NCBI GenBank assembly: GCA_965213925.1 | Contig: CBDCAM010000001.1 | Location: 1 to 64,000, forward strand | Length of the DNA stretch: 64,000 bases | Direction: 5' to 3' | Source: Trueperaceae bacterium | Lineage (GTDB): Bacteria > Deinococcota > Deinococci > Deinococcales > Trueperaceae | Part shown: piece by piece, positions 1 to 64,000 of the stretch | How the letters are laid out: each line of letters starts with the position of its first letter | Numbering within the stretch: the first letter of the stretch is position 1 | Notes under the pieces: model-generated | The model's input: the letters and a program-made list of their open reading frames with translations, nothing else | What the model was told of the DNA's origin: nothing | Databases searched by the model: none | Translations under genes and position numbers: made by a program

Positions 1-452
1 TATTCCTTAAGCTCTTCAGGTGTGTAAACCTGCATGAACTCAATTTCGATCCCAGCAGCGTCGTTGTCGAGAAAGGCGACGTAACCTTCAGGGTGGGCAT
101 GGCTTCCCTTCACGCCGCACGCTTTACATTCTCGAAGGGAAGCGCCGTGCTCCTGAGCATGTTTCAGGGCGGCGGTGATGTCTTTGACCTCGTAGCAGAT
201 GTGGTGTAAACCTTCGCCGTGCTCTTCGATCCAACTTGCAAACCGACCATCGGAATCCATCGACTCCGAGAGCTGGTATTCGGTAGCAGCAAGGTTGAAC
301 AAAGCGACGCGGTTACGGGACTTCTCGTACTCTACGATTTTAGTGTCCTCGGAAACGCCGAGAAAACGCTGATACTGCTCCAGAGCGGTGCGAGCACTTC
401 TGACCGCGAAAGCCATATGTTTTATCGCGGTAATGTTGTCCTTGATATCCAT
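1..452 (-). CDS. VOC-family (methylmalonyl-CoA epimerase/glyoxalase-like) protein, 3' end runs off the window
   Basis: Not in ORF track. Manual translation MDIKDNITAIKHMAFAV...HGEGLHHICYEVKDI...IEIEFMQ has the VOC H...H...E pattern; GAGGAG RBS at 461-466. Confidence 0.8.
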   Translation of the reverse strand, partial: MDIKDNITAIKHMAFAVRSARTALEQYQRFLGVSEDTKIVEYEKSRNRVALFNLAATEYQLSESMDSDGRFASWIEEHGEGLHHICYEVKDITAALKHAQEHGASLRECKACGVKGSHAHPEGYVAFLDNDAAGIEIEFMQVYTPEELKE

Positions 453-647
453 AATCGTCACTCCTCTTTAATAGCTGGGTGATCTTCCCGGCTGGACGTC
501 ATTCGGATTTCCTACAAATCCGCGCGTAGTAGTGCGGTAGCGAGCGAACTCGTTCGGCAAGAACCTCTAGCACACTTTTGCCCTCTCATTAAGGGGTTTT
601 AAAGCACGTTTCATACATCGGCAGCGTCACTTCAGAACCGCTACTCG

Positions 648-1802
648 CTAGCCACCGAGACGGAGGTGATAGCGGTCGGCGGTGTGGGGAGACAGGCGCA
701 CCGCGCCCTGCGGCGTCACCATAAAGTTGTCAGAAATCAGGAAACCGTGGTTACCCTCCAACACGGTTCCTGGATGATAGGAGAGAACCATATTGCTTTT
801 CAGCGAGAAGTCCGGCTGAGACAACGAGTTGGGTCCGTCGCTGCCGTCCAACCCAGTGGAGTGGCAGTCCGGGGTGTGTTTCCCAACTACAGAAAACCCG
901 TGCTTCCGAATAGCATGATCGTTGGCTTCGGATACATCTCGGAAAGTGTTTCCCTCGCGGGCCACCGCCGCAGAGGCGTCCACCGCTGCGAGGTAAGCAT
1001 CAAGCAACTTCTGAGCATAGTCAGGGAGTGGGCCAAACGAGAACACCGTGGTCATCTCCAGCCAATAGCCCCAAGGGGATTCATAAACGATCTCGAAGTT
1101 GATGACATCGTTCTGTCCCATCCGCAGGTCTTTGGGTGCAGGCACCGTGTAGGGTGTGAGGTCGAGCGACAGCTTGGTTCGACCCCAGAAAGACCCTTTG
1201 GCCTTGACGAAAGCCTCTACGGCAGCACATACGTCCCAATAGCGGGCTCCCACATAGGCGTGTTCTCTGAACACATCCATGCTCGCGTCGAGAGTGGCGC
1301 CGTTTTGTATGATCGCCTCGAGTTCAAACGGACTTTTAATCTGCCTCAGCGCGTTAAAGGGACCTGTCAACTCTACCAGTTCATATCCCTCCAGCGCATT
1401 TGTAAAAGCACGATGCTCGCCGACCGACATCACTTTAAGCATGTTTACAACGCCGATACGCCCAGGGGTGCCGACGTAGCTTCGCACCAGTTCGGCGCAG
1501 CGCGCTACGATGTTGTCGGGCGATTCCACCCGCTCCGGCGGGATGGCCGCTTCATTGCGGCTCCAGACCGCCTGATAGGCGCTCCAGGCAAACAGCCACG
1601 GGTCGGGGTCGTCAAGACCGAGTACAACGTACCCCGCGCCCCCCCAGAGGTGCGCGTTGCTGAGGTAGCGAATGGCACCTATCGCGCCGGGCGCTCCCCC
1701 TCCAGCGACGATGAGGGCACCGACTCCTTGTTCACGCATCATCATTTGCGTTGCGCTTACGCGGCGCGCAACCTCGTCCTCGAGTCCCTGTTTGGTTAGC
1801 AT
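648..1802 (-). CDS. M24 (pita-bread fold) Xaa-Pro peptidase/creatinase-like hydrolase
   Basis: RQIKSPFE, HSTGLD and MVLSYHPG...ISDNFMVT motifs; start moved to ATG 1802 behind AGAAAGGAGA RBS. Confidence 0.8.
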   Translation of the reverse strand: MLTKQGLEDEVARRVSATQMMMREQGVGALIVAGGGAPGAIGAIRYLSNAHLWGGAGYVVLGLDDPDPWLFAWSAYQAVWSRNEAAIPPERVESPDNIVARCAELVRSYVGTPGRIGVVNMLKVMSVGEHRAFTNALEGYELVELTGPFNALRQIKSPFELEAIIQNGATLDASMDVFREHAYVGARYWDVCAAVEAFVKAKGSFWGRTKLSLDLTPYTVPAPKDLRMGQNDVINFEIVYESPWGYWLEMTTVFSFGPLPDYAQKLLDAYLAAVDASAAVAREGNTFRDVSEANDHAIRKHGFSVVGKHTPDCHSTGLDGSDGPNSLSQPDFSLKSNMVLSYHPGTVLEGNHGFLISDNFMVTPQGAVRLSPHTADRYHLRLGG

Positions 1803-1804
1803 GC

Positions 1805-2806
1805 TCAACTTCTCCTTTCTGCATCTGTCACGGGGCGTCCGATGATGGCTAAGGGGGTACCTTCCGGTGCCAACGGCCAAGACAGTCCTGCGTCTATCAA
1901 TACACCATCGGCCGGTGCCCGTACATCTTCAAGATGAACGCCGCTGAAGGGATGTCGCACATACCCGAGGCGGTCCCCTTGCCGCACAACACCTCCGCGG
2001 AGCGACGCGTCCATGAACACCAAACCGCGCTCGTGTGTATGGGTGAGGGTGGCGACGTGTTCCAGTTGGCGCACCGCCCCACCCCCGGCGGATCCCGCAT
2101 CCAACATGCCGAGGTGTTGCAGAGCTCCGAGCACAGCTCGACGCACCTGCGCAGCATCCTCCTCGCGGTGGTCGCGCAGCCCCGGTCCTCCACCAATCCA
2201 GACCGTAACCGCCGCCGCGCCTGCTCTGGCAGCAGCAGCCACCGGCGTATTGTCCTCAGGAAGGTTGACCAGCACATCTCGGAGCCCGAGCGACGCCGCG
2301 AGCGCTACTGCCGAGGCGGGCGCATGGGCGTGAACGGCGACGTAATGGGCGTAGCTCCACTGGGCACCGGTACGGATCTCGAGCAGGGCATCGCAGGCGG
2401 TCACAAAGGTCCGAAAGTAGCTGTCGAGGAGACGCTCGCTGACAGTCCCATGTGCGTCGCCTCGCCCGAGAGCGTGCATCTCCCGGTCGTCCCAGGCCGA
2501 TGCTGCTTGCTGAAACTCAAAACCTGAGGTGTTCAGTAGGGGAACTACCAACAGCGTTCCGTAGAGCGTGTCAAGATTTATCTCCTGTAAGACTGTCGGA
2601 AGGACCGTGGCAGGCTCGATTTCAAGCCCGTTCAGGCCAGCCTGTATCAGGAGCGTGGGCCCGCTCCGACGGCCCCGAAGAAAGTGGATAGGGACCATTA
2701 GCTCAAAACCGCCGTGGGTGTAACCGAAATTCACGCGTTTGAAGTGGCGTTCGCCGGGTTCGGGCAAGAACGTTTCGAAACCGGGGAGCTGACGTCTCGT
2801 AGCCAC
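1805..2806 (-). CDS. Succinylglutamate desuccinylase/aspartoacylase (AstE/AspA)-like protein with degenerate metal site
   Basis: GPTLLIQAGLNGLE, VPLLN, G..SER motifs and C-terminal biotinyl-like tail; GTG 2806 overlaps upstream TAG; GGAGAG RBS. Confidence 0.75.
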   Translation of the reverse strand: MATRRQLPGFETFLPEPGERHFKRVNFGYTHGGFELMVPIHFLRGRRSGPTLLIQAGLNGLEIEPATVLPTVLQEINLDTLYGTLLVVPLLNTSGFEFQQAASAWDDREMHALGRGDAHGTVSERLLDSYFRTFVTACDALLEIRTGAQWSYAHYVAVHAHAPASAVALAASLGLRDVLVNLPEDNTPVAAAARAGAAAVTVWIGGGPGLRDHREEDAAQVRRAVLGALQHLGMLDAGSAGGGAVRQLEHVATLTHTHERGLVFMDASLRGGVVRQGDRLGYVRHPFSGVHLEDVRAPADGVLIDAGLSWPLAPEGTPLAIIGRPVTDAERRS

Positions 2807-3852
2807 TACACACCCTCTCCGAAGGAAACGCGCAAGTTTGCGGTGCGACGATCCTCCACGCGATCGACGACGCCCAAAATGCCGACCGAGGTAGCGCCGA
2901 TGGTGGGCCACTCTTGACCGCTGGGGATGACGATGCCGGCTTGGGGCGTGGTGATCTCGGCCAGCACCTCGCCCGTGTAGGGGTCTTGCAACACTGCGTA
3001 AACATCACCGGCTTCGAGATGCTCGCCGAAACGTTTCTTGCGAATAAATAGGCCGTCCACTTCGGGTTTCCAGATGACCACGTTAGCGTTGTAGACTGTA
3101 CATTCAGGCCCGTCGGCCTGTATCTCGCCGTCCACCATGTTCATCGCCTTTAGGGTGTTCCAGATCCCGCGCTCGGCGTCACGAATATTGTCAGCGCCGT
3201 TGGCGAACCAGCCGGTGCCCCCGCCGAACTCCAGGGTGATTTGCGTCACCCCGGCTTCTTCGATAGCGTCCTTGGCGCGATTTTCACCGAAAGTGCCCGG
3301 GGGAAAGAAGGCGGCCTGATCGAGGCCGAAAGCGACGACCAGCGTGCGGCGTCTGCGCTCTAGCGCGGTCAGGCGGTGGGGATTCTTCTCGGCGCTGAAA
3401 AGGACATAGCGTTCGTAGGCGGTGCGGGCTCCGGCGTGAAAATCGAGCATGACATCAGCTTGGGCGATCACTTCGTGGAAGTAGGCGTGCGCCACTTGAT
3501 CTGACACACTACCCCGGGGGTCGCCGGGAAACAGGCGGCTGATATCTTTGCCGTCCACACGCGAGCCTCGTTCGCCGAACTCGAAACCGATACGGTTCAC
3601 CACCGGGACGGCGATCACGCGACCCCGCAGGTCTTCTGGATTGAGGTTGGCCACAAAGTCAAGGATGGCAATCGAGCCGACGATCTCACCGCCATGAATC
3701 GCGCCCTGTACCAGGAGTGTGGGTCCCGGTTCGGTGCCGCACACGAGGTGAACGGGGATGTCGGGGCTCAGTTGGGAGCGAGAGCGGGCCGTGGAAAGGT
3801 AGCCGAAAGTGCGTGCGCCGGGCGCCGCGCGCAGATCGCCTACCGTCAGCAT
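2806..3852 (-). CDS. AstE/AspA-family (M14-like) deacylase
   Basis: IHGGE, SRLFPG, DFHAG and TLEFGG motifs intact; ATG 3852 with GAGG RBS. Confidence 0.85.
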   Translation of the reverse strand: MLTVGDLRAAPGARTFGYLSTARSRSQLSPDIPVHLVCGTEPGPTLLVQGAIHGGEIVGSIAILDFVANLNPEDLRGRVIAVPVVNRIGFEFGERGSRVDGKDISRLFPGDPRGSVSDQVAHAYFHEVIAQADVMLDFHAGARTAYERYVLFSAEKNPHRLTALERRRRTLVVAFGLDQAAFFPPGTFGENRAKDAIEEAGVTQITLEFGGGTGWFANGADNIRDAERGIWNTLKAMNMVDGEIQADGPECTVYNANVVIWKPEVDGLFIRKKRFGEHLEAGDVYAVLQDPYTGEVLAEITTPQAGIVIPSGQEWPTIGATSVGILGVVDRVEDRRTANLRVSFGEGV

Positions 3853-3859
3853 GGGCACC

Positions 3860-5854
3860 TCATGCCGACACCGACCGGGTGCCCAGGTGGCGTTCAAACC
3901 ACCCCAAGATGCGCCTCAACCGCTCGATGCGGTTGCCGGGTCGGCCGCCACGCGAGAGCCCGTGATTTTCTCCTTCGAAGATGACCATTTCGACCTCCTT
4001 GCCGAGCCAGCGTAGGGCTGCGAACAACTGCTCGGCCTGCTCGAGGGGGCAGCGATGGTCCTGGTCGCTGTGGATGATAAGTAGCGGCGTGGTGACGTTC
4101 GCGACGTAAGCCAAGGGCGATTGTCGCCAGGAAGCGCCAATGTCGCTCAGGGCGTGGGTTCGCGTTTCGCGCTCGGTCCCCTCGGGGCCGATATCGGAAA
4201 CCCCGAAAAAGCTGACCTGGTTCGAAATGGAGCGTTGTGTGACCGCGGCGCGGAACCGGTCGGTGTGGCCAACAAGCCAGTTGGTCATGAAGCCGCCACA
4301 CGAGCCGCCGGTCACTCCGAGCCGGTGTTCGTCCACAAAGCCGCGCGCCACGAAGTGATCGACCCCGAGCATCGTCTCCTCGAAGTCTTTGCCCCCCTGA
4401 TCGCCCTCGCTGGCGCGCGTCCATGCCTGCCCGTAGCCCGCCGTGGTGCCGCGCTGGTTGAAGTACGTAAGCGCGTAGCCTGCGCTGACCAGACATTGGA
4501 ACTCGTGACTGAAGTCCCACGAAAACATCGAGCAATGCACGTACACGATGCCGGGATAGGTGCGCGCCGGGTCAAAGTCGTGGGGGGTCATGAGCCAGCC
4601 ATGCACCGGGGCACCCTCAAGGCCGCTGAAACGGTACTCCTCGGGAGCGGCGAGAAGGTGGCTGCTCAGCCACGGATTGAGCTGCGTGAGACGTTCGCTT
4701 GTTCCTGCCCGCCACAGGAACAAGTCACCTGGGTTGTGCGGATCGGCCCGGCCGTAAGCCACCCGCTCCCCGGGCTCAGGGCTATACTCAAACACTACAC
4801 AGGGGCCGTCAACAAGAACTTCGTGGCTCCCCTCCGTATCGATGCGGCAGAGGCGCGTGCCCCCCTCAACCGTGAGCAGAAAATAGATCCAGCGGTCGCC
4901 ACGCGGCCACTTGAGGGTGATGTTCGACAGCCCTTTACGAGAGTCCGACACGGCGTAGTTGCCGACCTCCTGGTCGAGGTCAGGTTTCAGCGGACGGGCA
5001 CTCCGGGTTTGCACGTCCGCCAGATAAGGCGTCATGAAGATGCGGCGGTTGGTAGGAGCAGGGTGTTCGTGTCCGGCGAAGGCTACTGCGCGGTCGTCAT
5101 CACCCCATACCGGGCTGCGGGCAGCGCCCACCCAACCGGGCAGCAGCGGCTCGCTCCTGCCGTCGGTAAAGTTGTGAATAAAGATCTGACCCTGGCCCAG
5201 GGCGGTGTTCTGTTCTCGGGCCAGCGCCACAAAGGCGAGGCGGTCACCACGGGCGCTCCACGCCGGTTCGGAGTGATCGCACTCACGGTCTGTAAGTTGC
5301 GTCATTGTGCGGCTTGCGGGCTCATAGAGCCAGATCTGCCTGTAACGGTCGTGGACAAACCCAATCCCTTCCTGTTTGTAGCGCAAACGGCGGATCACCC
5401 TGATGGTGGGCGCAGGGATGCCTGTGCGGTGGCCGACATCGCCCGGATGCCGATTGAGCGTCCAGCGGCTGCCGACCAAGTAGACTCCGTCGGGCGACCA
5501 GCTTAGCTCGGTCAGGGGAGCTCCCTCGAGCGGGTGTGTTTCCAGCGTACCTGTGGCGACCTCGACGATCACCAAGCCGCCGCCCGCGAGGGCGTCTACC
5601 GTAAAGGCAAGGTGCGTCCCGTCGGGGCTCCAGGCCAGACTGCTAGCCCGGACATGCCCTTCTGTCAGACGCCGCTCGCCGCCGGTGGCGAGTTCGCGGA
5701 GGTAAACGTCGGTGGTGTAGTCGTTGAATTCAGCGGAAGCACGTTTCACGGTGTAGGCTACCAACGCGCCTCCCGGGGCGAGCGCCAGTTCGTCGATCCA
5801 GCGGTACTGAAGTACGTCCTCGGGGATCAGACCGCGGCGAAGAGGGTCGGACAT
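3860..5854 (-). CDS. S9C-family (acylaminoacyl/prolyl oligopeptidase-like) peptidase
   Basis: WSPDG beta-propeller repeats; GGSCGG nucleophile elbow; DHRC and ENHG triad motifs. Confidence 0.88.
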   Translation of the reverse strand: MSDPLRRGLIPEDVLQYRWIDELALAPGGALVAYTVKRASAEFNDYTTDVYLRELATGGERRLTEGHVRASSLAWSPDGTHLAFTVDALAGGGLVIVEVATGTLETHPLEGAPLTELSWSPDGVYLVGSRWTLNRHPGDVGHRTGIPAPTIRVIRRLRYKQEGIGFVHDRYRQIWLYEPASRTMTQLTDRECDHSEPAWSARGDRLAFVALAREQNTALGQGQIFIHNFTDGRSEPLLPGWVGAARSPVWGDDDRAVAFAGHEHPAPTNRRIFMTPYLADVQTRSARPLKPDLDQEVGNYAVSDSRKGLSNITLKWPRGDRWIYFLLTVEGGTRLCRIDTEGSHEVLVDGPCVVFEYSPEPGERVAYGRADPHNPGDLFLWRAGTSERLTQLNPWLSSHLLAAPEEYRFSGLEGAPVHGWLMTPHDFDPARTYPGIVYVHCSMFSWDFSHEFQCLVSAGYALTYFNQRGTTAGYGQAWTRASEGDQGGKDFEETMLGVDHFVARGFVDEHRLGVTGGSCGGFMTNWLVGHTDRFRAAVTQRSISNQVSFFGVSDIGPEGTERETRTHALSDIGASWRQSPLAYVANVTTPLLIIHSDQDHRCPLEQAEQLFAALRWLGKEVEMVIFEGENHGLSRGGRPGNRIERLRRILGWFERHLGTRSVSA

Positions 5855-6861
5855 CAGCCCCGCCTTGGGATCAGGTCGTCAACGGTCTCCTCGACGACGC
5901 CAAAGAAGCAGCACCACTCCCCCTCGATAACGCTCGGGCGCGAGCGCAGCCCGAATACCACCCCTTCGCGCGGAGCACGCACTTCAGCGATGATCTCCCC
6001 GTAGAGATCATAGACGCTGCCGAGCAGCGTGCCCTCAGGGAGGGGCGTTTCAAAAGCCAACTCGGGGTTGCCGACGAACATACCGGTCGTCGGGGCGAGC
6101 AGCGCGATTTGGTAGCCCTGCCGCCAAGAGGATGCGTAGCGGGCTTCGCCGGGAATCATGCCGTAGTGGCGCATTACGTTGAGATAGCCGTCGGCTAAAT
6201 CTCGCGCGACAGCGTGGAAGTCACTCGTGAGCGTGCGGCAGCTGCCACCGAGTTCTACAGTAATGCCGGCTTTACCCAGCGCGCCGATCGACGAGGAGGG
6301 GTTGCCGGATCCGGTGCCGCTGCGGAATACAAGCGTCCAGGCCGCCCCCATAGCGGCTGCCAGTTCCATACTTGGCGGGTTGTCGGACGCGAAAATCATG
6401 TGTGCCAGGTAGGAGTGCTCGCCCCCGGAATGAATGGCAATCTGGAGGTCACACGAGTCTTTCATGGCGTTCCAGTGCGCGTTTGCGGCTCGCTCGGTCG
6501 GGTAACCGCCACGTTTGCCGGGGTAGACACGGTTCATGTCGTGCGAAAACATATCCAGCGGGTCCCCACGCTTGCCGGCGGTAAAGGCCTCGACGTTCAT
6601 CACGGGAACCGCCACCACAGTTCCTTTCAGAGTGGCGGGGTCGATCTCCGACAACGCCATAAAAATGGAGAAAGGCCCCTCGGGCTCATCTCCATGAGTA
6701 GCCCCGTTCAACCATAGGGTGGCGCCGTCCTCACGACCGCGCACCACGATCACGGGTACCTCGCGCTCCTTGCCGTACATATCTTTACCGATGGGGATGC
6801 CGCCGTGAACACGCTCGCCAGGCATAGCTCGAGCCGTACCGACCGTTAGGGGGATGGTCAT
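5854..6861 (-). CDS. AstE/AspA-family deacylase
   Basis: THGDE, DMNRVYPG, IHSGG and TVELGG motifs; ATG 6861 with GAGGAG RBS; TGATG overlap with the downstream gene. Confidence 0.87.
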   Translation of the reverse strand: MTIPLTVGTARAMPGERVHGGIPIGKDMYGKEREVPVIVVRGREDGATLWLNGATHGDEPEGPFSIFMALSEIDPATLKGTVVAVPVMNVEAFTAGKRGDPLDMFSHDMNRVYPGKRGGYPTERAANAHWNAMKDSCDLQIAIHSGGEHSYLAHMIFASDNPPSMELAAAMGAAWTLVFRSGTGSGNPSSSIGALGKAGITVELGGSCRTLTSDFHAVARDLADGYLNVMRHYGMIPGEARYASSWRQGYQIALLAPTTGMFVGNPELAFETPLPEGTLLGSVYDLYGEIIAEVRAPREGVVFGLRSRPSVIEGEWCCFFGVVEETVDDLIPRRG

Positions 6862-6893
6862 TCTCGCGCTCCTCACTTACAGAAAAATCATGA

Positions 6894-7976
6894 TTACAGG
6901 GATGAAAGAGAAATGGAAACACCGAGGTCGCGGGCGAGTGCGTGCAGCCCCTCGACGGTCTCGTGGGCAACAGGGACGCCACCTCGAGCGCGCGCTTCGG
7001 CGCGCCGCTGCTCCAACTCCCCCGGCAGCATCACTGGTCGGCTCGGGTCGATGGGCCGAGCGGCTTTGACTTCCTGCACCAGCGCCCCTAAGCGCTCGCG
7101 GAAACGCTGGCGGGGCATGAACGCTTCGGGATTCAACGCTAGCAGCACGTGACCCACGTCATAGTCAGCTTCGTCTTGGAAGACTGAGAGGCCGAACTTA
7201 GCGCCGCTTAGCACGCCCGCGAGTACGTCGGTGACGAACGACAAACCGTATCCTTTGTACTCGCCGATGGGCAGCAGCGGGCCGTCCATAGCGGCTGCCG
7301 GATCGGTGGTGGCGTTTCCGTCCGGAGTGAGCGCCCAGCTCTCGGGCATGTCGCGCCCCTGTTGTAGATACCAGCGCATCATCCCCTTGCCGGACATCGT
7401 GAGAGCCATATCCAGAACCACATGCGGCAGGTCGTCTGTGGGACTCGGCACAGCGACGCCCCAGGGGTTCGTGCCGAGAACCACCTGCGCCGACCCCCAC
7501 GGGGCCATTTCCGCCCGGGCGTTGGTCATCGACCAGCCGATGAACCCCATCTTCGCGGCGGATAAGGCGTGATAACCGGCGATGCCGAAGTGGTTGCTGC
7601 GCCGCACCAAGACCAGCCCGAGCCCGGCGGTGCGGGCTTTGTCTATAGCCTTGGTCATGGCGCGTTGCGCTGCGACGTAGCCGAACCCCTGGCCCGCATC
7701 GAGGAGCGCATAGGCGGGACCGTCACGCTCCCAGCGCATGTCGGCGCTCGGTATGATGCCGCCAGCGCGCACCCGGCGGGCGTAACGAAAAAGCTTTTCC
7801 AACCCCTGTCCTTGTCCCGGATGCCACCAATAGGAAGCAGTCATAAGACCGTTCGTGATAATGCTGGCCTCGTCTTCATTAGCGCCGAGAGCCGCCAGCA
7901 CGCGCAGCGAGCAGGTGCGCAGATCAGCTTCGGCGTAGAGCGAGACCGGTTCGCGCTCAGTGAGATCGTAGGCCAT
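6894..7976 (-). CDS. Ldh_2-family (malate/L-lactate/ureidoglycolate-type) NAD(P)-dependent oxidoreductase
   Basis: SNHFGIAG, GTNP, LDMA and YKGYGL motifs; ATG 7976 overlaps upstream TGA; GGAGG RBS. Confidence 0.88.
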   Translation of the reverse strand: MAYDLTEREPVSLYAEADLRTCSLRVLAALGANEDEASIITNGLMTASYWWHPGQGQGLEKLFRYARRVRAGGIIPSADMRWERDGPAYALLDAGQGFGYVAAQRAMTKAIDKARTAGLGLVLVRRSNHFGIAGYHALSAAKMGFIGWSMTNARAEMAPWGSAQVVLGTNPWGVAVPSPTDDLPHVVLDMALTMSGKGMMRWYLQQGRDMPESWALTPDGNATTDPAAAMDGPLLPIGEYKGYGLSFVTDVLAGVLSGAKFGLSVFQDEADYDVGHVLLALNPEAFMPRQRFRERLGALVQEVKAARPIDPSRPVMLPGELEQRRAEARARGGVPVAHETVEGLHALARDLGVSISLSSL

Positions 7977-8929
7977 CAATCCTCCTTCGCCGTTAGTGCG
8001 GCCAATGTTTCGCGCAGCTCGAGTGCTCGGTTGGAGCCGGTCCCCCCGCCCACGTGAGGCGTGAGGATGACGTTGTCGAGATGACATAGTGGACTGTCGG
8101 CCGGTAGCGGCTCGAACTCGAAGACATCCAGACCCGCGCCTGCAAGACGCTGGGAACGAAGCGCCTCGACGAGCGCTGCCTCGTCCACCACGCCCCCGCG
8201 ACAGACGTTCACCAGATAAGCGTCGGGCTTCATGCGCGCGAGCTGCTCGGCCCCGATCATGCGCTCGGTTTCGGAGGTGTGGGGCACCGCGAGAACCACA
8301 TAGTCAGACTCGGTCAGGAGCGTGTCCAAGTCCAGGTAACTCGCTTCGAAGCGGCGCTCGAGTCTCTCCGGCAGACGAGAGCGCTTGGTGTAGATCACGT
8401 TCATACCGAGAGCGCGCGCTCGTACCGCCGTCTCGCAGCCGATCTCTCCCATACCGACCACACCCAAAGTCTTTTGCCTGACTTCATGCAAGCGAGCGTG
8501 CTTCATCCAGTGAAACGCCATCTTCCACTGTGTGCTTCGCTCCGGGCGCAGGCCGCGCGAACGGTAAGCGCCTTTGGCGACGCTGCGATGCGAGACCAGC
8601 AAGTCCTTGCTGAGAGCTAAAACCAAAGTAATTGCGAGTTCCGCAACGCAGTTCGGACCCTTCCGCGGAACAGCGGTAAAATTCACCGAGTGCTCGACGA
8701 GCGCGTCTTCATCGATATTCGCGCTGTTCCGCCCCATCTTGACCACATGTTCGACGTTTTTAAATCGCTCGAGCGTACCCCCGTCCACGACAACCCCATC
8801 AGAAACGAGTACCTCGGGCCAGTCTGTGTCGACCTCGCCACAAGCTACTGTCAAGCCTAATTCGTCGGCGGCTACAGCGGTAACGGCGTCAGAATATTCG
8901 GGGTCGAGCACCAGTACGCTCCTTTTCAC
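7976..8929 (-). CDS. D-isomer-specific 2-hydroxyacid dehydrogenase
   Basis: GVVGMGEIG, VNVCRGGVVDE, LDVFEFEP and TPHVGG motifs. Confidence 0.9.
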   Translation of the reverse strand: MKRSVLVLDPEYSDAVTAVAADELGLTVACGEVDTDWPEVLVSDGVVVDGGTLERFKNVEHVVKMGRNSANIDEDALVEHSVNFTAVPRKGPNCVAELAITLVLALSKDLLVSHRSVAKGAYRSRGLRPERSTQWKMAFHWMKHARLHEVRQKTLGVVGMGEIGCETAVRARALGMNVIYTKRSRLPERLERRFEASYLDLDTLLTESDYVVLAVPHTSETERMIGAEQLARMKPDAYLVNVCRGGVVDEAALVEALRSQRLAGAGLDVFEFEPLPADSPLCHLDNVILTPHVGGGTGSNRALELRETLAALTAKED

Positions 8930-10092
8930 CGAGCGCTCCCGCTGATGGTGTTCATGGCGCGTCCCATGCGCTCGAGCCCTTCACGTAGTTTGTCCTCAGG
9001 TTGTAAAAAGGTGATGCGGATAAAGTCGTCCATGCCTTCCGAGAATGCACCGCCGGGGTAGGCCAGCACGTGTTCGCGGGTGAGGATCTGGGTAGCAAGT
9101 TCGATGGAGCTCATACCGGTATGGCTAACGTCCACGAACACAAACTGTCCCCCCTGAGGCTGACCGTAGCGGAAACCCATCTGATCGAGGGCACTCTTGA
9201 CGAGATCGCGACGACGGACGTAAGCCGCCCGCATAGCTTCCAGCGGTTCCTCCGGGCCCGTCAGAGCGGCCAAGGCTGCGTACTGTGCGACGATCGAGGC
9301 TGGGCCGCTCAGGCCGGCTTTGAGCCTTCTGACCCGCTCCATAAGTGTGGCAGGCCCGACCACCCAACCGGTCCGCCAGCCTGTCATAGCGTATGTCTTT
9401 GAGAGGGCGTTGAGCGTCAACGTGCGCTCTTTGCCGCCTGGGAGCGAGGCAACGCTGGTGTGGCGAACGTCGTCGTAGGTCAACAAGTCGTAGATGTCGT
9501 CTGCTAGGACGATGAGGTCGTGTTCCTTCGCGAGGTCCAGAATTGCTTGCAGGTCGTGCTTGGAAATAACGCTAGCGGCAGGGTTGTTTGGCGAAACCAG
9601 CAGCAGCGCGCGCGTGTCGGGTGTGAGATGCGTTATTAGACGCTCAGGGTCTACACGGAAAGCCTCGTGAGCGTGGGTAGGCATACCGATGACCCGTCCA
9701 CGCGCGAAGCGCACCGCGTCCTTGTAGGTGTTGTAGTTGGGCTCGGGTACAAGCAGCGCCTCGCCCTCTCCGACGGCAGCGAGCACCATGAGAAACAGCG
9801 CTTCTTGACCGCCGTTGGTAAACACCACCTCGGTCTCGGGATCTACCTCGATACCGTTGACGTCGTGGACCCTGCGGGCGATGGCTTCCCGCAAGGGGAG
9901 GATACCTTCAGGAGGCGAAGCCCCCGCCAGGTGTTCGCGCAGCGCGGTCTGCGCCGCATCAATCACATGCGCAGGGGTGTCGAAGTCGGGGTCGCCACGG
10001 CCCAAGACGATGGCGTCGTCATACTGACGGGCCTGCGCGATGAGGCCGTAGAGGACGTCTGTGCCGCGCTTCTGTGACTTCGCAGGACTCAC
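8926..10092 (-). CDS. PLP-dependent aminotransferase class I/II
   Basis: GDPDF, PNNP, DDIY and SKTYAMTGWRTG (PLP lysine) motifs; C-terminal RI. Confidence 0.92.
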   Translation of the reverse strand: MSPAKSQKRGTDVLYGLIAQARQYDDAIVLGRGDPDFDTPAHVIDAAQTALREHLAGASPPEGILPLREAIARRVHDVNGIEVDPETEVVFTNGGQEALFLMVLAAVGEGEALLVPEPNYNTYKDAVRFARGRVIGMPTHAHEAFRVDPERLITHLTPDTRALLLVSPNNPAASVISKHDLQAILDLAKEHDLIVLADDIYDLLTYDDVRHTSVASLPGGKERTLTLNALSKTYAMTGWRTGWVVGPATLMERVRRLKAGLSGPASIVAQYAALAALTGPEEPLEAMRAAYVRRRDLVKSALDQMGFRYGQPQGGQFVFVDVSHTGMSSIELATQILTREHVLAYPGGAFSEGMDDFIRITFLQPEDKLREGLERMGRAMNTISGSAR

Positions 10093-11120
10093 GAGGCACC
10101 CCCAAGTGCTTCGAGCAACGTGAAGTCCGTACGATCGTCTATCGCAAGCCGCGCCAAGTCGGGGCGGCCAAAGGCGGCACCGCTCATTCCCTCGACTCTG
10201 GCCGCACCCACCGATGCCAACGCCGCCTCCGGAACGGCGAGAAGATTGGCACCGCCTTTGGGAAGCGCGTGACCGCGCGCTACGAACGCACTGACAAGAC
10301 GCCGACGGAGCGCTGCTAGCCGCTCCCGCCGCTCCGCGGCTCGCTCGGCATATCCGTCGGCGACAGCGAGCGCGGCGAGTTGCGAGGGCGTACTGGTGCA
10401 GATCGACATGATCTGTTTGAGTTTGGTCGTCAAAGCGACCGTGTCGGTAGGTCCGGCGAGATAGCCAACCTGCAACCCCTCGAGACCCTCTCCCGGAAAA
10501 AGTTCGCCGAACACGGTAGTTGCGGCGTTCCCTGCAATATCAAGCATACTCGTATGACCAACAGACCAAGGTGCGAGCCCCTGATCTACGACTGCCGTGG
10601 CCTCAACACGCGCGAGCTCGCGCGAGATATGGGTCAACTCTTCAGGCGCGTAGCAGCACCCGCTCAAGCGGGAAGGGTTCTCCAAGTAGATCAGGCGTGC
10701 ACCGTCGTCGAGCGCGATGCGGACGTGTGCAGCGCTGGGTAAGAGGGTGTCATCGTCTACGTGGAGCGGGACCGTGTCGATGGGACGGATGGCGAGCGCA
10801 GCCGCGACACCTGGGTGGCGCACAACCGGAATGGCGACCGGGGCGCTGCGCTCGCCGAGAACCTGCAGTGCCAGCGCCCGCGCCTCCTGAACCCCAGCCG
10901 TGATCATGATGTTTTCACGAGATATTTCCCCGCCCAAGGTAGCTATAACCGCATCACGTAACGCCGAGATTCCAGGAACGTCGACGTAATGGGTTTGCCC
11001 GTTTTGTAACCCCGTGACCACGTTGTCGATATTAGAAGCGTCCAGTACATCCGTCGGTTGGTCAGGCCGGAAGTCGTGCGTATGGTGACGCGTCAGGGGC
11101 GGAAGGGTGTTGGACAACAT
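10089..11120 (-). CDS. Aminotransferase class I/II-like protein lacking the PLP lysine
   Basis: THYVDVPGISALR, ITAGVQEA and ENPSRLSG match the fold; ELFPGEGLEGLQVGY replaces SKxxxMTGWRxG. Confidence 0.75.
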   Translation of the reverse strand: MLSNTLPPLTRHHTHDFRPDQPTDVLDASNIDNVVTGLQNGQTHYVDVPGISALRDAVIATLGGEISRENIMITAGVQEARALALQVLGERSAPVAIPVVRHPGVAAALAIRPIDTVPLHVDDDTLLPSAAHVRIALDDGARLIYLENPSRLSGCCYAPEELTHISRELARVEATAVVDQGLAPWSVGHTSMLDIAGNAATTVFGELFPGEGLEGLQVGYLAGPTDTVALTTKLKQIMSICTSTPSQLAALAVADGYAERAAERRERLAALRRRLVSAFVARGHALPKGGANLLAVPEAALASVGAARVEGMSGAAFGRPDLARLAIDDRTDFTLLEALGGAS

Positions 11121-11183
11121 ATATCTCCATTCTGTCCGCAGCGATCTGCAAACGAAAGCCGGAAAAAAGAGAAGGCCGTTTTG

Positions 11184-12083
11184 TTAATGACCTCTTAGTC
11201 GGGGGTCGAGAAGGTCACGTAGCCAATCACCGAGGAACACCACGCCGAGTACCGTAATGGTGATAGCTAAACCAGGAAAGGTGGTCATCCACCAGGCACT
11301 GCTGATGTACTCGCGGCCGTCGGCCAACATGATGCCCCAGGTTATAGTAGGTGGTTGCACACCCAGTCCGAGAAACGAGAGCGACGCTTCAGCCAACATG
11401 GTGGTGGCTACCATCGTGGTGGCTAGAACGATAATGGACGAAGTGACATTGGGCAGGATGTGACGTACCATGATCATCGGTCGCGTTTGCCCTAGCGCGC
11501 GCGCCGCAGTGACATAGTCGAGCCCTTTGGTACTCAGTACCTCAGCGCGCGTCACCCGGGCGTAACTCACCCAACTGGTGACACCCAAGATGACGATCAG
11601 CGTGACGAGACCTGCACCGACCACCCCGGCCACCGCGACGACGAGCACGATAAAGGGGATAGATAGAAAAGCGTCGGCAACGCGCATCAAGACGTCGTCG
11701 AATGCACCGCCCACAAAACCGGAGACGAGACCGTAAATTACCCCGATCGACCCTGCGATGACCACCGACAGCACCCCGACCACGACCGACACCCGCGTTC
11801 CGGCGATGATGCGGCTCAAAACGTCGCGTCCGAGCTGATCCGTGCCGAGTAGATAAACGCCCTCACCGGCAGCGAAGCCGGGTGGCTTGAAGCGAGCACG
11901 CAGGTTGTGGGCGGCAGGGTCAAACGGGGATAACAGGGGGCCGAACACAGCCAAGATGAGCACTACCCCTACGATAATCATCCCGACCTGTCCCACACGA
12001 CTACTACTCAGGGAGCGCCACACCTGCTGTGAACTACGCCCAAACCTTGGCGGCGGTGCCGGTACCGCAGTAGTGCGGTTCAA
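11184..12083 (-). CDS. Peptide/nickel ABC permease (DppC/OppC-like)
   Basis: LGTDQLGRD, RHILPN and EASLSFLGLG motifs; TTG start overlaps the upstream TGA. Confidence 0.9.
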   Translation of the reverse strand: MNRTTAVPAPPPRFGRSSQQVWRSLSSSRVGQVGMIIVGVVLILAVFGPLLSPFDPAAHNLRARFKPPGFAAGEGVYLLGTDQLGRDVLSRIIAGTRVSVVVGVLSVVIAGSIGVIYGLVSGFVGGAFDDVLMRVADAFLSIPFIVLVVAVAGVVGAGLVTLIVILGVTSWVSYARVTRAEVLSTKGLDYVTAARALGQTRPMIMVRHILPNVTSSIIVLATTMVATTMLAEASLSFLGLGVQPPTITWGIMLADGREYISSAWWMTTFPGLAITITVLGVVFLGDWLRDLLDPRLRGH

Positions 12084-13006
12084 GAGGCTCCCCCCAAGTG
12101 GATGCGCGGGTCGATGAGGGTATAGACGATGTCGATAATTAGATTGATAAGGATGAAGGTGAGAGCGAACCAGAACAGGGCTGCCTGCACGACAGTGATG
12201 TCGCGCACGTTGATTGCCTCGATCATCAGGCGGCCGATGCCCGGCCAAGCGAACACGGATTCCACCACCACCGCGCCGCCAAGCAGCCACCCGAGCTGTA
12301 ACCCGAACGCGGTAACGACCGGAATTAACGAATTACGCAAGGCGTGTTTGAAAATGACCATGCGCGGAGGTAATCCTTTGCTGGTAGCGGTGCGTATGTA
12401 GTCTTGCCCCAACACCTCTAACATTGCAGAGCGCGTGAGGCGCGACAGGCGCGCAGCTATGCCGACACCGAGTGTGACAGCCGGCATGATGATGGCCGTG
12501 GGCTCGAGCGCCCCGAACGCCGGTAGGACACGGAGATTCACTGAGAAGATGAGGATTAACATTAGACCCAGCCAGAAGTTGGGCATAGCCGTGCCGAGGG
12601 TGGCTAATGACGTGGCGAGGAGGTCTGTCCAGGTGTTTCGATGCAGGGCTGACAATACACCCAAAGGCACGGCGACGAGCAGTCCGATGGCTGCGGCAAC
12701 TCCGGCCAACCGGAAAGTGTTGAGCAGGCGCTCCAAAACCAACTCCATCGCCGGAACGCCTGCCTGTATAGAGAGCCCGAAGTCTCCCCGAAGAGCTTTG
12801 CTCAAAAAAATCCAATATTGTTCCAACAGCGGTTGGTCAAAGCCCCAGGCGCGGCGCAGATTCTCGACTTGCTCGGCAGAGAAGGTGGGTGGTGCCATGA
12901 CCGAGATCGGGTCCCCCTTAAGACGCACAAGAAAGAAAACGATCAACGACACCACAAAGATGGTGAGGAGCATCTGGGCGAGGCGGCTGAGAATGAAAGT
13001 TTGCAT
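12080..13006 (-). CDS. Peptide/nickel ABC permease (DppB/OppB-like)
   Basis: GDFGLS, DYIRTA.SKGL, HALRN and ESVFAWPGIG motifs; ATG 13006 with GGAGG RBS. Confidence 0.92.
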   Translation of the reverse strand: MQTFILSRLAQMLLTIFVVSLIVFFLVRLKGDPISVMAPPTFSAEQVENLRRAWGFDQPLLEQYWIFLSKALRGDFGLSIQAGVPAMELVLERLLNTFRLAGVAAAIGLLVAVPLGVLSALHRNTWTDLLATSLATLGTAMPNFWLGLMLILIFSVNLRVLPAFGALEPTAIIMPAVTLGVGIAARLSRLTRSAMLEVLGQDYIRTATSKGLPPRMVIFKHALRNSLIPVVTAFGLQLGWLLGGAVVVESVFAWPGIGRLMIEAINVRDITVVQAALFWFALTFILINLIIDIVYTLIDPRIHLGGAS

Positions 13007-13021
13007 AGCCCTCCGGGTAGG

Positions 13022-13050
13022 GTGCTGCGTATCCTTTAGATACGCAGCAC
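13022..13050. other. 12-bp stem-loop 3' of the binding-protein gene
   Basis: GTGCTGCGTATC-cttta-GATACGCAGCAC perfect inverted repeat; no U-tract. Confidence 0.75.
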
Positions 13051-13062
13051 GGGGGCGTAGGT

Positions 13063-14622
13063 TTAATCGGCGAGGGTGAGATCGCGGAAGGTAAACCAGC
13101 CGTCTGCGCGCGGTGCCCACTCAAAGCGGTTGTTGATAGCCATGACGTCGTACAGTTCCATCACCGAGATGGTCTGGGCGTAGTCGAGGTAGATCGCTTG
13201 CCAACGCTCCCATAAGTCCAAGCGTTCGGCTTCATCCACCGTGACTAAGATTTCGTTGCCGATCTGGTCCCACTCGTCTTCACATACCGTGTAGGTGGAC
13301 TGAATCCAATCGCATGTGTAGAACTTGGAGGTCAGCGACGGCGATCCGCCAAGTACAGCCATAAGCATTTCGCGGTTGTTGCCGGAATTCTGAATCTGCT
13401 CACTGAAAGCTGACGCGTCGAGCACGTTGAGCTCTACATCGAAGCCGACCTCTTCGAGCATGACAGCCATGACTTCAGCTACCTCCTTTTCGTTGCCGAA
13501 CTGAAAAGCGGGCGCGTCAAGGTGGATGACGGGGCGATTGCCGACGTCGGGGTCATACCCCGCGGCACGGATCAGTTCCGCGGCCAGCTCGGGGTCATAC
13601 CAGTCGGCTACAGCGGCTTCGCTGGCGTAGCGGTCGGCGAACGCTTCGGGGTGCTGAGAGTTAACGCGCACCAACGTAGGGTCGGCGGACCCCTGAACTT
13701 CGGCGAGGAGTTCACGGTCTATGGCGTGGCTGATCGCCTGGCGGATATTCTGATCGAGTGTGGTCGGCACGAAGTCTGGATAGGTATCCGCAACTTGGCC
13801 GGTTTCTGTCTCCACCCTCAGATAGAAGTTCATCACCCGTGAAGGGTAACCCTCTATAAGCTGAATGCCGGGAGTGCTCTCCAGTCGGGGGCGATCGGGC
13901 AGTGAAACCGAGGGTATCATGTCTACCTGACCCGCGAGCAGCGCAGCTATCTGGCTCGAGCGCTCGGGGATCACCTGATAAACTACACGGTCCACCTCGG
14001 GACGCCCGCCGTGGTAGTCGTCCCAGGCCTCGAACACGTAGCGGTCGCTCTCGGTGAATTCGACCAGACGGTAGGGACCGGAGCCGGCAGGCTCACGGGC
14101 GAACGTTTCCTCTCCCACCTCTTCTATATATCCCGGCGGAAGCAGTTCGCAGCCGTTGTAACTGATGTCTGCCAGAGTGTAGGCGTGAGGGCCGTCCGTG
14201 ATTACGTCTACCGTAATGTCGTCCACCACCCGCACCTCACTCACGAACTGCCACTGAGGCTGAACCATAAAGTCCTCGCGGGTGCGAACGCGGTCGATAT
14301 TCCACTTCACGGCTTCGGCGTCGAGAGGTTCTCCGTTGTGAAAGGTCATGCCGGGGCGGAGGTTGAAGCGCCAGGTGACGTCATCGAGTTGCTCCCAGCT
14401 TTCTGCGGCTTGTCCATAGTAACCGGAGCCGTCCGCCTTTTTCCATACAAGGCAGTCGTATAGCAAGTTGGTGAGCCAGTGAGTGGAACCGAACCAAGTT
14501 ACAGGTGCGTCCATCGTCCGGATAGGACCGGGATGAGCGAAAGTAAAGGTCACCGGCTCTTGCTGCGCTGTACCCCAAGTAAGGATCGTCAGGGCAAGTA
14601 GTATTGAGACAACTCGCTTCAT
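13063..14622 (-). CDS. ABC substrate-binding protein, family 5
   Basis: Signal peptide MKRVVSILLAL...; LRPGMTFHNGEP and GSGPY motifs; AAGGAGA RBS. Confidence 0.92.
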   Translation of the reverse strand: MKRVVSILLALTILTWGTAQQEPVTFTFAHPGPIRTMDAPVTWFGSTHWLTNLLYDCLVWKKADGSGYYGQAAESWEQLDDVTWRFNLRPGMTFHNGEPLDAEAVKWNIDRVRTREDFMVQPQWQFVSEVRVVDDITVDVITDGPHAYTLADISYNGCELLPPGYIEEVGEETFAREPAGSGPYRLVEFTESDRYVFEAWDDYHGGRPEVDRVVYQVIPERSSQIAALLAGQVDMIPSVSLPDRPRLESTPGIQLIEGYPSRVMNFYLRVETETGQVADTYPDFVPTTLDQNIRQAISHAIDRELLAEVQGSADPTLVRVNSQHPEAFADRYASEAAVADWYDPELAAELIRAAGYDPDVGNRPVIHLDAPAFQFGNEKEVAEVMAVMLEEVGFDVELNVLDASAFSEQIQNSGNNREMLMAVLGGSPSLTSKFYTCDWIQSTYTVCEDEWDQIGNEILVTVDEAERLDLWERWQAIYLDYAQTISVMELYDVMAINNRFEWAPRADGWFTFRDLTLAD

Positions 14623-14698
14623 TATGTATCTCCTTTTGATGCTATGAGAGAGCGGAAGGGTAGAGCAGCGGTTTAGAACGAAGAACATTGACCGTACG

Positions 14699-15415
14699 TT
14701 ACGTGGCTCCCACCTCCATATACTCGGACGTGCTACTTGCTTTGAGCAGCTCGAGATTATCTATCACTCGGCGAATATGCTCGCGGGCTGCTTCCTCCGT
14801 ATAGTCGCTGTCACGGGCGCGCAGACCATCGAGTATGGCCTCGTGCTCGGTAAGCACGTCTTCGCGAGATCGCTGTACCTGCGTTGCTCGACCCGAAATT
14901 TCTAAGCGCGCAATACTCGAACGGCGGTAAAGTGCAAGCAACTCAGCGGCGATATTTGAGAAGCGAATAAGGTGCGTATTGTGCGACAGTGCGTAAATTT
15001 TCTCATGAAAACGCAAGTCTGCCACCCACAGGGTCATGGCTTTTTCCTCTTTGTCGGCTTCACGCCACACCTTCAAATACTCCTCAAGTTCACACACATC
15101 GGCATCTGTGATGTGCTCGGCGGCAAGCCGACTGGCGAGGGTGTCAAACGCTAAACGGCACTGATAGAGGTCGATCACGCTCTTTAGCGACAGTTGGGCA
15201 ACATAAAACCTGCCACTTTGATACTCGAGTAACCCACGCTCGCGGAGCATGATGAAAGCGTTGCTGACGGGCGTACGACTAACATTGAGGTTGCTGGCGA
15301 CCTCGGACTCCACGAGAAGTGAGCCTGGTCGATAGTCGCCGCTCACAATCTTCTCTTTCAGTAGTTCGTAAATCTGCTCCCCTAGGGTAGGCCCCTTAGA
15401 AACAACGGTATGCAT
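14699..15415 (-). CDS. GntR-family (FCD domain) transcriptional regulator
   Basis: wHTH VSRTPV, DLRFH...SHN and EHEAIL...EH motifs; AAGGAGA RBS. Confidence 0.92.
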   Translation of the reverse strand: MHTVVSKGPTLGEQIYELLKEKIVSGDYRPGSLLVESEVASNLNVSRTPVSNAFIMLRERGLLEYQSGRFYVAQLSLKSVIDLYQCRLAFDTLASRLAAEHITDADVCELEEYLKVWREADKEEKAMTLWVADLRFHEKIYALSHNTHLIRFSNIAAELLALYRRSSIARLEISGRATQVQRSREDVLTEHEAILDGLRARDSDYTEEAAREHIRRVIDNLELLKASSTSEYMEVGAT

Positions 15416-15442
15416 CTATCTCCTTATTTCAGAGTTTAATCA

Positions 15443-15466
15443 TTACATGCTGCATGCAGAATACAA
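15443..15466. promoter_or_regulatory. Candidate GntR operator
   Basis: Minus strand TTGTATTCTGCATGCAGCATGTAA: palindrome CTGCATGCAG plus heptad repeats, lying between the promoter and the gntR start. Confidence 0.55.
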
Positions 15467-15475
15467 CGTTTTGAA

Positions 15476-15504
15476 AGTTTATTCGGTTTTTTGAATATTG
15501 TCAA
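15476..15504 (-). promoter_or_regulatory. sigma70-type promoter of the gntR operon
   Basis: TTGACA (15504-15499), 17-bp spacer, TAAACT (15481-15476). Confidence 0.75.
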
Positions 15505-15667
15505 TAGCCAACTCGCTTACTTTTTTGTATTAACCTCGGATGCTAGGGGATAAGCAACCTTCTCGGACTCGCATCCGAGCACAATCATTGCCGTAAAGTT
15601 CGCCTAGCACGTAAATACCTAAGTTCTCTACATCTTTGAGCGAACGGCTTTGTCTGTATAACAGGGG

Positions 15668-15825
15668 TAGCTGCTAGGGCGAGGTGTGAACCAGGCGTTG
15701 TCTGCCTCTAATGGCTTGAATGTGAGATTTCCCCTCGCCCTTAAGCAGCAAAAAGCGACTCGTTGCTTGATACCAGGCTGCTGACCTAGCTCAATCTGTT
15801 ACAGACGTGCACGAGTCGCTTCACA
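15668..15825 (+). ncRNA. IS110 bridge RNA (target-binding and donor-binding loops); ends approximate
   Basis: Stem 15670-15684/15733-15749 encloses GGCGTTGTC and AATGTGA; stem 15753-15763/15811-15821 encloses ATACCAGGCT and TACAGA; these match the target and donor junctions. Confidence 0.85.
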
Positions 15826-15844
15826 CCACCTTGGGAGGTCGTGC

Positions 15845-16804
15845 ATGTCCAGTATACAGAGGCTCATTACTATCGGTGTTGACCCGCATCCCACCACACA
15901 TACCGCTGCTGCGCTTGACGAGACCGGCAAAGTTTTGGAAAGTCTGACAGTCAGCCACAGCAGCAAAGGACTACAGAAGCTCGAAACGTGGGCGCAGGGT
16001 TTTGAGAAGCGGCGCTGGGCAGTTGAAGGTATCGGCAACGCCTATATCTACCCCTTCGTGGTGTCGTTACTCGGGGAGGGTGAAAAGGTCTTTGCTATCT
16101 CGCCTAATTTGACGAGCCAGTACCGAGCTAGGGGCAACCAGATGAAGAGCGATGAAGTGGATGCGGCTAACGCGGCCCGCGCCCTGCTTGCTAATCCCAC
16201 GCTCGGACCCTACCAACCTTCAGCGCCTCAGAAACAGGCTCAAGAGCTGACCCGGCACTATCAGCGGCTCAGAACCCAACTCAAGGCGAACGAGATGGCG
16301 ATGAAAGAGGTGGACGCAAGCATCAAAGCTCCGCTGCAGAGCGCCATCACGGGCTTGAAACAGGCTCTGGCTACTTTGGAAAAGCAGATGAAGGCTCTTG
16401 CTAAGAAATACGCTGCCCCGCTACTGGCCGAGCGGGGTGTCGGTCCTGTGGTGGCTTCGCTCCTGCTGGCCGAGGCGGGCTCGCCCGAGCGCTTCTCTTC
16501 TCAAGATGCCTTTGCCCTTTACGCGGGTTGCGCTCCCTTATCTAGGAGTTCCGGCAGAACAGCCAGAGTGCAGGTGAACTACAAAGGCAACAGAAGGCTC
16601 AACTACGCTGTTCACGTCGTTGCCTTAAATCGCATGCGGACCGACCAAAGAACTAAGGCCTTTCTAGCGCGTAAGAAAAACGAAGGGAAAACCCAGCGTG
16701 AGGCGATGCGCTGTCTCAAGACTTACATCGCTCGTGAACTTTTCGGGAAACTCAAGCAACTCAATCTACCACCGCTCGTCGCTCTTTATCCTGACGGGGC
16801 TTGA
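15845..16804 (+). CDS. IS110-family DEDD recombinase/transposase
   Basis: IGVD, AVE, KSDEVDA, GVGP, YAGCAP...SSG and GNRRL motifs; GGAGG RBS. Confidence 0.95.
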   Translation: MSSIQRLITIGVDPHPTTHTAAALDETGKVLESLTVSHSSKGLQKLETWAQGFEKRRWAVEGIGNAYIYPFVVSLLGEGEKVFAISPNLTSQYRARGNQMKSDEVDAANAARALLANPTLGPYQPSAPQKQAQELTRHYQRLRTQLKANEMAMKEVDASIKAPLQSAITGLKQALATLEKQMKALAKKYAAPLLAERGVGPVVASLLLAEAGSPERFSSQDAFALYAGCAPLSRSSGRTARVQVNYKGNRRLNYAVHVVALNRMRTDQRTKAFLARKKNEGKTQREAMRCLKTYIARELFGKLKQLNLPPLVALYPDGA

Positions 16805-16868
16805 CAAAGTTATACCAGGCTCACATTAACTCCGCGGTAGTTAGGGTGTCGTGTTAGGGTGGCCTCCC

Positions 16869-17570
16869 GTGAGTAGCGCCCTCTACAAACGCCACCGCTT
16901 CCCCGCTGAGATCATCAGCCACTGCGTCTGGCTCTACCACCGCTTCTGCCTTTCGTTCCGAGACGTTGAGGAACTGATGTTCGAGCGGGGCGTTGTGCTG
17001 AGTTATGAGACCGTCAGGCGCTGGTGTTTGAAGTTCGGGGGTGAGTACGCGGGAAGGCTCAAGCGCCGCAGGGCGCAGCCAGGAGACAAATGGCACGTCG
17101 ACGAGGTTTTCCTGAGCATCAACGGCGAATGGCGCTACTTGTGGCGGGCGGTCGACCAAGATGGCAACACCCTCGACATCCTGGTGACAAAGAGGCGCGA
17201 CAAGCGTGCGGCCAAGCGCTTCTTTCGCAAGCTGCTCCGGGCTCACGCTAAACCGAGGGTGGTTGTCACTGACAAACTACGCAGCTACGGGGCGGCGCTC
17301 AAAAAGCTGTTGCCCAACACCGAGCACCGCCAGAGCCGCTACCTCAACAACCGAGCCGAATGTTCGCACCAGCGGACCAGGCGACGAGAACGGGCGCTCC
17401 AGCGTTTCAAGTCCTCCGGCCACGCCCAACGCTTCCTGTCCGTGTTCGAACCCCTCAACACCCACTTCCGCCCGCCCCGCCACCTCCTCAAGGCCAGCCA
17501 CTATCGTCAGAAGATGCAGGAGTGCTTCTCGGCCTGGCGTGAAGTGACCGAGCAGCAGACAGGAGCCTGA
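16869..17570 (+). CDS. IS6-family transposase
   Basis: YKRHRFP, WHVDE, YLWRAVD, VTDKL and NNRAE motifs. Confidence 0.93.
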   Translation: MSSALYKRHRFPAEIISHCVWLYHRFCLSFRDVEELMFERGVVLSYETVRRWCLKFGGEYAGRLKRRRAQPGDKWHVDEVFLSINGEWRYLWRAVDQDGNTLDILVTKRRDKRAAKRFFRKLLRAHAKPRVVVTDKLRSYGAALKKLLPNTEHRQSRYLNNRAECSHQRTRRRERALQRFKSSGHAQRFLSVFEPLNTHFRPPRHLLKASHYRQKMQECFSAWREVTEQQTGA

Positions 17571-17646
17571 AAAGAGACCCTTTCAGTAGTCGGCGATGGA
17601 GCTTAGCGGTTGCTACAGCAAGTTAATGTGACAAAGCCCCTGCCCC

Positions 17647-18537
17647 GAGACTGTAAAGTTGTGCTGGAGTTATGGCGAACGCCGAGGGGCTGGTACGTCG
17701 AGTTTCATCCCCTACACCGCTCCAGCCGTGGTTCGCAGCTCCGCCGCCAGCCACGAGAAGGTCGCCACCTCTGACTTTGAACGCTCGTGAACCGAACTTG
17801 GTGCGCGCTGATGCGGTGGGCGGACGTCGCCGCGCCGCCTGAGCGAGTTCGATGCCCTCCAGCAAGCGCTGCCCGGTTTCGACAGAGGCTAAGCTGCGCA
17901 TCGGCCGTGTCCGGTCCTTGACCGGGACATGTGAGCGTTCGACCGGCTTGGTGGTGAGCGCCCGCTTACGGTGGAACCCGGTGCGGCGGTGCTTCGCCTT
18001 TGGCGCGTGGCGTTTCATTGCCCGAAGGTAACCACGATGCTTGTCGGTGGTAACCTCGTCGGGCACAACACCGCGGCGTTCAATCGCCTGTTCAGAAAAC
18101 GCTTCGGCGCTCTCCGGGTCGCGTTTCTCGCGCAACAATATGTCCATGACTTGTCCCGTCTCGTCCACGAACCAGCACGAGCCGACCCGCCTGGCGTACC
18201 TCCTTGCCGCTTCGGCTAAGAGCATGCCGAACTTCTGTACCCAGTCCGCTACCGTCTGCTGGGACACGTCCGTTCCACGCTCGGCCAGCCTTCGCGGACG
18301 TTCGCGGCTGAAAGCCGGTAGCGGAAGTACCAGCGTACGGCCATCATAATCACGTCCTGGGGCCAGCGGTGCTTCGTGAAGGGCGTGCCGGTGCGGTCGG
18401 TGAAGCTGTGCCTGCACGCCGAGCAGCGGTAGCGCTGTTTCTTGGCGCGGTCTCGTCCGTCTTTATGGGTCCTGGTGCTTGAGCAGTGGGGGCAAGCTGG
18501 CATGCCCGACCCTACCCCAGCACAACTTTGCAGTCTC
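17647..18537 (-). mobile_element. Degenerate IS6-family element (zinc-ribbon type); transposase from ATG 18503 is frameshifted and internally deleted
   Basis: 21-bp IRs GAGACTG(T/C)AAAGTTGTGCTGG at 17647-17667 and 18517-18537; CPHC...CSAC N-terminus; frameshift near 18295; WFVDET joined directly to GQVMDIL. Confidence 0.82.
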
Positions 18538-18580
18538 CGGTTGCGCGCTCGCTTGCATGCCCTCTCCTTAAGTGTTCGCT

Positions 18581-18991
18581 TCAAGTGTTAGTAGGCGGGA
18601 TGATTTTTACGGACGGGTCCCCGCGTAGGGCCTGTTCGGCCCCGGCGGGCGCGTAGACGACGATGAGGCGCATCGGCTCGCCCCCGCGGTTGACGGTCGC
18701 GTGGTAGACGCCCTGGGGAATCCAGATGCAGTCCCCGGCTTTGACCCGTACCGTTTCCTGGTCGTCCAACATCTGGTCGCCTTCGCCCGACAACACGTAG
18801 ATAACTTCGTCCGCCGCCGGGTGATGATGCCGCACGTGCCCCTGATCGGGGTGAAGCTCTACGTAGCCGAAGCTAAACGACCTTGCGCCGGTCACGTTTT
18901 CCTCGCTCAACATGCGGATGTCTCCCCAGTCGAAGACGAGCGTGTCGACGTCTTCTTCTCTTGTTACCGTGCAGCGGCCTATCTCTTTCAT
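18581..18991 (-). CDS. Cupin-domain protein
   Basis: HHHPAADEVIYVLSGEG and GDCIWIPQGVYH cupin motifs; GAGGA RBS. Confidence 0.88.
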   Translation of the reverse strand: MKEIGRCTVTREEDVDTLVFDWGDIRMLSEENVTGARSFSFGYVELHPDQGHVRHHHPAADEVIYVLSGEGDQMLDDQETVRVKAGDCIWIPQGVYHATVNRGGEPMRLIVVYAPAGAEQALRGDPSVKIIPPTNT

Positions 18992-19004
18992 GTGTCCTCA
19001 ACTC

Positions 19005-19034
19005 TGACCTACACTCTGATGACCTACACTTTGA
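19005..19034. repeat. 15-bp tandem duplication at a gene end
   Basis: TGACCTACACT(C/T)TGA x2. Confidence 0.75.
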
Positions 19035-19596
19035 TGGCTTTGAACCGGGCGGCCTGGGTCTCGATGGCCTTTTCGGTGGCGAGGCGTTCGATGCTCGAGG
19101 CCCCGAAAAAGCCCACCACGCCGTTGATACGCTCGAGCACGTACTGCGCGTCCTCGGGTTCGGCGATGGGGCCGCCGTGACAAATCACCATCACGTCGTC
19201 TCTCACCGCTTTGGCGGCGTCGTGGACGGCCTGGATTCGCTCGGCGCTCTCGTCTAGAGTCAGCGCGGTGGTGGCGCCGATGGAGCCTTTGGTGGTCAAC
19301 CCCATATGGGCGACGAGCAGGTCCGCGCCCGCCCGGGTCATCTTGACGGCGTCTTCCGGGCCGAACACGTAAGGGCAGGTGAGGAGGTCCAGGTCGTGCG
19401 CTTGCTGGATCATGTCGACCTCGAGGTCGTAACCCATGCCCGTCTCCTCCAAGCCGGTGCGCAAGCTGCCGTCGATGAGGCCGACCGTCGGGAAGTTCTG
19501 TACCCCGTCGAAGCCCGCCGCCTTGACCTCTCCTAGAAAGCGCGGCATGAGCCGGAAGGGATCGGTGCCGCAGACGCCCGCCAAAACGAGCGTATG
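19024..19596 (-). pseudogene. 5'-truncated TIM-barrel signal transduction / PEP-hydrolase-like protein
   Basis: [31 protein letters not shown] and GFFGASS.ERL motifs; in-frame stop immediately upstream, N-terminal part absent. Confidence 0.8.
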
Positions 19597-19808
19597 CTAT
19601 GCGGGAAGTATACAACAACTGGCTAAGTCGGGTAAGGGAGATGTTACCGCAGGAACCGAAGACGAGACGGGTGAGCCTGGTGAACTTAGTAGTGGGTATT
19701 TTTTAGCAAAAGCGTACACTAGTGGGTCATCCGTCACGGTTGTAGCCAATGAGGGCTAGGGGTGCTAAAGTAGGTGCTGTCAACTTAGGCAGTAAATAAG
19801 GAGTCGGC

Positions 19809-20033
19809 ATGGCGCGTCCACCTAAAGACCCGTTACGGCCTTTGAGCTTAGAAGAACGTCAAACCCTGGAACAGCTCAGTCGTTCTTTGCGTGAAAGCGC
19901 GGCTAAAGTGGCTCGCGCCAAAGCTTTGCTCTGGGTTGCCGAGGGGAAAATCTATAGCGAGGCCGCACGTTTGGTCGGACGTAAGTCGGGCGACGCGGTT
20001 GCCAAGGAGAGCACAAAAAAGCGTGGGAGGTAG
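19809..20033 (+). pseudogene. IS630-family transposase N-terminal fragment
   Basis: [12 protein letters not shown]...ERQTL...RAKALL HTH start, then truncated; possible terminus TA-CACTAGTGGGTCAT near 19715. Confidence 0.6.
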
Positions 20034-20062
20034 TTGAGGGCGCACCTTTCTATATGATGCGC

Positions 20063-20684
20063 GGCCTTGTCACGTTAACTTCTTCTAACCACGCTAATTA
20101 GGGTTTTCTGGTGTAAACAGGCACGTCTACTTATGCGGGTGCTGCCAGCTCGGCAACTTCACCCCAGATCGAGAACCGCTCGCGCATCTTCTGGCGGTAA
20201 TAGCTAGCTTTGAGGAGGTGGCGGGGCGGGCGGAAGTGGGTATTGAGGGGTTCGAACACGGACAGGAAGCGCCCTGCATGGCCGGAGGACTTGAAGCGCT
20301 GGAGCGCCCGTTCTCGTCGCCTGGTCCGCTGGTGCGAACACTCAACCCGGTTGTTAAGGTAGCGGCTCTGGCGATGCTCGGTCCGGGGCAACAGCTCTTT
20401 AAGCGCCGCTCCGTAGCTGCGTAGTTTATCCGTAACAACCACCCTCGGTTTAGCGTGAGCCCGGAGCAATTTGCGAAAAAAGCGCTTGGCCGCACGCTTA
20501 TCGCGCTTGCTCGTCACCAGGATGTCGAGCGTGTTGCCTTCTTGATCCACGGCCCGCCATAAGTAGCGCCTTTCACCGTTGATGCTCAAGAAAACCTCGT
20601 CGACGTGCCATTTGTTTCCTGGTTGCGCCCTGCGACACTTGAGCCTCCTTGCATGTTCGCCCCCGAACTTCAAACACCAGCGCC
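20063..20684 (-). mobile_element. 5'-truncated IS6 copy, close paralog of the 16869-17570 transposase
   Basis: Near-identical protein from KFGGE onward (ORF 20131-20673); IR GGCCTTGTCACGTTAAC at 20063-20079. Confidence 0.88.
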
Positions 20685-20760
20685 GTCGTTAACGCTTGAG
20701 CGTAGCGCACCTGCCCCAGCTAGAGTAGGAATGTGCCAGTCTGGTACAGGCTCTAAGGCC

Positions 20761-21694
20761 GGTTCTGGCAGGACTCGTTATGGGAGCGTGTTAGCCTTGC
20801 CCGATGACCTGCCCCCACTGCTCCCATGACCAGACAAGAGACCTCCAACAACCAACGAAACTCGGTTATAAACGCTACCGCTGTGATGGCTGCGGTAGGA
20901 CGTTTAACGAGAGAACGGGGAGCGCTTACAACTTTCTCGAGTTTCCGACCGACATCGTGCTGCTCGTGGTTCTTTGGCGGCTCAGGTATAACCTCACGCT
21001 TAGAGACCTCTCCGAGATGTTTCTGGAGCGAGGCTTTGTATTTACCCATGAAGCGGTCAGGGAATGGGAGAGGCGTTTCGCCCCTATCATGGCCGAGGAG
21101 CTGAGGAAACGGCGTAGCGGCAACCGGGCTAAGAAGTGGCATGTGGACGAGACGTATCTGAAGGTCAAGGGCAAGTGGTGCTACCTCTACCGAGCTACCG
21201 ATAAAGAGGGCAACCTTGTTGACGTGTGGCTGAGCAAAAAGCGCGATATGGAGGCGGCCAAGCGGTTCTTCGAGAAGGCGCGCTCTACCGCAGGCGAACC
21301 TCCCGAAAAGGTCACCACCGACGGTCATGACGCCTATCCTCGCGCTGTTCGAGAAACGCTGGGAGAGAAGGTTCAGCACCGCACCAGCCGCTACCTGAAC
21401 AACCGGCTCGAGCAAGACCACAGAGGTATCAAGGGTCGCTATAAGGGAATGCGAGGCTTCAAGAACTTCAACTCCGCCTCAAGGTTCTGCAACGCCTATG
21501 ATGGATTAAGGGACTACTTCAGGCCGCGAAGCCGTCCTTACGAAACTCTACCCCTTCCCGAGCAGCGCAGCCTCTACCTCACAAGGACGCAGTCGCTGAT
21601 GGCTGCTGTGGGAGGAATGTAGCCAGGCGTTTTTGGTGAAGCAGAGAAATGAAGTGTCCGCTCTGCTTCTGCCTGAGCCAGTTCTGACAGAACC
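20761..21694 (+). mobile_element. IS6-family element
   Basis: IRs GGTTCTGGCAGGACT / GGTTCTGTCAGAACT (13/15 match). Confidence 0.8.
20804..21622 (+). CDS. IS6-family transposase with N-terminal zinc ribbon
   Basis: CPHC...CDGC, WHVDETY, YLYRA.D, TTDG and NNRLEQDHR motifs. Confidence 0.92.
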   Translation: MTCPHCSHDQTRDLQQPTKLGYKRYRCDGCGRTFNERTGSAYNFLEFPTDIVLLVVLWRLRYNLTLRDLSEMFLERGFVFTHEAVREWERRFAPIMAEELRKRRSGNRAKKWHVDETYLKVKGKWCYLYRATDKEGNLVDVWLSKKRDMEAAKRFFEKARSTAGEPPEKVTTDGHDAYPRAVRETLGEKVQHRTSRYLNNRLEQDHRGIKGRYKGMRGFKNFNSASRFCNAYDGLRDYFRPRSRPYETLPLPEQRSLYLTRTQSLMAAVGGM

Positions 21695-22033
21695 GGCTGG
21701 GGCGCAGTGATGTGCCCCGGCTACCCGCCACAACCGCGCGCAGCTGCACAGCTCGCTCAACTACGAAACACCCGACACTTTCGAGCTGTGCCAGCAATGT
21801 GCCAGCAAAAGGAGAAACTGGTGGTGAGCCTAACCGCTTAACGGTATACTTCGAGTGTCCAAGGTTTTAAGCCAAGCCCAGGTTGCTATTTCCATCCCAG
21901 GTGTCGCTACGCCAAAGACAGGTGCAAAGCAGAAATACCCATGCTAAGAGAGGTCGCTCCTGGTCATTTCGCAGCTTGTCACTATTCGGAGAGGCTCGAG
22001 CTGAGAGGGGTCGCGAGGCAGGAGGGTTAACTG

Positions 22034-23836
22034 ATGCCTATGGATAAGCACAAAGTCGCTACACAGGTCTCACCTCGAGATATCGATATGGAGCTTCGCC
22101 GACGGATGGAGAGACAGCTTCCTCAGACGCACCTCCTCGTCGACTACTACCGCATCCGTCGGCGCATCGCCTATCCCCTCCCCATAAGCGAGCTGACCTT
22201 TCCAAGTTCTAAACCGCGTGGGTTTGAAAACTACCCGTGGGGTATTTGGTTGAGCTGGTCGTTGGAAGAGCGCATCATGGCTTTAGGTTGGGCGGGAACG
22301 TGGTTCCAGAATGAGCGGGCGCGTGAGGTGGTGCGTAGAGATATCGAGGGATTAGCACGTCTGCCGTGGGACGCTTCATTTGCAGATTTGCCAGCTCTTA
22401 CTCTTATCCTTGCTCACCTATCGCGGACGCTCAGCGTGGCTCACAGGGAGTGGGGGTGGATAGGGGAGCGGCGTGAGGCCGTAGAGAACGCTCTGAACAA
22501 AATGGTCGATGTGGGCGTTGCGCTCTGGGGTGAGAAGATCGCCTCTTTGCTCGAGGTTTCGCAGGTTCTCTCGCAACCGTCCCCACACAATGAACTCCAC
22601 AACTTCACCATCATCCGCGCCGTAGGTTTATGCTTAGCTGCCAGACGCGTCGGCCATCCGAAATTGACGGTCCTCGACCAGCATCTTCGTGCGCTAATAA
22701 ACACGCTCTTCGAGCTTAGGAAAAAGGGGCACAGCGAAGGCGTAGGCTACGATGGATACATTTTAGATTTCGTTGTCTCTTACCTACAAGAACTTTCCGA
22801 GCCGCAGCGCGAATCTTTTCTCGATCAGGCGGCGCTCTCAGGCTTTTTCGAGCAATCTCTCTGGCTGGCCGCGCCTGGAAAGATGAGCGAAGTCGCCGAG
22901 ATTGGAGACGTCGAACCGGAAGAGATGACCTTTCACGCCTCTGCTCAGGCAAAGTTGCAGCGTTTTCGTCCTCACCCGCGGCGTGCCTGGTATCTCAAAC
23001 GGTACCCGTTGAGTTTGCTGCGAGCAGATGCGTTAGCAGCCTTGAGGATGCTCAAAGATGACGTTACGCCAGAAGAACCTGCCGCCGGAGTCTACCAGGG
23101 TTGCTACACTGTGGTTATGCGCAACGGTTGGGAACCCGACGATGCGGCGGTTTGCATGTCGTCGGGGAGCGTCCATATGTCTCACCTTCACGCCGATACG
23201 GGCACGCTCGTCATCGGTACGGCCGGGCTGTGGATGGTAACCGACCCCGGCTATCAGCAGTATCTCAGAACGTCGGAACGCACCTTCACGCTCGGTCCTA
23301 CAGCGCACAACATCCCTGTTATCAACGGTCATCCCCAACAACGGAGAATCAATCTGCCAGCCACCGTAGAGAGGCTTTCAGACGATCTTTACATGGCTCA
23401 TCAGGATTTAACGGCTTGCTATCCGGACGACCTCGACCTCGAGGCTGCCGAGCGTCGCGTCTGGCTGGCAGGCAAACATCTCGTGGTGGTGGCTGACCGT
23501 GTCGTCGGTGATGCTCCGTATCGTCTCGAGTATCACTGGCATGGTCATTCCAGCCTATCCTGGTGGGTGCAGGACGGCTGGGCGACCCTGTATGATGAGA
23601 CGACAGCCAAAGCTTTGTGGTTGACCTCACCGCAGGCAACCATCACGAACGCGTGCGTGGATAAGCTGCCGGGTTCGCGCGGGCAACTGACACTGTCTGT
23701 AACGGTAGAACCAACGTCTTCCTATGTATGGTGGATTTTTTCAATTGGCGAAGAGGCGCTATCGTACAACTACAGCGACGACTATAATGAAGCCGCAACC
23801 CTCCACATCGACTCGCTCACCTTCGGAGTTCCGTAA
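22034..23836 (+). CDS. Heparinase II/III-like (alpha/alpha toroid plus beta-sandwich) protein
   Basis: HN...EG..YDGY, HLHADTG, DPG and AHN motifs; GGAGGG RBS. Confidence 0.7.
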   Translation: MPMDKHKVATQVSPRDIDMELRRRMERQLPQTHLLVDYYRIRRRIAYPLPISELTFPSSKPRGFENYPWGIWLSWSLEERIMALGWAGTWFQNERAREVVRRDIEGLARLPWDASFADLPALTLILAHLSRTLSVAHREWGWIGERREAVENALNKMVDVGVALWGEKIASLLEVSQVLSQPSPHNELHNFTIIRAVGLCLAARRVGHPKLTVLDQHLRALINTLFELRKKGHSEGVGYDGYILDFVVSYLQELSEPQRESFLDQAALSGFFEQSLWLAAPGKMSEVAEIGDVEPEEMTFHASAQAKLQRFRPHPRRAWYLKRYPLSLLRADALAALRMLKDDVTPEEPAAGVYQGCYTVVMRNGWEPDDAAVCMSSGSVHMSHLHADTGTLVIGTAGLWMVTDPGYQQYLRTSERTFTLGPTAHNIPVINGHPQQRRINLPATVERLSDDLYMAHQDLTACYPDDLDLEAAERRVWLAGKHLVVVADRVVGDAPYRLEYHWHGHSSLSWWVQDGWATLYDETTAKALWLTSPQATITNACVDKLPGSRGQLTLSVTVEPTSSYVWWIFSIGEEALSYNYSDDYNEAATLHIDSLTFGVP

Positions 23837-23864
23837 GCGTGCAAAGCGCGAAAGGTAGGTATCT

Positions 23865-25196
23865 ATGACGTTACCTAACACCACTCGACCTGACACCACT
23901 CGACCTGACACCACTCGACCTGACACCACCGAGCCCCTAGCCATCCTCGGCGGCGTGAGGGCCGTACCGGAAGGGAACGCGCACAAGCGCCTTTTTCACT
24001 GGCCGATCGTCACCGAAGAGGATGAACAGGCGGTCCTCGAGGTGCTGAGAAGTGGCACCATGTCGGGTACGGAACTCACAAAAAGGTTTGAAGCGGAGTT
24101 CGCGCAGTTTATGGGTGTCGAACACGCCCTCGCGCACTGCAACGGAACGATGGCGCTGCTCGCCGCGATGTACGCGGTCGGCTTGGGGCGGGGCGACGAA
24201 CTCATCTGTCCGAGCGTCACCTACTGGGCGAGCGCCCTGCCAGCTTTTTCGCTGGGGGCCACCGTCGTTTTCGCCGACATCGACCCGCGGACGCTCTGCC
24301 TCGACCCGGACGACCTCGAGCGCCACATCACCCCACATACCAAAGCCATCATGGTGGTGCATTATTGCGGTCATCCAGCAGACATGAACCGGGTCCTGGC
24401 GGTCGCACATAAGCACGGGCTAAAAGTGATTGAAGACGTTTCCCACGCGCATGGCACCTTGTACGAGGGGCGCATGTGCGGAACCTTTGGGGACGTAGCT
24501 GCCATGTCGATGATGGCGGGGAAGAGCTTGGCCGTAGGTGAGGGGGGCATGCTCGTCACGAACGATTCTGAAGTTTACGAACGTGCTATCGCTTTCGCGC
24601 ATTATGAACGCCACTCGAGCAGCTTGTCCCGCCCGGAATTACAGGCGCTGGCCGGTTTGCCCTTGGGGGCGGTCAAAGGTCGTATAAACCAGACTTGCTC
24701 GGCGATGGGGCGTACGCAGCTAAGACACTACCCGCGACGGATCGAGGAAATTCAGCGTGCGATGAACCGCTTCTGGAACCTTTTGGAAGAGGTTCCAGGT
24801 CTTCGGGCGCACCGCCCGGTCGACAAGGACAGTACGATGGGCGGGTGGTACAACCCGGTGGGTCATTACCTCCCTGAAGAGCTGGGCGGTCTGCCTGTTG
24901 CAAGGTTCATCGAAGCCGTCAACGCTGAAGGCGGCCGTTGCGGGCGTGGCGTGAATGCCCCCTTGCACCTGCATCCCGTTTTTAACGAAGCCGACGTTTT
25001 TGGTGACGGCAAACCGACCCGCATCGCTTTTGCGAACCGCGATGTTCGGCAACCCCCAGGGTCACTGCCGGTAGCCGAAGCGCTAGCGGAGCGGGCCTTC
25101 GGCATCCCCTGGTTTAAGCACGATGATCCCGACCTAATTGAACAATACGCCGCCGCCTACCGAAAGGTGGCGCTTCGGGCGAGCCAGCTTCAGTGA
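23865..25196 (+). CDS. DegT/DnrJ/EryC1/StrS-family aminotransferase
   Basis: LAILGG, VVHYCGHPADM, IEDVSHAHG and SMMAGKSLAVGEGG motifs. Confidence 0.92.
   Translation: MTLPNTTRPDTTRPDTTRPDTTEPLAILGGVRAVPEGNAHKRLFHWPIVTEEDEQAVLEVLRSGTMSGTELTKRFEAEFAQFMGVEHALAHCNGTMALLAAMYAVGLGRGDELICPSVTYWASALPAFSLGATVVFADIDPRTLCLDPDDLERHITPHTKAIMVVHYCGHPADMNRVLAVAHKHGLKVIEDVSHAHGTLYEGRMCGTFGDVAAMSMMAGKSLAVGEGGMLVTNDSEVYERAIAFAHYERHSSSLSRPELQALAGLPLGAVKGRINQTCSAMGRTQLRHYPRRIEEIQRAMNRFWNLLEEVPGLRAHRPVDKDSTMGGWYNPVGHYLPEELGGLPVARFIEAVNAEGGRCGRGVNAPLHLHPVFNEADVFGDGKPTRIAFANRDVRQPPGSLPVAEALAERAFGIPWFKHDDPDLIEQYAAAYRKVALRASQLQ
23878..23929 (+). repeat. 15-bp coding tandem repeat (TTRPD x3)
   Basis: ACACCACTCGACCTG x3 plus a partial copy. 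Confidence 0.9.
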
Positions 25197-25213
25197 GTCT
25201 GCGAGGCGTTAGC

Positions 25214-25413
25214 GTGGCTAAAGCGTCCATACCGGCCGAGCTTGCTATTGACGGCGGTACGAGGGTGACGCGGAGAGGCGCTACCCGATGATCTACATCA
25301 CGACGACCGACGCCCATCACTTCCGAATGGGCTTTCACGAAAACCTGACAGAGCGAGAAGGCGACGCCTCACTTTTGGCACTCGAGAAGGTCGAAAGGGC
25401 GTATCTCACTTGA
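25214..25413 (+). pseudogene. Internally deleted DegT-family aminotransferase (N- and C-termini only)
   Basis: GTG-AKASIPAELAIDGG joined out of frame to ...FHENLTEREGDASLLALEKVERAYLT*. Confidence 0.6.
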
Positions 25414-25682
25414 GGGATACCAATCTCTACGCCGACCTTTCCGCCGGGTCGGGTCTGAAAGCGTTGAGGCGTGACGTAAAACATACCCACGTCTTTTTAG
25501 AAACCTACGCCGACCGCTTGCTGTTCGGGCGTGACTACTACGGCGGTGAATCGCTCGAGTTTCTTCGGTCGCTAGAACTATCCCAGTCTGTTCGAGAGAA
25601 GATTTTTCATGAAAACGCCCTAAAGCTCGTCCCGTCAACCGGTGAGGAAACGCGAGCCGCACCGAGGCTCAGTTTAGGTTGA
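25414..25682 (+). pseudogene. C-terminal fragment of an amidohydrolase-2 protein
   Basis: NLYADLSAGS...DRLLFGRDYYG matches the C-terminus of 50535-51473. Confidence 0.8.
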
Positions 25683-25882
25683 CCTCGTGTGCGTGCCGAG
25701 CTTTTCCCACCATCGCGATGCACCTCGAGCCTCTTCGAAAGGAGGTGAGAAATGTTTGGCACAGCTCAGCACTGCCGCCGCTTTCGGCCATTCGGCTGAA
25801 AATGCGCCCGTTCACGTAAAAGGAAACGGAGGCTTTCTGTCGGAGAACACCCATCAAGCGTAGTCACCTCGAGGAGGAGAAG

Positions 25883-27814
25883 ATGATTAAGAGAGACCGC
25901 GAGTCCATAAGCTTTTGTAGATACAAGGTCGCAAATTGTGTGGTTTTGCTACTTCTCGCCATGTTCCTCAGCGTCACATTGGCTCAACCTTACAACGAAG
26001 CGCCAGCCCTCGCCGCTCAGGTAGAAGCGGGTGAACTGCCCCCGGTGGCGGAGCGCCTCCCCGCAGAACCGATGGTGCTCCCCGTGGTCGAAAGGATCGG
26101 CGAGTATGGCGGCACCTGGGATTCCGCTTCGGTCGGTGGGCTCGACCTGGGCTGGTTCATCAGGACGATGGGCTACGAAAACCTGTTCCGGTGGAATCAC
26201 GAGTGGACCGAAGTCATCCCCAACGTCGTGGAGTCGTATAGCGTCAACGACGACGCCACCGAGTACACCTTCAACCTGCGTGAGGGTATGCGTTGGAGCG
26301 ACGGAGAGCCCTTTACCTCCGAGGACATTATGTTCTGGTACGAAGATGTGTTCCTCAACGCCGACCTCAATCCCGGGCAGTCCGGGGAACTTTTCGGCGT
26401 GCCCCTCGAGGAGGTTCGAGCACCTGACGATACCACCGTCGTTTTCCGCTTCGGTACGCCCTTCGGCCTCTTTCTGGAAAACTTAGCGCACCCCAACTCC
26501 GCCTACTTCGTGCAGTACCCCGAACACCACATGAAGCAGTTTCACCCCGACTACGACCCCGAGAACGTCGAGAGGATTTTGGCGGAGGGTGAGTTCGCCG
26601 ACTGGCCCAGCCTCTTTCAGGCCAAGGGGGGGCTGGTAGGGCGCTGGGAAAACCTCGAGCTGCCCTCGCTCAACCCCTGGCTGATGACCGAAATGAGCGA
26701 TACACGCGCCGTTGCCGAGCGCAATCCGTACTACTGGAAGGTAGATGCGGAGGGAAATCAGCTTCCCTACATCGACCGGCTCGTGTTCCCGATCGTCGAT
26801 AACGCGGAGATAGCGGTGCTGCGCGCCCTGAACGGCGAAATCGACATGATGGATCGCCACATCGCACAGCTAAGTAACAAAGCGGTGTTCACAGACAACA
26901 TGGAGCGAGGCGGCTACCACTTTTTTAGAAAAGTGCCCGGCATCATGAACACCAGTGTGATGGCTTTCAACTTGACCCACAACGATCCCGTGCTGCGCGA
27001 GGTTTTTCAAAACAAAGACTTTCGCGCCGCGATGTCTCACGCGATCAATCGGCAAGAGATCATCGACCTCATCTACGTAGGGCAGGGAGAGCCTTGGCAG
27101 GCCGCACCCCGCCCCGAATCCCCCTTTTATCATGAGGAGCTGGCAAAACAGTACACCGAGTACGATCCGGAGCTTGCCAACGAGCTGTTGGATAGGCACT
27201 TTCCCGAGCGTGACGCCAGCGGTTTCCGACTCGGCCCCGATGGCGAACGCATCAGTTTCATTATCGAGTATGCAGACAGTTACCACCCGGAGTGGTCAGA
27301 CATCATGGAGCTGATCGTGCGCTACTGGCAAGATGTGGGTATCGACGCGCAAGCTCGCGTGCTCGACCGCGAGTTGTTTGTGACCCGTCGTTCTGCTAAC
27401 GAGCAGGACGTCAGCGTTTGGCAGGGCGACAGCGGCATGTTCGACGCTATTCTCAACCCGAGAGATTACCTCCCCACAAGTGCAGGAGGCTCGTCCTTCG
27501 GGATTCTTTGGGGACGGTGGTACGAAGGTGTCGAGGGGGGCGAGGAACCGCCCGCCGACGTCAAAGCTCACCTGGAGCTGTACGACCGCGTGCGGACGAG
27601 CGTGGGCGAAGAGCAGCAGGCGCTCATGGACGAACTTTTGGATGAAAGCGCCGAGCAGTTCTACAACATCGGCCTGGTCCTGCCCGGCGAATTGTACGGC
27701 ATCGTCAAAAACGACTTCCATAACGTTCCCGAGGTCATGTTCCAATCCTGGACCTATCCGGAGCCGGCGGCCACCAACCCTGAGCAGTACTTCATCGGCT
27801 CTCCTGAGCCGTAA
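25883..27814 (+). CDS. ABC substrate-binding protein, family 5 (no adjacent permease)
   Basis: EAP.LA..V..G.LPPV.ERLP, LREGMRWSDG and ERNPYYWKVD..GNQLPYID motifs; GAGGAGGAG RBS. Confidence 0.92.
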   Translation: MIKRDRESISFCRYKVANCVVLLLLAMFLSVTLAQPYNEAPALAAQVEAGELPPVAERLPAEPMVLPVVERIGEYGGTWDSASVGGLDLGWFIRTMGYENLFRWNHEWTEVIPNVVESYSVNDDATEYTFNLREGMRWSDGEPFTSEDIMFWYEDVFLNADLNPGQSGELFGVPLEEVRAPDDTTVVFRFGTPFGLFLENLAHPNSAYFVQYPEHHMKQFHPDYDPENVERILAEGEFADWPSLFQAKGGLVGRWENLELPSLNPWLMTEMSDTRAVAERNPYYWKVDAEGNQLPYIDRLVFPIVDNAEIAVLRALNGEIDMMDRHIAQLSNKAVFTDNMERGGYHFFRKVPGIMNTSVMAFNLTHNDPVLREVFQNKDFRAAMSHAINRQEIIDLIYVGQGEPWQAAPRPESPFYHEELAKQYTEYDPELANELLDRHFPERDASGFRLGPDGERISFIIEYADSYHPEWSDIMELIVRYWQDVGIDAQARVLDRELFVTRRSANEQDVSVWQGDSGMFDAILNPRDYLPTSAGGSSFGILWGRWYEGVEGGEEPPADVKAHLELYDRVRTSVGEEQQALMDELLDESAEQFYNIGLVLPGELYGIVKNDFHNVPEVMFQSWTYPEPAATNPEQYFIGSPEP

Positions 27815-27923
27815 GGTCGCAAGCTGGTTTTTCAGCGAGGGCGCTGAATTGCTCGAGTCGAGACTGGTTTGGCTGCCCCGTTCATAGCGTCTTTACGTTG
27901 AAGAGTGAGGGTTTCTAGACAAC

Positions 27924-27953
27924 CAGGAAGCGTCGTTTCGATGACGCTTCCTG
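27924..27953 (+). other. 13-bp stem-loop with TTCG loop 3' of the binding-protein gene
   Basis: CAGGAAGCGTCGT-TTCG-ATGACGCTTCCTG; no U-tract. Confidence 0.75.
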
Positions 27954-28081
27954 TTGCCAGATTTGCCATTCCTCACGCCGCCTACCTGCTAGGCGAAGCC
28001 CGTCTACAGGCGTCATAACGCATTCATGGGGATTTATCCCGCGACATCAACATGTCCATATAGGCTAAGACCATCAGACCA

Positions 28082-29860
28082 ATGCTCGGCGAGCATCGGG
28101 ATGCTCTAGAAGATACGAGAGATGTCATGTACGACTACAGCATACTCCTGCAAGATGTAACCAGGCGCGTCCGCGCTTCCTTCCAGCGCCAGGTGATCGA
28201 TCCTGATGCGCCAGACTACGGGTCTTTTCGGACAGAACATTATGGGTACACAGACGGTAGTTTGGCGAGTCATGCTGCCGATCTGTTGAGTGCGGCTTAC
28301 GCTTTTCTCGCCCCAAGCTCACCCCTCGAGCATGACCCCGAGTTGCGCGACCGCCTACGCCTTGCTCTAAGGTTTCAAGAGGAGCAGCAGCGCCAGAATG
28401 GTCTTATCGATCTCACCGCGACCAACTGGGCGTCCCCCCCGGACACCGCTTTTGTCGTTCAGGCGTTCTGCCCGCTTCTTGGCGCAGCGCGACGAAAGGT
28501 GCTCGAGGGTGATGACGAGGTCGAGCCGATTGCCAGTTCGCTCGCGTCGTTTGTTACGCGAGCCGCCGAAGGCATCATAGGCCGCGGCTTTCATACCCCG
28601 AACCACAGGTGGGTCATCTGCTCCGCGCTCGGGCAGTCGCTGACTTACCTTGAGCCTCCGCTAAGAGCGCGGGCAGAAGCGTACGCGCAGAGTTTGCTGG
28701 CGGAAACGCTCGACATCGACGAGGACGGCAACTTCAGCGAGCGGAGTACGGGTTTGTACAACGCCATCGTCTGTCGTTCACTGGTTTTTATCGCAGACCA
28801 CCTCGAGCGCCCCGACCTTCTCGACGCCGTGCGAAGGAACCTCGACTTTACCCTTCAGCTACTCCACGACGACGCCTCCCTCGTCACGAGCGTGTCGACC
28901 CGCGTCGACCGCAAGCGCTACGTCGTCCCCGTGGGTCTGGCCGATGTTTACTTCGATATGGCGCAACGGGACGAAAACGGCGTATGGGGGCGGGCGGCGG
29001 ATGTCTTGGTACAGAGGGCAACCTCCGCAAAGTGGCTGGCCGCTTCCTTAACGTTCGCCCAGGACCAGAGGCACCTTTGGCTGCTTCACCCGTTCATCAA
29101 ATTTCCGCGCTACAGAGAGGAGACCCTACGTCGTGTGCCCTTACCCGACCAGTTTAGAACGTACCTCCCCTCGACAGGGCTCTGGCGGGTGAAGCGCGGT
29201 CCGGTATCGGCTACGGCTGCCGCCGACACCCCTATCCTATTTTCCTTGCAGTACGGCCCCGCCAGTCTCGAGGTCAAGCTTCACAGCACCTATTTTGGGC
29301 TACACGACATCACGTTTGGTGTGGTCAAGGTGACGGAGGATGGTGTCAGGATGCTCCACCAGAGCGAGAGAGCGCCCGGATATAAGCTTCCGCTCAACCG
29401 TCCTGTGCACGTCTCTTCTATGGATGAGTGGCACCAGCTCGAGCGCGACCGCTGGGAACTCCCCCCTTTCAAGCTCGAGCTGGTCGTTCAGGAGGTCGAG
29501 GAGGGCTTCGACCTGTACTTAACCTCTTGTGGAGGGCTCGACGGCGTCGGATTTCAGATCGAATGCGCGTTTGGAGCACCTGGCATATGGGAAACGGCGG
29601 GTCACCTCGCGCTCGCTCACCGTGGACAATCGTCCATACTCAGGTCGGGCTATGGGGTTTACGGTGTAGAGGGGTATGCGATAAAACTCGGTCCAGGCCG
29701 CTGCACTCACCGCACCTTTCAAGTCTATGGTCAAATCTATGGCAGCGAACCCCAAGACGGCTTTCGTGTTCTTTTGACATACCAGAGCCCCCTCGACCAG
29801 ACCCTCCGTTTCCGTTACGGTGCCCTGTCGGCGCTCACGGAAAGCTTTGAAACGCTCTGA
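28082..29860 (+). CDS. Hypothetical protein, probably a helical-toroid lyase/hydrolase-like fold (start may be ATG 28127)
   Basis: 592-aa ORF in operon orientation; SPPDT.F, GFHTPNHRWV and DG.FSERS..YN motifs. Confidence 0.6.
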   Translation: MLGEHRDALEDTRDVMYDYSILLQDVTRRVRASFQRQVIDPDAPDYGSFRTEHYGYTDGSLASHAADLLSAAYAFLAPSSPLEHDPELRDRLRLALRFQEEQQRQNGLIDLTATNWASPPDTAFVVQAFCPLLGAARRKVLEGDDEVEPIASSLASFVTRAAEGIIGRGFHTPNHRWVICSALGQSLTYLEPPLRARAEAYAQSLLAETLDIDEDGNFSERSTGLYNAIVCRSLVFIADHLERPDLLDAVRRNLDFTLQLLHDDASLVTSVSTRVDRKRYVVPVGLADVYFDMAQRDENGVWGRAADVLVQRATSAKWLAASLTFAQDQRHLWLLHPFIKFPRYREETLRRVPLPDQFRTYLPSTGLWRVKRGPVSATAAADTPILFSLQYGPASLEVKLHSTYFGLHDITFGVVKVTEDGVRMLHQSERAPGYKLPLNRPVHVSSMDEWHQLERDRWELPPFKLELVVQEVEEGFDLYLTSCGGLDGVGFQIECAFGAPGIWETAGHLALAHRGQSSILRSGYGVYGVEGYAIKLGPGRCTHRTFQVYGQIYGSEPQDGFRVLLTYQSPLDQTLRFRYGALSALTESFETL

Positions 29861-29941
29861 AATGGTGACCACGCGCGGTTATTTGAATCATCTCTTTGCA
29901 AAGACGCTACCGGCGAGGTTCCGCCCTTACGAGGAGACAAA

Positions 29942-30991
29942 ATGACGGATGAAGCGATACGTATAGGCATCATCGGTTTGGGGCGTAGCGGTTGGAACAT
30001 TCACGCAAACGCCCTTAGAGAACATGACGCTTATAGCGTCGTCGCCGTGGCAGATCCGTTGGCGGAGCGGCGAGACGAAGCCGCTCTCGCTTTCGGTTGC
30101 GCCACCTATCAGGAGCCCGAGGACCTGCTGCTCGACGCCGAGGTCGAGGGGGTCGTCATCGCCACCCCTTCCCATACGCATGTTCCGCTCGCCAAAGAGG
30201 CGCTCCAGAGCGGCAAGCACGTCATTCTAGAAAAACCGATGGCCGAGACGGTCGACGAGGTGGACGCCCTCATTGCGGCCTCGCAGCGTGCGGACCGACT
30301 GCTCACCGTCTATCAGCCCAGACGTTTGGATGCAGATTTCACGCTGATCCAAAGACTTATCGAGGAGGGGCGCATAGGCAGGGTCGTGCTCATCCGCCGA
30401 GGCATCTACCGCTTCGCCCGCCGCGCGGACTGGCAAACCTTACGGAAGTTCGGCGGCGGCGAACTCGCCAACACCGGCCCGCATCTGGTGGATCAAATCT
30501 TGCTGCTGCTGAATGGCCGCGTCGTCGACGTTTTTGCCGACCTTCAGCGCACCGTCAGCAGCGGCGACGCGGAAGACCACGTCAAACTCTCCTTGAAAGA
30601 CGAGACCGGTCTGGTGGCCGATATCGAAATGACGTCTTGTAGCACGTTCGCGCACCCGAACTGGGTGCTGATGGGGACTCGAGGGGGCATCATCAGTACA
30701 CAAGTAGACGGCCAAAGTGCGCTGAAGGTCAGGTGGTTCGCCCCGGAGGTGTTGGGGGAACTCGCGGTCGAGGAAGGCCCTGCACAGGGCCGACGCTACG
30801 GAACGGGCGAGGAGATACCTTGGCAGGAAGAGGTGCTGCCGGTCGAGCAGCCTAAGTCTCCCGCGCTCATGTTTTACGACCTTTTCCACGCCACTCTAAG
30901 GGAGCGAGCGCCGTTATACGTAACGCCTGAGAGTGTGCGCCAGCAGGTTGAAATCCTACAACGTGCTCGTGCTTTAACGACTCCTACCTAA
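29942..30991 (+). CDS. Gfo/Idh/MocA-family oxidoreductase
   Basis: IGIIGLGRSG, HVILEKP and GG.LANTGPH..D motifs; GAGGAG RBS. Confidence 0.92.
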   Translation: MTDEAIRIGIIGLGRSGWNIHANALREHDAYSVVAVADPLAERRDEAALAFGCATYQEPEDLLLDAEVEGVVIATPSHTHVPLAKEALQSGKHVILEKPMAETVDEVDALIAASQRADRLLTVYQPRRLDADFTLIQRLIEEGRIGRVVLIRRGIYRFARRADWQTLRKFGGGELANTGPHLVDQILLLLNGRVVDVFADLQRTVSSGDAEDHVKLSLKDETGLVADIEMTSCSTFAHPNWVLMGTRGGIISTQVDGQSALKVRWFAPEVLGELAVEEGPAQGRRYGTGEEIPWQEEVLPVEQPKSPALMFYDLFHATLRERAPLYVTPESVRQQVEILQRARALTTPT

Positions 30992-31058
30992 CGAGTTCTA
31001 GCTAACGAGCCCTTCTATGTAGTGCGATGAGCAGCAAACGAGAGACGTCTGGGAATGC

Positions 31059-31871
31059 TCAACGCTCGCGGTACGCGCTCGGGCTACAGCCGACAAACTT
31101 TTTGAACCTGCGCGTGAAGTAGAAAGGGTTCTCATACCCCACCTGCCACGCAATGTTTTGAATGAGGTGCGGCGTGCTTCTCAGGAGCTGCTTGGCACGC
31201 TCGAGCCGGTGACGCTCCAGAAACTGTTGAGGCGTCACGCCGACCTGTTCGCGGAACAGATGGGCGAGGCGCGAGGGGCTGAGATGCACCTCCTCGGCGA
31301 CATCTCGAAGGGTAACCCTCTCGCTCATGTGCTCGCTCAGGTAGTTCATGGCCCGCTGCACGCGAGCATCGAGAGACCACGCGGCTCCACGGGGATCGGG
31401 GTTGATGAATTTCACCCAAAGAAGGAGCCGCTCCAGGGCGTTGAGCGCCAGATCCGTCCGGTAGGGCAGCACACTGGTCGCTAGACGGTGAACGTCTTGA
31501 AGCGTACTGACCACCTTTTGCTCATCTTCTTCCCTGTCCACGCGTGAGTATCTGAGACCGGGGGCGACTTCCGGCCAGGTAAGCCACGGGTGCCAGTGCA
31601 AGCGGGGCGAGAAATGCACCCACAGCAGCTCCCAGCGTTTCAAAGACGCTTCGCTGCCGTAACTGTGCGCGGTCCCGGGGGATAAAAGAACCAAAACTTT
31701 GGGCTCCGCTAGAAAAGTACCCTCGGCGTGGTCGAAGCGACCCAGGCCGCTCATCGTGTAGATGAGGAGCCAGTCGTCCGTCCCGTCGGGTCGCGAAACC
31801 GCATATTTCGGGCCTTCACAAAAGTGCCCCGTGACCGGCAGCGCATCAGGGGTAAAAAGGCTCATCGGCAT
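31059..31871 (-). CDS. AraC-family transcriptional regulator
   Basis: RPDG..DWLLIYT..G.G and WVHFSPR (AraC ligand domain); LSPSRLAHLF and GYENPFYFTRRF HTH; ATG 31871 lies 6 nt after TACAAT. Confidence 0.9.
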   Translation of the reverse strand: MPMSLFTPDALPVTGHFCEGPKYAVSRPDGTDDWLLIYTMSGLGRFDHAEGTFLAEPKVLVLLSPGTAHSYGSEASLKRWELLWVHFSPRLHWHPWLTWPEVAPGLRYSRVDREEDEQKVVSTLQDVHRLATSVLPYRTDLALNALERLLLWVKFINPDPRGAAWSLDARVQRAMNYLSEHMSERVTLRDVAEEVHLSPSRLAHLFREQVGVTPQQFLERHRLERAKQLLRSTPHLIQNIAWQVGYENPFYFTRRFKKFVGCSPSAYRER

Positions 31872-31879
31872 AGCAAGAT

Positions 31880-31936
31880 TGTATAGGTCGACAATGGATG
31901 TGTGTATAGATCGTCTCCCTACTCCGGGTCTATACT
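31880..31936 (+). promoter_or_regulatory. Candidate AraC-activated promoter of the phyH-like genes
   Basis: Direct repeat TGTATAG(G/A)TCG at 31880 and 31903, the second covering the -35 position; -10 TATACT at 31931-31936. Confidence 0.5.
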
Positions 31937-31984
31937 GGCTAAACGAGGCTGAACACGCAGTCACTTGTGATAGGGAGTTGACAG

Positions 31985-32020
31985 ATGGCACCGCAAACGG
32001 CACCGCAAATGGCACCGCAA
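31985..32020 (+). repeat. 12-bp coding tandem repeat x3
   Basis: A(T/C)GGCACCGCAA x3, giving alternative ATGs at 31985 and 32009. Confidence 0.85.
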
Positions 32021-32833
32021 ACCCATACCTTCGCTGAAGGAGAACTCGGTGCGTACCATCAAAACGGATTTCACGTCGCACGGCAGGTTTTAGAACCTCA
32101 CGAGGTAGACCAAATCCGCAAGGTTTTTATGGAGCAGGCGGAGAAGGGGCCGGTGGCGGGGCTCAGCGAAACCGGCAGGATCACCGACCCCGACGACCCC
32201 CTTTACCACTATCCACGGATGATGCACCCGCACCGGCATCCGGACAGAGCCGTCGGGCAGATCGCTCTACGGTACATGCTCGACGGTCGCATCGGCGAAG
32301 TATTGTCTCATCTTTTGGGTGAACCGCCCATCGCGGCCCAGTCGATGTTCTACTTTAAACCGCCCGGTTCCCGAGGGCAGGATTTGCACCAGGACAACTT
32401 TTTTCTCAAAGTGAGGCCCGGTACCTGTATGGCCGCCTGGATCGCCATCGACGACGCTGACCCTGGCAACGGCGGCATGGTCGTCGTTCCCGGTTCCCAC
32501 CGCCTAGACATCGTCTGTCCGGAAGCGTCGGACTCGAGCCAATCGTTCACCGCCGAACATGTCGAGCCGCCGGAGGGCATGAACGAGCACGCTGTTACCC
32601 TCGAGGCGGGAGACGTCCTCTTCTTCAACGGGAGCGTTATCCACGGCTCCCATCCTAATACCAGTGAGAACCGTTTCCGCCGTGCGCTGATCTGTCACTA
32701 CGTTCCCCAGAGTTGCGAAGAGGTCGGCAAGTGGTATCAGCCCCTTTACGATTTTGACGGGAACATCGTCAGCAAGGAGGTCGCACTCGACAGCGGGCCC
32801 TGCGGGGTCTCCGGAGACGCCGCACCACACTAA
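31985..32833 (+). CDS. Phytanoyl-CoA dioxygenase (PhyH)-family Fe/2OG enzyme
   Basis: YFKPPG, HQDN, WIAIDD, PGSH, HGS.PN and RR motifs. Confidence 0.9.
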   Translation: MAPQTAPQMAPQTHTFAEGELGAYHQNGFHVARQVLEPHEVDQIRKVFMEQAEKGPVAGLSETGRITDPDDPLYHYPRMMHPHRHPDRAVGQIALRYMLDGRIGEVLSHLLGEPPIAAQSMFYFKPPGSRGQDLHQDNFFLKVRPGTCMAAWIAIDDADPGNGGMVVVPGSHRLDIVCPEASDSSQSFTAEHVEPPEGMNEHAVTLEAGDVLFFNGSVIHGSHPNTSENRFRRALICHYVPQSCEEVGKWYQPLYDFDGNIVSKEVALDSGPCGVSGDAAPH

Positions 32834-32864
32834 TTGGCAAAAGAGCAGCATCAAATTCTGAAAG

Positions 32865-33773
32865 GTGAACATCATGAACGAGCCCGTCGACATGGTCGGA
32901 CAAGCGGCACCTACCGACGAACCCATCGAGTTCGATAAGGATATCGAGGGGAGCGAGTATCAAGCCCCGGTAGACCTGTACCGGTATACGGACACGGCCA
33001 AGGGTATAGACGGCTTTGAAGCCGTGACCGACGAGCATGTAGGCTTTTTTCGGGAGCAGGGGTATCTGGTCATCAACCACGCCTTTACGCGCGGTGAGGT
33101 CCGGTCGGCGCTGGACGGTCTGTTGGACCTCATCAACGGTTCGAACCCTGAATTCAAAGGCGTCCAGTTCGAGGGAAAAGCACGCGAGCTCCTGCCGACG
33201 CTGTCTCGCGAAGAGAAGCAGTACTACGTGCGCAAGCTCTACTACTACGTCGAGTTCGACGCGCGGTTGAAAGCGATTTCTGAGCATCCGCAGCTCCTCG
33301 CGACGGTCAGCAGGATGATTGGTAGCGAGCCCACGCTGTTCGCCGACCAGGCGATGCTCAAACCGCCGCGGATCGGCCGTGAGAAGCCCTGGCATCAGGA
33401 CCATGCCTTTTTCAACCTGCCTATGGGCACCAGGGTTGTCGGGGTGTGGATCGCCCTCGATGAGGCGGTGCCCGAGAACGGCTGCATGCATATCATCCCC
33501 GGCGGTCACCTCAAGCCCATCGAGCACTTTCAGCGGCGTGACTGGCAAATCTGTGATACGGAAGTCGCGCGGGAAAAGATTCTTGCCGTACCGCTCGAGC
33601 CAGGAGGCTGTCTGCTGTTCGACGGCCTCATCCCTCACGGTACGCCGGAGAGCCGCTCGGACAGGTGGCGGCGGGCATTACAGCTTCACTACGCTCCGGC
33701 GAACGTCGGGAAGATCACGAAAGAAGAGCGTCTGGCGGTCTTCAACGGGGAGGCGAAAGGTCTCAGTTGCTAG
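32865..33773 (+). CDS. PhyH-family Fe/2OG dioxygenase
   Basis: LKPP, WHQD, WIALD...ENG, PHGT and RRALQ motifs. Confidence 0.9.
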   Translation: MNIMNEPVDMVGQAAPTDEPIEFDKDIEGSEYQAPVDLYRYTDTAKGIDGFEAVTDEHVGFFREQGYLVINHAFTRGEVRSALDGLLDLINGSNPEFKGVQFEGKARELLPTLSREEKQYYVRKLYYYVEFDARLKAISEHPQLLATVSRMIGSEPTLFADQAMLKPPRIGREKPWHQDHAFFNLPMGTRVVGVWIALDEAVPENGCMHIIPGGHLKPIEHFQRRDWQICDTEVAREKILAVPLEPGGCLLFDGLIPHGTPESRSDRWRRALQLHYAPANVGKITKEERLAVFNGEAKGLSC

Positions 33774-33816
33774 CAGCGGCCCCTCTCGTTCACACAAACT
33801 TCGACCAGGACGCTAC

Positions 33817-34284
33817 ATGAAAATGTTGATGATGACAGACCTCGAGGGTGTGGCGGGGGTGGTGTCTTTTAATGAGCAAGCCTACGCGGAGGGCCGCTAC
33901 TATGACCAGGCGAAAAGGCTTCTAACGGCTGAGGTCAATGCTGCGGTAGAAGGGCTTTTAGAGGTAGGGGTCGAAGACACCTTGATTCTGGACGGGCACG
34001 GTCCTGGCGGCATCTGGTTCGAGGACCTCCATCCGGCAGCAAGAGTACTCCACGGTTGCCCCTTGGTTCCCTGGCAGACGCTAGACCATGTGTGATCCGG
34101 GTATGACGCGTGTATGATCGTAGGGCAGCACGCGATGGCCGGGGTTTCTACAGGCAATCTCAACCACACGATGAGCAGTCGCAGCATCGAGCATTACAAA
34201 CTCAATGGCCGACTCATCGGAGAGACGGCTGTCTTTGCTCTGTACCACGGCGCGTTCGGCCGCCCGTTACTCTTTCTCAGCGGA
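33817..34284 (+). pseudogene. M55 (DppA-like) D-aminopeptidase pseudogene
   Basis: TDLEGVAG, EVNAA, DGHG, GQHA, NHT and IGE motifs; in-frame TGA at 34093-34095; truncated after FLSG. Confidence 0.82.
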
Positions 34285-34464
34285 GGTACCGGGCGCAAAC
34301 TCGCCGCGCTCTGCCGGGTGTTGGGAGCGTCCGGTGTGAATAAACATATCGGGGCGCTCTGGGACCCCGGCAACGCCCTCGCCGCCGGTAAACCCTCGCC
34401 CTATCCCGACGGTTACGAAGCGCTCCAGGCTTGCAACCTCGTCCACGTTCACCTCAAAGACTTG
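34285..34464 (+). pseudogene. Internal fragment of a sugar-phosphate isomerase/epimerase (xylose isomerase-like TIM barrel)
   Basis: WDPGNA...PYPDGYE...HVHLKD. Confidence 0.7.
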
Positions 34465-34656
34465 ACCTTTACTTCCGCAACAAAGCTTTTGATGATGTCG
34501 TCCAGTTCTTCTATTTGCTCTGTGTCTGTTTTATCCTTCTGTTTTATCACCCCCGCTAGTTGAGTTGCACCCGGCCGACCGAGACCACTTGAAAATTTTA
34601 AGAGTTTTGGCTACACTCCTTTCTATTAGAAAGAAACTTGAGGTGGTGAAGATATT

Positions 34657-36006
34657 ATGGCTCGAGCTGCAACCGTTCAAAAGACTTCCCTGGCCTTATT
34701 GGGTGGATCTCCAAATGTACAGGGTGATGCTGGAGCCATGTTTACCTGGCCTATCGTGACCCAAGAAGAAGAAGAGGCTGTGCTGGACGTCTTGAGACGC
34801 GGCGCTATGTCGGGGTTTGAGATTACGGAAAAATTCGAACAAGAATATGCAGCTTGGCAGGGTAACAAGTATGCACTAGGGCATAGCAGCGGTACGGCAT
34901 CTTTACAAGCAGCTATGTTTGGCTGCAAAGTGGGGGTGGGGGATGAAATTATTGCGCCGAGTGTGACGTACTGGGCAACTCTGCTTCCTTGTTATTCTCT
35001 CGGCGCCACAGTCGATTTTGCTGATATAGACCCCACCACTTTGTGTATCGACCCTAACGATATCGAGCACCGAATCAACGAGCGTACCAAAGCGATTATA
35101 GTAGTGCATTATTGTGCTCACCCCTGTGACATGGACGCCATTATGGACATTGCTCAGCGTCACAACGTCAAAGTCATAGAAGACGTTTCGCACGCTCACG
35201 GCGGACTTTACAAGGGAAAAAAGCTTGGCACATTTGGCGCTGTCTCAGGTATATCGTTGATGAGCGGCAAGTCTCTCGTGGCGGGTGAAGCCGGGATGCT
35301 CACAACGGATGACCTGGAGATTTATGAACGTGCGGTCGCTTGGGGCTTTTATAGGAAGTTTGATGAAACGATTCAGACCGACTATTTGAAGCCTTATGCT
35401 CACCTGCCCTTGGGAGGTAACAAATACCGCATGCACCAAATGAGTGCGGCCGTCGGTCGTGTCCAGCTTAAGTATTACGATGAGCGGATAGCCGAGATTC
35501 AGAAAGCCATGCACTACTTTTGGGACTTGCTCGAGGGTGTTCCCGGACTACGCGCCCACCGCACGCCGAAAGACTCCGGTAGTACAATGGCGGGCTGGTA
35601 TGCAGCAAGAGGACTCTACAAAAGCGAAGAATTAGGCGGTTTGTCTATCACGAGGTTCACCGAAGCCGTTCGCGCTGAAGGGGTGAAGACCTGCCACCCT
35701 GGCATTAATCCCCCCTTACATTTACATCCTCTGTTTAATACAGCCGATATTTACGGTCATGGTAAACCTACCCGCATTGCCAACAGCGCTCGGGATCTTC
35801 GTCAGCCTCCGGGAAGTTTGCCGAACAGTGAAAAAATTGGAGAAATCACTTTTGGTATTCCCTGGTTCAAGCACTACCGTCCCGACCTTATCGAAGAGTA
35901 TGCGGACGCGTTTAAGAAGGTGGCTGCCAACTATGAGCAGTTACTCGAGCAAGATGAGGGCAACCCACCCAATATTGGTCATTGGGGTTTGACAGCAGTT
36001 GCATGA
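34657..36006 (+). CDS. DegT-family aminotransferase, paralog of 23865-25196
   Basis: IEDVSHAHG and SLMSGKSL motifs; shared WPIVT, GKPTRIA and GIPWFKH. Confidence 0.92.
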   Translation: MARAATVQKTSLALLGGSPNVQGDAGAMFTWPIVTQEEEEAVLDVLRRGAMSGFEITEKFEQEYAAWQGNKYALGHSSGTASLQAAMFGCKVGVGDEIIAPSVTYWATLLPCYSLGATVDFADIDPTTLCIDPNDIEHRINERTKAIIVVHYCAHPCDMDAIMDIAQRHNVKVIEDVSHAHGGLYKGKKLGTFGAVSGISLMSGKSLVAGEAGMLTTDDLEIYERAVAWGFYRKFDETIQTDYLKPYAHLPLGGNKYRMHQMSAAVGRVQLKYYDERIAEIQKAMHYFWDLLEGVPGLRAHRTPKDSGSTMAGWYAARGLYKSEELGGLSITRFTEAVRAEGVKTCHPGINPPLHLHPLFNTADIYGHGKPTRIANSARDLRQPPGSLPNSEKIGEITFGIPWFKHYRPDLIEEYADAFKKVAANYEQLLEQDEGNPPNIGHWGLTAVA

Positions 36007-36068
36007 CCCCCTCAAGATAGAAAATAAAATTGCAAAACTTGTGTGGGCAAAGGCACGAGGGGAAGCTT

Positions 36069-38297
36069 ATGAGTTGGATCGACCCTGAACATCCTCTGGC
36101 TACCTATCATCGCCAGGTCATAGATCGGGAGGGTAGAAGCGAAGAAGAGCTTTTTCGCCAGTGGGGACGCCTAAAGCTCGCCTCTGAATTGCCGGATAAA
36201 GGCTTCCCAGCCGGCTCCTATCAAACGGTACGGCTTAGCTTTCAGGTTGGCAGTCTCGGTCTTGATGAAGATGGAGGCTTCAAACTATCGTTTAGATTTG
36301 TCAGTGATGCAGGCTCTTTGCAGATGCATGATTCCAGCGCGGATAACTTTGTAAGCGCAACCACCACTGGCGAAGCGGATTTAGAACTACAGTTTGAGCG
36401 CAAGGGTAGCCGCCGCCCCTTCCAAAGGACATTGCGGATAACGGTTCGCAACGCCGGTCTTTTTGAGGGCGATGAAGTCGAGCTGGTTTTGGGTGACCGC
36501 AGCGGAGGCGGCCGCGGTTGGCGTCAGCAGACTTTTGTAGAAACACCTTTTCCCATTCGGATAGCGGTAGACCCGTTTGGAAGCCATCTTTACCAGCCAT
36601 TGCCACGCGATCTCGGCTGGAACATCCTGCCGGCCAGGTCAGTTCGCTTCATCCTGGTGACCCCGCCTCACGCTCTTAAGGGGCAAGCTTTCAAATTAAG
36701 GCTGAAAGCTGAAGACGCCTGGGGCAATCCTTTGAGGAACCTTGCAGCTGAAAAGCCAAAACTTTTTATTCTGGGCCCACAGGGGCGTCGGCCCTTGGAG
36801 CTAGAGGGAATTCATGATTACGGCGTATGGCACTACCAGGTTAGCCTTGATGAAACAGGCGTTTACTTTTTTGAGGTGGATGCTGAGCAGGCTTCTGTAA
36901 GCAACGGGGTCACCATCGTTGAAGCGACAGAGCGGCCCGGATACCAGCACTACTGGTGTGACTTACACGGTCAGACCGGTGAAACGGTCGGGGTTGGCAC
37001 ACTTGAAGACTACTTCTTTTTTGCTCGACATTTTGGCTTTTTAGACGGCTGTGTTCATCAGGGTAACGACTTTCAGATCAGCAAAGCGCTGTGGCAAACA
37101 ATCAAGCAGGCTTCCCAGGAGGCCTATGAGGCTGGTGTGTTTGTTACCTTTCCAGGCTATGAATGGTCGGGAACTACAACGATGGGGGGCGACCACAATG
37201 TACTCTTTTTTGAAGAAGATCCCCCCCTGTACCGCTGTAGTGGCTGGTTGGACCATCATCCTTTTGAAGAGACAGCACCCCTTTCTGAACTCTACCGTAG
37301 GCTCAAAGCTCACCGAGCGTTAACGATTGCCCATGTCGGCGGCAGACCGGCGGCACTGACCGAATCTGACGCTGAAGTTGAACCGCTTATGGAAATTCAC
37401 TCGGCCTGGGGTACCTTTGAATGGGTTTATCACGAAGCGTTCGCGCGGGGCTTTAAGATCGGTTTCGTATGCAATAGTGATGGTCACAAATGTCGGCCCG
37501 GCGCCTCTTATCCTGGCGCAGGCGTATTCGGTACCTTGGGCGGGTTGACGTGCGTCTTGTCTGAAACCTGTGACCGCGAAGGGTTTTGGAAGGCCCTCAT
37601 AGGACGTCGCTGTTACGGCACAACGGGTCAGAGGATTGTGGTCGAGGCCGACTTAAATGGACAGCCCATCGGTTCAGAATTCCAGATGTCTCAGGGCCAA
37701 CTCAATGTGCGGGTACTCGGCACGGCTCCCATCGTCAGCATTGAACTTTTATGTGGCACGGAAGCCATCGAGACCTTTTATCCTCCGGCTTTGGGGCCAG
37801 CTGATACGTTGCTGCTACGTTTCGGTGGGGCTCGCGTCCGAGGGCGTGCGCGAATGGTTGATTGGGAGGGCAAGCTGAGCGTGCAAGACAACGCCTTGAC
37901 CGAGTCGGTTATGAACGGCGTATTTAGTCCAAACTACGGGATTACCGACAAGAACGAGAACTCGGTGACCTTTCATTGCGTCACGACTGGCAATCTTGTC
38001 AATCTACTTCTAAAATTTAGTCGGGGTCTCAAAGGACGCTTATCCTTTGAAAGCAATGTTACCGACACCGAACTTGAACTCGAGCACCTTGGTAACGAAG
38101 TAACCGGGCTGTTCACAGCGCCACTGGATCAGCGTGTTGAGGCAGCGGCGCTGCACCAAGCCAGCCTACCTCTGGACGTTAAGACGACCTTTGCCCTGAA
38201 CGTTGATCACCTTGAGCAGCGCCCTTATTTTCTGCGTGTTACTCAGCTTGACGAGGGCAGGGCCTGGACAAGCCCCTTTTATATAGCTTGCCCGTAA
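36069..38297 (+). CDS. DUF3604-like PHP-fold metallohydrolase
   Basis: WCDLHGQ, HQGNDFQ, YEWS...GDHNV, HVGG, EIHS.WG and SDGH motifs; Y.RVTQ..AWTSP terminus. Confidence 0.75.
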   Translation: MSWIDPEHPLATYHRQVIDREGRSEEELFRQWGRLKLASELPDKGFPAGSYQTVRLSFQVGSLGLDEDGGFKLSFRFVSDAGSLQMHDSSADNFVSATTTGEADLELQFERKGSRRPFQRTLRITVRNAGLFEGDEVELVLGDRSGGGRGWRQQTFVETPFPIRIAVDPFGSHLYQPLPRDLGWNILPARSVRFILVTPPHALKGQAFKLRLKAEDAWGNPLRNLAAEKPKLFILGPQGRRPLELEGIHDYGVWHYQVSLDETGVYFFEVDAEQASVSNGVTIVEATERPGYQHYWCDLHGQTGETVGVGTLEDYFFFARHFGFLDGCVHQGNDFQISKALWQTIKQASQEAYEAGVFVTFPGYEWSGTTTMGGDHNVLFFEEDPPLYRCSGWLDHHPFEETAPLSELYRRLKAHRALTIAHVGGRPAALTESDAEVEPLMEIHSAWGTFEWVYHEAFARGFKIGFVCNSDGHKCRPGASYPGAGVFGTLGGLTCVLSETCDREGFWKALIGRRCYGTTGQRIVVEADLNGQPIGSEFQMSQGQLNVRVLGTAPIVSIELLCGTEAIETFYPPALGPADTLLLRFGGARVRGRARMVDWEGKLSVQDNALTESVMNGVFSPNYGITDKNENSVTFHCVTTGNLVNLLLKFSRGLKGRLSFESNVTDTELELEHLGNEVTGLFTAPLDQRVEAAALHQASLPLDVKTTFALNVDHLEQRPYFLRVTQLDEGRAWTSPFYIACP

Positions 38298-38300
38298 CAC

Positions 38301-38400
38301 TTGATTAAAATGAGTGAAACCGAGTATGATACTTTCTGTACGAAAGCAACCAAAAGCGTCTATTCATAAGCACTGGAAAATGTCGGTTTTTACGAAAGTG
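38301..38400 (+). promoter_or_regulatory. Candidate promoter and ROK-type operators
   Basis: TTGATT-18-TATGAT (38301-38330); imperfect palindrome CTTTCTGTACGAAAG (38332-38346); TACGAAAG repeated at 38391. Confidence 0.45.
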
Positions 38401-38409
38401 GGAGACTAG

Positions 38410-38685
38410 GTGCAGAAGCAGTTGATTGGGCGTCCTCAGCTGTTGCGAGACTTGGACTACCGGGCAGTGCTCGAGTCTATAGCTGCGCACGGCTCGCAGT
38501 CGCGTGTCGAGGTTGCCAAGCGTCTCACCTTGAGTCAACCCTCAGTGTCCCGAATAGCCGACGCTCTCCTCCAAGCTAATTTAATTGAAGGTAAACGTAT
38601 CGCTTCAAAGGAACGTATCGCTTCAAAGGTAGGTCGAAGGCAAGTTTTACTTAGGCGTAGTAAATATCGCTGTGGTTTGTGCTGA
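38410..38685 (+). pseudogene. ROK-family repressor, HTH-only remnant
   Basis: SRVEVA..L.LSQPSVSRI...L and GRR..LL; sugar-binding domain absent; 18-bp duplication at 38594-38629. Confidence 0.72.
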
Positions 38686-38799
38686 TCGTGCTGTGATGCT
38701 AAGCGCCGAAGACATGTTCACTTTAGGTGGAAGGCTTCAGCACTTTCTATTCACTCACCCCAATCCACTTTATCTTAAGCTTAAGGAAAGGCTGGACCC

Positions 38800-39783
38800 A
38801 TGACCACCTTTATCATAAAACGTGTAGCCTTAATGATTCCCACCTTATTTGTTATTTCACTCATTTCATTTGTCATTATGCAGGCACCTCCAGGCGACTA
38901 CTTAACCTCTTACATGGCTCAACTGGCTGCGGGAGGTGAAACGGTGGAGCGGAGTGAACTAGACGCCCTGCGTAAACGTTACGGACTCGATAAGCCCTGG
39001 TACGTGCAGTACTACCGCTGGATCACCAATTTCTTGCAAGGCGACTTCGGGTTTTCGTTCGAGTGGAACCGTCCTGTCAATCAACTTATCGGTCAGCGGC
39101 TTATGCTTACCATTATCATCTCGGTTACCACCCTGCTTTTTACCTGGATTGTGGCGCTTGCTATCGGGGTATTTTCAGCCGTTAAGCAGTACTCATTCTT
39201 TGACCACTTTTTTACCACCTTGGGGTTCTTAGGCTTAGCCACCCCGAACTTTATGCTGGCGCTGATTCTCCTGTATGTTTCGTTCGCGTATTTCGGGCAA
39301 AGCGTAGGTGGCTTGTACTCGCCCGATATGGTCGACGCCCCCTGGAGTTGGGCAAAGGTGCTCGACCTGCTTTCGCACATGTGGATTCCTGTCGTCGTTA
39401 TTGGGACGGCCGGCACAGCTGGGCTGATGCGCATCATGCGCGCCAACCTGCTCGACGAATTAAAAAAGCCCTATGTGGTAACGGCTCGAGCCAAAGGTGT
39501 ACCGGCCTGGCGAGCCCTGTTTAAATATCCTTTTCGGGTCGCTATCAACCCGTTCTTAAGCACCATCGGCTGGTTGCTGCCAGCACTAATCTCGGGTGAG
39601 ATTATTGTCTCCGTCGTGCTTAGCTTACAGACAACCGGCCCGCTGTACTTGCGCGCCCTGCAAAATCAGGACATGTTTTTAGCGGGTAGTTTTCTCATGT
39701 TTCTGGCTACCCTTACGGTCATTGGGACTTTGCTTTCGGACCTTCTGCTCGCCTGGGTCGATCCGCGGGTTCGCTATGATTAG
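38800..39783 (+). CDS. ABC permease (OppB-like)
   Basis: GDFGFS, YVVTARAKG and DPRVR motifs. Confidence 0.92.
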   Translation: MTTFIIKRVALMIPTLFVISLISFVIMQAPPGDYLTSYMAQLAAGGETVERSELDALRKRYGLDKPWYVQYYRWITNFLQGDFGFSFEWNRPVNQLIGQRLMLTIIISVTTLLFTWIVALAIGVFSAVKQYSFFDHFFTTLGFLGLATPNFMLALILLYVSFAYFGQSVGGLYSPDMVDAPWSWAKVLDLLSHMWIPVVVIGTAGTAGLMRIMRANLLDELKKPYVVTARAKGVPAWRALFKYPFRVAINPFLSTIGWLLPALISGEIIVSVVLSLQTTGPLYLRALQNQDMFLAGSFLMFLATLTVIGTLLSDLLLAWVDPRVRYD

Positions 39784-39809
39784 GTCGCACCATGCCTGGC
39801 AGGTAGATA

Positions 39810-40940
39810 ATGATTAAAGCGCGTAGTGAAACTCCTGAAACCGTTGCCGAGGTTGAGACTAGGTCGAGTGTTGCCACTACCTCACAGCGGCAGCTTATCT
39901 GGCGCAAGTTCCGCAAGCATAAACTGGCTGTCGCCAGCCTCATGGTGCTGGCGCTGTTTTATACCATCGGGCTGTTTGCAGAATTCCTGGCTCCCAACGA
40001 CCCGCTGGAAAACCAGGCAACGCTGCCGGGCGCGCCACCTCAGCAGGTCCGCATCTTTGAAGAGGGCAGGCTTCAGTGGCCCTATGTCTACGGTTACCAG
40101 GCCACGATGAATATCGAAACGATGCGCCGAACCTTTGAAAGCGACCCGGACCAGAGATTCCGCTTGGGTCTATTCGTAAAAACAGACCCTTATAAGATGT
40201 GGAACCTTGTCACGCTGAACCGAAAGTTTGTGGGTGTTGTCGGCGAAGGTTACGTTTACTTTTTAGGTACGGACCGACTCGGTCGAGGCATGCTTTCACG
40301 CATTATTTATGGCATGCGTATTTCGCTGTCGATAGGTTTGGTGGGCGTGCTGCTGAGTTTTTTTCTCGGGCTCTTGATTGGGGGTATTTCGGGTCTGGTA
40401 GGGGGCGTAGTGGACAGTATGATACAGCGCCTTATCGAAATTATCATGGCCTTTCCTACGATACCGCTGTGGATGGCGCTGGCCGCCGCCTTGCCGCGCG
40501 ACTGGCCGCAACTGTGGGTCTTTTTCGGCATTACCATTATTCTTTCGCTTATCGGCTGGACCGACTTAGCTCGAGTGGTGCGCGGAAAATTTTTGTCGCT
40601 TCGTGACGATGATTACGTCGTTGCCGCACGGCTGGCTGGCGGGGGTCACGGCTGGGTCATTCGAAAACACCTGCTGCCCGCATTTACCAGCCACATTATC
40701 GCTTCTCTCACCCTATCCATCCCCGGCATGATTTTGGCGGAGACGGCGCTCTCGTTTCTGGGCTTGGGTTTGCAGCAACCGATTATCAGTTGGGGTGTTT
40801 TGTTGCAAGAGGCGCAAAACATTCGCAGTGTAGCCCTTATGCCTTGGGTCTTTTCCCCTGTTTTCTTCGTCATTGTTGCGGTGCTGGCCTTTAACTTTGT
40901 CGGCGACGGTATGCGCGATGCGGCGGATCCCTATGGCTAA
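39810..40940 (+). CDS. ABC permease (OppC-like)
   Basis: GTDRLGR, ETALSFLGLG and GDGMRDAADP motifs. Confidence 0.92.
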   Translation: MIKARSETPETVAEVETRSSVATTSQRQLIWRKFRKHKLAVASLMVLALFYTIGLFAEFLAPNDPLENQATLPGAPPQQVRIFEEGRLQWPYVYGYQATMNIETMRRTFESDPDQRFRLGLFVKTDPYKMWNLVTLNRKFVGVVGEGYVYFLGTDRLGRGMLSRIIYGMRISLSIGLVGVLLSFFLGLLIGGISGLVGGVVDSMIQRLIEIIMAFPTIPLWMALAAALPRDWPQLWVFFGITIILSLIGWTDLARVVRGKFLSLRDDDYVVAARLAGGGHGWVIRKHLLPAFTSHIIASLTLSIPGMILAETALSFLGLGLQQPIISWGVLLQEAQNIRSVALMPWVFSPVFFVIVAVLAFNFVGDGMRDAADPYG

Positions 40941-42105
40941 ACTCCAGACGAACAAGCTAGAAATGGCCGGGTCCGAAATGGCTGGGTCTAAAATGACTGG
41001 GTCTAAAATGACTGGGTCTAAAATGACCGGGGCCAAAATAGCTGGCTCCAACATGTCTGAGCTTAAGGGCGAAGACTTGCCCGCCGAGACGTTGCTTGAA
41101 GTCAAAGACCTCAAAACTTATTTTCACACCGACGACGGTGTTGTGCGGGCGGTTGACGGGGTCGACTTAAAAGTCGCGCGCGGTAAGACGCTGGGGATTG
41201 TGGGCGAGAGCGGCTGCGGCAAGACTGTTTTCTCGCGCTCTGTTATGCGCATCGTCGACGAGCCGCCTGCCCAAATCAGTGGTGAGATTCTCTTGCGCCG
41301 CGAAGCTGGTGGGGTGACGAATTTAGCCGCCTTTGACGTCAACGCCCGCGAACTGCGCCACATACGGGGTCGTGAGATTGCCATGATCTTTCAGGAGCCC
41401 ATGAGCTCTTTCAGTCCCATCCACACGATCGGCAACCAGATTATGGAAGCCCTGCAGGTGCATGAACGCGTTTCGCGTCAAGAAGCTCGAGAGCGAGCCA
41501 CCGAGATGATTGGCACGGTGGGTATCCCGCAACCCGCCCAGCGCTTTAACGCTTATCCCTTTGAACTCTCAGGGGGTATGCGGCAACGCGCCATGATCGC
41601 TATGGCCCTTATGTGCCACCCTGCTTTGCTCATCGCCGACGAGCCGACCACCGCGCTGGACGTTACGGTCGAGGCGGCCATCCTAAAACTTTTGAAGTCG
41701 TTGCAAGAGCAACTGGGTATGACGATTATGATAATTACCCATGACCTCGGCGTCATAGCCAAGGTCGCCGACGATGTCGCTGTCATGTATTTGGGAAAAG
41801 TGGTCGAGCAGGGCAGTGTAGAGGCTATCTTTAACAGTCCCCAACATCCTTATACGCAAGCGCTGCTGCGCTCTATGCCGCGCCTCGAGACTAGGCAAGA
41901 CAGGCTCGAGTCCATCAAAGGCAGCGTCCCCGACCCCTATACGGTCCTGCCGGGCTGCACCTTCTTTCCACGCTGCGGCGAGGCGCAGCCGGGGCTTTGC
42001 GATGTGACGGTCCCAGAACTCGTCGAGGTTGAAGCGGACCACTGGGCGCGCTGTCTGCTAAGAGAGGAGAGAGAGGAGGCGGCAGGTGACCGAGTCCCAG
42101 ATTGA
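40933..42105 (+). CDS. ABC ATPase (OppD-like)
   Basis: GESGCGKT, LSGGMRQR and IADEPTTALD motifs; C-terminal Cys cluster. Confidence 0.93.
   Translation: MAKLQTNKLEMAGSEMAGSKMTGSKMTGSKMTGAKIAGSNMSELKGEDLPAETLLEVKDLKTYFHTDDGVVRAVDGVDLKVARGKTLGIVGESGCGKTVFSRSVMRIVDEPPAQISGEILLRREAGGVTNLAAFDVNARELRHIRGREIAMIFQEPMSSFSPIHTIGNQIMEALQVHERVSRQEARERATEMIGTVGIPQPAQRFNAYPFELSGGMRQRAMIAMALMCHPALLIADEPTTALDVTVEAAILKLLKSLQEQLGMTIMIITHDLGVIAKVADDVAVMYLGKVVEQGSVEAIFNSPQHPYTQALLRSMPRLETRQDRLESIKGSVPDPYTVLPGCTFFPRCGEAQPGLCDVTVPELVEVEADHWARCLLREEREEAAGDRVPD
40963..41052 (+). repeat. 15-bp degenerate coding repeat x6 (M[AT]GSK)
   Basis: ATGACTGGGTCTAAA-like units. Confidence 0.88.
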
Positions 42106-43138
42106 TGTAGAGCACGCCGACACCGTCCTTACAGTGACAAACCTCAAAAAACATTTTCCTGTTCGCAAAGGGCTCTTACGCCGTGTGGTGGCGCATGTTA
42201 AAGCCGTCGACGGCGTTTCTTTCCGGGTAGAGGCAGCTGAGACGCTGGCCTTAGTGGGAGAGAGCGGCTGTGGCAAGACCACTACGGGCCGCCTGGTGTT
42301 ACGCGCTCACGTTCCCACGGCAGGGCAGATTGTTATCCGCGACGGGGAGCACGTCTGGAAGATGCACGAACTCGAGGGGGCAGACTTACGGGCGGCGCGC
42401 CGCAGTGCTCAGATGATCTTCCAAGACCCTTCTCATTCTTTAAGTCCTCGCATGACGGTGCTCGATATCATCAGCGAGCCCCTTATTTTGAATGGCGTAA
42501 GGAGAAGCCGTGCGCGTCAAAAACGGGTGCGCGAACTGATGGACGTGGTCGGTCTACCGCAAGACTATCTGCGACGTTACCCCCACGCCTTTTCAGGGGG
42601 TCAGCGGCAGCGCATCGGCATCGCTCGAGCGTTGGCGTTGCAGCCCAAACTCATTGTCGCTGACGAGCCGGTATCGGCTCTCGACGTGTCGATCCAGGCC
42701 CAGATTTTGAACCTGCTCAAAGACCTTCAGACGGAGTTCGGCTTGAGCTTTTTGTTTATTTCTCACGACCTTCGGGTGGTCGCTCACATCAGCACTCGAG
42801 TGGCGGTGATGTATGTAGGGCACATCGTTGAGATAGGTCCTACAGAAGAGCTTTTTGCCAAGCCTGCTCATCCTTATACGGAAGCGCTCTTCTCAGCTAT
42901 TCCCCAGCCCACGCCCAATGCGCTCAGCAAAGAAATCGTCCTTGGGGGTGAGGTCGCCGACCCCATCAATCCGCCGCCTGGTTGCATTTTTCATCCGCGT
43001 TGCCCCTACGCCACCGATATTTGCTACCGGGAAGTACCAAAACTGGAGAAGGTCGAGACGAGTAGCGGGTCGCACTGGGTCGCCTGTCATTTGGCAGCTG
43101 AACTCGACCTTCAAGGTGCGGGGCCACCACCCTCATGA
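42086..43138 (+). CDS. ABC ATPase (OppF-like)
   Basis: GESGCGKT, FSGGQRQR and DEPVSALD motifs. Confidence 0.93.
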   Translation: MTESQIDVEHADTVLTVTNLKKHFPVRKGLLRRVVAHVKAVDGVSFRVEAAETLALVGESGCGKTTTGRLVLRAHVPTAGQIVIRDGEHVWKMHELEGADLRAARRSAQMIFQDPSHSLSPRMTVLDIISEPLILNGVRRSRARQKRVRELMDVVGLPQDYLRRYPHAFSGGQRQRIGIARALALQPKLIVADEPVSALDVSIQAQILNLLKDLQTEFGLSFLFISHDLRVVAHISTRVAVMYVGHIVEIGPTEELFAKPAHPYTEALFSAIPQPTPNALSKEIVLGGEVADPINPPPGCIFHPRCPYATDICYREVPKLEKVETSSGSHWVACHLAAELDLQGAGPPPS

Positions 43139-43222
43139 AAGGAGGTGATTACCGGCTTACCGAGCAGCTGAAAAGAAGCTAAAGTCCGAGGGCCACCTTA
43201 AAAACTCTTGAAGGGAGTAGGT

Positions 43223-45103
43223 ATGAAACGCACTTTTTTAAGCTTAGTAGGACTTTTTGCCCTGACTTTTACGCTGGCTTTTGCCCAGTACGATGAGGCA
43301 CCCATGTTGGCCGAGCGGGTCGCCGCCGGCGACTTGCCGCCTGTAGAGGAGCGTTTGCCGACAAACCCTATGGTGGTTGAGCCCCTCGAGCAAGTCGGCG
43401 AGTACGGCGGCACCCTGAGACGCGCTCTGACGGGAGTATCTGACGCACAAGGCTGGCTGACGATTTCCAGGGCGTCGCTTATCGAATGGGACATCGGCAC
43501 CTCTGAACCCGTTCCCGCCCTGGCTGAATCCTGGGAAGTCAGCGAGGACGGCACGACCTATACCTTCCATCTCCGCGAGGGTTTGAAGTGGTCGGATGGT
43601 CAGCCTTTTACGGCTGATGATCTGGTCTTTTTCTATGAATCCGTAGCGAGCAACAAGGAGCTTTCGCCTAGTTTTCCGGGCTGGCTTATGGTTGCCGGGG
43701 AGCCCGTGATTATCAGCAAAATCGATGACACCACGGTCGAGTTTAGATTTGCCGCTCCCTACTCACTCTTGCCCGCCCTGCTGGCTTTTCGTGGCCGCGA
43801 GATTCTTACGCCTGCACACTACCTAAGCCAGTTCCATCCTGACTTTACCGATGAAGCGACGCTCAGTCAGATGGTGGCGAACGAGGGCTTTGACGAGTGG
43901 TTTCAACTTTTCCTAGCAAAAGACGATGACTACTTAAACACCGACATTCCGGTTATGCGAGCTTGGCAGATTACTCAGGCTTTCCCTGAAGACCGAATGG
44001 TTGCCGAGCGCAACCCTTATTACTGGAAGGTCGACACCGAGGGCAACCAGTTGCCCTACATCGACTTTGTCACCGCCGACCTTCTTTCCGACGCCCAGGT
44101 GATTACCCTGCGGGCGGCCAGCGGCGACATCGATTTACAGTACCGTCACATTGGCTTTAGCGACGCAGCGCTGCTTATTGATGGTCAGGAAGCTGGAAAC
44201 TACACCATAGAGCGCTGGGTTCCCGGCGGCGACGCCTTCGGTTTGAACATGAACCAAAGTCACAAAGACCCCGTCATTCGTGAGCTGATGCAAACGGCGG
44301 AATTCCGCCAGGCGCTTTCGCAGGCCATCGACCGCAACGAAATGAACGCGTTGCTGTTTAATGGTATAGGCACTTTAAGTCAAGTCATTCCCTCTTCCGG
44401 TGACCCTTACTACATCGAAGGCAGTGGGCAGCGCTGGCTCGAGTACGACCCCGAGCTTGCCAACGAACTTTTAGACGGCATCGGCCTGGATCAGCGGGAC
44501 GCCGAGGGCTACCGTTTGCGTCCTGACGGCGAACGCTTGAGTTTGACCATCCTCACCTTTCCCTTCGAGACGGGTGCAGCCTCGGGTGACGCCTACGAAC
44601 TGATAGCCCAATACTGGCAGGACGTCGGCGTTGACGCCCGTATGGACCTGGTCGAGCGCTCTCTTTGGACGGAACGCATGACGGCTGGGGACCAGGATGT
44701 CGGCGGCTACGGCTCTGCAGGCACGCTCTGGGAAATTGATCCGCTCTGGTTTGTTCCGACCAGGGACCTCTCTTACTGGGCGACTCTGTTCGGAATCTGG
44801 TACGAAACCCAGGGCGCGGAAGGCGAAGAGCCGCCCCCTGATTTGCGCCGTCTTCAGGAACTTTACGATGAGATGGTCGTCACTGTGGACCCAGAAAAGA
44901 GGCTCGAGCTTGGGCGAGAGATTGTGAGAGCCCACGACGAGAACGTGTGGATTATCGGCACCTTGCGGCTTCCGTTTCAGCCCGTAGTGGTTAGTAACGA
45001 CCTGATAAACGTGGTTGAGCAGGGTACGGCCGACTACCGCTTGCTGCACGAGGGTCAGACCTGGTTCGAGCAACTGGCTTTCGAAAATCCTGAGGAACAT
45101 TAA
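43223..45103 (+). CDS. ABC substrate-binding protein, family 5, paralog of 25883-27814
   Basis: Signal peptide ending AFA-Q; LPPVEERLP and ERNPYYWKVD.EGNQLPYID motifs. Confidence 0.92.
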   Translation: MKRTFLSLVGLFALTFTLAFAQYDEAPMLAERVAAGDLPPVEERLPTNPMVVEPLEQVGEYGGTLRRALTGVSDAQGWLTISRASLIEWDIGTSEPVPALAESWEVSEDGTTYTFHLREGLKWSDGQPFTADDLVFFYESVASNKELSPSFPGWLMVAGEPVIISKIDDTTVEFRFAAPYSLLPALLAFRGREILTPAHYLSQFHPDFTDEATLSQMVANEGFDEWFQLFLAKDDDYLNTDIPVMRAWQITQAFPEDRMVAERNPYYWKVDTEGNQLPYIDFVTADLLSDAQVITLRAASGDIDLQYRHIGFSDAALLIDGQEAGNYTIERWVPGGDAFGLNMNQSHKDPVIRELMQTAEFRQALSQAIDRNEMNALLFNGIGTLSQVIPSSGDPYYIEGSGQRWLEYDPELANELLDGIGLDQRDAEGYRLRPDGERLSLTILTFPFETGAASGDAYELIAQYWQDVGVDARMDLVERSLWTERMTAGDQDVGGYGSAGTLWEIDPLWFVPTRDLSYWATLFGIWYETQGAEGEEPPPDLRRLQELYDEMVVTVDPEKRLELGREIVRAHDENVWIIGTLRLPFQPVVVSNDLINVVEQGTADYRLLHEGQTWFEQLAFENPEEH

Positions 45104-45116
45104 CTCAAAAACACAG

Positions 45117-45138
45117 GAGGGTAGCGTAAGCTACCCTC
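45117..45138 (+). other. 9-bp stem-loop with GTAA tetraloop 3' of the binding-protein gene
   Basis: GAGGGTAGC-GTAA-GCTACCCTC. Confidence 0.72.
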
Positions 45139-45184
45139 TAAAGTGGAGCTTTAAGTCAGCAGACTCGCTACTGAGAGGCAGATT

Positions 45185-46489
45185 ATGAATAGGATTAGTG
45201 CGGGCTGGGCAACGTGTGACATTACCCCTGAACCGGGTCTACCTCTTGGCGGTCGCGGTCCGAGGCTTACCCCTGCCCGTAAGGTGCTCGAGCCGCTCAC
45301 CGCGCAAGTCCTCATCCTCGAGGACGCGAAGGGGTTTCGCACGCTGTGGCTGTCGCTCGACCTCATCGGCATGTCGCCCGAGGCAGGTTTGGCGTTGCGC
45401 TGGCAACTAAGTGCAGCCTGCGCAGTTCCGCTAGAGGCGGTTATCATCAACTTCTCACACACCCACAGCGGGCCTATGATTAACCTTGGCCTTGCTGCAA
45501 CGCTGGTCGAAAAACCTGACTCGATAAGTAGCTATCACGCCTGGCTCACCGACAGGATGTGTGAACTCGCCAGGGAAGCCGCCGACGATATGAAGGCGGT
45601 TGAGGTGCGGCGTTATAGTGGCACCTCTCGTATTGGGATAAACCGCCGTCTTCAAACAGAAGCAGGTATGGAAATGCGTCCCAACGAACGTGGGGTCTAC
45701 CATGAAGAGCTGTGGGTTCTAGAGCTTAAGGGAGACAAGGAGCGCTGTCTGGTTTTTTCACATGGCTGTCACCCTGTTATTGTCTACGGCTACGCTTTAG
45801 ACGCTATCTCGGGCGAATACCCTGCCTTTTGTCGCAAAGCATTGCGCGCTGAGCTGGGCGAAGAGGTTCACTGCCAGTTTATCCAGGGGGCAGCGGGAAA
45901 CGTGCGCCCGCGCATCTTAGCAGACTTAGAAACCAAGCGCTTTCGAAAAGCTCAGCCAGGCGACGCTGAAGCTGTCGGTCAGGACTTAGCCAGAGACGTG
46001 CTTTTGGCCCTAGAAAATGAGGGTGAAGGTCTCGAACTCGACCTGAAGGTGGCAACAGGGTCTTTTTTGCTTCATCGCAGAGAAGGACCAGACGCATCTC
46101 ACTGGGAAAGCGAGCTTGAAAGCCAGGAAGAATTGAAAAAACAGCGCGCAGCCTACTGGTTGGCCCACCCCGTGCAAGCTCTGGCTACGCCCTGGTCGAT
46201 GGGTCTTTTGCAACTTACACATGAACACTGGATTGCATTTTGTGGTGGCGAGGTGGTCGCTGAATGGGTTGAATTGCTCAAGAATTACCTCGACAAACCC
46301 AGCCTGGTCGTTTGGGGTTACTGCAACGACTGCGAAACCTACTTACCTACGGACGCTCTTCTCGAGGAAGGGGGATATGAGGTCGCGGGGTGCGCGCCGA
46401 ATACGCGCACCGGACCGGGGGTTTTCAAGCCGGGTATCGACGAGGCGTTGCGGGAGCGGGTCCAAAGTCTGGCGTTGGAGTTCAACTAA
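45185..46489 (+). CDS. Neutral/alkaline ceramidase-like metallo-amidase
   Basis: DITP, SHTHSGP, NRR, CHP, QGAAGN and EGGYE motifs. Confidence 0.75.
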   Translation: MNRISAGWATCDITPEPGLPLGGRGPRLTPARKVLEPLTAQVLILEDAKGFRTLWLSLDLIGMSPEAGLALRWQLSAACAVPLEAVIINFSHTHSGPMINLGLAATLVEKPDSISSYHAWLTDRMCELAREAADDMKAVEVRRYSGTSRIGINRRLQTEAGMEMRPNERGVYHEELWVLELKGDKERCLVFSHGCHPVIVYGYALDAISGEYPAFCRKALRAELGEEVHCQFIQGAAGNVRPRILADLETKRFRKAQPGDAEAVGQDLARDVLLALENEGEGLELDLKVATGSFLLHRREGPDASHWESELESQEELKKQRAAYWLAHPVQALATPWSMGLLQLTHEHWIAFCGGEVVAEWVELLKNYLDKPSLVVWGYCNDCETYLPTDALLEEGGYEVAGCAPNTRTGPGVFKPGIDEALRERVQSLALEFN

Positions 46490-46543
46490 ACCTTTTGAGT
46501 GCCCCTTAGTCGGCACTAAGCACCAAAAGGAGTCACTGTCACT

Positions 46544-47344
46544 ATGTCAAACGGCAAAACGGTAAGTACCGGTGAAGAGTTTCAACACTTCTGGGACACA
46601 CCCCAAAACATCCTGCTGACAGGCGAGTGCGTACCCTTCGACTTTGAAGTTCCAGCCCTGGAGGAAATTGTCGACGCGGTTCGCCGCGACGAGCACGCGC
46701 GCATAACCAATTTTTTACCGGGTTTCGCACATGAATCCGATCATGAGGATTTTGCAAAAGACTTTCGCAACGCTCCTCTCGCTGAAGCTATGAAGATGCC
46801 TTTTCACATGCGCCACTTCAACCTCGACCGTTTTTACGGTAAAGGTCAGCTTTTAGAAGGCTTTGTCGACGGGGTGCTCCGACCCTGGCAGGCGTTTTTG
46901 GCTCGCAACGGCTTCACCTGGTACCGCCTTTATCCCACCTTTTTTATGTCGGGCGGCGGCAAGAAAGGGAGTCACTACCACATGGACGTGTCTTACGTAC
47001 TCGCCTGGCAGCTTCACGGTACCAAGATTTTCAACGGCCTTAAAGAGCCAAGTCGCTGGGCGCCTATCCACAAAGCCACTACGCCGGATTTTCGCAAACA
47101 GGAGCAAACCAGGAGTACCCCCCCTGAAGGTATCGGCGAAGACGACGTCCTCAGCTACCGCATGGGACCGGGTGCGGTGCTGTGGAACAAGTTGCTGACG
47201 CCCCATTGGGTGGAAACGGGCGACGACTCGGCAGCTTGTAGCCTCAATATCTCGCACGGCGGCGTGCGCCACCACGGCCAGCTTTGTCCCAACGGGCGCT
47301 ACCTCGAGGCCTACTGGCAAGAGCACAACCAAGCTCGTTTTTAA
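46544..47344 (+). CDS. JmjC/cupin-like Fe/2OG-type protein
   Basis: YHMD...WQLHGTK...GPG..L...PHWV facial triad; AAGGAG RBS. Confidence 0.72.
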   Translation: MSNGKTVSTGEEFQHFWDTPQNILLTGECVPFDFEVPALEEIVDAVRRDEHARITNFLPGFAHESDHEDFAKDFRNAPLAEAMKMPFHMRHFNLDRFYGKGQLLEGFVDGVLRPWQAFLARNGFTWYRLYPTFFMSGGGKKGSHYHMDVSYVLAWQLHGTKIFNGLKEPSRWAPIHKATTPDFRKQEQTRSTPPEGIGEDDVLSYRMGPGAVLWNKLLTPHWVETGDDSAACSLNISHGGVRHHGQLCPNGRYLEAYWQEHNQARF

Positions 47345-47345
47345 G

Positions 47346-48281
47346 ATGGGCGGTGAGGGAGCTTGGAGCTTCGTCCACGTGAGCGACATCCAGGTGGGCT
47401 CGCCGCGCTCTTTTCGCTTTGCCCCGGCCTGGAACGAAAACTGGCGCACGGCGCGGCGGCAAATCATAGCCCAGCACCCCGACTTGCTGCTGGTGGGGGG
47501 TGACCTCACCCGTGACGGCACCCTCCACGACTTTGAACTAGGGGCGGTGCGCGACGACTTAGCGGCACTGCCTATGCCTCACCATGCCATTCCGGGCAAT
47601 ATGGATGTGGGTAACAAGCACGCCTCACGGCAGGGGGCCTTTGACAACCGTGACGACGTTACGCTCAATACGAGTTCAGTTCAGTTGCAGCGTTTCGCCC
47701 GTTACTTTGGCGACTTTCCCTGGACGTTCGTTCATAAGAACGTTCGTTTCTCAGGTATCTACGCGGCGTTAGCGGGCTCGAGCTTGCCCGAGGAAGAAAC
47801 GCTTTGGCGATGGCTCGAGTTGCTGGCTAACTTGCCTAAACCCGACCATCACGTGCTTATGATGCACTACGCCCTTTTTATCGACGCGCTGGACGAAGCC
47901 GAGTTCGATATGACCTCTCCTGAGGAGTATCACGCCTGGTACTTCAGTATCGACCATGCGTATCGGCAGCGGCTGCTCGACGCCTTTATAGCGGCGGGGG
48001 TGGATACCGTTATAAGCGGTCACATTCACTGTCGGAAGCCCGCACAGGTGCAAAGCGGTATAACTTTTTATAAAGCACCGGCCACTTGCTCTTCGCAATT
48101 CACTGAGCGTTGGTCGGATGGCGACCCCCACTTAGGCTTCTTGTGTTTCGAGGTGCGGAGCGACTGCCTCGAGGCGTCTTTTATCCCCCTCGCATCTACC
48201 TCTTCAGCCCCGGGTTACGGCCCTGGCGGTCATCCCAAACCCGAGGCGCGCAACTATACGCTGGCCTGGGAAAAACCGTGA
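47346..48281 (+). CDS. Calcineurin-like metallophosphoesterase
   Basis: SDIQ, GGDL, PGNMD, MH and SGHIH motifs. Confidence 0.82.
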   Translation: MGGEGAWSFVHVSDIQVGSPRSFRFAPAWNENWRTARRQIIAQHPDLLLVGGDLTRDGTLHDFELGAVRDDLAALPMPHHAIPGNMDVGNKHASRQGAFDNRDDVTLNTSSVQLQRFARYFGDFPWTFVHKNVRFSGIYAALAGSSLPEEETLWRWLELLANLPKPDHHVLMMHYALFIDALDEAEFDMTSPEEYHAWYFSIDHAYRQRLLDAFIAAGVDTVISGHIHCRKPAQVQSGITFYKAPATCSSQFTERWSDGDPHLGFLCFEVRSDCLEASFIPLASTSSAPGYGPGGHPKPEARNYTLAWEKP

Positions 48282-48357
48282 AGCCTTTCTCAAAAGCCCA
48301 CCCCATTTCTCGCCGGGATGCACGACCCCCCGCACAAGCTAAAGAAAGCGAACCCTT

Positions 48358-49245
48358 ATGCTCAAGATAGGTATGGTTGGCTCGGACAATTCTCACGCCA
48401 TCGCCTACTCAAAACTCGCCAACGTCGAAAAAATCGTCGGTGACAAGTGCCGCGTCGTCGGTATCTTCGGTCAGGAAGAAACGCGTACGAAGGAGGTTGC
48501 TCGAGAAGGACAAATCGAAACGGTCGTCAGTAAGCTTGACCACCTGGTCGACATGGTCGACGCTGCGCTGGTGGTCGATAGACACGGTGACTTACACCTT
48601 GAACACGCCCTGCCCTTTTTAGAAAAGGGTTTGCCCGTTTATGTTGATAAACCTTTTGCCGTCAGCTTGTCTGACTGCTCAGCCATGTTGAAGGTGGCAG
48701 AACGGTCGGGTTCACTGTTAAGCTCTTTTTCTTCCCTGAGAATCTCGCCGGGAACCACGGCTTTAGCTGAAGAAGCCAAATCCATCGGCGACATAAAAGT
48801 AGCCCATTTCGCAGGCCCTTGCGACTTTGAGAGCCAATATGCAGGTCCCTTTTTTTACGCTACCCACGTGGCTGAAATTGCCATCAGCTTGCTCAACGAC
48901 GAAGTAGCAAGTTTGCGGGCGAGTCGCTTAGGCGAAAATGTCAATGTGCAGGTTTTTTGGAAGGGGGGAACCCTCTCGAGCTTTAGCTACTTAGGGGACG
49001 CGGCTTACCACTTTCACGCCAGTTTGTTCGGCACCGAAAAGATGACGGCCAGAGAAATCCTCGGGGGCTACAGCAGTTATGGCGAGGTGCTCAAAGCCTT
49101 TTTACTGATGATTGAAACCGGAGAGCGCCCGCTCAGCAACAAAGAACTGCTTCATCCTATCGCCATCGTCCACGCCATTCAAAAGTCCCTGGCTTCTGAG
49201 GGCGCACAGGTCGGCATCGCCGAAATTTTGGAAGGTGAGACTTAG
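48358..49245 (+). CDS. Gfo/Idh/MocA-family oxidoreductase
   Basis: IGMVG..NSH, VYVDKP, SSLR and FYATH motifs. Confidence 0.85.
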   Translation: MLKIGMVGSDNSHAIAYSKLANVEKIVGDKCRVVGIFGQEETRTKEVAREGQIETVVSKLDHLVDMVDAALVVDRHGDLHLEHALPFLEKGLPVYVDKPFAVSLSDCSAMLKVAERSGSLLSSFSSLRISPGTTALAEEAKSIGDIKVAHFAGPCDFESQYAGPFFYATHVAEIAISLLNDEVASLRASRLGENVNVQVFWKGGTLSSFSYLGDAAYHFHASLFGTEKMTAREILGGYSSYGEVLKAFLLMIETGERPLSNKELLHPIAIVHAIQKSLASEGAQVGIAEILEGET

Positions 49246-50499
49246 GTGGAAAAGTTAGCCCTTTGTGGAGGCCCAAAAGTACGCGACAGGCCTTTTGAAA
49301 AATGCAACCGCTACGGTGAAGAGGAACTGCGAGAGCTTAAAGAAGCTCTCGCGCAAGGCACGCTTTTTTACTGGCAGGGTAAAAAAGTTAAGAAATTCCA
49401 GTCTACCTTGGCTGAGATGCTGGGTAAAAACCATTGCACCGCCACGACATCGGGCACCGCCTCTATACATACGGCCTTAGGCGCTATAGGACTCGGCGTG
49501 GGGGACGAGGTTATCACGTCACCGATTACGGACATCGGGACGGTAGTGGGCGTTCTTTATCAAAATGCCATTCCCGTCTTTGCCGACCTTGATCTAAGAA
49601 CTTATACGGTGCAACCAAGCTCCATTGAGAGCTGCATCAGCGAGCGCACCAAAGCTATTTTGGTGGTGCATCTTGGCGGTAGCCCGGCCGACATGGACGC
49701 CATACTCGCTATCGCCGAGCGTCATAATCTCTACGTGATCGAGGACTGCGCTCAAGCTTGGATGGCGAGCTACAAAGGCCGCTACGTCGGCACGATGGGG
49801 CATCTGGGCGCTTTCAGTTTGAACGAGTTCAAACATATCTCCACGGGGGACGGCGGAGCGGTCGTAACGGACGACGACGCGTTGGGTGCCAAAGCCAGAA
49901 TGTTTGCCGATAAATACATGGACCGTGTGGGCGGTGTTAGAGAGTCCCCCATGTTGGCCCCGAATTACCGAATGACGGAACTTCAAGGCGCGGTTGCGGT
50001 GGCCCAACTTGGCAAGGTTCACGCCATCTGCAAACGCAGAACTGCTGTAGGAGACAAAATCAGCAACGCCGTCAAAGACTTAGAAGGTGTTTTGCCGCCT
50101 CGAGTGGTTGAAGGAGGGCGTCACGTTTACTGGCACTACATGCTGCGCATCGATGAAAAGACGTTGGGCGCTACGCGCGTCCATTTTGCTGAAGCTCTTA
50201 GTGCTGAAGGTATACCCTGCACCGCAGGCTACATCCCCACCTGCCTTTATGAATACCCGCTTTTTAAAAACAAGACGATTTACCCCAACTCGCGCTTTCC
50301 GCTCGAGTCGCGCGAGTTGGCTAAGACTTACAGCTATAGCGCCGGTTTGTGCCCGCAAGCCGAGGAGATTTTAGCGTCTTGCGTGGTGTTGCCCTGCAGT
50401 GAATGTTATACGGATGATGACGTGAACGACATTATCGACGCCATCACTAAGGTCGCTACCTATTATCACCGTCAGCCCGAACGCGATCACATTTCATAG
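49246..50499 (+). CDS. DegT-family aminotransferase
   Basis: LALCGG, IEDCAQA, FSLNEFKHISTGDGG and NYRMTELQ motifs. Confidence 0.92.
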   Translation: MEKLALCGGPKVRDRPFEKCNRYGEEELRELKEALAQGTLFYWQGKKVKKFQSTLAEMLGKNHCTATTSGTASIHTALGAIGLGVGDEVITSPITDIGTVVGVLYQNAIPVFADLDLRTYTVQPSSIESCISERTKAILVVHLGGSPADMDAILAIAERHNLYVIEDCAQAWMASYKGRYVGTMGHLGAFSLNEFKHISTGDGGAVVTDDDALGAKARMFADKYMDRVGGVRESPMLAPNYRMTELQGAVAVAQLGKVHAICKRRTAVGDKISNAVKDLEGVLPPRVVEGGRHVYWHYMLRIDEKTLGATRVHFAEALSAEGIPCTAGYIPTCLYEYPLFKNKTIYPNSRFPLESRELAKTYSYSAGLCPQAEEILASCVVLPCSECYTDDDVNDIIDAITKVATYYHRQPERDHIS

Positions 50500-50534
50500 G
50501 GCGCGGACGGTTGCGCCCTCACTTTGAGGTGCCC

Positions 50535-51473
50535 ATGAAAGACTTGAAACTCATAGATAGCCATCAGCACGTCTTCTGGCATGGTCGGGACGATGTAGGG
50601 CTGATTGCCGATATGGACGCCCACAACATCGAAAAAGCCTGGCTTTTGACCTGGGACGAGCCGGGCGCAGATACCAACAACATCAACATGGCTGTGATGG
50701 ATCCACGCTTTAAACAGCTCGGCAGTCGGGAAACAATGGCACCCTTGCACAATGTCATCGAGATAAGTCGCCGCTATCCCGAGCGCTTTATTCCTGGTTA
50801 CTGCCCCAACCCCCTCGATCCACAGGCTGTGAGCAAGCTGGCGGCTGCCGTTGATATTTTAGGTGTGCGGGTTTGCGGGGAATGGAAATTCAGCTTGCAC
50901 ATTGACGACCCTCGCTGCATAGAGCTTTTTAGGTTTGCAGGCACTCGAGGCCTACCTGTCGTTTTACATCTCGACGTACCTTATTTGCCTCCAAAGGGAG
51001 GCAAGTTTGTGGGGGAAGGTATGTGGAAAGGGGGATCGGTGGATAATCTAGTACGCACTCTTGAAGCTTGCCCTACGACCAACTTCATAGGTCACGCCCC
51101 TGGTTTCTGGCGGGAAATGTCGGGTGAAGCAGATACGTATCCTGTAGCCTATCTCAAAGCGCCCTTGGCGCCCGGCGGTAGACTCCCCAATATTTTTGAA
51201 GCGCACGAGAATCTTTACGCCGACCTATCAGCCGGCAGCGCCTTGAGGGCTTTACGGGCCGCTGAGGACGAGGCTCGAGCCTTCATCACGCGCTTTGAAG
51301 ACCGCCTGCTCTTCGGACGCGACTACTACGGTACGGAACTTTTCGACTTTTTATCGGGTCTTGACCTGCCTGAAACCACCTGGCAAAAAATCGGGCGCGG
51401 CAATGCCGAGAAGCTCTTAGCTCATACCAAAGGGACGAACACCGCAGCTATTCGCCCCCTGATTGGAGAATGA
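50535..51473 (+). CDS. Amidohydrolase-2 family protein
   Basis: IDSHQH, GEWK, VLH, IGH and LFGRD motifs; GAGGT RBS. Confidence 0.85.
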   Translation: MKDLKLIDSHQHVFWHGRDDVGLIADMDAHNIEKAWLLTWDEPGADTNNINMAVMDPRFKQLGSRETMAPLHNVIEISRRYPERFIPGYCPNPLDPQAVSKLAAAVDILGVRVCGEWKFSLHIDDPRCIELFRFAGTRGLPVVLHLDVPYLPPKGGKFVGEGMWKGGSVDNLVRTLEACPTTNFIGHAPGFWREMSGEADTYPVAYLKAPLAPGGRLPNIFEAHENLYADLSAGSALRALRAAEDEARAFITRFEDRLLFGRDYYGTELFDFLSGLDLPETTWQKIGRGNAEKLLAHTKGTNTAAIRPLIGE

Positions 51474-52252
51474 TGCACAAAACGGTAAGCACCTGGCGAG
51501 ATTTTAAAGCCCACTGGGACGGCGTTCTTAACTTTTTGCTCGGCGGCGAATGCGTCCCCTTCGCCTTTGACCTGCCGAGCGTTGAAGAGGTCATCGACAG
51601 CGTCCGCCGCGATCCTGACGCTCGCATCTGGCGCGGTGCCAAAGGAGATAGCCTTGATAAAACAGATATCGCCGAGTCGTATAGGCGACTTCCTATCGAC
51701 GAGGCTGTCAAGGCCAACTTCCAAATGTCGCACTTTAAACTGGCGAATTTTTACGGCGAAGGTCAGCTTTTCGAAGGTTTTGAAGAACAGGTCATGAAGC
51801 CTTGGCAAGGAGCGCTCCGCGCAGCGGGGTTCAGCTGGACGCGCTGCTACCCCATCCTTTTTATCAGTGGACCCGGCTGCGCTACCAATTACCACCTGGA
51901 TTACTCGCATGTTCTGGCTTGGCAACGCTACGGCAGCAAACGCTTTTCAGGGCTCAAAGATCCCGAGCGCTGGGCACCCCTGGAAACGCGCCTTCACGCG
52001 GCGGGCATCAAGCAACCTTCCGGTATTCGGGAAGAGGACGCTCTCAGTTACGACATGCAGCCGGGTGACGTGCTCTGGAATACCTTTCTAACCCCGCACT
52101 GGGTCGAAGCGACTGATACGGTCAGTTACAGCATCAACCTCTCGCACGGAGGCTTGAGGCTTGATGGTAAACTCTGCCGTCATGAGCAAGAGCTTTTAGA
52201 CTGGCGTGAGGCACATCCTGCAGAAAAGGGTCTCGGCGCTGTAAACGTTTGA
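51470..52252 (+). CDS. JmjC/cupin-like protein, paralog of 46544-47344
   Basis: GECVPF.F, YHLD, PHWV and NLSHGG motifs. Confidence 0.72.
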   Translation: MMHKTVSTWRDFKAHWDGVLNFLLGGECVPFAFDLPSVEEVIDSVRRDPDARIWRGAKGDSLDKTDIAESYRRLPIDEAVKANFQMSHFKLANFYGEGQLFEGFEEQVMKPWQGALRAAGFSWTRCYPILFISGPGCATNYHLDYSHVLAWQRYGSKRFSGLKDPERWAPLETRLHAAGIKQPSGIREEDALSYDMQPGDVLWNTFLTPHWVEATDTVSYSINLSHGGLRLDGKLCRHEQELLDWREAHPAEKGLGAVNV

Positions 52253-52274
52253 CGGCAAACACCCCTGGGGGAAA

Positions 52275-52400
52275 ATGGTGTTTAAGCTTGGCGTACTCGG
52301 TGACGAGATAAGCTCGGATTTCAAGCACCTTTGTCGGTTTATGAAAGAGTGGAACATGCGACACGTGGAACTGCGTACCCTTCCGAGTCATGAGCATTAG
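52275..52400 (+). pseudogene. N-terminal stub of a sugar-phosphate isomerase/epimerase, ending at the IS
   Basis: MVFKLGVLGDEISSDF...HVELRT; its stop lies in the IS terminus. Confidence 0.65.
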
Positions 52401-53392
52401 AGTTGTTCCCCAATAGTGCATAAAAGGTGCTATGGTCATGAGATGGTAGAGAAGATACGAGATGAACGGCAACTCAAGGCTCTGACAGGTCTACCGAGAG
52501 ATAAGTTCGAGGTGCTCATAGCGGAGTTTGCACAGGTATATCAAGCAAGACAGCAGCAGGCTTATGAGCAAGCTCAAGCGCAAGGGATAAGACGACGCAA
52601 ACCCGGTGGTGGGCAGAAAGGGAAGCTGCCGGGGGCGGGAGACAAGCTGATGTTCGTGCTGTACTACTTCAAGAACTACCCGACCTTTGATGTATTGGGA
52701 ACCCAGTTTGACATGGCACGCTCAAAAGCCTGCGAGAACCTGCATAAGCTGACACCTGTACTGCACGAGACCCTGGCCGGGCTCGGGGTGCTACCTCGGC
52801 GGGAGTTCGAAAACGTCGAAGCGTTCAAGTTTGCGCTAGGTGATATAGACAAACTGCTCATCGACGTTACTGAGCGCCTCCACCGTCGTCCGAGTGAGAA
52901 CGAGCGGCAGCGCGAACTATACAGTGGTAAAAAAAGCGTCATACTCTGAAAAACACCGTCATGTCCTCAGCCGACAAACTGATTCTGTTCTTAGGTCACA
53001 CCTTTGTAGGCCGCACGCACGATTACAAGATGCTCAAAACAGAGTTTCCACCAGAACAGCCCTGGTTTCAAGCTGTTGAAGCTTTGTTCGACCTGGGCTA
53101 CCAAGGTATCTGCAAAGACTACCAGGGAGAAAAGCTCAGCCTTCCTCACAAGAAGCCGCGTAAGAGCAAAGCTAAGCCCGACCCCCAGCTCAGCAACGCG
53201 CAAAAACAAGCTAATCGGGCTTTGGCTAAGCTCAGAATCTTTGTTGAACATGCCATCGGTGGCATGAAAAGATACCGCATCTTGGTTGCTCCCTACCGCA
53301 ACCACAAGCCCAACTTCGAAGACGATGTCGCCGTCGTCTCAGCGGGCTTATGGAACTTCCTGCTCACTTGAGATTATTCGGGAACAACTCTA
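52398..53392 (+). mobile_element. IS5-family (ISL2-like, DDE_Tnp_4-type) element
   Basis: IRs TAGAGTTGTTCCC(C/G)AATA (17/18 match); the terminal TA may be the target duplication. Confidence 0.85.
52443..53371 (+). CDS. Transposase joined by a -1 frameshift at A7G (52929-52936)
   Basis: IDVTE...YSGKK|KRHTLK...HD...DLGYQG...RIFVEHAIG. Confidence 0.8.
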
Positions 53393-53466
53393 TTAAGCAA
53401 AAGCTCTTAAGTTTATCTGTCGATTTGTGAGGCTATGAATCCACCCGGAGGTAATATCTTACGCAG

Positions 53467-54333
53467 ATGAAAAGTCAATCGCAAGCACAGTCATCAGTGG
53501 CTCTACAAGCCAGCAAAAAGACCCTGTTACAGAAGACCCTGTTACAAAGGTGGAAACCACAGTACAAGATTGATGTCCACATGCACCTACCTGGTGCCAG
53601 CATTCCGTGGATTGACAGCAGTGATGATGTAGTTATGGCTGCGGAGTCACTGGGTATTCGGGAAATGTGGTGCTCTGTTCCCATCACAGGTGGACGAATT
53701 GCACCCCTTGCCGAAGTGCGCGCCTGCAATGACATTGTGTTGGAGGCTATACGCGACTACCCCAAGCTCGTGCGCGGTTACTGCTACATAGACCCCAGCA
53801 ATCCCCAGGCAGCGTTGGGAGAAATGGAACGTTGCCGCGCCGCTGGCATGATTGGCGTGAAACTTTATAATCAACTAAAAATTACAGATCCTCGAGTAGA
53901 ACCGATTGCTCGACGAGCACTTCAACTGGGTATGGTGATTCTAACGCATGCGGGTCACCTTCGTGAGCCCAAAGAGCTTGCAGCGCAACCTAATATCTCG
54001 GACGCTGCTGACATCTGCGCCTTTGCCGCCCGCTTCCCCAATCTACCTATTATTCAGGGGCACATTGGTGGCGGAGGAGATTGGGAGTGGACACTCCGGA
54101 CTTTACGAAACTGCGAAAATGTCTATCTTGATACGAGTGGGAGCGGGATTGATGCGGATATGGTGTTGCGCTGTGTCGAAGAATTAGGGGTGAACCGCGT
54201 CCTGTTTGCCACCGATACCTGGATGGAGGAAGGGGTCGGCAAAGTGGTCGGGGCAGAACTGACTGCTAAAGAGCGTGACCAAGTGTTTTACCTAAATGCC
54301 CAGGCACTCCTCAACAAGCTGAGCGCGAGGTAG
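53467..54333 (+). CDS. Amidohydrolase-2 family protein
   Basis: IDVHMH, GVKL, THAG, GHIGGG and LFATD motifs; KTLLQ x2 duplication at 53518-53547. Confidence 0.87.
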   Translation: MKSQSQAQSSVALQASKKTLLQKTLLQRWKPQYKIDVHMHLPGASIPWIDSSDDVVMAAESLGIREMWCSVPITGGRIAPLAEVRACNDIVLEAIRDYPKLVRGYCYIDPSNPQAALGEMERCRAAGMIGVKLYNQLKITDPRVEPIARRALQLGMVILTHAGHLREPKELAAQPNISDAADICAFAARFPNLPIIQGHIGGGGDWEWTLRTLRNCENVYLDTSGSGIDADMVLRCVEELGVNRVLFATDTWMEEGVGKVVGAELTAKERDQVFYLNAQALLNKLSAR

Positions 54334-54366
54334 CGTTAGCGGCAGCGACATCAAACCTGGAGATGC

Positions 54367-55182
54367 GTGACTGACATCAATGTAATGCTGGGACCTTATC
54401 CTTTCCGTGATCTAGTAGCCACGGACGTTTCTAATATTTGCGCTTTACTAGGGAAAGTTGGCGTTCGTGCCGCAATCGTAGGAGCAACCCCCACCCTTTT
54501 GTACCGTGACGTTTACCGTGGGCATCGTTTGGCATTCCAGGACATTAAAGCCACTAAAATATCCGGTGAAATTTCACTCTATCCGACTCTGACGGTTAAC
54601 CCTTTAAGTCCTGATTGGCAACGCGACCTCGAGGAAACGCTAGCCGGTCGCGGTCCCGCAGCAGGCTCAGTAGGTCTCCGTCTTTATCCGTCCTACCACC
54701 AGTACCATTTGACTGACTCTGTAACAAGCTTAGTTGCACATGCGGCCGTTGAGCGTAAGCTACCTCTGCTACTGACTCAGCGAATTGAAGACAGGCGTCA
54801 ACGTCATCCCTGGGACAGAGCCAGCGACCTGTCGATAACCGAGGTCGTTCGCTTTGCAGAAAAGCATCCTGGTCTGAAACTTGCTTTGCTAAATTGGCTT
54901 GACTTTGGTCCGCTTCATGCAGGCTACTACCTGCAGATGAAACGCCTTGCTGAAAATGCCTGCTTACTGATTGACCCGACCAGAGCCAGCGTCCTTATCC
55001 GTAAGCACCTCCCGCGCCTGCTTGATACTTTGGGAATTGAAACGCTTGCTTACGGCTCCGCTACCCCCTTTCTCGCTGCGGAACCAACACTGCTAAAGCT
55101 CGACCTTTTGGGTCTGACAGCTGCTGAGCGGCAAAGTGTAGCATGGAAAAATGCATCTGTATTTTTTGGTCTTCAGCCTTGA
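54367..55182 (+). CDS. Amidohydrolase-like protein lacking the metal histidines
   Basis: TDINVMLGPYPF, GLRLYPSYH, EDRRQ, YGSATP and NA tail. Confidence 0.7.
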   Translation: MTDINVMLGPYPFRDLVATDVSNICALLGKVGVRAAIVGATPTLLYRDVYRGHRLAFQDIKATKISGEISLYPTLTVNPLSPDWQRDLEETLAGRGPAAGSVGLRLYPSYHQYHLTDSVTSLVAHAAVERKLPLLLTQRIEDRRQRHPWDRASDLSITEVVRFAEKHPGLKLALLNWLDFGPLHAGYYLQMKRLAENACLLIDPTRASVLIRKHLPRLLDTLGIETLAYGSATPFLAAEPTLLKLDLLGLTAAERQSVAWKNASVFFGLQP

Positions 55183-55538
55183 TGGGGTTTTAACAGAAAC
55201 CGGAGAGCACAAAAAACCGTGGGAGCTGTGCTTCTGGTCACACGACCGCTTTGTCAGCAAGGGCGTAAAAAGCAGGTGGGGAACAGAAGCCTGACGACAC
55301 CGATTTGTGCGCTCAGAAGGTCATATCCCACACTTTTTTGTGCTCTCGTTTCCCACCGCCTCGTCGTTCGGGACTCGAGCGGGAAATGACATGAAGCTGA
55401 CAGCCCAACCTCACACTGGAGTATGCTTGTGACGATCGAGACACCGACCGAGTGGCGTTGGTTTTGGCGAGAGGAGGTGGTCGGTTAAACTGTGGGGGCA
55501 CGAAGCAAGGAAACTATGTCTAGTCTGGGAGGTATAGC

Positions 55539-56894
55539 ATGTTGCAACGCTTGAGTGTAAAAGTTTTGAGTCTGTTAATCGGTCTAGTGGTTTTTGCCGC
55601 ACCCGCCTTTTCTCAAACCCTGACCATTACCTGCCGCTGCGTGGCGGACGGCGTAAACAGTCAGTTGGCGCAGTGGCTTCGAGAGGACGTCATTCCGACC
55701 TTTGAAGAAGAGCACCCCAACGTTACGGTCGAACTTGCCGAGTTCGGCGGTAGTGACGAGCAACTTAAAGAACAGTACGCCCTCGACCTCTCAGTCGGTG
55801 CGGGTGCAGACGTTCTCGCCTTCGACGGCTTCTGGGTGCCCGAGTTCGTGGCGTCGGGCAGCCTCAAACCGCTGTCCGAGGTAAGCACGGCAGCCGCGGA
55901 CTGGGAAGGTTGGAGCCACATCCCTGAAGGCTTGCAAGCGCTTATGAGTTTTGACGGCGAACGCTACGGCGTTGCCCTCGGCACCGACTACCGGATGCTT
56001 TTCTACCGCAAAGACTTACTCGAGCAAGCCGGGGTCGAAAACGCCGACAACTGGCAACCCACCTCTTGGGAAGAGCTGCTCGACACCGCCCGCAAGGTCA
56101 AAGAGGCCATGCCCGACTCGGCACCGCTGCAAATTAACGCGGGCACCGCGATGGGCGAGGCGACCACCATGCAGGGGTACTACCCGCTGCTCTTGGGCAC
56201 CGGGCACTTTCTGACCGACGAGAACGGCAACTGGATCGTTCGCAGTCAGGGCATCCTCGACGCGCTCAACCTTTATAAAACCATCTACGTGGATGAAGAA
56301 CTCGGCGACCCACGGTTGCAACTTCTCCAGGACGGACGCAACCAGAGCTTTGCCAACTTCCGCGACGGTGACACGGCGATTTTGCTCGAGGGCGACTACT
56401 TTTACCGTGGCCCCACCGCACCCGACCAGGAGTTCGCGGTTGCAAACCGCGACGAGGTGATGGGTTGGGCCGAGATTCCCGCCGAAGAGCCGGGGGCGGG
56501 CTTTCGCGGTCAGGACTTCGTGACCGTTTCGGGCGGTACCGGCTTCGTCATCAACCCCAACACCGAGAATCCCGACCTGGCCTGGGAACTCTTAGCCACC
56601 ATGAACAGCCAGGAATCTTTAATGGCGGCGCAGGAAATTCAGCCGCGCATCCGCGTCCGCGACGACGTGCCGGTGCCGGACAGCCCGTTCCTAACCGAAA
56701 CCGCCGAAGCGCTCGGACCGCTCACCACCGCACGCCCCAACCTGGCAATCTACCCCGAAATCTCCTACGAAGCGCAGCTCATGACCGAGCGCGTCGTGTC
56801 CGGTGAGATGAGCCCCGAAGAGGCGATGGACGCTTACGCGCAGGCGGTGACTGACCTCGTCGGTGAAGAGAACGTCGTTGACATGATGCAGTAA
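55539..56894 (+). CDS. Carbohydrate-type ABC substrate-binding protein (family 1)
   Basis: Signal peptide; LFYRKDLL, PTSWEEL and SGG.G motifs; GGAGGT RBS. Confidence 0.9.
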   Translation: MLQRLSVKVLSLLIGLVVFAAPAFSQTLTITCRCVADGVNSQLAQWLREDVIPTFEEEHPNVTVELAEFGGSDEQLKEQYALDLSVGAGADVLAFDGFWVPEFVASGSLKPLSEVSTAAADWEGWSHIPEGLQALMSFDGERYGVALGTDYRMLFYRKDLLEQAGVENADNWQPTSWEELLDTARKVKEAMPDSAPLQINAGTAMGEATTMQGYYPLLLGTGHFLTDENGNWIVRSQGILDALNLYKTIYVDEELGDPRLQLLQDGRNQSFANFRDGDTAILLEGDYFYRGPTAPDQEFAVANRDEVMGWAEIPAEEPGAGFRGQDFVTVSGGTGFVINPNTENPDLAWELLATMNSQESLMAAQEIQPRIRVRDDVPVPDSPFLTETAEALGPLTTARPNLAIYPEISYEAQLMTERVVSGEMSPEEAMDAYAQAVTDLVGEENVVDMMQ

Positions 56895-56924
56895 TAGGAT
56901 GTAGTAACAATGCCGTAATGCCTC

Positions 56925-56952
56925 GAGAGGACTGAAGTGTCTCAGTCCTCTC
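56925..56952 (+). other. 11-bp stem-loop 3' of the binding-protein gene
   Basis: GAGAGGACTGA-agtgtc-TCAGTCCTCTC. Confidence 0.75.
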
Positions 56953-56982
56953 TACCCACCGGATGATGGAGGTGCTGACTCG

Positions 56983-57552
56983 GTGCAAAAAACGACGGCG
57001 CAGAGAAAGACAGCGCAGAAAGTCGAGGTCGTCCCCCACGATCCGGCGTGGCGAGAGGCGTTCGGTGCTGAATCACAACGCGTTGCCGAAGCGTTGGGCA
57101 GCAACGTCACCGGGGTGCATCACATCGGCAGCACCGCCATTCCGGGGATTTTTGCCAAACCCATTATCGACATGCTAATCGAGGTCGAGGACATCCTCGA
57201 GGTGGACCCCAAAAACGCAGCAATGGCAGGGCTCGGTTACGAGGCGATGGGCGAATACGGTCTCCCTGGTCGCCGTTATTTTCGCAAGGAAGATTCACAG
57301 GATATTAGAACGCACCACGTCCACGTGTTCGAGCGCGGCACGGCGGCGGTGGCGCGTCATCTAGCCTTCCGCGACTATCTGAGGGTGCATTTGGGCGAGG
57401 CGCAGGCGTACAGCGACCTCAAACGCGAGTTGGCTCGAGCCTACCCTGACGACATAGAGAGCTATATGGACGGCAAAGACGCCTTTGTCAAAGAGGTCGA
57501 GCGGCGGGCGGCGCGGTGGCGTGCCTTGTCAGGGAACAGCGCACCGAGCTAA
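56983..57552 (+). CDS. GrpB-family (nucleotidyltransferase-like) protein
   Basis: HIGSTAIPG..AKPIID, RRYF, HVH, FRDYL, Y..LK and Y..GK motifs; GGAGGTG RBS. Confidence 0.88.
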   Translation: MQKTTAQRKTAQKVEVVPHDPAWREAFGAESQRVAEALGSNVTGVHHIGSTAIPGIFAKPIIDMLIEVEDILEVDPKNAAMAGLGYEAMGEYGLPGRRYFRKEDSQDIRTHHVHVFERGTAAVARHLAFRDYLRVHLGEAQAYSDLKRELARAYPDDIESYMDGKDAFVKEVERRAARWRALSGNSAPS

Positions 57553-57554
57553 GG

Positions 57555-58460
57555 ATGCAGCGCCGCAGCATCCTTTCTTTGCCGACCGGGCTCCTTTTTC
57601 TCTTGCCCGCCGGGGTCTTCGTCTTTGTTTTTATCATCCTGCCCTTTTTCTGGATTGCCGCGGTCAGCTTTACGAACCGCACGCTCACCGGGCGCACCGC
57701 CGTCGACCCGGAATTTGTAGGGTTTGCCAACTACCTGCGCCTGTTCGACCCGGACAGCTTCATGCGGGCGGGCGAGTTCGGTTCGTCGCTGCTGATTACC
57801 GGGCAGTTCGTATTTTTTTCGGCCCTCATGGGGCAGGCGCTGCTCGGGTTACTGCTCGCTTATTTTTTCTACGGACGGCGCGGTGCTGTGCAGGGTACGG
57901 TGCAAACCCTGGCGATTCTCGCCTGGATCATGCCGGACGTGGTGGTGGCGTTCGCCTGGTTCGCGTTTCTCGACTATGACGCTGGCACTCTCAACCAAAT
58001 CTTCAGCAGTTTGGGGCTGGGGCGACCCGACTGGCTGTTGCGCCTGCCGCTCTTCTCAATTATTATCTTCAACATCTGGCGGGGTACTGCTTTTTCGATG
58101 TTGCTCTTTTCTTCGGCGCTCGGTTCGATTCCGCCGAGCCACTTGGAGACCGCTTCGGTCGCCGGAGCGACGGCTTGGCAGAAGCTACGCGACATTATTT
58201 TACCGCTCATCCGCACGCACATCGTCACCGACCTTATTTTGATAACGCTGTGGAGCTTCAACACGTTTACGCCCTTTTTGCTGACCGGCGGGGGTCCGGC
58301 GTTCAAGACCGACGTGGTGGCGATTTTCACCTACCGGGAGGCGTTCAAGTTCTTTCGCTTTGGCGAAGGGAGTGCGGTCGGCATGGTGATGATGCTCATC
58401 AACCTGGGTTTCGCACTCGTCTACCTGGCTGTTTTGCGCCGGGGCGAGGCGCGGGCATGA
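57555..58460 (+). CDS. Carbohydrate ABC permease (MalF-like)
   Basis: FVGFANY, EAA-like ETASVAGA and LTGGGP motifs. Confidence 0.9.
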   Translation: MQRRSILSLPTGLLFLLPAGVFVFVFIILPFFWIAAVSFTNRTLTGRTAVDPEFVGFANYLRLFDPDSFMRAGEFGSSLLITGQFVFFSALMGQALLGLLLAYFFYGRRGAVQGTVQTLAILAWIMPDVVVAFAWFAFLDYDAGTLNQIFSSLGLGRPDWLLRLPLFSIIIFNIWRGTAFSMLLFSSALGSIPPSHLETASVAGATAWQKLRDIILPLIRTHIVTDLILITLWSFNTFTPFLLTGGGPAFKTDVVAIFTYREAFKFFRFGEGSAVGMVMMLINLGFALVYLAVLRRGEARA

Positions 58461-59284
58461 CCTTTCGCGCGATTCTCACCCGTATTGGCTTTTACGTGGG
58501 GGCGGTGCTGTTCTCGAGCTTTTTCGCCCTGCCGCTGCTCTGGCTCGTGTTCGCGCCTTTCAACCGGCTGGCGACCCTGTCGGTACGGGTGCCTGAAAGG
58601 TGGACGCTTGCCAACTTCGGCGAGGTGTTCGCCAACACCTTTGCGCTGCGCGCACTTGTTCAAAACAGCGTGATACAGGCGGCGGGAGCCATGCTCCTGA
58701 TCACCCTGTTTGCCACCCTCGCCGCTTACGCGCTGTCACGGGCGCGCATCCCCGGCAGCGACCTGCTCAGTTACGGTCTGGTGCTGTTCTCGTCGGTGGT
58801 GACCGGCACAGCGGCGATGGTGCCGATTTTCCTGCTCATCTTCCGGCTCGGTCTGATCGACACGCACCTGGGCGTCATCCTCGTCTTTACGGGCGGACTG
58901 CTGCCCGCTGCAATTTTCATCATGCGGGACTTTGTGGACTCGGTGCCCCGCTCTTACGAGGAGTCGGCGCTGGTCGCGGGTGCCGGACCGTGGCGCGTCT
59001 TTAACGACATCGCGCTGCCTATCGTCCGCCCCGGCATGATGGTGGTGGCGGTGTGGGCGTTTGTAAACGTGTGGGGCGGCTTTCTGATTCCGTTTATCCT
59101 GCTACGCAGCTCTGAAAAGATGCCCGCCTCGGTCGCCATCTACTCGTTTTACACCGAAGCGGGTACGCCCCTGATCACGCTCACGGCGGCCTATTCGCTG
59201 CTCTACACGCTGCCGGTTCTTCTCTTGTATTTGTTCGTGAACTGGCGCTACGGCTTCCGCTTTTTCGGGGGTATCAAAGCGTGA
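58457..59284 (+). CDS. Carbohydrate ABC permease (MalG-like)
   Basis: AAYALSR, EESALVAGA and GGIK* motifs; ATGA overlap. Confidence 0.9.
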   Translation: MTFRAILTRIGFYVGAVLFSSFFALPLLWLVFAPFNRLATLSVRVPERWTLANFGEVFANTFALRALVQNSVIQAAGAMLLITLFATLAAYALSRARIPGSDLLSYGLVLFSSVVTGTAAMVPIFLLIFRLGLIDTHLGVILVFTGGLLPAAIFIMRDFVDSVPRSYEESALVAGAGPWRVFNDIALPIVRPGMMVVAVWAFVNVWGGFLIPFILLRSSEKMPASVAIYSFYTEAGTPLITLTAAYSLLYTLPVLLLYLFVNWRYGFRFFGGIKA

Positions 59285-59302
59285 GAAGGGCTGCCCGCCG
59301 CG

Positions 59303-60391
59303 ATGGCTAAGGTCGCGTTTCAGAACATCAGCAAGCACTTTGGAACGGTCAAGGCGGTTGACGACGTTTCATTCGAGATAGATGACGGCGAGTTCATCTG
59401 TCTGCTCGGTCCCTCGGGCTGCGGCAAGACGACCAGCCTGCGTATGGTCGCCGGACTCGAGCCCCCCACCGAAGGTCGCATCCTTATCGGCGACACCGAC
59501 GTGACGAAGTTGCCCCCCAAAGACCGCGACATCGGCATGGTGTTTCAAGACTACGCGCTGTACCCGCACATGACGATTGCCGACAACATCACCTATCCCC
59601 TCAAAGTGCGCGGCGCAAGTAGTGAGGAGCGTCGCCGCCGCGCCGCCGAGGTGGCAAAAAGCTTGCAAATCGGGCAGCTACTCGACCGCCGCCCCGGTCA
59701 GATTTCGGGGGGACAACAGCAGCGCACCTCGGTCGCCCGCGCGGTGGTGCATAAACCGCAAGTCTTTTTGTTCGATGAGCCCTTGTCTAACCTCGACGCG
59801 AAGTTGCGGCTCGAGGCGCGCAGCTTTCTCAAACACTTACAACAAGAACTCGGCGTGACCGCTATTTACGTGACCCACGACCAGGCTGAGGCGATGGCCT
59901 TGGCCGACCGCATCGCGGTGATGGAAAGCGGCAAAATCGTTCAGATGGGACCGCCTTTGGAGGTTTACCGGCGACCGGCGAACACCTTCGTCGCCAACTT
60001 TATCGGCAGCCCACCGATGAACTTGCTCCCGGTGCAGGTTGAAGGAAGGGGCAAGACACGCCACTTCGTCACCGACGGCTTCAGGCTCGAGGCTTCTGCC
60101 CTGGCACATCGCTTGGAAGCTTTTGCCGACGGCGCGAGTCTCACCCTCGGCGTCCGTCCCGAGCACTTGCGTTTAGGCCGTGAAGGCGAAGCGTGGACAC
60201 TCCCTGGCAACCTGTACGCCACCGAACCGCTCGGTCCCGAAACGCTTGTCACGCTCACGGTCGGCGAGGGGCTGGTGACGGCTCGCCTGTTCGGTGATGA
60301 CCCCCCTGAAGTCAGCGGGCGCACCTTTTTACAGCTCGAGCCCGAACACCTTCACCTGTTCGGTGAGGACGGACGGCGGCTCGAGTCTTGA
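59303..60391 (+). CDS. Carbohydrate ABC ATPase (MalK/UgpC-like)
   Basis: GPSGCGKT, VFQDYALYPH, ISGGQQQR, DEPLSNLD and GVRPE motifs. Confidence 0.93.
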   Translation: MAKVAFQNISKHFGTVKAVDDVSFEIDDGEFICLLGPSGCGKTTSLRMVAGLEPPTEGRILIGDTDVTKLPPKDRDIGMVFQDYALYPHMTIADNITYPLKVRGASSEERRRRAAEVAKSLQIGQLLDRRPGQISGGQQQRTSVARAVVHKPQVFLFDEPLSNLDAKLRLEARSFLKHLQQELGVTAIYVTHDQAEAMALADRIAVMESGKIVQMGPPLEVYRRPANTFVANFIGSPPMNLLPVQVEGRGKTRHFVTDGFRLEASALAHRLEAFADGASLTLGVRPEHLRLGREGEAWTLPGNLYATEPLGPETLVTLTVGEGLVTARLFGDDPPEVSGRTFLQLEPEHLHLFGEDGRRLES

Positions 60392-61824
60392 CCCGAGCCG
60401 TTGAGAGCAAAACGTTCGAGGGTACCCTCACCCCTGCTGAGCGTGCCAGGAGCCCTTATCTCTATCTTCCCTTCGAGGTGCCCCCTGGTATGACCCGCCT
60501 CGACATGAGCTACAGCTTCGACGAAGAGAACAGCATCCTCGACCTCGGTCTGTTCGACCCTACCCTGGGACCTTTTCCGTCACGCAGCGGCTTTCGCGGC
60601 TGGAGCGGCAGCGCGAGGCGTGAGGTGTACGTCGCGCGAGACGGGGCGACACCCGGCTATATTCCCGGTGAGATTGTGCCGGGAACCTGGCAGGTCGTGT
60701 TCGGCCTGGCGCGGGTTCTCGACGGCTGTCGCTACCGGGTCGAGGTCGGTTGGGACGACGCGCCCCGGCCCCTTGTGGCACCCGTGAGGCGTGTGGGCGT
60801 GGCTCGAGCTAACCCCGGACTTTACCGCGGTGATTTGCAAAGCCATACCTTTTACAGCGATGCTAAGGGCTCACCAGAAGACCTCGTTGCCGTTGCCAAA
60901 GAGCGTAGCCTCGACTTTCTTGCCGTCACCGACCACAACACGAACAGCCATCACCGCAAGTTGGGAGAGTTGAGTTCACCTGACCTCCTGCTGATTCCAG
61001 GTGAGGAGATTACGACTTACCGAGGTCATGCGAACGTCTGGGGGGTAGACGGTTGGGTCGACTTTCGGGTTGAGCAAGAGGAATATTTAGACGTGCTCGT
61101 CGACTACGTTCACGCTCGAGGCGGCCTCTTTTCGGTCAATCATCCCAAAGCCACCCCGAACTGCCTCGGCTGCGATTGGGAGTACGAAGTTCCTAGTGCG
61201 ACCGACAGCTTAGAAGCCTGGCAGGGACCGTGGGCATACCAAAACTGGGAATCTCTATCGCGCTACGACGTCCTATTGCGTCAAGGGCGACGCCTTGCAC
61301 TCGTCGGTGGCAGCGACCGTCACCAGCCCGGCTACCCCGATACCGACCCGACCTTTTTGCAAGTCGGCTCACCTACGACCTGGCTCTGGCTGGACGACCT
61401 CTCCGTCGCCAGCATTTTGAAGGCGGTAAAGACCGGACGCGGTTTTGTCAGCGAAAGCCCTAACGGCCCTCGGCTCGAGCTGCGCGTTGGGGGGCAGGAA
61501 ATGGGCGACACTCTGCAGCGTGCGCCCGGTAACGCGGTGACCGCAAGTGCTCGAGTCGAAGGTGCACAGGGCGACCTGCTTCGCTGGGTCGGAAGCGAGG
61601 GTGTAGTACGCGAGACGGTTATAGATGCAGAACATTTCTCAGACGAATGGCAGTGGCAGGTCGCGGGACGCTATATTCGGCTCGAGGTGGTTGCCAAAGC
61701 TTCACTGCCTTTTTTCAAAGCAGAACTCGCGCGGCTCGAGCAAGTTAAAGAACGACCAAACTTTCTTTCTATCTTAGAGCAGCCCTGGAGGCGCGCCCTG
61801 AGTAACCCAGTTTATGTTTCGTGA
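60388..61824 (+). CDS. PHP-domain (CehA/McbA-like) metallohydrolase
   Basis: GDLQSHT..SD, TDHN, GEE, GHAN, NHP, GGSDRH and SNP motifs. Confidence 0.8.
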   Translation: MTRAVESKTFEGTLTPAERARSPYLYLPFEVPPGMTRLDMSYSFDEENSILDLGLFDPTLGPFPSRSGFRGWSGSARREVYVARDGATPGYIPGEIVPGTWQVVFGLARVLDGCRYRVEVGWDDAPRPLVAPVRRVGVARANPGLYRGDLQSHTFYSDAKGSPEDLVAVAKERSLDFLAVTDHNTNSHHRKLGELSSPDLLLIPGEEITTYRGHANVWGVDGWVDFRVEQEEYLDVLVDYVHARGGLFSVNHPKATPNCLGCDWEYEVPSATDSLEAWQGPWAYQNWESLSRYDVLLRQGRRLALVGGSDRHQPGYPDTDPTFLQVGSPTTWLWLDDLSVASILKAVKTGRGFVSESPNGPRLELRVGGQEMGDTLQRAPGNAVTASARVEGAQGDLLRWVGSEGVVRETVIDAEHFSDEWQWQVAGRYIRLEVVAKASLPFFKAELARLEQVKERPNFLSILEQPWRRALSNPVYVS

Positions 61825-62056
61825 CAGTTCGCTCTGGAACAGATAAATTCTAATCTCATTCATGTTTTGCCTTTACTCAAAACTACGTGAGACACGTATA
61901 ATTTGCCGAGGTGCTATTTCATCAATCCCCTCAAGCTTGTGTCTACCGCGGCGTTCTCACCTTGGGGTTTTTGGCCCAACGCCGGTTCTTCCTAGCTTTT
62001 GATGAGCAAAGTTGGACCACTGGAAGTTTGCTTCTCTGACCCCTTTTCAGTCAGCT

Positions 62057-63042
62057 TCAACCAGCATGGAGCACGCGCGCTTTAAGCAGGTCGAAGTTGG
62101 CGCGTCCATACATGGAGTGCTTAATCAGCTTAAGGCGATTCACCTGCCCTTCGACCTGACCGTTGCTATAGGGTAAAGTCAGCGCCGCTTCCACCGCCGC
62201 TTGGTCGAGCCGAATGCCGTTGGCAAAGCGGCGCAGCTCGGTCACGCCACTCGCAAGTGCCTCTTTCAACCAAACCTCGAAAGGCTGCGGGTCCCTTTTG
62301 CGCAGCATCTCTGCGAATCGCTGGGCCAGGTTGTAACAATGTGGTGCGTCCGGGCAGGTGGCAAGCACCCTCTCTAAACGCGCTCTACCTACCTTGCCGA
62401 GTTCGTCTGCGGGGCAGGTGAAAAGTCTAGCCGCCTCCCTCGGAAGGTAGCGCTTGAGTTGTGGGGCGGGCGCGGCGTTCGCTGTTTGCGATTCTGACGC
62501 CGAGTTGCGCAGGTAGATGAGGTAGTTCGAGACCAGAATCGCGGAGCCGGTGAAGCCTTGGTCGGTAATCTCACGCCACAGCGTCTTAGGCTTTTCACAC
62601 CCTTCGCGCCAGCGCTTCTCGAGATGAGGCTTGTAAGGGTCTAAGATGCTGCGCCTGCCGCCTGACTTTTTACGTTCTGGCAGCGTGGTCATCGTACTCC
62701 AGCGCCTTAAGGTGCGGGTGCTTATGCCGACCTCGCTAACGATGGCCTCGCTGCTGCAACCTTACTTACGCATGAGGGCCGCTTTCTCAAACTGAGCAAT
62801 ACGCTCCGCCCGTCGCGCCTTGTGAGCCTCAGCCTGCTTTGGGGTCAGTTGCCAGGTGGCGGCGAGACGCGCGGGTGCGTTCTCGTCGGTTGAGCCCACG
62901 ATGACCTCTTCGGTGAGGTGACTACGGTGACGCCCTAACCAAGCTTCAAGTACGTCGCCAAGGTTTTTGAAGAGGTGCCAGCGGTCGGCGACTTGAACGG
63001 CCTCGGGTGCCGCCTCCTTCGCGGCGAGGGTGTAGTCGCTAC
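62057..63042 (-). pseudogene. ISL3-family transposase remnant
   Basis: QVADRWHL and SNGQVEGQVNRLKLIK.SMYGR motifs; in-frame TAA at 62762-62764; cut by the IS6 at 63043; probable terminus near 61984. Confidence 0.85.
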
Positions 63043-63875
63043 GGTTGCGTCAAGTTGTTTGAGATGAGGTGACGTCTAGCTACGGCGGCCCGCTGCATCT
63101 GTAGCCCTTGCGGCCTTTTCTAGGAAGCTGACAGCGACAGCTCTGCCCATACCCCAAAATCGCTCGTCCAGTTGCGGCGGCGTAGGTTGGCGGGTGTGCG
63201 GGCACGGGTGTAACGGAAGAGATGGTTGACCTCGGCGTGGGTAAAGAGAAAACTTTGGGCACGACCCGAACCTCTAAAGCCTCGTTGCTGTCGTTCTTGG
63301 TCTCGCGTCGGCCGGTGGCTCTGCTCGACGAGGTTGTTCTGGCGCTCCGCCGCCGAGACGGTGACGTGCTCCGTCGCGCCTAGCTCGGGCAGCTCTCGAA
63401 GGGCAGCACCATAGCTCCTAAGGCCGTCGGTCACGATCTGCTCGGGGACATCTTGCTCGTCCAGCAGTCTGCGGAAAAAGCGCTTGGCCGCCTCTGTGTC
63501 ACGCTCCTTTTGCATGAACACGTCCAGCACCTCGCCATGCTCATCCACTGCCCGCCAGAGCCAATGGACCACACCGCCTAGCACTATACGCATCTCATCC
63601 AGGTGCCACGTCCTACCCCGCCTCGGCTTACGCTGACGCAGCGCCTCGGCTATGGCGGGTCCGAACCTGGCGCACCACGCCCTTACCGTCTCGTGACTCA
63701 CATCAACGCCCCGCTCGAAGAGCAGCTCCTGCACGTCCCTATACGAAAGCAGAAAGCGGTGGTAGAGGTAGACCGCATGCGAGATGACCGCTTTGGGGAA
63801 GCGGTAGCCCTTGGGTCGTTCGGCACTCTCGGTCATTGGGGCAGCCTAACCCATCTCAAACAACTTGACGCAACC
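63043..63875 (-). mobile_element. IS6-family element
   Basis: Perfect 24-bp IRs GGTTGCGTCAAGTTGTTTGAGATG at 63043-63066 and 63852-63875. Confidence 0.92.
63120..63836 (-). CDS. IS6-family transposase
   Basis: GYRFP, WHLDE, WLWRAVD, VTDGL and NNLVEQSH motifs. Confidence 0.92.
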   Translation of the reverse strand: MTESAERPKGYRFPKAVISHAVYLYHRFLLSYRDVQELLFERGVDVSHETVRAWCARFGPAIAEALRQRKPRRGRTWHLDEMRIVLGGVVHWLWRAVDEHGEVLDVFMQKERDTEAAKRFFRRLLDEQDVPEQIVTDGLRSYGAALRELPELGATEHVTVSAAERQNNLVEQSHRPTRDQERQQRGFRGSGRAQSFLFTHAEVNHLFRYTRARTPANLRRRNWTSDFGVWAELSLSAS

Positions 63876-63889
63876 CATCATGCCTGTTT

Positions 63890-64000
63890 CTACTGCTGTG
63901 GCAGCTTAATTTGGGACATCACTTCAACGGCTTTTCCTGTACTTAATGAGCGATTGGCGGCAACTCCCACCAAGACACTGATGATGCCATCCATATAACC
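63890..64000 (-). CDS. C-terminus of a probable Gfo/Idh/MocA oxidoreductase (partial)
   Basis: Manual translation GYMDGIISVLVGVAANRSLSTGKAVEV...*. Confidence 0.55.
   Translation of the reverse strand, partial: GYMDGIISVLVGVAANRSLSTGKAVEVMSQIKLPQQ

Follow-up and report, generated by a model that had tools for sequence, protein, structure and literature searches.

An IS110-group insertion sequence whose predicted bridge RNA matches the IS6-family terminal repeat that it occupies

Using a combination of sequence anatomy, RNA folding and comparison with related loci, our work here describes an IS110-group insertion sequence that lies inside the left terminal repeat of an IS6-family element, and whose non-coding left end carries segments matching the two halves of that same repeat. 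We consider it very probable that this is a canonical bridge-recombinase insertion sequence and that it entered the IS6 left terminal repeat by RNA-guided, site-specific insertion. Coordinates (Table 1) refer to the window, by which we mean the whole 64-kb stretch of DNA that was analysed.

Table 1. Features of the IS110-group insertion and of the IS6-family element that it interrupts; RNA features are predictions.
Feature	Position	Strand	Comment
IS6-family element, left terminal repeat interrupted	15646..17638	+	825 bp without the insert
Outer 9 bp of IS6 left repeat	15646..15654	+	GGCTTTGTC, read from the sequence; left target (7 nt) plus core TC
IS110-group insertion sequence	15655..16822	+	1168 bp, right-hand core copy counted in; excision restores the repeat
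TATAAC, -10 half of junction promoter	15657..15662	+	promoter complete solely in the circular junction
Predicted bridge RNA, ~155 nt	15669..15825	+	inferred ends, 5' set by the -10 box and 3' by where stem 2 ends
Stem-loop 1 (helices 1-4), target-binding loop	15670..15749	+	outer stem 15670-15684 with 15732-15749
Left target guide	15694..15702	+	GGCGTTGTC; 8/9 identical to 15646-15654 (left target plus core)
Stem-loop 1 inner hairpin	15704-15706 with 15713-15715	+	GCC with GGC
Right target guide	15717..15725	+	8/9 against the reverse complement of 16821-16829; last 7 exact
Stem-loop 2 (helices 5-7), donor-binding loop	15755..15819	+	outer stem 15755-15766 with 15808-15819; inner hairpin 15780-15790
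Left donor guide	15770..15779	+	ATACCAGGCT; 10/10 identical to right end 16812-16821
Right donor guide	15800..15805	+	TACAGA; 6/6, reverse complement of 15653-15658 (core plus first 4 nt of left end)
Ribosome-binding site	15833-15838	+	GGGAGG, upstream of the recombinase gene
Recombinase gene	15845..16804	+	319 aa; DEDD RuvC-like and Tnp domains (PF01548, PF02371)
TTGACA, -35 half of junction promoter	16801..16806	+	overlaps the recombinase stop codon
Inner 9 bp of IS6 left repeat	16823..16831	+	ACATTAACT, read from the sequence; right target
IS6-family transposase gene	16851..17570	+	239 aa
IS6 right terminal repeat	17621..17638	-	exact unoccupied copy of the target; empty-site control

The insertion site can be read directly, and every coordinate of the original prediction, which placed an IS110 element with a TC core inside the left repeat, holds. 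The two half-repeats that flank the insert join into an 18-bp sequence that is the reverse complement, with no mismatch, of the right terminal repeat, so that in silico excision of the insert yields the exact empty site, and copies of the TC core stand at both junctions (15653-15654 and 16821-16822). Across the 64-kb window the restored 18-mer has that right repeat, on the minus strand, as its sole other match with 0 mismatches and one copy with 2 mismatches at 20063-20080 (chance expectation 0.02 matches); both are unoccupied by IS110. The interrupted element has the make-up of an IS6 element, with a single DDE transposase of ~240 aa, a length of ~0.8 kb and repeats that start GG-4N-G, a rule given for IS6/IS26 in PMC8944449; its transposase scores 234 bits against the IS6-family profile NF033587 (cut-off 125) and also matches PF13610. 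Because an empty target lies 800 bp away in the same IS6 element, each guide-target pair is directly readable, which makes this a very legible natural case of a bridge RNA.

The insert itself has its non-coding region upstream of the gene, as in the IS110 group, rather than downstream, as in the IS1111 group (190 nt from the left end to the ATG, 18 nt past the stop codon), and this is the distinction by which PMC11187229 separates the two. It shares the further group trait of having neither terminal inverted repeats nor a target duplication beyond the core, and no second copy of either end occurs in the 64-kb window. Its recombinase scores 150.1 bits (cut-off 140) against NCBIfam NF033542, 'IS110 family RNA-guided transposase', and matches the IS621 transposase structure 8wt6 (E = 6.7e-12) in an alignment that begins at residue 36. 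The IS621 catalytic residues E60, D102, D105 and S241-G242 are matched in this alignment by E61, D103, D106 and S236-G237, which are invariant in 24 relatives, while D13, which is nearly invariant and lies outside the aligned part, would be the counterpart of IS621 D11. The protein had been called compact, a label that we drop, since 319 aa is an ordinary size: IS621 has 326 aa, and an active IS110 of 201 aa has been reported (bioRxiv 10.64898/2026.08.14.744561).

Upstream of this gene, the segment 15660-15825 folds into two long stem-loops with internal loops at -64.3 kcal/mol (z = -3.5), with no equally stable fold among 200 shuffles; adding 25 nt downstream makes the minimum-energy fold swap stem 2 for an alternative pairing. 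The two-loop fold is kept across relatives by covariation. In a consensus fold of 16 left ends, the share of paired cells is 90.1%, where shuffles give 74.8% and slid partners 28-48%; both sides have changed in 21 of 28 pairs (12.1 expected), and not one of 500 shuffles reaches any of the five consensus-fold measures. Compensatory change is found in all 12 of the outer-stem pairs of stem-loop 1. The two long stems first noticed in the left end are thus borne out both by folding energy and by compensatory changes in relatives. No Rfam 15 family matched the left end (15655-15844, E <= 1), and a scan of 15000-18500 at the same threshold gave two weak chance matches, both off the left end.

The promoter for such an RNA appears to be split between the ends of the element. 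Joining them in a circle gives TTGACA-N18-TATAAC, which by sequence match agrees with the consensus at 11 of 12 positions, and all 11 elements for which both ends are at hand have a junction promoter with 10-11 of 12 matches. In the integrated copy, a promoter scan returned nothing upstream of the left end, and by eye there is no good -35 at 15630-15640. A sigma-70-type promoter rebuilt at the junction has its precedent in IS621, as described in PMC11208158 and PMC11208160.

All four guide segments (LTG, RTG, LDG and RDG) lie where they had been placed originally, and their arrangement agrees with the loop layout rules published for IS621, in which loop 1 pairs by its 5' side with the bottom strand and by its 3' side with the top strand (PMC11208160). 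Both target guides differ from the occupied site at one position each; within the right one, AATGTGA at 15719-15725 is the exact reverse complement of 16821-16827. When the left end (15663-15844) was shuffled 20,000 times with dinucleotides preserved, the guides, taken singly and in the order of Table 1, were matched equally well in 698, 164, 0 and 598 shuffles, the left donor guide being the one with 0, and in no shuffle were all four matched jointly. In relatives the position of the left donor guide is conserved and CAGAC is kept at the right donor guide.

More telling is that the target guides of loop 1 covary with each element's own flanks. Pooled over 13 elements, 67 of 91 non-core positions in the left guide agree with the left flank of the same element, against a permutation mean of 36.5; for the right guide and right flank, pooled over 10 elements, the figures are 58 of 70 positions and a mean of 29.9. 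For neither guide did any of 20,000 permutations reach the observed value. The left-flank match is poor in three elements (L013, 2 of 9 positions; L016, 6 of 9; L018, 5 of 9). These comparisons bear on whether the site might instead be picked by protein-DNA recognition or by a preference for GTC repeats, the guide matches being a by-product of copies of the ends and target that the element carries. Such a reading could draw on the single mismatch in each target guide and on the near invariance, among relatives, of the core-proximal GTC and of both donor guides, which so give no covariation signal. However, at their 7 variable positions both target guides change with the flanks across differing targets, the guides sit in the internal loops of a fold that is kept by compensatory change, and reprogramming of the IS621 loops is described to alter its target (PMC11208160); we therefore regard protein recognition as highly improbable. 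That the element is programmed against the IS6 repeat it occupies, as originally proposed, is instead supported by its own anatomy and, among its relatives, by the conserved two-loop fold, the guide-flank covariation and the renewed occupation of IS6 ends described below.

How far IS6 targeting extends beyond the window was assessed on a context set of 23 related loci from several phyla, whose recombinases are 37-53% identical to ours; the genome contig collection held no relative above 53% identity. The closest relatives (P0001-P0014, 76-94% identity, P0001 being the 94% one) lie on short metagenome contigs, and all evidence on flanks and context is drawn from the 37-53% relatives and none from these. 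In L001, L005, L014 and L015, from Deinococcota and Acidobacteriota, an IS6-family transposase gene follows directly past the right end, and all four elements have the same orientation relative to the repeat. A second IS6 repeat is present with 2 of 18 mismatches in L001 and 4 of 18 in L014; the automatic search (<=5 of 18 mismatches) found none for L005 or L015, a diverged one being visible by eye in L005, and the IS6 element of L015 has been interrupted by a further element. One genome carries two copies, L014 and L015, whose outer flanks differ. The repeat sequences differ among these relatives, and the guides follow those differences. Three further relatives probably sit in IS6 ends, judging from their IS6-like left flanks.

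Other relatives have gone elsewhere. L008 and L020 share a target within an IS3-family transposase gene (rve_2), L022 lies between HTH_21 and rve_3 of another IS3-family transposase gene, and no recognisable mobile element was found at the site of at least 8 further loci. The 23 loci thus comprise 4 in IS6 ends, 3 in putative IS6 ends, 3 in IS3-family genes and a remainder that is unexplained or truncated. Among plasmids, the best tblastn matches are four plasmids of Deinococcus sp. QL22 (44-46% identity), and none of the 4 places inspected there is in an IS6 end. The expectation that homologs would be flanked by IS6 repeats is accordingly borne out for part of the set and fails for the IS3-family genes and other sites at this level of identity; likewise, the description of the element as a parasite of IS6 ends fits the window element and some relatives but not the whole lineage. 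In a midpoint-rooted recombinase tree, which took 22 of 24 rows (L016 and L019, with <200 aligned residues, were omitted), the elements that occupy IS6 ends appear at three separate positions, and deep support is weak at 0.33-0.66. Such a topology faintly suggests that they may not form one tight clade, and its weak deep nodes would be compatible alike with ancestral and with repeatedly arisen IS6 targeting.

These observations leave room for the link to IS6 being incidental, with a lineage that targets any repeated sequence rather than acting as a dedicated IS6 parasite. The insertions in IS3-family genes, the loci with no recognisable mobile element at the site and the scatter of IS6-occupying elements over the tree all speak for this possibility; against it, the ~16 nt that the window guides specify occur in the window solely in IS6 repeats, and IS6 ends recur in Deinococcota and Acidobacteriota with guides that track differing repeats. 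We judge an incidental link conceivable but rather doubtful. Our own broader proposal, which is tentative and falls somewhat short of probable, is that these elements belong to a cross-phylum IS110-group lineage parasitic on other insertion sequences, in which the guides track diverging IS6 repeats and, in sister branches, a conserved coding motif of IS3-family transposase genes. If true, the occupied insertion sequence would be reversibly disarmed while its copy number and mobility were exploited, which would amount to a naturally occurring, RNA-programmed 'anti-transposon' layer. That IS6 ends and IS3 genes recur as targets among the relatives suggests that predation of mobile elements on mobile elements may be common in the lineage, with a bearing on the control of insertion-sequence populations.

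In the following cycle, we infer that the RNA is transcribed and where it begins and ends, that the recombinase is active and how the IS6 element is affected. The element would be excised as a circle, whereupon the -35 of its right end would be joined to the -10 of its left end and both the ~155-nt RNA and the recombinase gene could be expressed. The RNA would then form its two stem-loops with internal loops, of which loop 1 would pair with the target and loop 2 with the element's own joined ends, and strand exchange at the TC core would be carried out by the DEDD/Ser recombinase. Its ~16-nt target would be the conserved terminal repeat of one group of IS6-family elements, and therefore a landing site that is repeated, mobile and harmless to the host. 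With the insert lying between its outer 9 bp and the remainder, that IS6 end would be disabled until the IS110 element is excised again.

Whether the element could still complete this cycle is a separate matter, as it might be an inactive relic that was inserted once by the bridge mechanism and has since lost mobility, with nothing programmed today. The 64-kb window contains one copy only, with two matching or near-matching IS6 repeats left empty, and many relatives are frameshifted or truncated (early frame breaks occur at the match in L005, L012, L014, L015, L017, L018 and L019). Yet the open reading frame is full-length with all catalytic residues present, the two ends, the four guides and the two halves of the promoter are intact, and the 94% identical protein found elsewhere (P0001) suggests recent spread. 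The integrated copy has no good -35 upstream of its -10 box, but low expression while integrated is normal for the IS110 family. We thus consider a relic unlikely, and continue to favour a canonical bridge-recombinase element that is intact.

The mechanism is canonical, and nothing here changes what is known of it. Transposon terminal repeats, too, are already known as targets of the IS110 family, so that the novelty suggested by the original prediction is narrowed to the IS6 repeat as target. We found no IS110-family element described in an IS6/IS26 repeat in the literature considered, which includes the seekRNA paper, a 2026 preprint on IS110 cargo and a review of IS6; the supplementary target tables of PMC11208160 and PMC11187229 may list such cases. 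With the window element, the list of natural targets of the IS110 group is widened to terminal repeats of the IS6 family, which includes IS26, important in the spread of resistance genes; the IS6 elements found here are environmental, with repeats unlike those of IS26.

Similar to the element described here, IS4321 and IS5075 are IS110-family elements that insert with site and orientation specificity within the terminal inverted repeat of another transposon, namely those of the Tn21 family (Partridge & Hall 2003; target logo in PMC11187229). Unlike the window element, they are members of the IS1111 group, in which the subterminal repeats are long and the guide RNA region follows the gene (PMC11187229), and they target a 38-bp Tn3-family repeat rather than one of the IS6 family. 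IS1383 of Pseudomonas putida H, also of the IS110 family, integrates into the inverted repeats of another insertion sequence, IS1384 (Muller et al. 2001), in a different host and with a different target element; it probably belongs to the IS1111 subgroup, and Durrant et al. cite it for IS1111 subterminal repeats. ISPpu9, ISPpu10 and other REP-targeting IS110 elements are likewise described as bridge-RNA elements homing to short genomic repeats, in their case a host REP or intergenic repeat and not the end of a mobile element.

The closest archetype is IS621 of Escherichia coli (8wt6-8wt9), whose DEDD RuvC-like and Tnp recombinase is similar in length although distant in kinship, as the E-value of the structural match indicates. 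Both elements have a non-coding RNA, predicted in the case of the window element, that is encoded in the left end upstream of the gene, two internal loops of which the first would serve the target and the second the donor, a 2-nt core and a sigma-70-type promoter rebuilt at the circle junction. In contrast to IS621, the core of the window element is TC rather than CT, its predicted RNA is shorter with no separate 5' stem-loop evident, and it naturally targets the terminal repeat of an IS6 element rather than a REP sequence. Its right target guide is 7-9 nt long, compared with 4 in wild-type IS621, so that tool builders are offered a TC-core system with a long natural right target guide. As to family membership, all sequence-level features of the IS110 family are present, namely the recombinase, the upstream region, the two-loop RNA, the guides, the core and the junction promoter.

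We find that the original prediction, that of an IS110-group bridge-RNA element programmed for the terminal repeat of an IS6-family element, describes a real feature and reads it correctly, and its coordinates are all right on direct reading of the sequence. Both junctions, read in the same way, pass directly between one half of the repeat and the element, and both carry TC. The two halves, once fused, form an 18-mer that is the exact inverse of the repeat at the other IS6 end; within the window it recurs without mismatch only there, and with two mismatches in the repeat of a second IS6-family copy (0.02 expected). No second copy of either end of the IS110 element was found within the 64-kb window. 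Domain and NCBIfam searches identify the neighbouring ORF as an IS6-family transposase, and the IS6 element minus its insert measures 825 bp, with repeats that start GG-4N-G, as stated for IS6-family elements in PMC8944449. The 8 bp flanking the IS6 element on its two sides are not alike, so that it lacks a target-site duplication. Such absence is frequent in the IS6 family and is compatible with past cointegrate or recombination events. Insertion sequences are abundant in this region: beyond the second copy there are three more IS6-family transposase genes or remnants, which share 30-47% identity with the first copy, and one of them directly adjoins the interrupted element at its right repeat.

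Features of the element, its surroundings and related loci
Feature	Locus	Position	Strand	Remark
Flank of IS6 element, left	window	15638-15645		
Occupied target, left half	window	15646-15654		
IS110 element	window	15655-16822		1168 bp
-10 box	window	15657-15662		TATAAC
Two stem-loops	window	15660-15825		
Recombinase ORF	window	15845-16804		319 aa
-35 box	window	16801-16806		TTGACA; overlaps recombinase stop codon
Occupied target, right half	window	16823-16831		
IS6-family transposase, first copy	window	16851-17570		
Intact IS6 repeat	window	17621-17638		
Flank of IS6 element, right	window	17639-17646		
IS6-family gene or remnant	window	17848-18288	-	
Second IS6-family copy	window	20063-20685	-	
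Its terminal repeat	window	20063-20080		empty; 2/18 positions unlike occupied target
Its transposase fragment	window	20149-20685		90% identity to first copy; without first 55 codons
IS6-family gene or remnant	window	20804-21622	+	
IS6-family gene or remnant	window	63135-63812	-	
Long element	L014 and L015	2813-4275		1463 bp
Long element	L017	1392-3938		2547 bp
Different IS110-family transposase gene	L011	498-1745		
Recombinase gene copy	L004	3001-3858		
Target in IS3-family gene	L008	732-745		Chloroflexota MAG
Target in IS3-family gene	L020	2313-2326		Deinococcus sp. QL22 plasmid

The recombinase contains both IS110 domains and scores above the cut-off of the NCBIfam model "IS110 family RNA-guided transposase", and its nearest solved structures are the transposases of IS621 (E = 6.7e-12), the E. 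coli archetype of the group, and of ISCro4. E61, D103, D106 and S236-G237, invariant across 24 relatives, align to IS621 residues needed for recombination, which is abolished when the catalytic residues are mutated (PMC11208158). D13 is nearly invariant in the same set; we infer its equivalence to IS621 D11, as the alignment to the IS621 structure begins at residue 36. The protein had been called compact, yet 319 aa is ordinary for a family in which an active system of 201 aa is reported (bioRxiv 10.64898/2026.08.14.744561).

Of 8000 candidates scored in a protein search, 737 qualified as relatives at E <= 0.001, the best at 94% identity and 13 more at 76-86%; these 14 all lie on short contigs, some source-named Deinococcota, Truepera or Chloroflexia. 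A genome scan added 19 loci (L001-L019; 37-53% identity) from Deinococcota, Acidobacteriota, Chloroflexota, Actinomycetota (Rubrobacteraceae) and Lentisphaerae MAGs, and a plasmid search four further loci in Deinococcus sp. QL22 (44-46%). At 16/19 genome loci, the window left end can be aligned to the 230-nt stretch preceding the gene; L002 and L004 have no left end in that interval, and that of L017 lies 1.6 kb farther upstream. Kept across relatives are the left-end start, the right-end terminus, the donor guides, the GTCTGC closing the left target guide and a TTGAC motif in the right end. The usual length is 1137-1174 bp; L014, L015 and L017 are longer, their reading frames are interrupted, and insertions or duplications within them are presumed. 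Immediately upstream of the L011 left end is the gene for a different IS110-family transposase, and one IS110 element may be next to, or inserted into, another. The recombinase gene shared by L014 and L015 occurs once more at L004, in the Terriglobia MAG that contains both; neither element end can be recognised around this third copy, an ORF of phage-integrase type lies upstream of it, and the locus has therefore probably been rearranged.

The left end has a predicted fold of two long stem-loops (-64.3 kcal/mol, z = -3.5), both of which contain an internal loop and a small inner hairpin. When 25 further downstream bases are added, the minimum-energy fold (15655-15850) replaces stem 2 by pairing with the ribosome-binding region, 15804-15819 with 15830-15849; this pairing may be a folding artefact or a real switch between bridge RNA and mRNA leader. 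The two stem-loops themselves are predicted again by RNAalifold on 16 left ends, namely the window and 15 loci (L015, a near-duplicate of L014, was omitted, as were L002, L004 and L007, which have no whole left end). Compensatory changes, with both sides changed, occur in 21/28 pairs against 12.1 in shuffles, and 90.1% of cells are paired against 74.8% in shuffles and 28-48% with partners slid by 1-3 columns; the consensus, derived from the alignment on which it was scored, is somewhat favoured thereby, and the slid-partner controls still leave it a wide margin. None of 500 shuffles attained any of five fold measures.

As in IS621, loop 1 holds the target guides and loop 2 the donor guides; in IS621 the 5' arm pairs with 8-9 nt of the bottom strand and the 3' arm with 4-7 nt of the top strand, the core being included in both pairings (PMC11208160). 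When the left end was shuffled 20000 times with dinucleotides preserved, equally good matches were attained 698 times for the left target guide, 164 for the right target guide, 598 for the right donor guide and never for the left donor guide or for all four jointly. For each arm of loop 1 we compared the 9 nt that terminate at the conserved core position with the flanks; across elements, the left guide is similar to the left flank of the same element, and the right guide to its reverse-complemented right flank. Matches reach 8/9 on both sides in the window element, 9/9 on both in L001, and on the left 9/9 in L009 and L012 and 7/9 in L005; left-guide fits are weak in L016 and L011 (6/9 each), L018 (5/9) and L013 (2/9). 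Permutation over the seven non-core positions per guide gave 67/91 own-flank matches for the left guide (13 elements; mean 36.5) and 58/70 for the right (10 elements; mean 29.9), neither attained in 20000 permutations, the rows being not fully independent because the related pairs L009/L014 and L016/L018 were retained. The left test excludes L003, with 6 nt of flank on its contig, and the near-duplicates L012, L015 and L019; the right excludes L015 and every element whose right end lies beyond the contig. Both the fold and the loop-1 target guides show covariation, the latter with the flanks.

The expectation that relatives would likewise sit in IS6 repeats holds in part. A scan of 143 flank ORFs followed by NCBIfam confirmation places an IS6-family transposase gene directly beyond the right end at four loci, on the same strand as the element in L001 and on the opposite strand in L005, L014 and L015; the L014 fragment, at 121 bits, falls slightly below the cut-off of 125. 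The second IS6 repeat is recognisable in L001 (2/18 mismatches), L014 (4/18) and, by eye, L005. The outer part of the repeat adjoins the left end in all four and in the window, so orientation to the repeat is fixed and either IS6 end is usable. L014 and L015, two copies in one Terriglobia MAG, differ in the DNA beyond the repeat and at one base of the repeat itself, and are therefore separate insertions. IS6-like left flanks and guides suggest that L009, L012 and L019, whose right ends are beyond the contig or destroyed, also occupy IS6 ends. Three loci (87 ORFs scanned) lie instead in IS3-family transposase genes: L008 and L020 share one target, matched by their guides, within the conserved C-terminal rve_2 coding region, and L022, another relative, is inserted in a different gene of this family, with HTH_21 on one side and rve_3 on the other. 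The remaining related loci are truncated elements or sites at which flank-ORF scans recognised no mobile element. The IS6-occupying elements fall in three places of the recombinase tree, whose deep support is weak. That IS6 ends and IS3 genes are targeted repeatedly, in more than one phylum, goes beyond the original prediction.

In mechanism and architecture the window element is an IS110-group bridge-RNA element, and it shows every testable feature of group membership. Insertion of IS110-family elements into other transposons' terminal repeats is likewise on record, with IS4321/IS5075 described in Tn21-type repeats (PMC11187229 likewise names the IS4321 target) and IS1383 in those of IS1384. 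Our full-text literature search found no description of such an element in an IS6/IS26 repeat, and the supplementary target tables of large surveys, which lie outside that search, might list cases; IS6 repeats thus appear to be an undescribed target class. For the specialist, the window element is a neat case rather than a surprise.

A further addition is a conserved split promoter. Joining the right end of the window element to its left end in silico brings the -35 and -10 boxes together across an 18-nt spacer, and 10-11 of 12 promoter positions match in 11/11 elements having both ends. IS621 reportedly rebuilds a sigma-70-type promoter at its junction, as predicted here (PMC11208160, PMC11208158). 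Sequence reading and a promoter scan found no comparable -35 box for the integrated copy, which suggests that RNA and recombinase would be made mostly from the excised circle.

Follow-up and report, generated by a model that had tools for sequence, protein, structure and literature searches.

Within the window (the 64,000-nucleotide stretch of DNA analysed here), an IS110-family element of 1,168 bp, including one copy of its core dinucleotide, occupies 15655-16822 on the forward strand and interrupts the left terminal inverted repeat of an IS6-family insertion sequence. Its ends were read from the restored repeat: excision of 15655-16822 leaves an exact 18/18 inverse of 17621-17638, and excision of 15653-16820 does so equally, the two intervals being equivalent because the TC core is present on both sides. 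Reading from left to right on the same strand, the junctions consist of bases 1-7 of the IS6 left repeat, which form the left target (15646-15652; the inverse of 17632-17638); the TC core of the left junction (15653-15654; repeat bases 8-9), the same dinucleotide being found at both ends of relatives; the left donor with the TC core of the right junction (16812-16820 and 16821-16822); and bases 10-18 of the repeat, which form the right target (16823-16831). The empty site is exact, with duplication limited to the 2-nt TC, and the non-coding ends of the element measure 190 bp on the left and 18 bp on the right. The original prediction had placed an IS110 element inside the IS6 left repeat at a TC core, and the exact restoration of the 18-bp repeat bears this out; all of the sequence strings quoted in it were likewise found where it had put them. 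Contigs from two sequencing runs align with the window up to 15645 (over 15528-15645), after which one of them diverges, and this break fits an IS6 left boundary at 15646. The 4.75-Mb assembly contains one copy of the IS110 element.

Without its insert, the host IS6 element (15646-17638) is 825 bp long and its 18-bp repeats are perfect. It has both an IS6-type DDE transposase and a repeat of the IS6 type, with GG at its start and G at position 7; the transposase gene (16851-17570, + strand; 239 aa) is intact in frame, matches PF13610 and scores 234 bits with NF033587 (cut-off 125). The right terminal repeat (17621-17638, - strand) is intact, unoccupied and the best match to the IS110 guides in the whole genome. 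A second IS6 element of the same type lies at 20063-20685 on the minus strand (5'-truncated; 90% protein identity), abutting a longer IS6-type gene at 20804-21622, and its right repeat at 20063 constitutes an empty target with two mismatches.

The IS110 recombinase (15845-16804, + strand; 319 aa) matches PF01548 and PF02371, scores 150 bits with NF033542 (cut-off 140), and is preceded by a Shine-Dalgarno-like GGGAGG at 15833 (+ strand). Its frame is intact and the catalytic residues are all in place, with D13, E61, D103 and D106 making up the RuvC-like DEDD set and S236, the catalytic serine, aligning with S241 of IS621, a distant relative by protein (phmmer E 7e-12). The 319-aa length had been put forward as a distinguishing, “compact” trait, which does not hold, given that the IS621 recombinase has 326 aa (PMC11208158). 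Assignment to the IS110 group as an IS621-type bridge system is well supported, since every feature of such a system that can be read from sequence is present. Membership of the IS1111 group, whose elements carry subterminal inverted repeats and usually a downstream non-coding region (PMC11187229), was considered and rejected: the long non-coding region lies upstream rather than downstream and the right end is only 18 bp, the subterminal repeats having been judged by eye.

The left non-coding end is predicted to encode a bridge RNA. The segment 15668-15825 folds as two long stem-loops (-64.3 kcal/mol; z -4.92), namely a predicted target-binding stem-loop at 15670-15749 and a predicted donor-binding stem-loop at 15753-15821, both on the + strand. 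A consensus fold derived from 40 left ends (41 with distinct guide pairs, L105 being excluded) likewise contains two stem-loops with open internal loops and, in each, a small hairpin between the left and right guides; the guide loops that are open in this family consensus are partly closed in the single-sequence fold. Two-sided changes occur in 22 of the 28 consensus pairs, including all eight pairs of the outer helix of the target-binding stem-loop, and the donor-binding stem-loop is also backed by pair covariation. Overall, 89.5% of alignment cells pair, versus 30.7-52.3% in slid controls, the structure itself having been derived from the same alignment. A search of Rfam, with E values as high as 1 allowed, found no match.

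Four guides can be read in the two loops, all on the + strand. In the target loop, the left target guide (LTG; 15694-15702) agrees at 8/9 positions with the left target plus core, the mismatch falling at repeat position 4, and the right target guide (RTG; 15719-15725) is complementary at 7/7 positions and is followed by handshake bases at 15726-15727, the first of which (15726) pairs with the last left-donor base. In the donor loop, the left donor guide (LDG; 15770-15779) is identical to 16812-16821, and the right donor guide (RDG; 15800-15805) is complementary to 15653-15658, with handshake bases at 15806-15807, the first of which (15806) pairs with IS6 repeat base G7. When the left end was dinucleotide-shuffled 20,000 times, equally good matches arose by chance at frequencies of 0.037 (LTG), 0.010 (RTG), 0 (LDG) and 0.031 (RDG), and all four arose jointly in none. 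The original prediction had described this same four-guide layout; its coordinates are confirmed, and the guides and fold are backed by comparative data. The donor-guide base at 15778 matches the last left-donor base (16820) in this element, a position that is mismatched in 27/28 guide sets.

The guides bear a close relationship to the IS6 repeat as it is described by Harmer and Hall (PMC6807381), in which the repeat is 14 bp long, G1, G2 and G7 are invariant and most variation occurs at positions 3-4. The bridge target spans repeat positions 1-14 exactly, the sole LTG mismatch lies at the variable position 4, and G7 is the handshake partner. The published consensus repeat has TT rather than TC at positions 8-9 (PMC6807381), so TC-core elements probably reach only TC-type subgroups of IS6.

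The two ends also carry the halves of a putative junction promoter, a part of the system that the original prediction missed. A -35 hexamer, TTGACA, lies at the right end (16801-16806, + strand) and a -10-like hexamer, TATAAC, at the left end (15657-15662, + strand), and joining of the ends would place them 18 bp apart. The spacing of such hexamers is 17-18 bp in 28/40 distinct end pairs, and in the other 12 the first such hexamer occurs at 12 bp, a pattern that, at motif level, fits a promoter formed across the joined ends. A hybrid promoter, combining the right-end -35 with the inner IS6 repeat, was also considered and discarded, with at most 3/6 matches to a -10 hexamer by eye. Neither a circle joint nor an empty-site joint occurs among the contigs listed in four sequencing runs, contigs being a form of data that drops rare forms.

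Relatives of the element provide the comparative evidence. Among the best 120 of 705 protein matches, the closest are 76-94% identical and lie mostly on short contigs, those with names belonging to Deinococcota; these closest homologues are mostly outside the DNA-level comparison. That comparison drew on 110 loci, comprising 30 from 19/364 genomes of the phylum, 64 metagenome loci and 16 genome loci. Ends were called by family motifs and guides by structural anchors, blind to the flanks, and both ends together with both target guides were obtained in 45/110 loci, giving 28 distinct guide pairs; the remaining 65 were incomplete at contig ends, were fragments or were too distant. Where both ends of a relative could be called, its length is approximately 1,120-1,200 bp, apart from a few of 1,341-1,466 bp (L043, L046, L051, L106 and L107), which carry an extra 180-300 bp of non-coding DNA between the gene and the right end. 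A tblastn search of plasmids returned only relatives of 44-46% identity, in three records, and a loose right-end pattern run over 401 genomes of another phylum matched in 58 of them with many control matches, was regarded as noise and contributed no loci.

Across the 28 guide pairs, with the core excluded, agreement with the element's own flanks is 5.36/7 positions for the left guide and left flank (permuted 2.78, sd 0.24) and 4.93/5 for the right guide and right flank (permuted 1.92, sd 0.24), values reached in 0/20,000 permutations each; because the relatives are kin, these fractions overstate independence and are not strict probabilities. The right donor guide agrees with the first donor base in 28/28 cases and with the second in 27/28, while the left-donor match of 27/28 deserves little weight, being partly circular in that both strings were found by one motif. 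The handshake bases covary crosswise: in the target loop, the first of them complements the final left-donor base in 25/28 (permuted 20.0; fraction 0.0008) and the loop's own target in 1/28; in the donor loop, the first complements the final left-target base in 25/28, a count that includes L016 as a miscalled row (permuted 20.8; fraction 0.0011), and the donor in 1/28. The second handshake bases do not covary (11/28 and 5/28). Such cross-pairing with the non-cognate substrate is the pattern described for IS621 (PMC11208158). The original prediction had named guide/target covariation and a conserved fold as checks, and both are present across the relatives; it had also named copies at sites unrelated to the guides as contrary evidence, and the guides instead track their own flanks across the 28 distinct pairs. 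On these comparisons, the bridge-RNA reading of the element is well supported.

The same data bear on a different account, in which the target is chosen by the protein, or in which a shorter, target-only seekRNA is what functions and the matches in the donor loop are vestiges. ISEc21, for example, purifies mainly with a short RNA (PMC11187229). Against this, target guides vary with the flanks among near-identical proteins (L004, L005, L007 and L023), and both the donor guides and the donor-loop stems covary, leaving this account exceedingly improbable. A processed, shorter RNA would in any case be a variation on the bridge-RNA explanation and not a replacement for it.

Insertion at IS6 ends is recurrent. 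The right end could be called, with 130 or more bases following it, in 59 rows, of which 12 have an IS6-type right flank, representing 11 distinct elements (L021 and L095 are the same in sequence). An IS6 transposase lies within 900 bases in 10/11 of these and in 0/47 other rows; nine of the adjacent matches have E < 1e-39, that of L020 is a weak remnant (E 0.003), and for the eleventh element, L052, the flank extends only 140 bases. L120 and L121, both among the 11, were found through a pattern that required an IS6-type flank, though not an IS6 gene. Target guides are readable in 8/11 and match the flanks; in L043, which has too short a flank for the adjacency test, there is one mismatch in the right flank. 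Three of the 11 occupy left IS6 repeats and the rest right repeats, with the IS110 left end always facing the IS6 tip, and the insertions span Deinococcota and Acidobacteriota. The partner IS6 repeat was located approximately 820 bp away in 5/7 elements tested (10-14 of 14 matches), being absent in the truncated L107 and the decayed L020. Finally, a soil contig of approximately 90% identity, obtained in another study and differing at 110 of 1,112 letters, extends from the recombinase through the same right junction into an IS6.

Recurrent adjacency of this kind would also be expected if IS110 and IS6 now moved together as a composite unit, such that co-transposition, and not repeated homing, explained the pattern. 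L106 and L120 are alike on both sides (IS110 943/947; host 591/599), a pair that is non-discriminating in itself and that co-transposition would accommodate; L051 and L052 share a right junction with different left flanks; and the outer 9 bp of the repeat are still at the tip. Within genome G364, in contrast, L106 and L107 carry IS110 elements that are 949/950 identical beside host IS6 sides identical at only 561/595 positions, indicating separate insertions into diverged IS6 copies. Both IS6 ends are occupied, the hosts differ in repeat type and phylum, and the window's IS6 lacks a flanking target duplication, although resolution of an IS6 cointegrate would remove that too. Composite movement is thus a very unlikely general explanation, though it could apply to some copies alongside homing.

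Potential targets in the genome itself are less exclusive. The 14-mer defined by the guides has 18 sites within two mismatches, and the only site with one mismatch is the host's own right repeat. On the window's contig, C2 (127,737 bp), three of the four such sites are IS6 ends; the 4.58-Mb contig C1 has the other 14, none near any IS6 match, so the guides alone do not confine the element to IS6. All IS6 transposase matches (approximately eight loci, including 63043-63876 of the window) lie on C2 and none on C1. Empty, well-matching IS6 ends are found on C2 at 17638, 20063 and C2:115998; at the last of these, which belongs to another IS6, the left guide matches 9/9, while the right guide matches the host, and the guides appear to be set to a family-level IS6 consensus. 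The IS6 repeats of C2 include variants targeted by the relatives L003 and L020.

These observations raise the alternative that the element is RNA-guided, with IS6 ends merely one of several site types and its landing here a consequence of an IS6-rich contig. That 15 of the 18 sites are not IS6 ends, that the IS6 matches are confined to C2, and that L020 sits beside only a decayed IS6 remnant would all suit it. The adjacency contrast (10/11 versus 0/47) speaks against it, as does the finding that in three separate branches the guides correspond to whichever repeat variant the host IS6 carries, and it is accordingly judged improbable, if less so than composite movement.

The TC-core lineage is nevertheless wider than IS6, other branches occurring at an IS3 transposase codon, in the downstream non-coding part of a different IS110-type element and at repeat-like sites. 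The original prediction, that homologs would be flanked by IS6 repeats with a TC core, stands as regards the core and the recurrence of IS6 ends, and does not extend to the branches with other targets. For example, L022 and L029 (element at 1321-2476) are aimed at the conserved “GNCWDNA” (“CWDNA”) codons of IS3-family transposases, as is ISEc21. In L036 (1320-2466) and L044 (647), the insertion lies approximately 190 bp downstream from a different IS110-type gene and may fall within the guide-RNA region of that gene; this branch is nested among IS6-targeting elements, and L038, L039, L050, L070 and L103 have left flanks similar to theirs. Near 4902 of L118 (G361), the right-end donor sequence of the relative L002 breaks off immediately before its core, where another IS110-type gene follows, an arrangement suggestive of one IS110 having inserted in the end of another. 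Finally, in the branch of L031-L045, L053, L057 and L105, the right flanks begin with palindromic repeats, which we take to be REP-like.

In a quick unrooted tree of 40 rows (three short rows were skipped), the 12 rows with IS6 guides fall in three branches, and at least four changes are needed. On this quick tree, the hypothesis that IS6 targeting arose once and never changed afterwards was rejected (AU p 0.0001), in a test made after sight of an earlier tree; ancestral IS6 targeting followed by re-aiming and repeated origin are indistinguishable on an unrooted tree.

Taken as a whole, the boundaries, the core, the covariation of guides with flanks, the conserved fold and the repeated occupancy of IS6 ends, each read from sequence comparison, argue with a probability of roughly 0.9 for a bridge-recombinase insertion sequence of the IS621 type that carries, in its target loop, guides for the outer 14 bp of the terminal inverted repeats of IS6-family elements. 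By analogy with IS621, the element would also be transcribed, form a circle and catalyse recombination; the IS621 cycle, as described (PMC13626964), involves rare excision, a promoter at the circle junction and a bridge RNA, and favours insertion over excision. Rare excision at the two TC cores would release a circle, whose joined ends would bring TTGACA to 18 bp from TATAAC and drive an RNA of approximately 160-180 nt from the left end. The recombinase would bind both loops, the donor loop reading the circle junction and the target loop reading the bottom strand over repeat bases 1-9 and the top strand over bases 8-14. Exchange of strands at TC, helped by the handshake bases, would then insert the element between repeat bases 7 and 10, with its left end toward the IS6 tip. 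A repeat split by 1.17 kb is likely no longer usable as an IS6 end until the IS110 excises.

It is tempting to go further and regard this cross-phylum TC-core bridge lineage as a switch that occurs in nature and turns off IS6 elements reversibly and across the family, with guides that read exactly the 14 bp needed by the IS6 transposase, follow local repeat variants and have been repeatedly re-aimed among IS6 ends, IS3 catalytic codons and the RNA regions of other IS110-type elements. This proposal is tentative and somewhat more doubtful than probable; if true, the lineage would document how guides are naturally reprogrammed while insertion sequences are engaged in an arms race with one another. 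With or without it, IS6 ends join the mobile-element targets of RNA-guided IS110 elements, and the guides, core and handshake bases can be read directly. For a recombination assay, the lineage provides a ready-made, naturally occurring bridge system with a TC core, in which the right guide pairs over 7 bp and approximately 28 natural guide settings come with known substrates. Because major mobilisers of resistance genes belong to the IS6 family, natural interrupters of IS6 ends are of interest.

Insertion into the ends of other elements is an established habit of IS110 elements, and the mechanism is known. IS1383, for example, is an IS110-family element likewise aimed at the inverted repeats of another insertion sequence, reportedly inserting specifically in those of IS1384, a member of the IS5 family, so that the host differs. 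IS4321 and IS5075 are said to insert at a fixed position in Tn21-family terminal repeats and hence also use a fixed site in the terminal repeats of another mobile element, but they belong to the IS1111 group, with subterminal repeats, a typically downstream non-coding region and a different target. ISEc21 (PMC11187229) shares with the window element its IS110 group, an upstream non-coding RNA, a junction promoter and a target in another IS family, but that target consists of IS3 transposase codons and not a terminal repeat.

Only the choice of target, the IS6-end class, appears undescribed. The literature searched, the scope of which did not extend to ISfinder or subscription journals, yielded no paper on an IS110 element with an IS6 target; neither IS110 nor IS1111 occurs in the accessible text of IS6 reviews, including PMC7986276, nor IS6 or IS26 in the main text of the seekRNA paper (PMC11187229). 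The accessible supplements of PMC11208160 contain neither the term IS6 nor any of five DNA/RNA motifs searched, and one related protein, unnamed, appears in that paper's tree table. The TC core is natural, and the ortholog supplement of 10.1101/2025.05.14.653916 could bear on non-CT cores.

The closest known systems are IS621 and ISCro4/IS622 (PMC11208160, PMC11208158, PMC13626964 and 10.1101/2025.05.14.653916; PDB 8wt6 and 9t56). They have in common with the window element the RuvC DEDD residues and Tnp serine, an RNA from the left end that has two loops and contains four guides as well as handshake bases (predicted in the window element), and 14-nt substrates around a 2-nt core together with a junction promoter (at motif level in the window element). 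The known IS621-type systems, as described in these sources, use a CT core, 4-bp right-target pairing and a REP target, whereas the window element uses TC, 7 bp and the terminal repeat of IS6.

Follow-up and report, generated by a model that had tools for sequence, protein, structure and literature searches.

Organization of the locus

The window (the whole stretch of 64,000 nucleotides that was analysed, positions 1 to 64,000 of contig CBDCAM010000001.1 of a Trueperaceae bacterium) contains an IS110-family element lying within the left end repeat of an IS6-family insertion sequence, referred to below as copy A. The features of the locus, together with those of the other IS6 copies that bear on its interpretation, are summarized in Table 1.

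The left flank of the IS110-family element (GGCTTTGTC) and its right flank, which begins at 16823 (ACATTAACT...), rejoin to an 18-base string that is the reverse complement of 17621–17638, the right end of the same IS6, at 18 of 18 bases. Once rejoined, copy A measures 825 bp and carries the repeat GGCTTTGTCACATTAACT at both ends; these end repeats start with GG and have TGT at positions 6–8. Its transposase matches PF13610 (IS240/IS26-type DDE) at 2.7e-41, and the transposase gene is intact; on the same strand as the IS110 gene, it follows that gene after a gap of 46 bases. The 8-mers that flank copy A differ (left GAGCGAAC, right CCTGCCCC), with no 8-base duplication; IS6-family copies are often found without a target duplication once the cointegrate has been resolved.

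The IS110-family element is present as a single copy, as a BLAST search against its own genome returned one match. Both Pfam domain matches of its recombinase exceed the curated cut-offs, and residues D13, E61, D103, D106, and S236, which we take to be the catalytic residues, are all kept. In an alignment of 18 recombinase sequences, E61, D103, D106, and S236 were invariant and D13 was present in 16. The ends of the element are conserved among its relatives (left TGTATAAC, right ATACCAGGnTC), and a TC core is found on each flank, at 15653–15654 and 16821–16822. Neither end of the window element (TGTATAAC, ATACCAGGCTC) repeats the other in inverted form, and the element thus lacks terminal inverted repeats of the DDE type.

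Formation of a circle would place the TTGACA of the right end 18 bases before TATAAC (15657–15662), creating a putative junction promoter. Relatives carry TTGACA at an equal distance from the right end, and the available excerpts of the IS621 report describe the junction-promoter principle for that element when circularised (PMC11208160). An outward promoter reading from the right-end TTGACA into the IS6 gene was considered and rejected on inspection by eye, as the −10-like hexamers within the IS6 part (CATTAA and ATTAAC) lack the key positions.

Table 1. Coordinates of the IS110-family element, its putative bridge RNA, and the IS6-family sequences in the window.
Feature	Position	Strand	Remarks
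Left target (outermost 9 bases of the IS6 copy A left end repeat)	15646..15654	+	GGCTTTGTC; core TC at 15653–15654
IS110-family element	15655..16822	+	1168 bp, one TC core copy counted; boundaries from the rejoined IS6 repeat and the conserved ends of relatives
Putative bridge RNA	15670..15819	+	Stem-loop 1 at 15670–15749 (target-binding loop), stem-loop 2 at 15755–15819 (donor-binding loop)
Left target guide (LTG), putative	15694..15702	+	GGCGUUGUC; sense of the left target with one difference (position 4); columns homologous to relatives' guides
Right target guide (RTG), putative	15719..15725	+	AAUGUGA; complementary to TCACATT
Left donor guide, putative	15770..15779	+	Sense of the element's right end (16812–16821); block conserved in 19/19 aligned homologues
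Right donor guide, putative	15800..15805	+	UACAGA; complementary to TCTGTA (core and first left-end bases); CAGA block conserved
IS110-family recombinase gene	15845..16804	+	319 aa; PF01548 (1e-17), PF02371 (1.2e-16)
TTGACA in the element's right end	16801..16806	+	Candidate −35 of the predicted junction promoter
IS6 copy A body	16823..17638	+	Inner left end repeat, transposase gene 16851–17570 (239 aa), right end repeat 17620–17638
Unoccupied cognate site 1	17625..17638	-	Right end repeat of copy A; 14-mer same as the used target
Unoccupied cognate site 2	20063..20076	+	GGCCTTGTCACGTT; end repeat (20063–20081) of truncated IS6 copy C
IS6 copy C transposase gene remnant	20131..20673	-	Truncated; the site 2 repeat adjoins the 3' end of the gene
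IS6 copy E	63043..63875	-	Non-cognate for this IS110 element; both ends GGTTGCGTCAAGTT

Putative bridge RNA and its guides

Folding of the segment 15668–15832 yielded two stem-loops with a free energy of −64.3 kcal/mol (z = −4.87), and the RNA is predicted to begin near 15669. The consensus structure of 19 homologues contained 29 pairs, of which 21 showed compensatory changes, and left the guide blocks unpaired. An Rfam 15 scan of positions 15000–21500 (E up to 1) returned no relevant family and only two weak, irrelevant matches.

In the excerpts available for IS621, loop 1 reads in the sense of the left target along its 5' side, and its 3' side forms the complement of the right target, core included (PMC11208160). 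An earlier note on this DNA, made from the sequence alone, had placed and read the guides in a way that follows this strand and loop rule, and the guides of relatives agree with that reading, which proved right. Together the two target guides encode the 14-mer GGCGTTGTCACATT. It matches the flank of the insertion site at 13 of 14 positions, making the match of the element to its own site imperfect.

On this basis, the IS110-family element probably entered the left end repeat of the IS6 by RNA-guided, site-specific recombination. The core dinucleotide TC corresponds to repeat positions 8–9, so that the repeat is split after base 9, and the second loop of the bridge RNA would recognise the joined ends of the element itself.

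Guide and flank covariation among relatives

The guides of 26 related loci were read from the homologous alignment columns alone, which gave 18 unique guide/site combinations. Left guides matched their own flank at 6.06 of 7 non-core bases, compared with 2.97 of 7 for the flanks of other elements (18 combinations), and right guides matched their own flank at 4.89 of 5 bases, compared with 2.43 of 5 for the others (the nine combinations whose right flank is known). The left match was perfect in 5/18 combinations, and one or two left-side differences were found in 13/18. A single mismatch such as that of the window element is therefore ordinary, since just five combinations match the left side perfectly. 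In the locus L014, the site carries a G:T-type wobble against its right guide.

Five loci have an IS6 gene next to the element, and in all five the insertion lies after base 9 of the IS6 repeat with the left guide side facing outward. The left IS6 end was used by the window element and L068, and the right end by L001, L022, and L079, with the IS6 gene on the right-end side. It is extremely improbable that the element was inserted regardless of the IS6 repeat and that their juxtaposition is due to chance: nothing beyond the single copy speaks for this explanation, and it is contradicted by the 13/14 match of guide and flank, by the covariation of guides with flanks across relatives, and by the same insertion position in the repeat at five loci.

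L001, whose element is 80% identical to that of the window, occupies the same repeat position at the opposite IS6 end, in an ACGTT variant of the repeat. The protein of its carrier IS6, which aligns in two pieces, shows 80–85% identity across them. In the L001 genome assembly, the 5' half of the element, which would hold the guide, is missing. The earlier proposal that the guide lineage tracks the end repeats of an IS6 subfamily is borne out by the insertion of L001 at the ACGTT end and by distant relatives that reside in other IS6 subfamilies with covarying guides.

In the genome collection, a scan for close relatives with DNA returned L001 alone. The relatives from the metagenome scan did not exceed 50% identity, with the exception of one 26-residue fragment. 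The viral collection held no close relative of the IS110 element, and tblastn detected no IS110 or IS6 relative in the 23 viral-contig matches to the junction pattern. The plasmid collection gave distant IS6 matches only, none of which covered the IS110 part. A further set of relatives (P0001–P0014), 76–94% identical, is known as proteins only. For the related target class ATGTC|YGGTTCTGC, no neighbouring transposase was found in L018 or L010. A quick tree of 54 recombinases, from which L080, L096, and L102 were left out together with matches shorter than 250 aa, sequences containing stops, and duplicate proteins, placed the window recombinase on a long branch (0.79) outside the clade of the other IS6-targeting elements, and this placement is unsure.

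Tentatively, and at somewhat less than even probability, these elements could represent a bridge-RNA clade living as specialised parasites of IS6-family transposons, whose guides are reprogrammed between subfamilies and which cripple DDE transposons on plasmids. The fixed TC core and the adjacent guide bases fall on the G7–T8 part of the IS6 end repeat, a target that, under such a lifestyle, could not mutate away because the IS6 transposase needs this part for binding. The variable guide bases would then switch between IS6 subfamilies, of which an A-type, an E-type, and a third type were observed, each with matching guides.

Cognate IS6 ends and their occupancy

The right inverted repeat of copy A is identical to the used target, as the earlier note had stated, and both ends differ from the guide 14-mer at position 4 only. 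The paralogous end at 20063–20076 had likewise been described correctly: it combines the position 4 mismatch with one dG:rU wobble (position 12) against the guide 14-mer. Copy C, to which this end belongs, shares 88% DNA identity and 90% protein identity with copy A. The other IS6 ends in the window (17647/18537, 20761/21694, and 63043/63875), previously judged to be poor matches, indeed deviate from the guide 14-mer at 6 to 8 positions, with 3 to 6 mismatches plus 1 to 5 wobbles. The ends of copy E, GGTTGCGTCAAGTT, perfectly match the guides of another IS110 lineage (L068, from another genome).

The copy C end might be unusable for the window guide, given its mismatch and wobble, in which case the right end of copy A would be the sole real second target; we consider this a possibility of some weight, if on the whole a doubtful one. 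According to the excerpts of the IS621 report, mismatch tolerance is low, perfect matches are strongly preferred, and two mismatches together are tolerated less well than one (PMC11208160), and by analogy use of the 20063 site by the window guide is uncertain. However, the more frequent IS621 off-targets in the same excerpts carry one or two mismatches (PMC11208160), and the natural pairs in the clade point the same way: left-side differences of this order are found in 13 of the 18 guide/site pairs, L014 occupies a site with a wobble against its right guide, and the close relative L001 (its guide missing from the assembly) used the ACGTT end.

The 4.75-Mb genome contains the exact motif GGCNTTGTCACRTT at just two places, and both lie in the window. 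Across 364 Deinococcota genomes, the 17-base motif was found seven times in two genomes, compared with 0 for the reversed control. All seven occurrences lie at the ends of IS6 copies. When up to two mismatches were allowed, the window was not enriched for the motif (4 found vs 2.88 expected).

Because a small IS6 subfamily carries the target as its inverted end repeat, further cognate sites exist in the genome. The repetition of empty sites arises because these sites are the end repeats of paralogous elements, and it is expected once an element targets an end repeat. The notion of a multicopy target fails here, as the genome has three cognate ends, two empty and one split by the IS110 element, and one IS110 copy. 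A-type ends were occupied in 2/9 cases across the 364 genomes, and for E-type ends 16 were empty versus two to three occupied (three genomes).

The empty sites may also be cognate on paper only, the element being immobile in this host or having arrived inside the IS6 on the 128-kb replicon, so that their emptiness would reflect history; this strikes us as a credible reading, but not a probable one. It would account for the single IS110 copy and the unused identical target 800 bp away, and it agrees with the generally low occupancy of both A-type and E-type ends. It is also in line with excerpts of a study of IS621 in which integrated copies express the bRNA weakly and excise inefficiently (PMC13626964). 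Against it, the element is intact-looking as far as can be judged from its reading frame, catalytic residues, guides, donor guides, and junction-promoter motifs, and the independent insertions of relatives at both IS6 ends show that the lineage moves.

Predicted effect on the IS6 carrier

The insertion cuts off GG at the outer edge of the repeat, together with the conserved TGT (positions 6–8), from the rest of the IS6. In the excerpts available for IS26, binding by Tnp26 needs TGT at positions 6–8 of the end repeat (PMC8477213). With GG and TGT parted from the IS6, the left end should no longer be bound or cut in place. Two-ended (copy-in) movement of the IS6 should thus be lost after insertion, and the intact right end may still support reactions. 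The safe harbour and the disarming of the IS6 put forward in the earlier note are inferences, and the IS26 data come from a distant family member.

Alternatively, there may be no disarming that matters, with the IS6 acting via its intact right end and the IS110 element riding a mobile, plasmid-borne carrier. The excerpts on IS26 describe a targeted conservative reaction that occurs at either end and still works with one outer end inactivated (PMC7885326), and the intact, co-oriented transposase gene of copy A would suit such a role. We nevertheless regard this explanation as unlikely: the targeted route needs a second identical copy, whereas the only paralogue is truncated and 88% identical in DNA, and copy-in needs two ends, of which the left has lost TGT and the outer GG.

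Precise excision, which had been proposed to restore the inverted repeat, is doubtful. Excision of IS621 is described as less efficient than insertion in the excerpts available (PMC13626964), and one preprint reports copy-out of a single strand, after which the donor site is still intact. Among the joints listed for four runs, all of which consist of contigs and so drop rare forms, none connects 15654 with 16823 and none represents a circle junction; this carries no weight for or against excision.

Overall, bridge-RNA-guided insertion into the IS6 end repeat is the best explanation for the locus and, in our judgement, a probable one, including the further empty cognate sites and the loss of two-ended movement. 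The locus provides a clean natural case in which both bridge-RNA guides can be read against a target of known function, namely a transposon end bound by its transposase. Several relatives show that guides are reprogrammed in nature from one IS6 subfamily to another and that single mismatches and wobbles are tolerated. The locus can inform the rules of bridge-RNA specificity beyond IS621 and bears on competition among mobile elements. If splitting of the repeat immobilises IS6-type elements, it would offer a natural precedent for silencing them by RNA-guided insertion. Two empty matching sites, taken alone, are the expected outcome of targeting an inverted repeat.

Comparison with known systems

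As far as the excerpts of Durrant et al. 2024 describe IS621 and the bridge-RNA recombinases of the IS110 group (PMC11208160), the window element shares with them a two-domain recombinase (PF01548 and PF02371), a 5' non-coding end that specifies an RNA carrying two internal loops, and a right-end −35 and left-end −10 that would join in the circle. The two differ in the core, which is CT in IS621 and TC in the window element, and in the target, which is a REP sequence in IS621 and an IS6-family end repeat here; the window element is known from sequence alone.

Copy A resembles IS26 and the IS6 family, as described by Harmer and Hall (PMC7885326) and in a Tnp26 binding study (PMC8477213), in its PF13610 domain, its length of about 825 bp, and its end repeats with a GG start and TGT at positions 6–8. 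Unlike IS26, it has A rather than the conserved G at repeat position 10, and no 8-base duplication flanks it.

Elements of the IS1111 group found in the repeats of Tn3-family transposons are similar to the window element in that they enter another transposon's end repeat at a specific site and in a specific orientation. Such insertion has been proposed to block movement of the carrier. They differ in that their guide RNA region follows the gene, in their subterminal inverted repeats, and in the target, which is a 38-bp Tn3-family repeat.

A parallel in habit is IS1383, for which the inverted repeats of IS1384 are reported as the integration site (Muller, Lauf and Hermann 2001). It is likewise an IS110-family element with the end repeat of another insertion sequence as its specific target, and it differs in its host, Pseudomonas putida, in its target element, and in that guide RNAs were not yet known at that time. 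Targeting of the end repeats of other transposons by the IS110 family has been known since 2001, and the window element is a new example of that habit.

Insertion site in the IS6-family cluster

The window, which forms the first 64 kb of a 127.7-kb contig in this 4.75-Mb genome, carries a cluster of IS6-family copies (Pfam PF13610) spanning 15646–21700, with one further copy apart from it. When the nine bases at 15646–15654 were rejoined with the sequence from 16823 onward, they gave the reverse complement of 17621–17638 (18 bases), showing that the IS110-type element splits the left end repeat of IS6 copy A after the ninth base. TC was present at both junctions, and the element ends (left TGTATAAC, right ATACCAGGCTC) were common to relatives of 44–54% protein identity, which fixes the element boundaries independently of IS6. 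The element was present as a single copy in this genome.

The split copy B and the stretch at 19600–20062, which includes, ahead of the copy C end repeat, a short open frame interrupted by stop codons, give the region the look of a graveyard of mobile-element fragments. In run X1, the depth of the 15467–15633 bin was about 10 times that of the preceding bin, and one X1 contig tracked the window to 15645, the exact outer edge of copy A, before passing into unrelated sequence. No second copy of 15467–15645 was found in this genome, and the X1 contig may represent an IS6-free version of the site from another organism of that sample.

Features of the IS110-type element and the IS6-family copies in the window
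Feature	Position	Sequence or length	Remarks
IS110-type element	15655–16822	1168 bp	One TC core counted
IS110-family recombinase gene	15845–16804	319 aa	PF01548 + PF02371; copy A's strand, upstream of copy A
Left target guide	15694–15702	GGCGUUGUC	Loop 1, 5' side; same sense as target's left half
Right target guide	15719–15725	AAUGUGA	Loop 1, 3' side; complementary to TCACATT
Donor guide	15770–15779	AUACCAGGCU	Loop 2; repeats element's right end
Donor guide	15800–15805	UACAGA	Loop 2; complementary to core and first left-end bases
Predicted promoter	16801–16806	TTGACA	In circle, 18 bases before TATAAC (15657–15662)
IS6 copy A transposase gene	16851–17570	239 aa	PF13610
IS6 copy B	17623–18584		Minus; two overlapping frames, split; PF13610
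IS6 copy C	20131–20673		Minus; remnant, 88% DNA identity to copy A
IS6 copy D	20804–21622		PF13610
IS6 copy E	63043–63875 (gene 63120–63836)		Apart from cluster

Bridge RNA and guide specificity

Folding of the 190-base left end predicted two stem-loops (15670–15749 and 15755–15819) at −64.3 kcal/mol (z = −4.87), with none of 200 shuffles as good. Alignment with 18 homologues gave the same two stem-loops, with compensatory changes in 21 of 29 consensus pairs and the guide blocks unpaired. An Rfam search of the region returned no relevant match. The loop and guide arrangement is that of IS621 as described in an excerpt of PMC11208160. The predicted TTGACA/TATAAC arrangement would also fit the junction promoter that the same paper describes for the IS110 family, and the distance from TTGACA to the right end was unchanged in relatives.

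Guide blocks were read from alignment columns alone for 26 related loci in which the left-end motif lay no more than 330 bases before the gene; loci that lacked this motif or were too short were left out. Among the 18 unique guide/site combinations, left guides agreed with the flank of their own element at 6.06 of 7 non-core bases versus 2.97 of 7 for the flanks of other elements, and right guides at 4.89 of 5 versus 2.43 of 5 (in the 9 combinations whose right flank is known). Left matches were perfect in five combinations, with one difference in nine and two in four; since 13 of 18 were thus imperfect, the single mismatch of the window's guide at position 4 of its target is ordinary for the group.

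Cognate sites and their occupancy

The guides encode the 14-mer GGCGTTGTCACATT; the site in use and copy A's right end (17625–17638, minus strand) depart from it solely at position 4, where the guide G faces a bottom-strand A. At the copy C end (20063–20076), position 4 is G opposite G, and position 12 forms a dG:rU wobble. Copies B, D, and E have ends that are off at 6–8 of 14 positions (3–6 mismatches plus 1–5 wobbles). The earlier note's observation of a split repeat and two empty matching sites, with a guide mismatch at position 4 in all three ends and a poor match to the other IS6 ends, is thereby confirmed. Throughout the genome, the exact motif occurred in just two places, the copy A right end and the copy C end.

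Among 364 genomes of Deinococcota, the group of the relatives found, the 17-base motif occurred seven times in two genomes (reversed control, 0). Rather than lying mostly outside IS6 ends, all seven were ends of IS6 copies with 82–100% protein identity to copy A. Two of nine ends of this A-type subfamily were occupied, the two split ends included. In the other genome, both ends of one copy carry A at position 4, leaving only a G:T-type wobble with the window guide; this variant is the best natural match, which hints at a guide that has changed from A to G by drift or that evolved on a copy of this kind.

Related elements in IS6 ends

Locus L001 retains the 3' half of a recombinase 80% identical to the window's; its right end adjoins ACGTTAACTT, which is the repeat at the right end of an IS6 with 80–85% protein identity to copy A over two pieces in different frames and with its opposite end intact. 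The 5' half, and hence the guide, is missing from the assembly. The two-piece gene match (~1059–1061) reflects a frameshift or an assembly error. L022 (49% identical) is inserted after base 9 of GGCACTGTC/AAGTTGA beside an IS6 62% identical to copy A, with guides GGCAUUGUC and AACUUGA. L068 (53%) is inserted after base 9 of GGTTGCGTC/AAGTTAT, which its guides match perfectly, beside an IS6 75% identical to copy E, and L079 has an IS6 fragment alongside. These five loci, including the window, comprise two left and three right ends, and in each of them the left-guide side holds the outer nine bases of the repeat. The guides of L014/L060 and L020/L033 (48–50% identical) are directed at GGCATTGTC-ACGTT, a variant A-type end.

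Both ends of copy E, and both ends of a second E-type copy on contig 2 (81287–82118, outside the window), are exact targets of L068-type guides, and the L068 lineage, found in another Deinococcota genome, is absent from this one. This genome has four empty E-type ends, the genome of L068 eight, and a third one four; with 16 across three genomes, empty cognate ends are the rule.

In a quick tree of 54 recombinases, one clade (support 96) contained 9 of the 10 rows that target IS6; the window's recombinase formed a long branch outside it, from which we draw nothing about ancestry. A nested group among the relatives (L007, L009, L010, L015, L017–L019, L021, and L041) has guides for another repeated target, …ATGTC/YGGTTCTGC…, and no transposase gene was found beside L018 or L010. 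From stop codon to right end, L014 and L022/L023 have ~300–400 extra bases, against 18 in the window's element. Proteins P0008 and P0013, both closely related to the window's recombinase, have L in place of the first catalytic D (GALPHP vs GVDPHP) and may be inactive copies.

Predicted effect on IS6 and comparison with known systems

In excerpts of PMC8477213, IS26-family end repeats start with GG and carry an invariant G7 flanked by T, and a G-to-T change in the TGT at positions 6–8 abolishes Tnp26 binding. The copy A repeat has TGT at 6–8, and the insertion places bases 1–9 (GG and TGT) 1168 bp from bases 10 onward and the IS6 body, so the left end should be lost for cleavage in place. Because the clade's fixed core and adjacent guide bases fall on the invariant G7-T8, escape by target mutation would be costly for IS6.

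The earlier note's interpretation is partly supported as a whole, and full disarming of the host IS6 is among its weakened parts. As excerpted from PMC7885326, the targeted conservative reaction of IS26 occurs at either end and survives inactivation of one outer end, and it requires a second identical copy; none of copy A was found in this genome. IS621 excision is less efficient than insertion according to an excerpt of PMC13626964, and one preprint describes copy-out of a single strand, with the donor kept intact. Together, the one-ended reaction, inefficient excision, and copy-out weaken the case for full disarming.

Among the titles and abstracts returned by full-text literature searches, none described an IS110-type element aimed at the ends of IS6-family elements, although the 2024 papers may include some in their supplementary tables of targets. 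More interesting than the window case is the wider pattern, in which several lineages appear to have been reprogrammed from one IS6 subfamily to another with the position in the repeat fixed. That IS110-family elements are aimed at the end repeats of other transposons has long been known: IS1383 reportedly targets those of IS1384, and IS4321 and IS5075 are said to target Tn21-family repeats.
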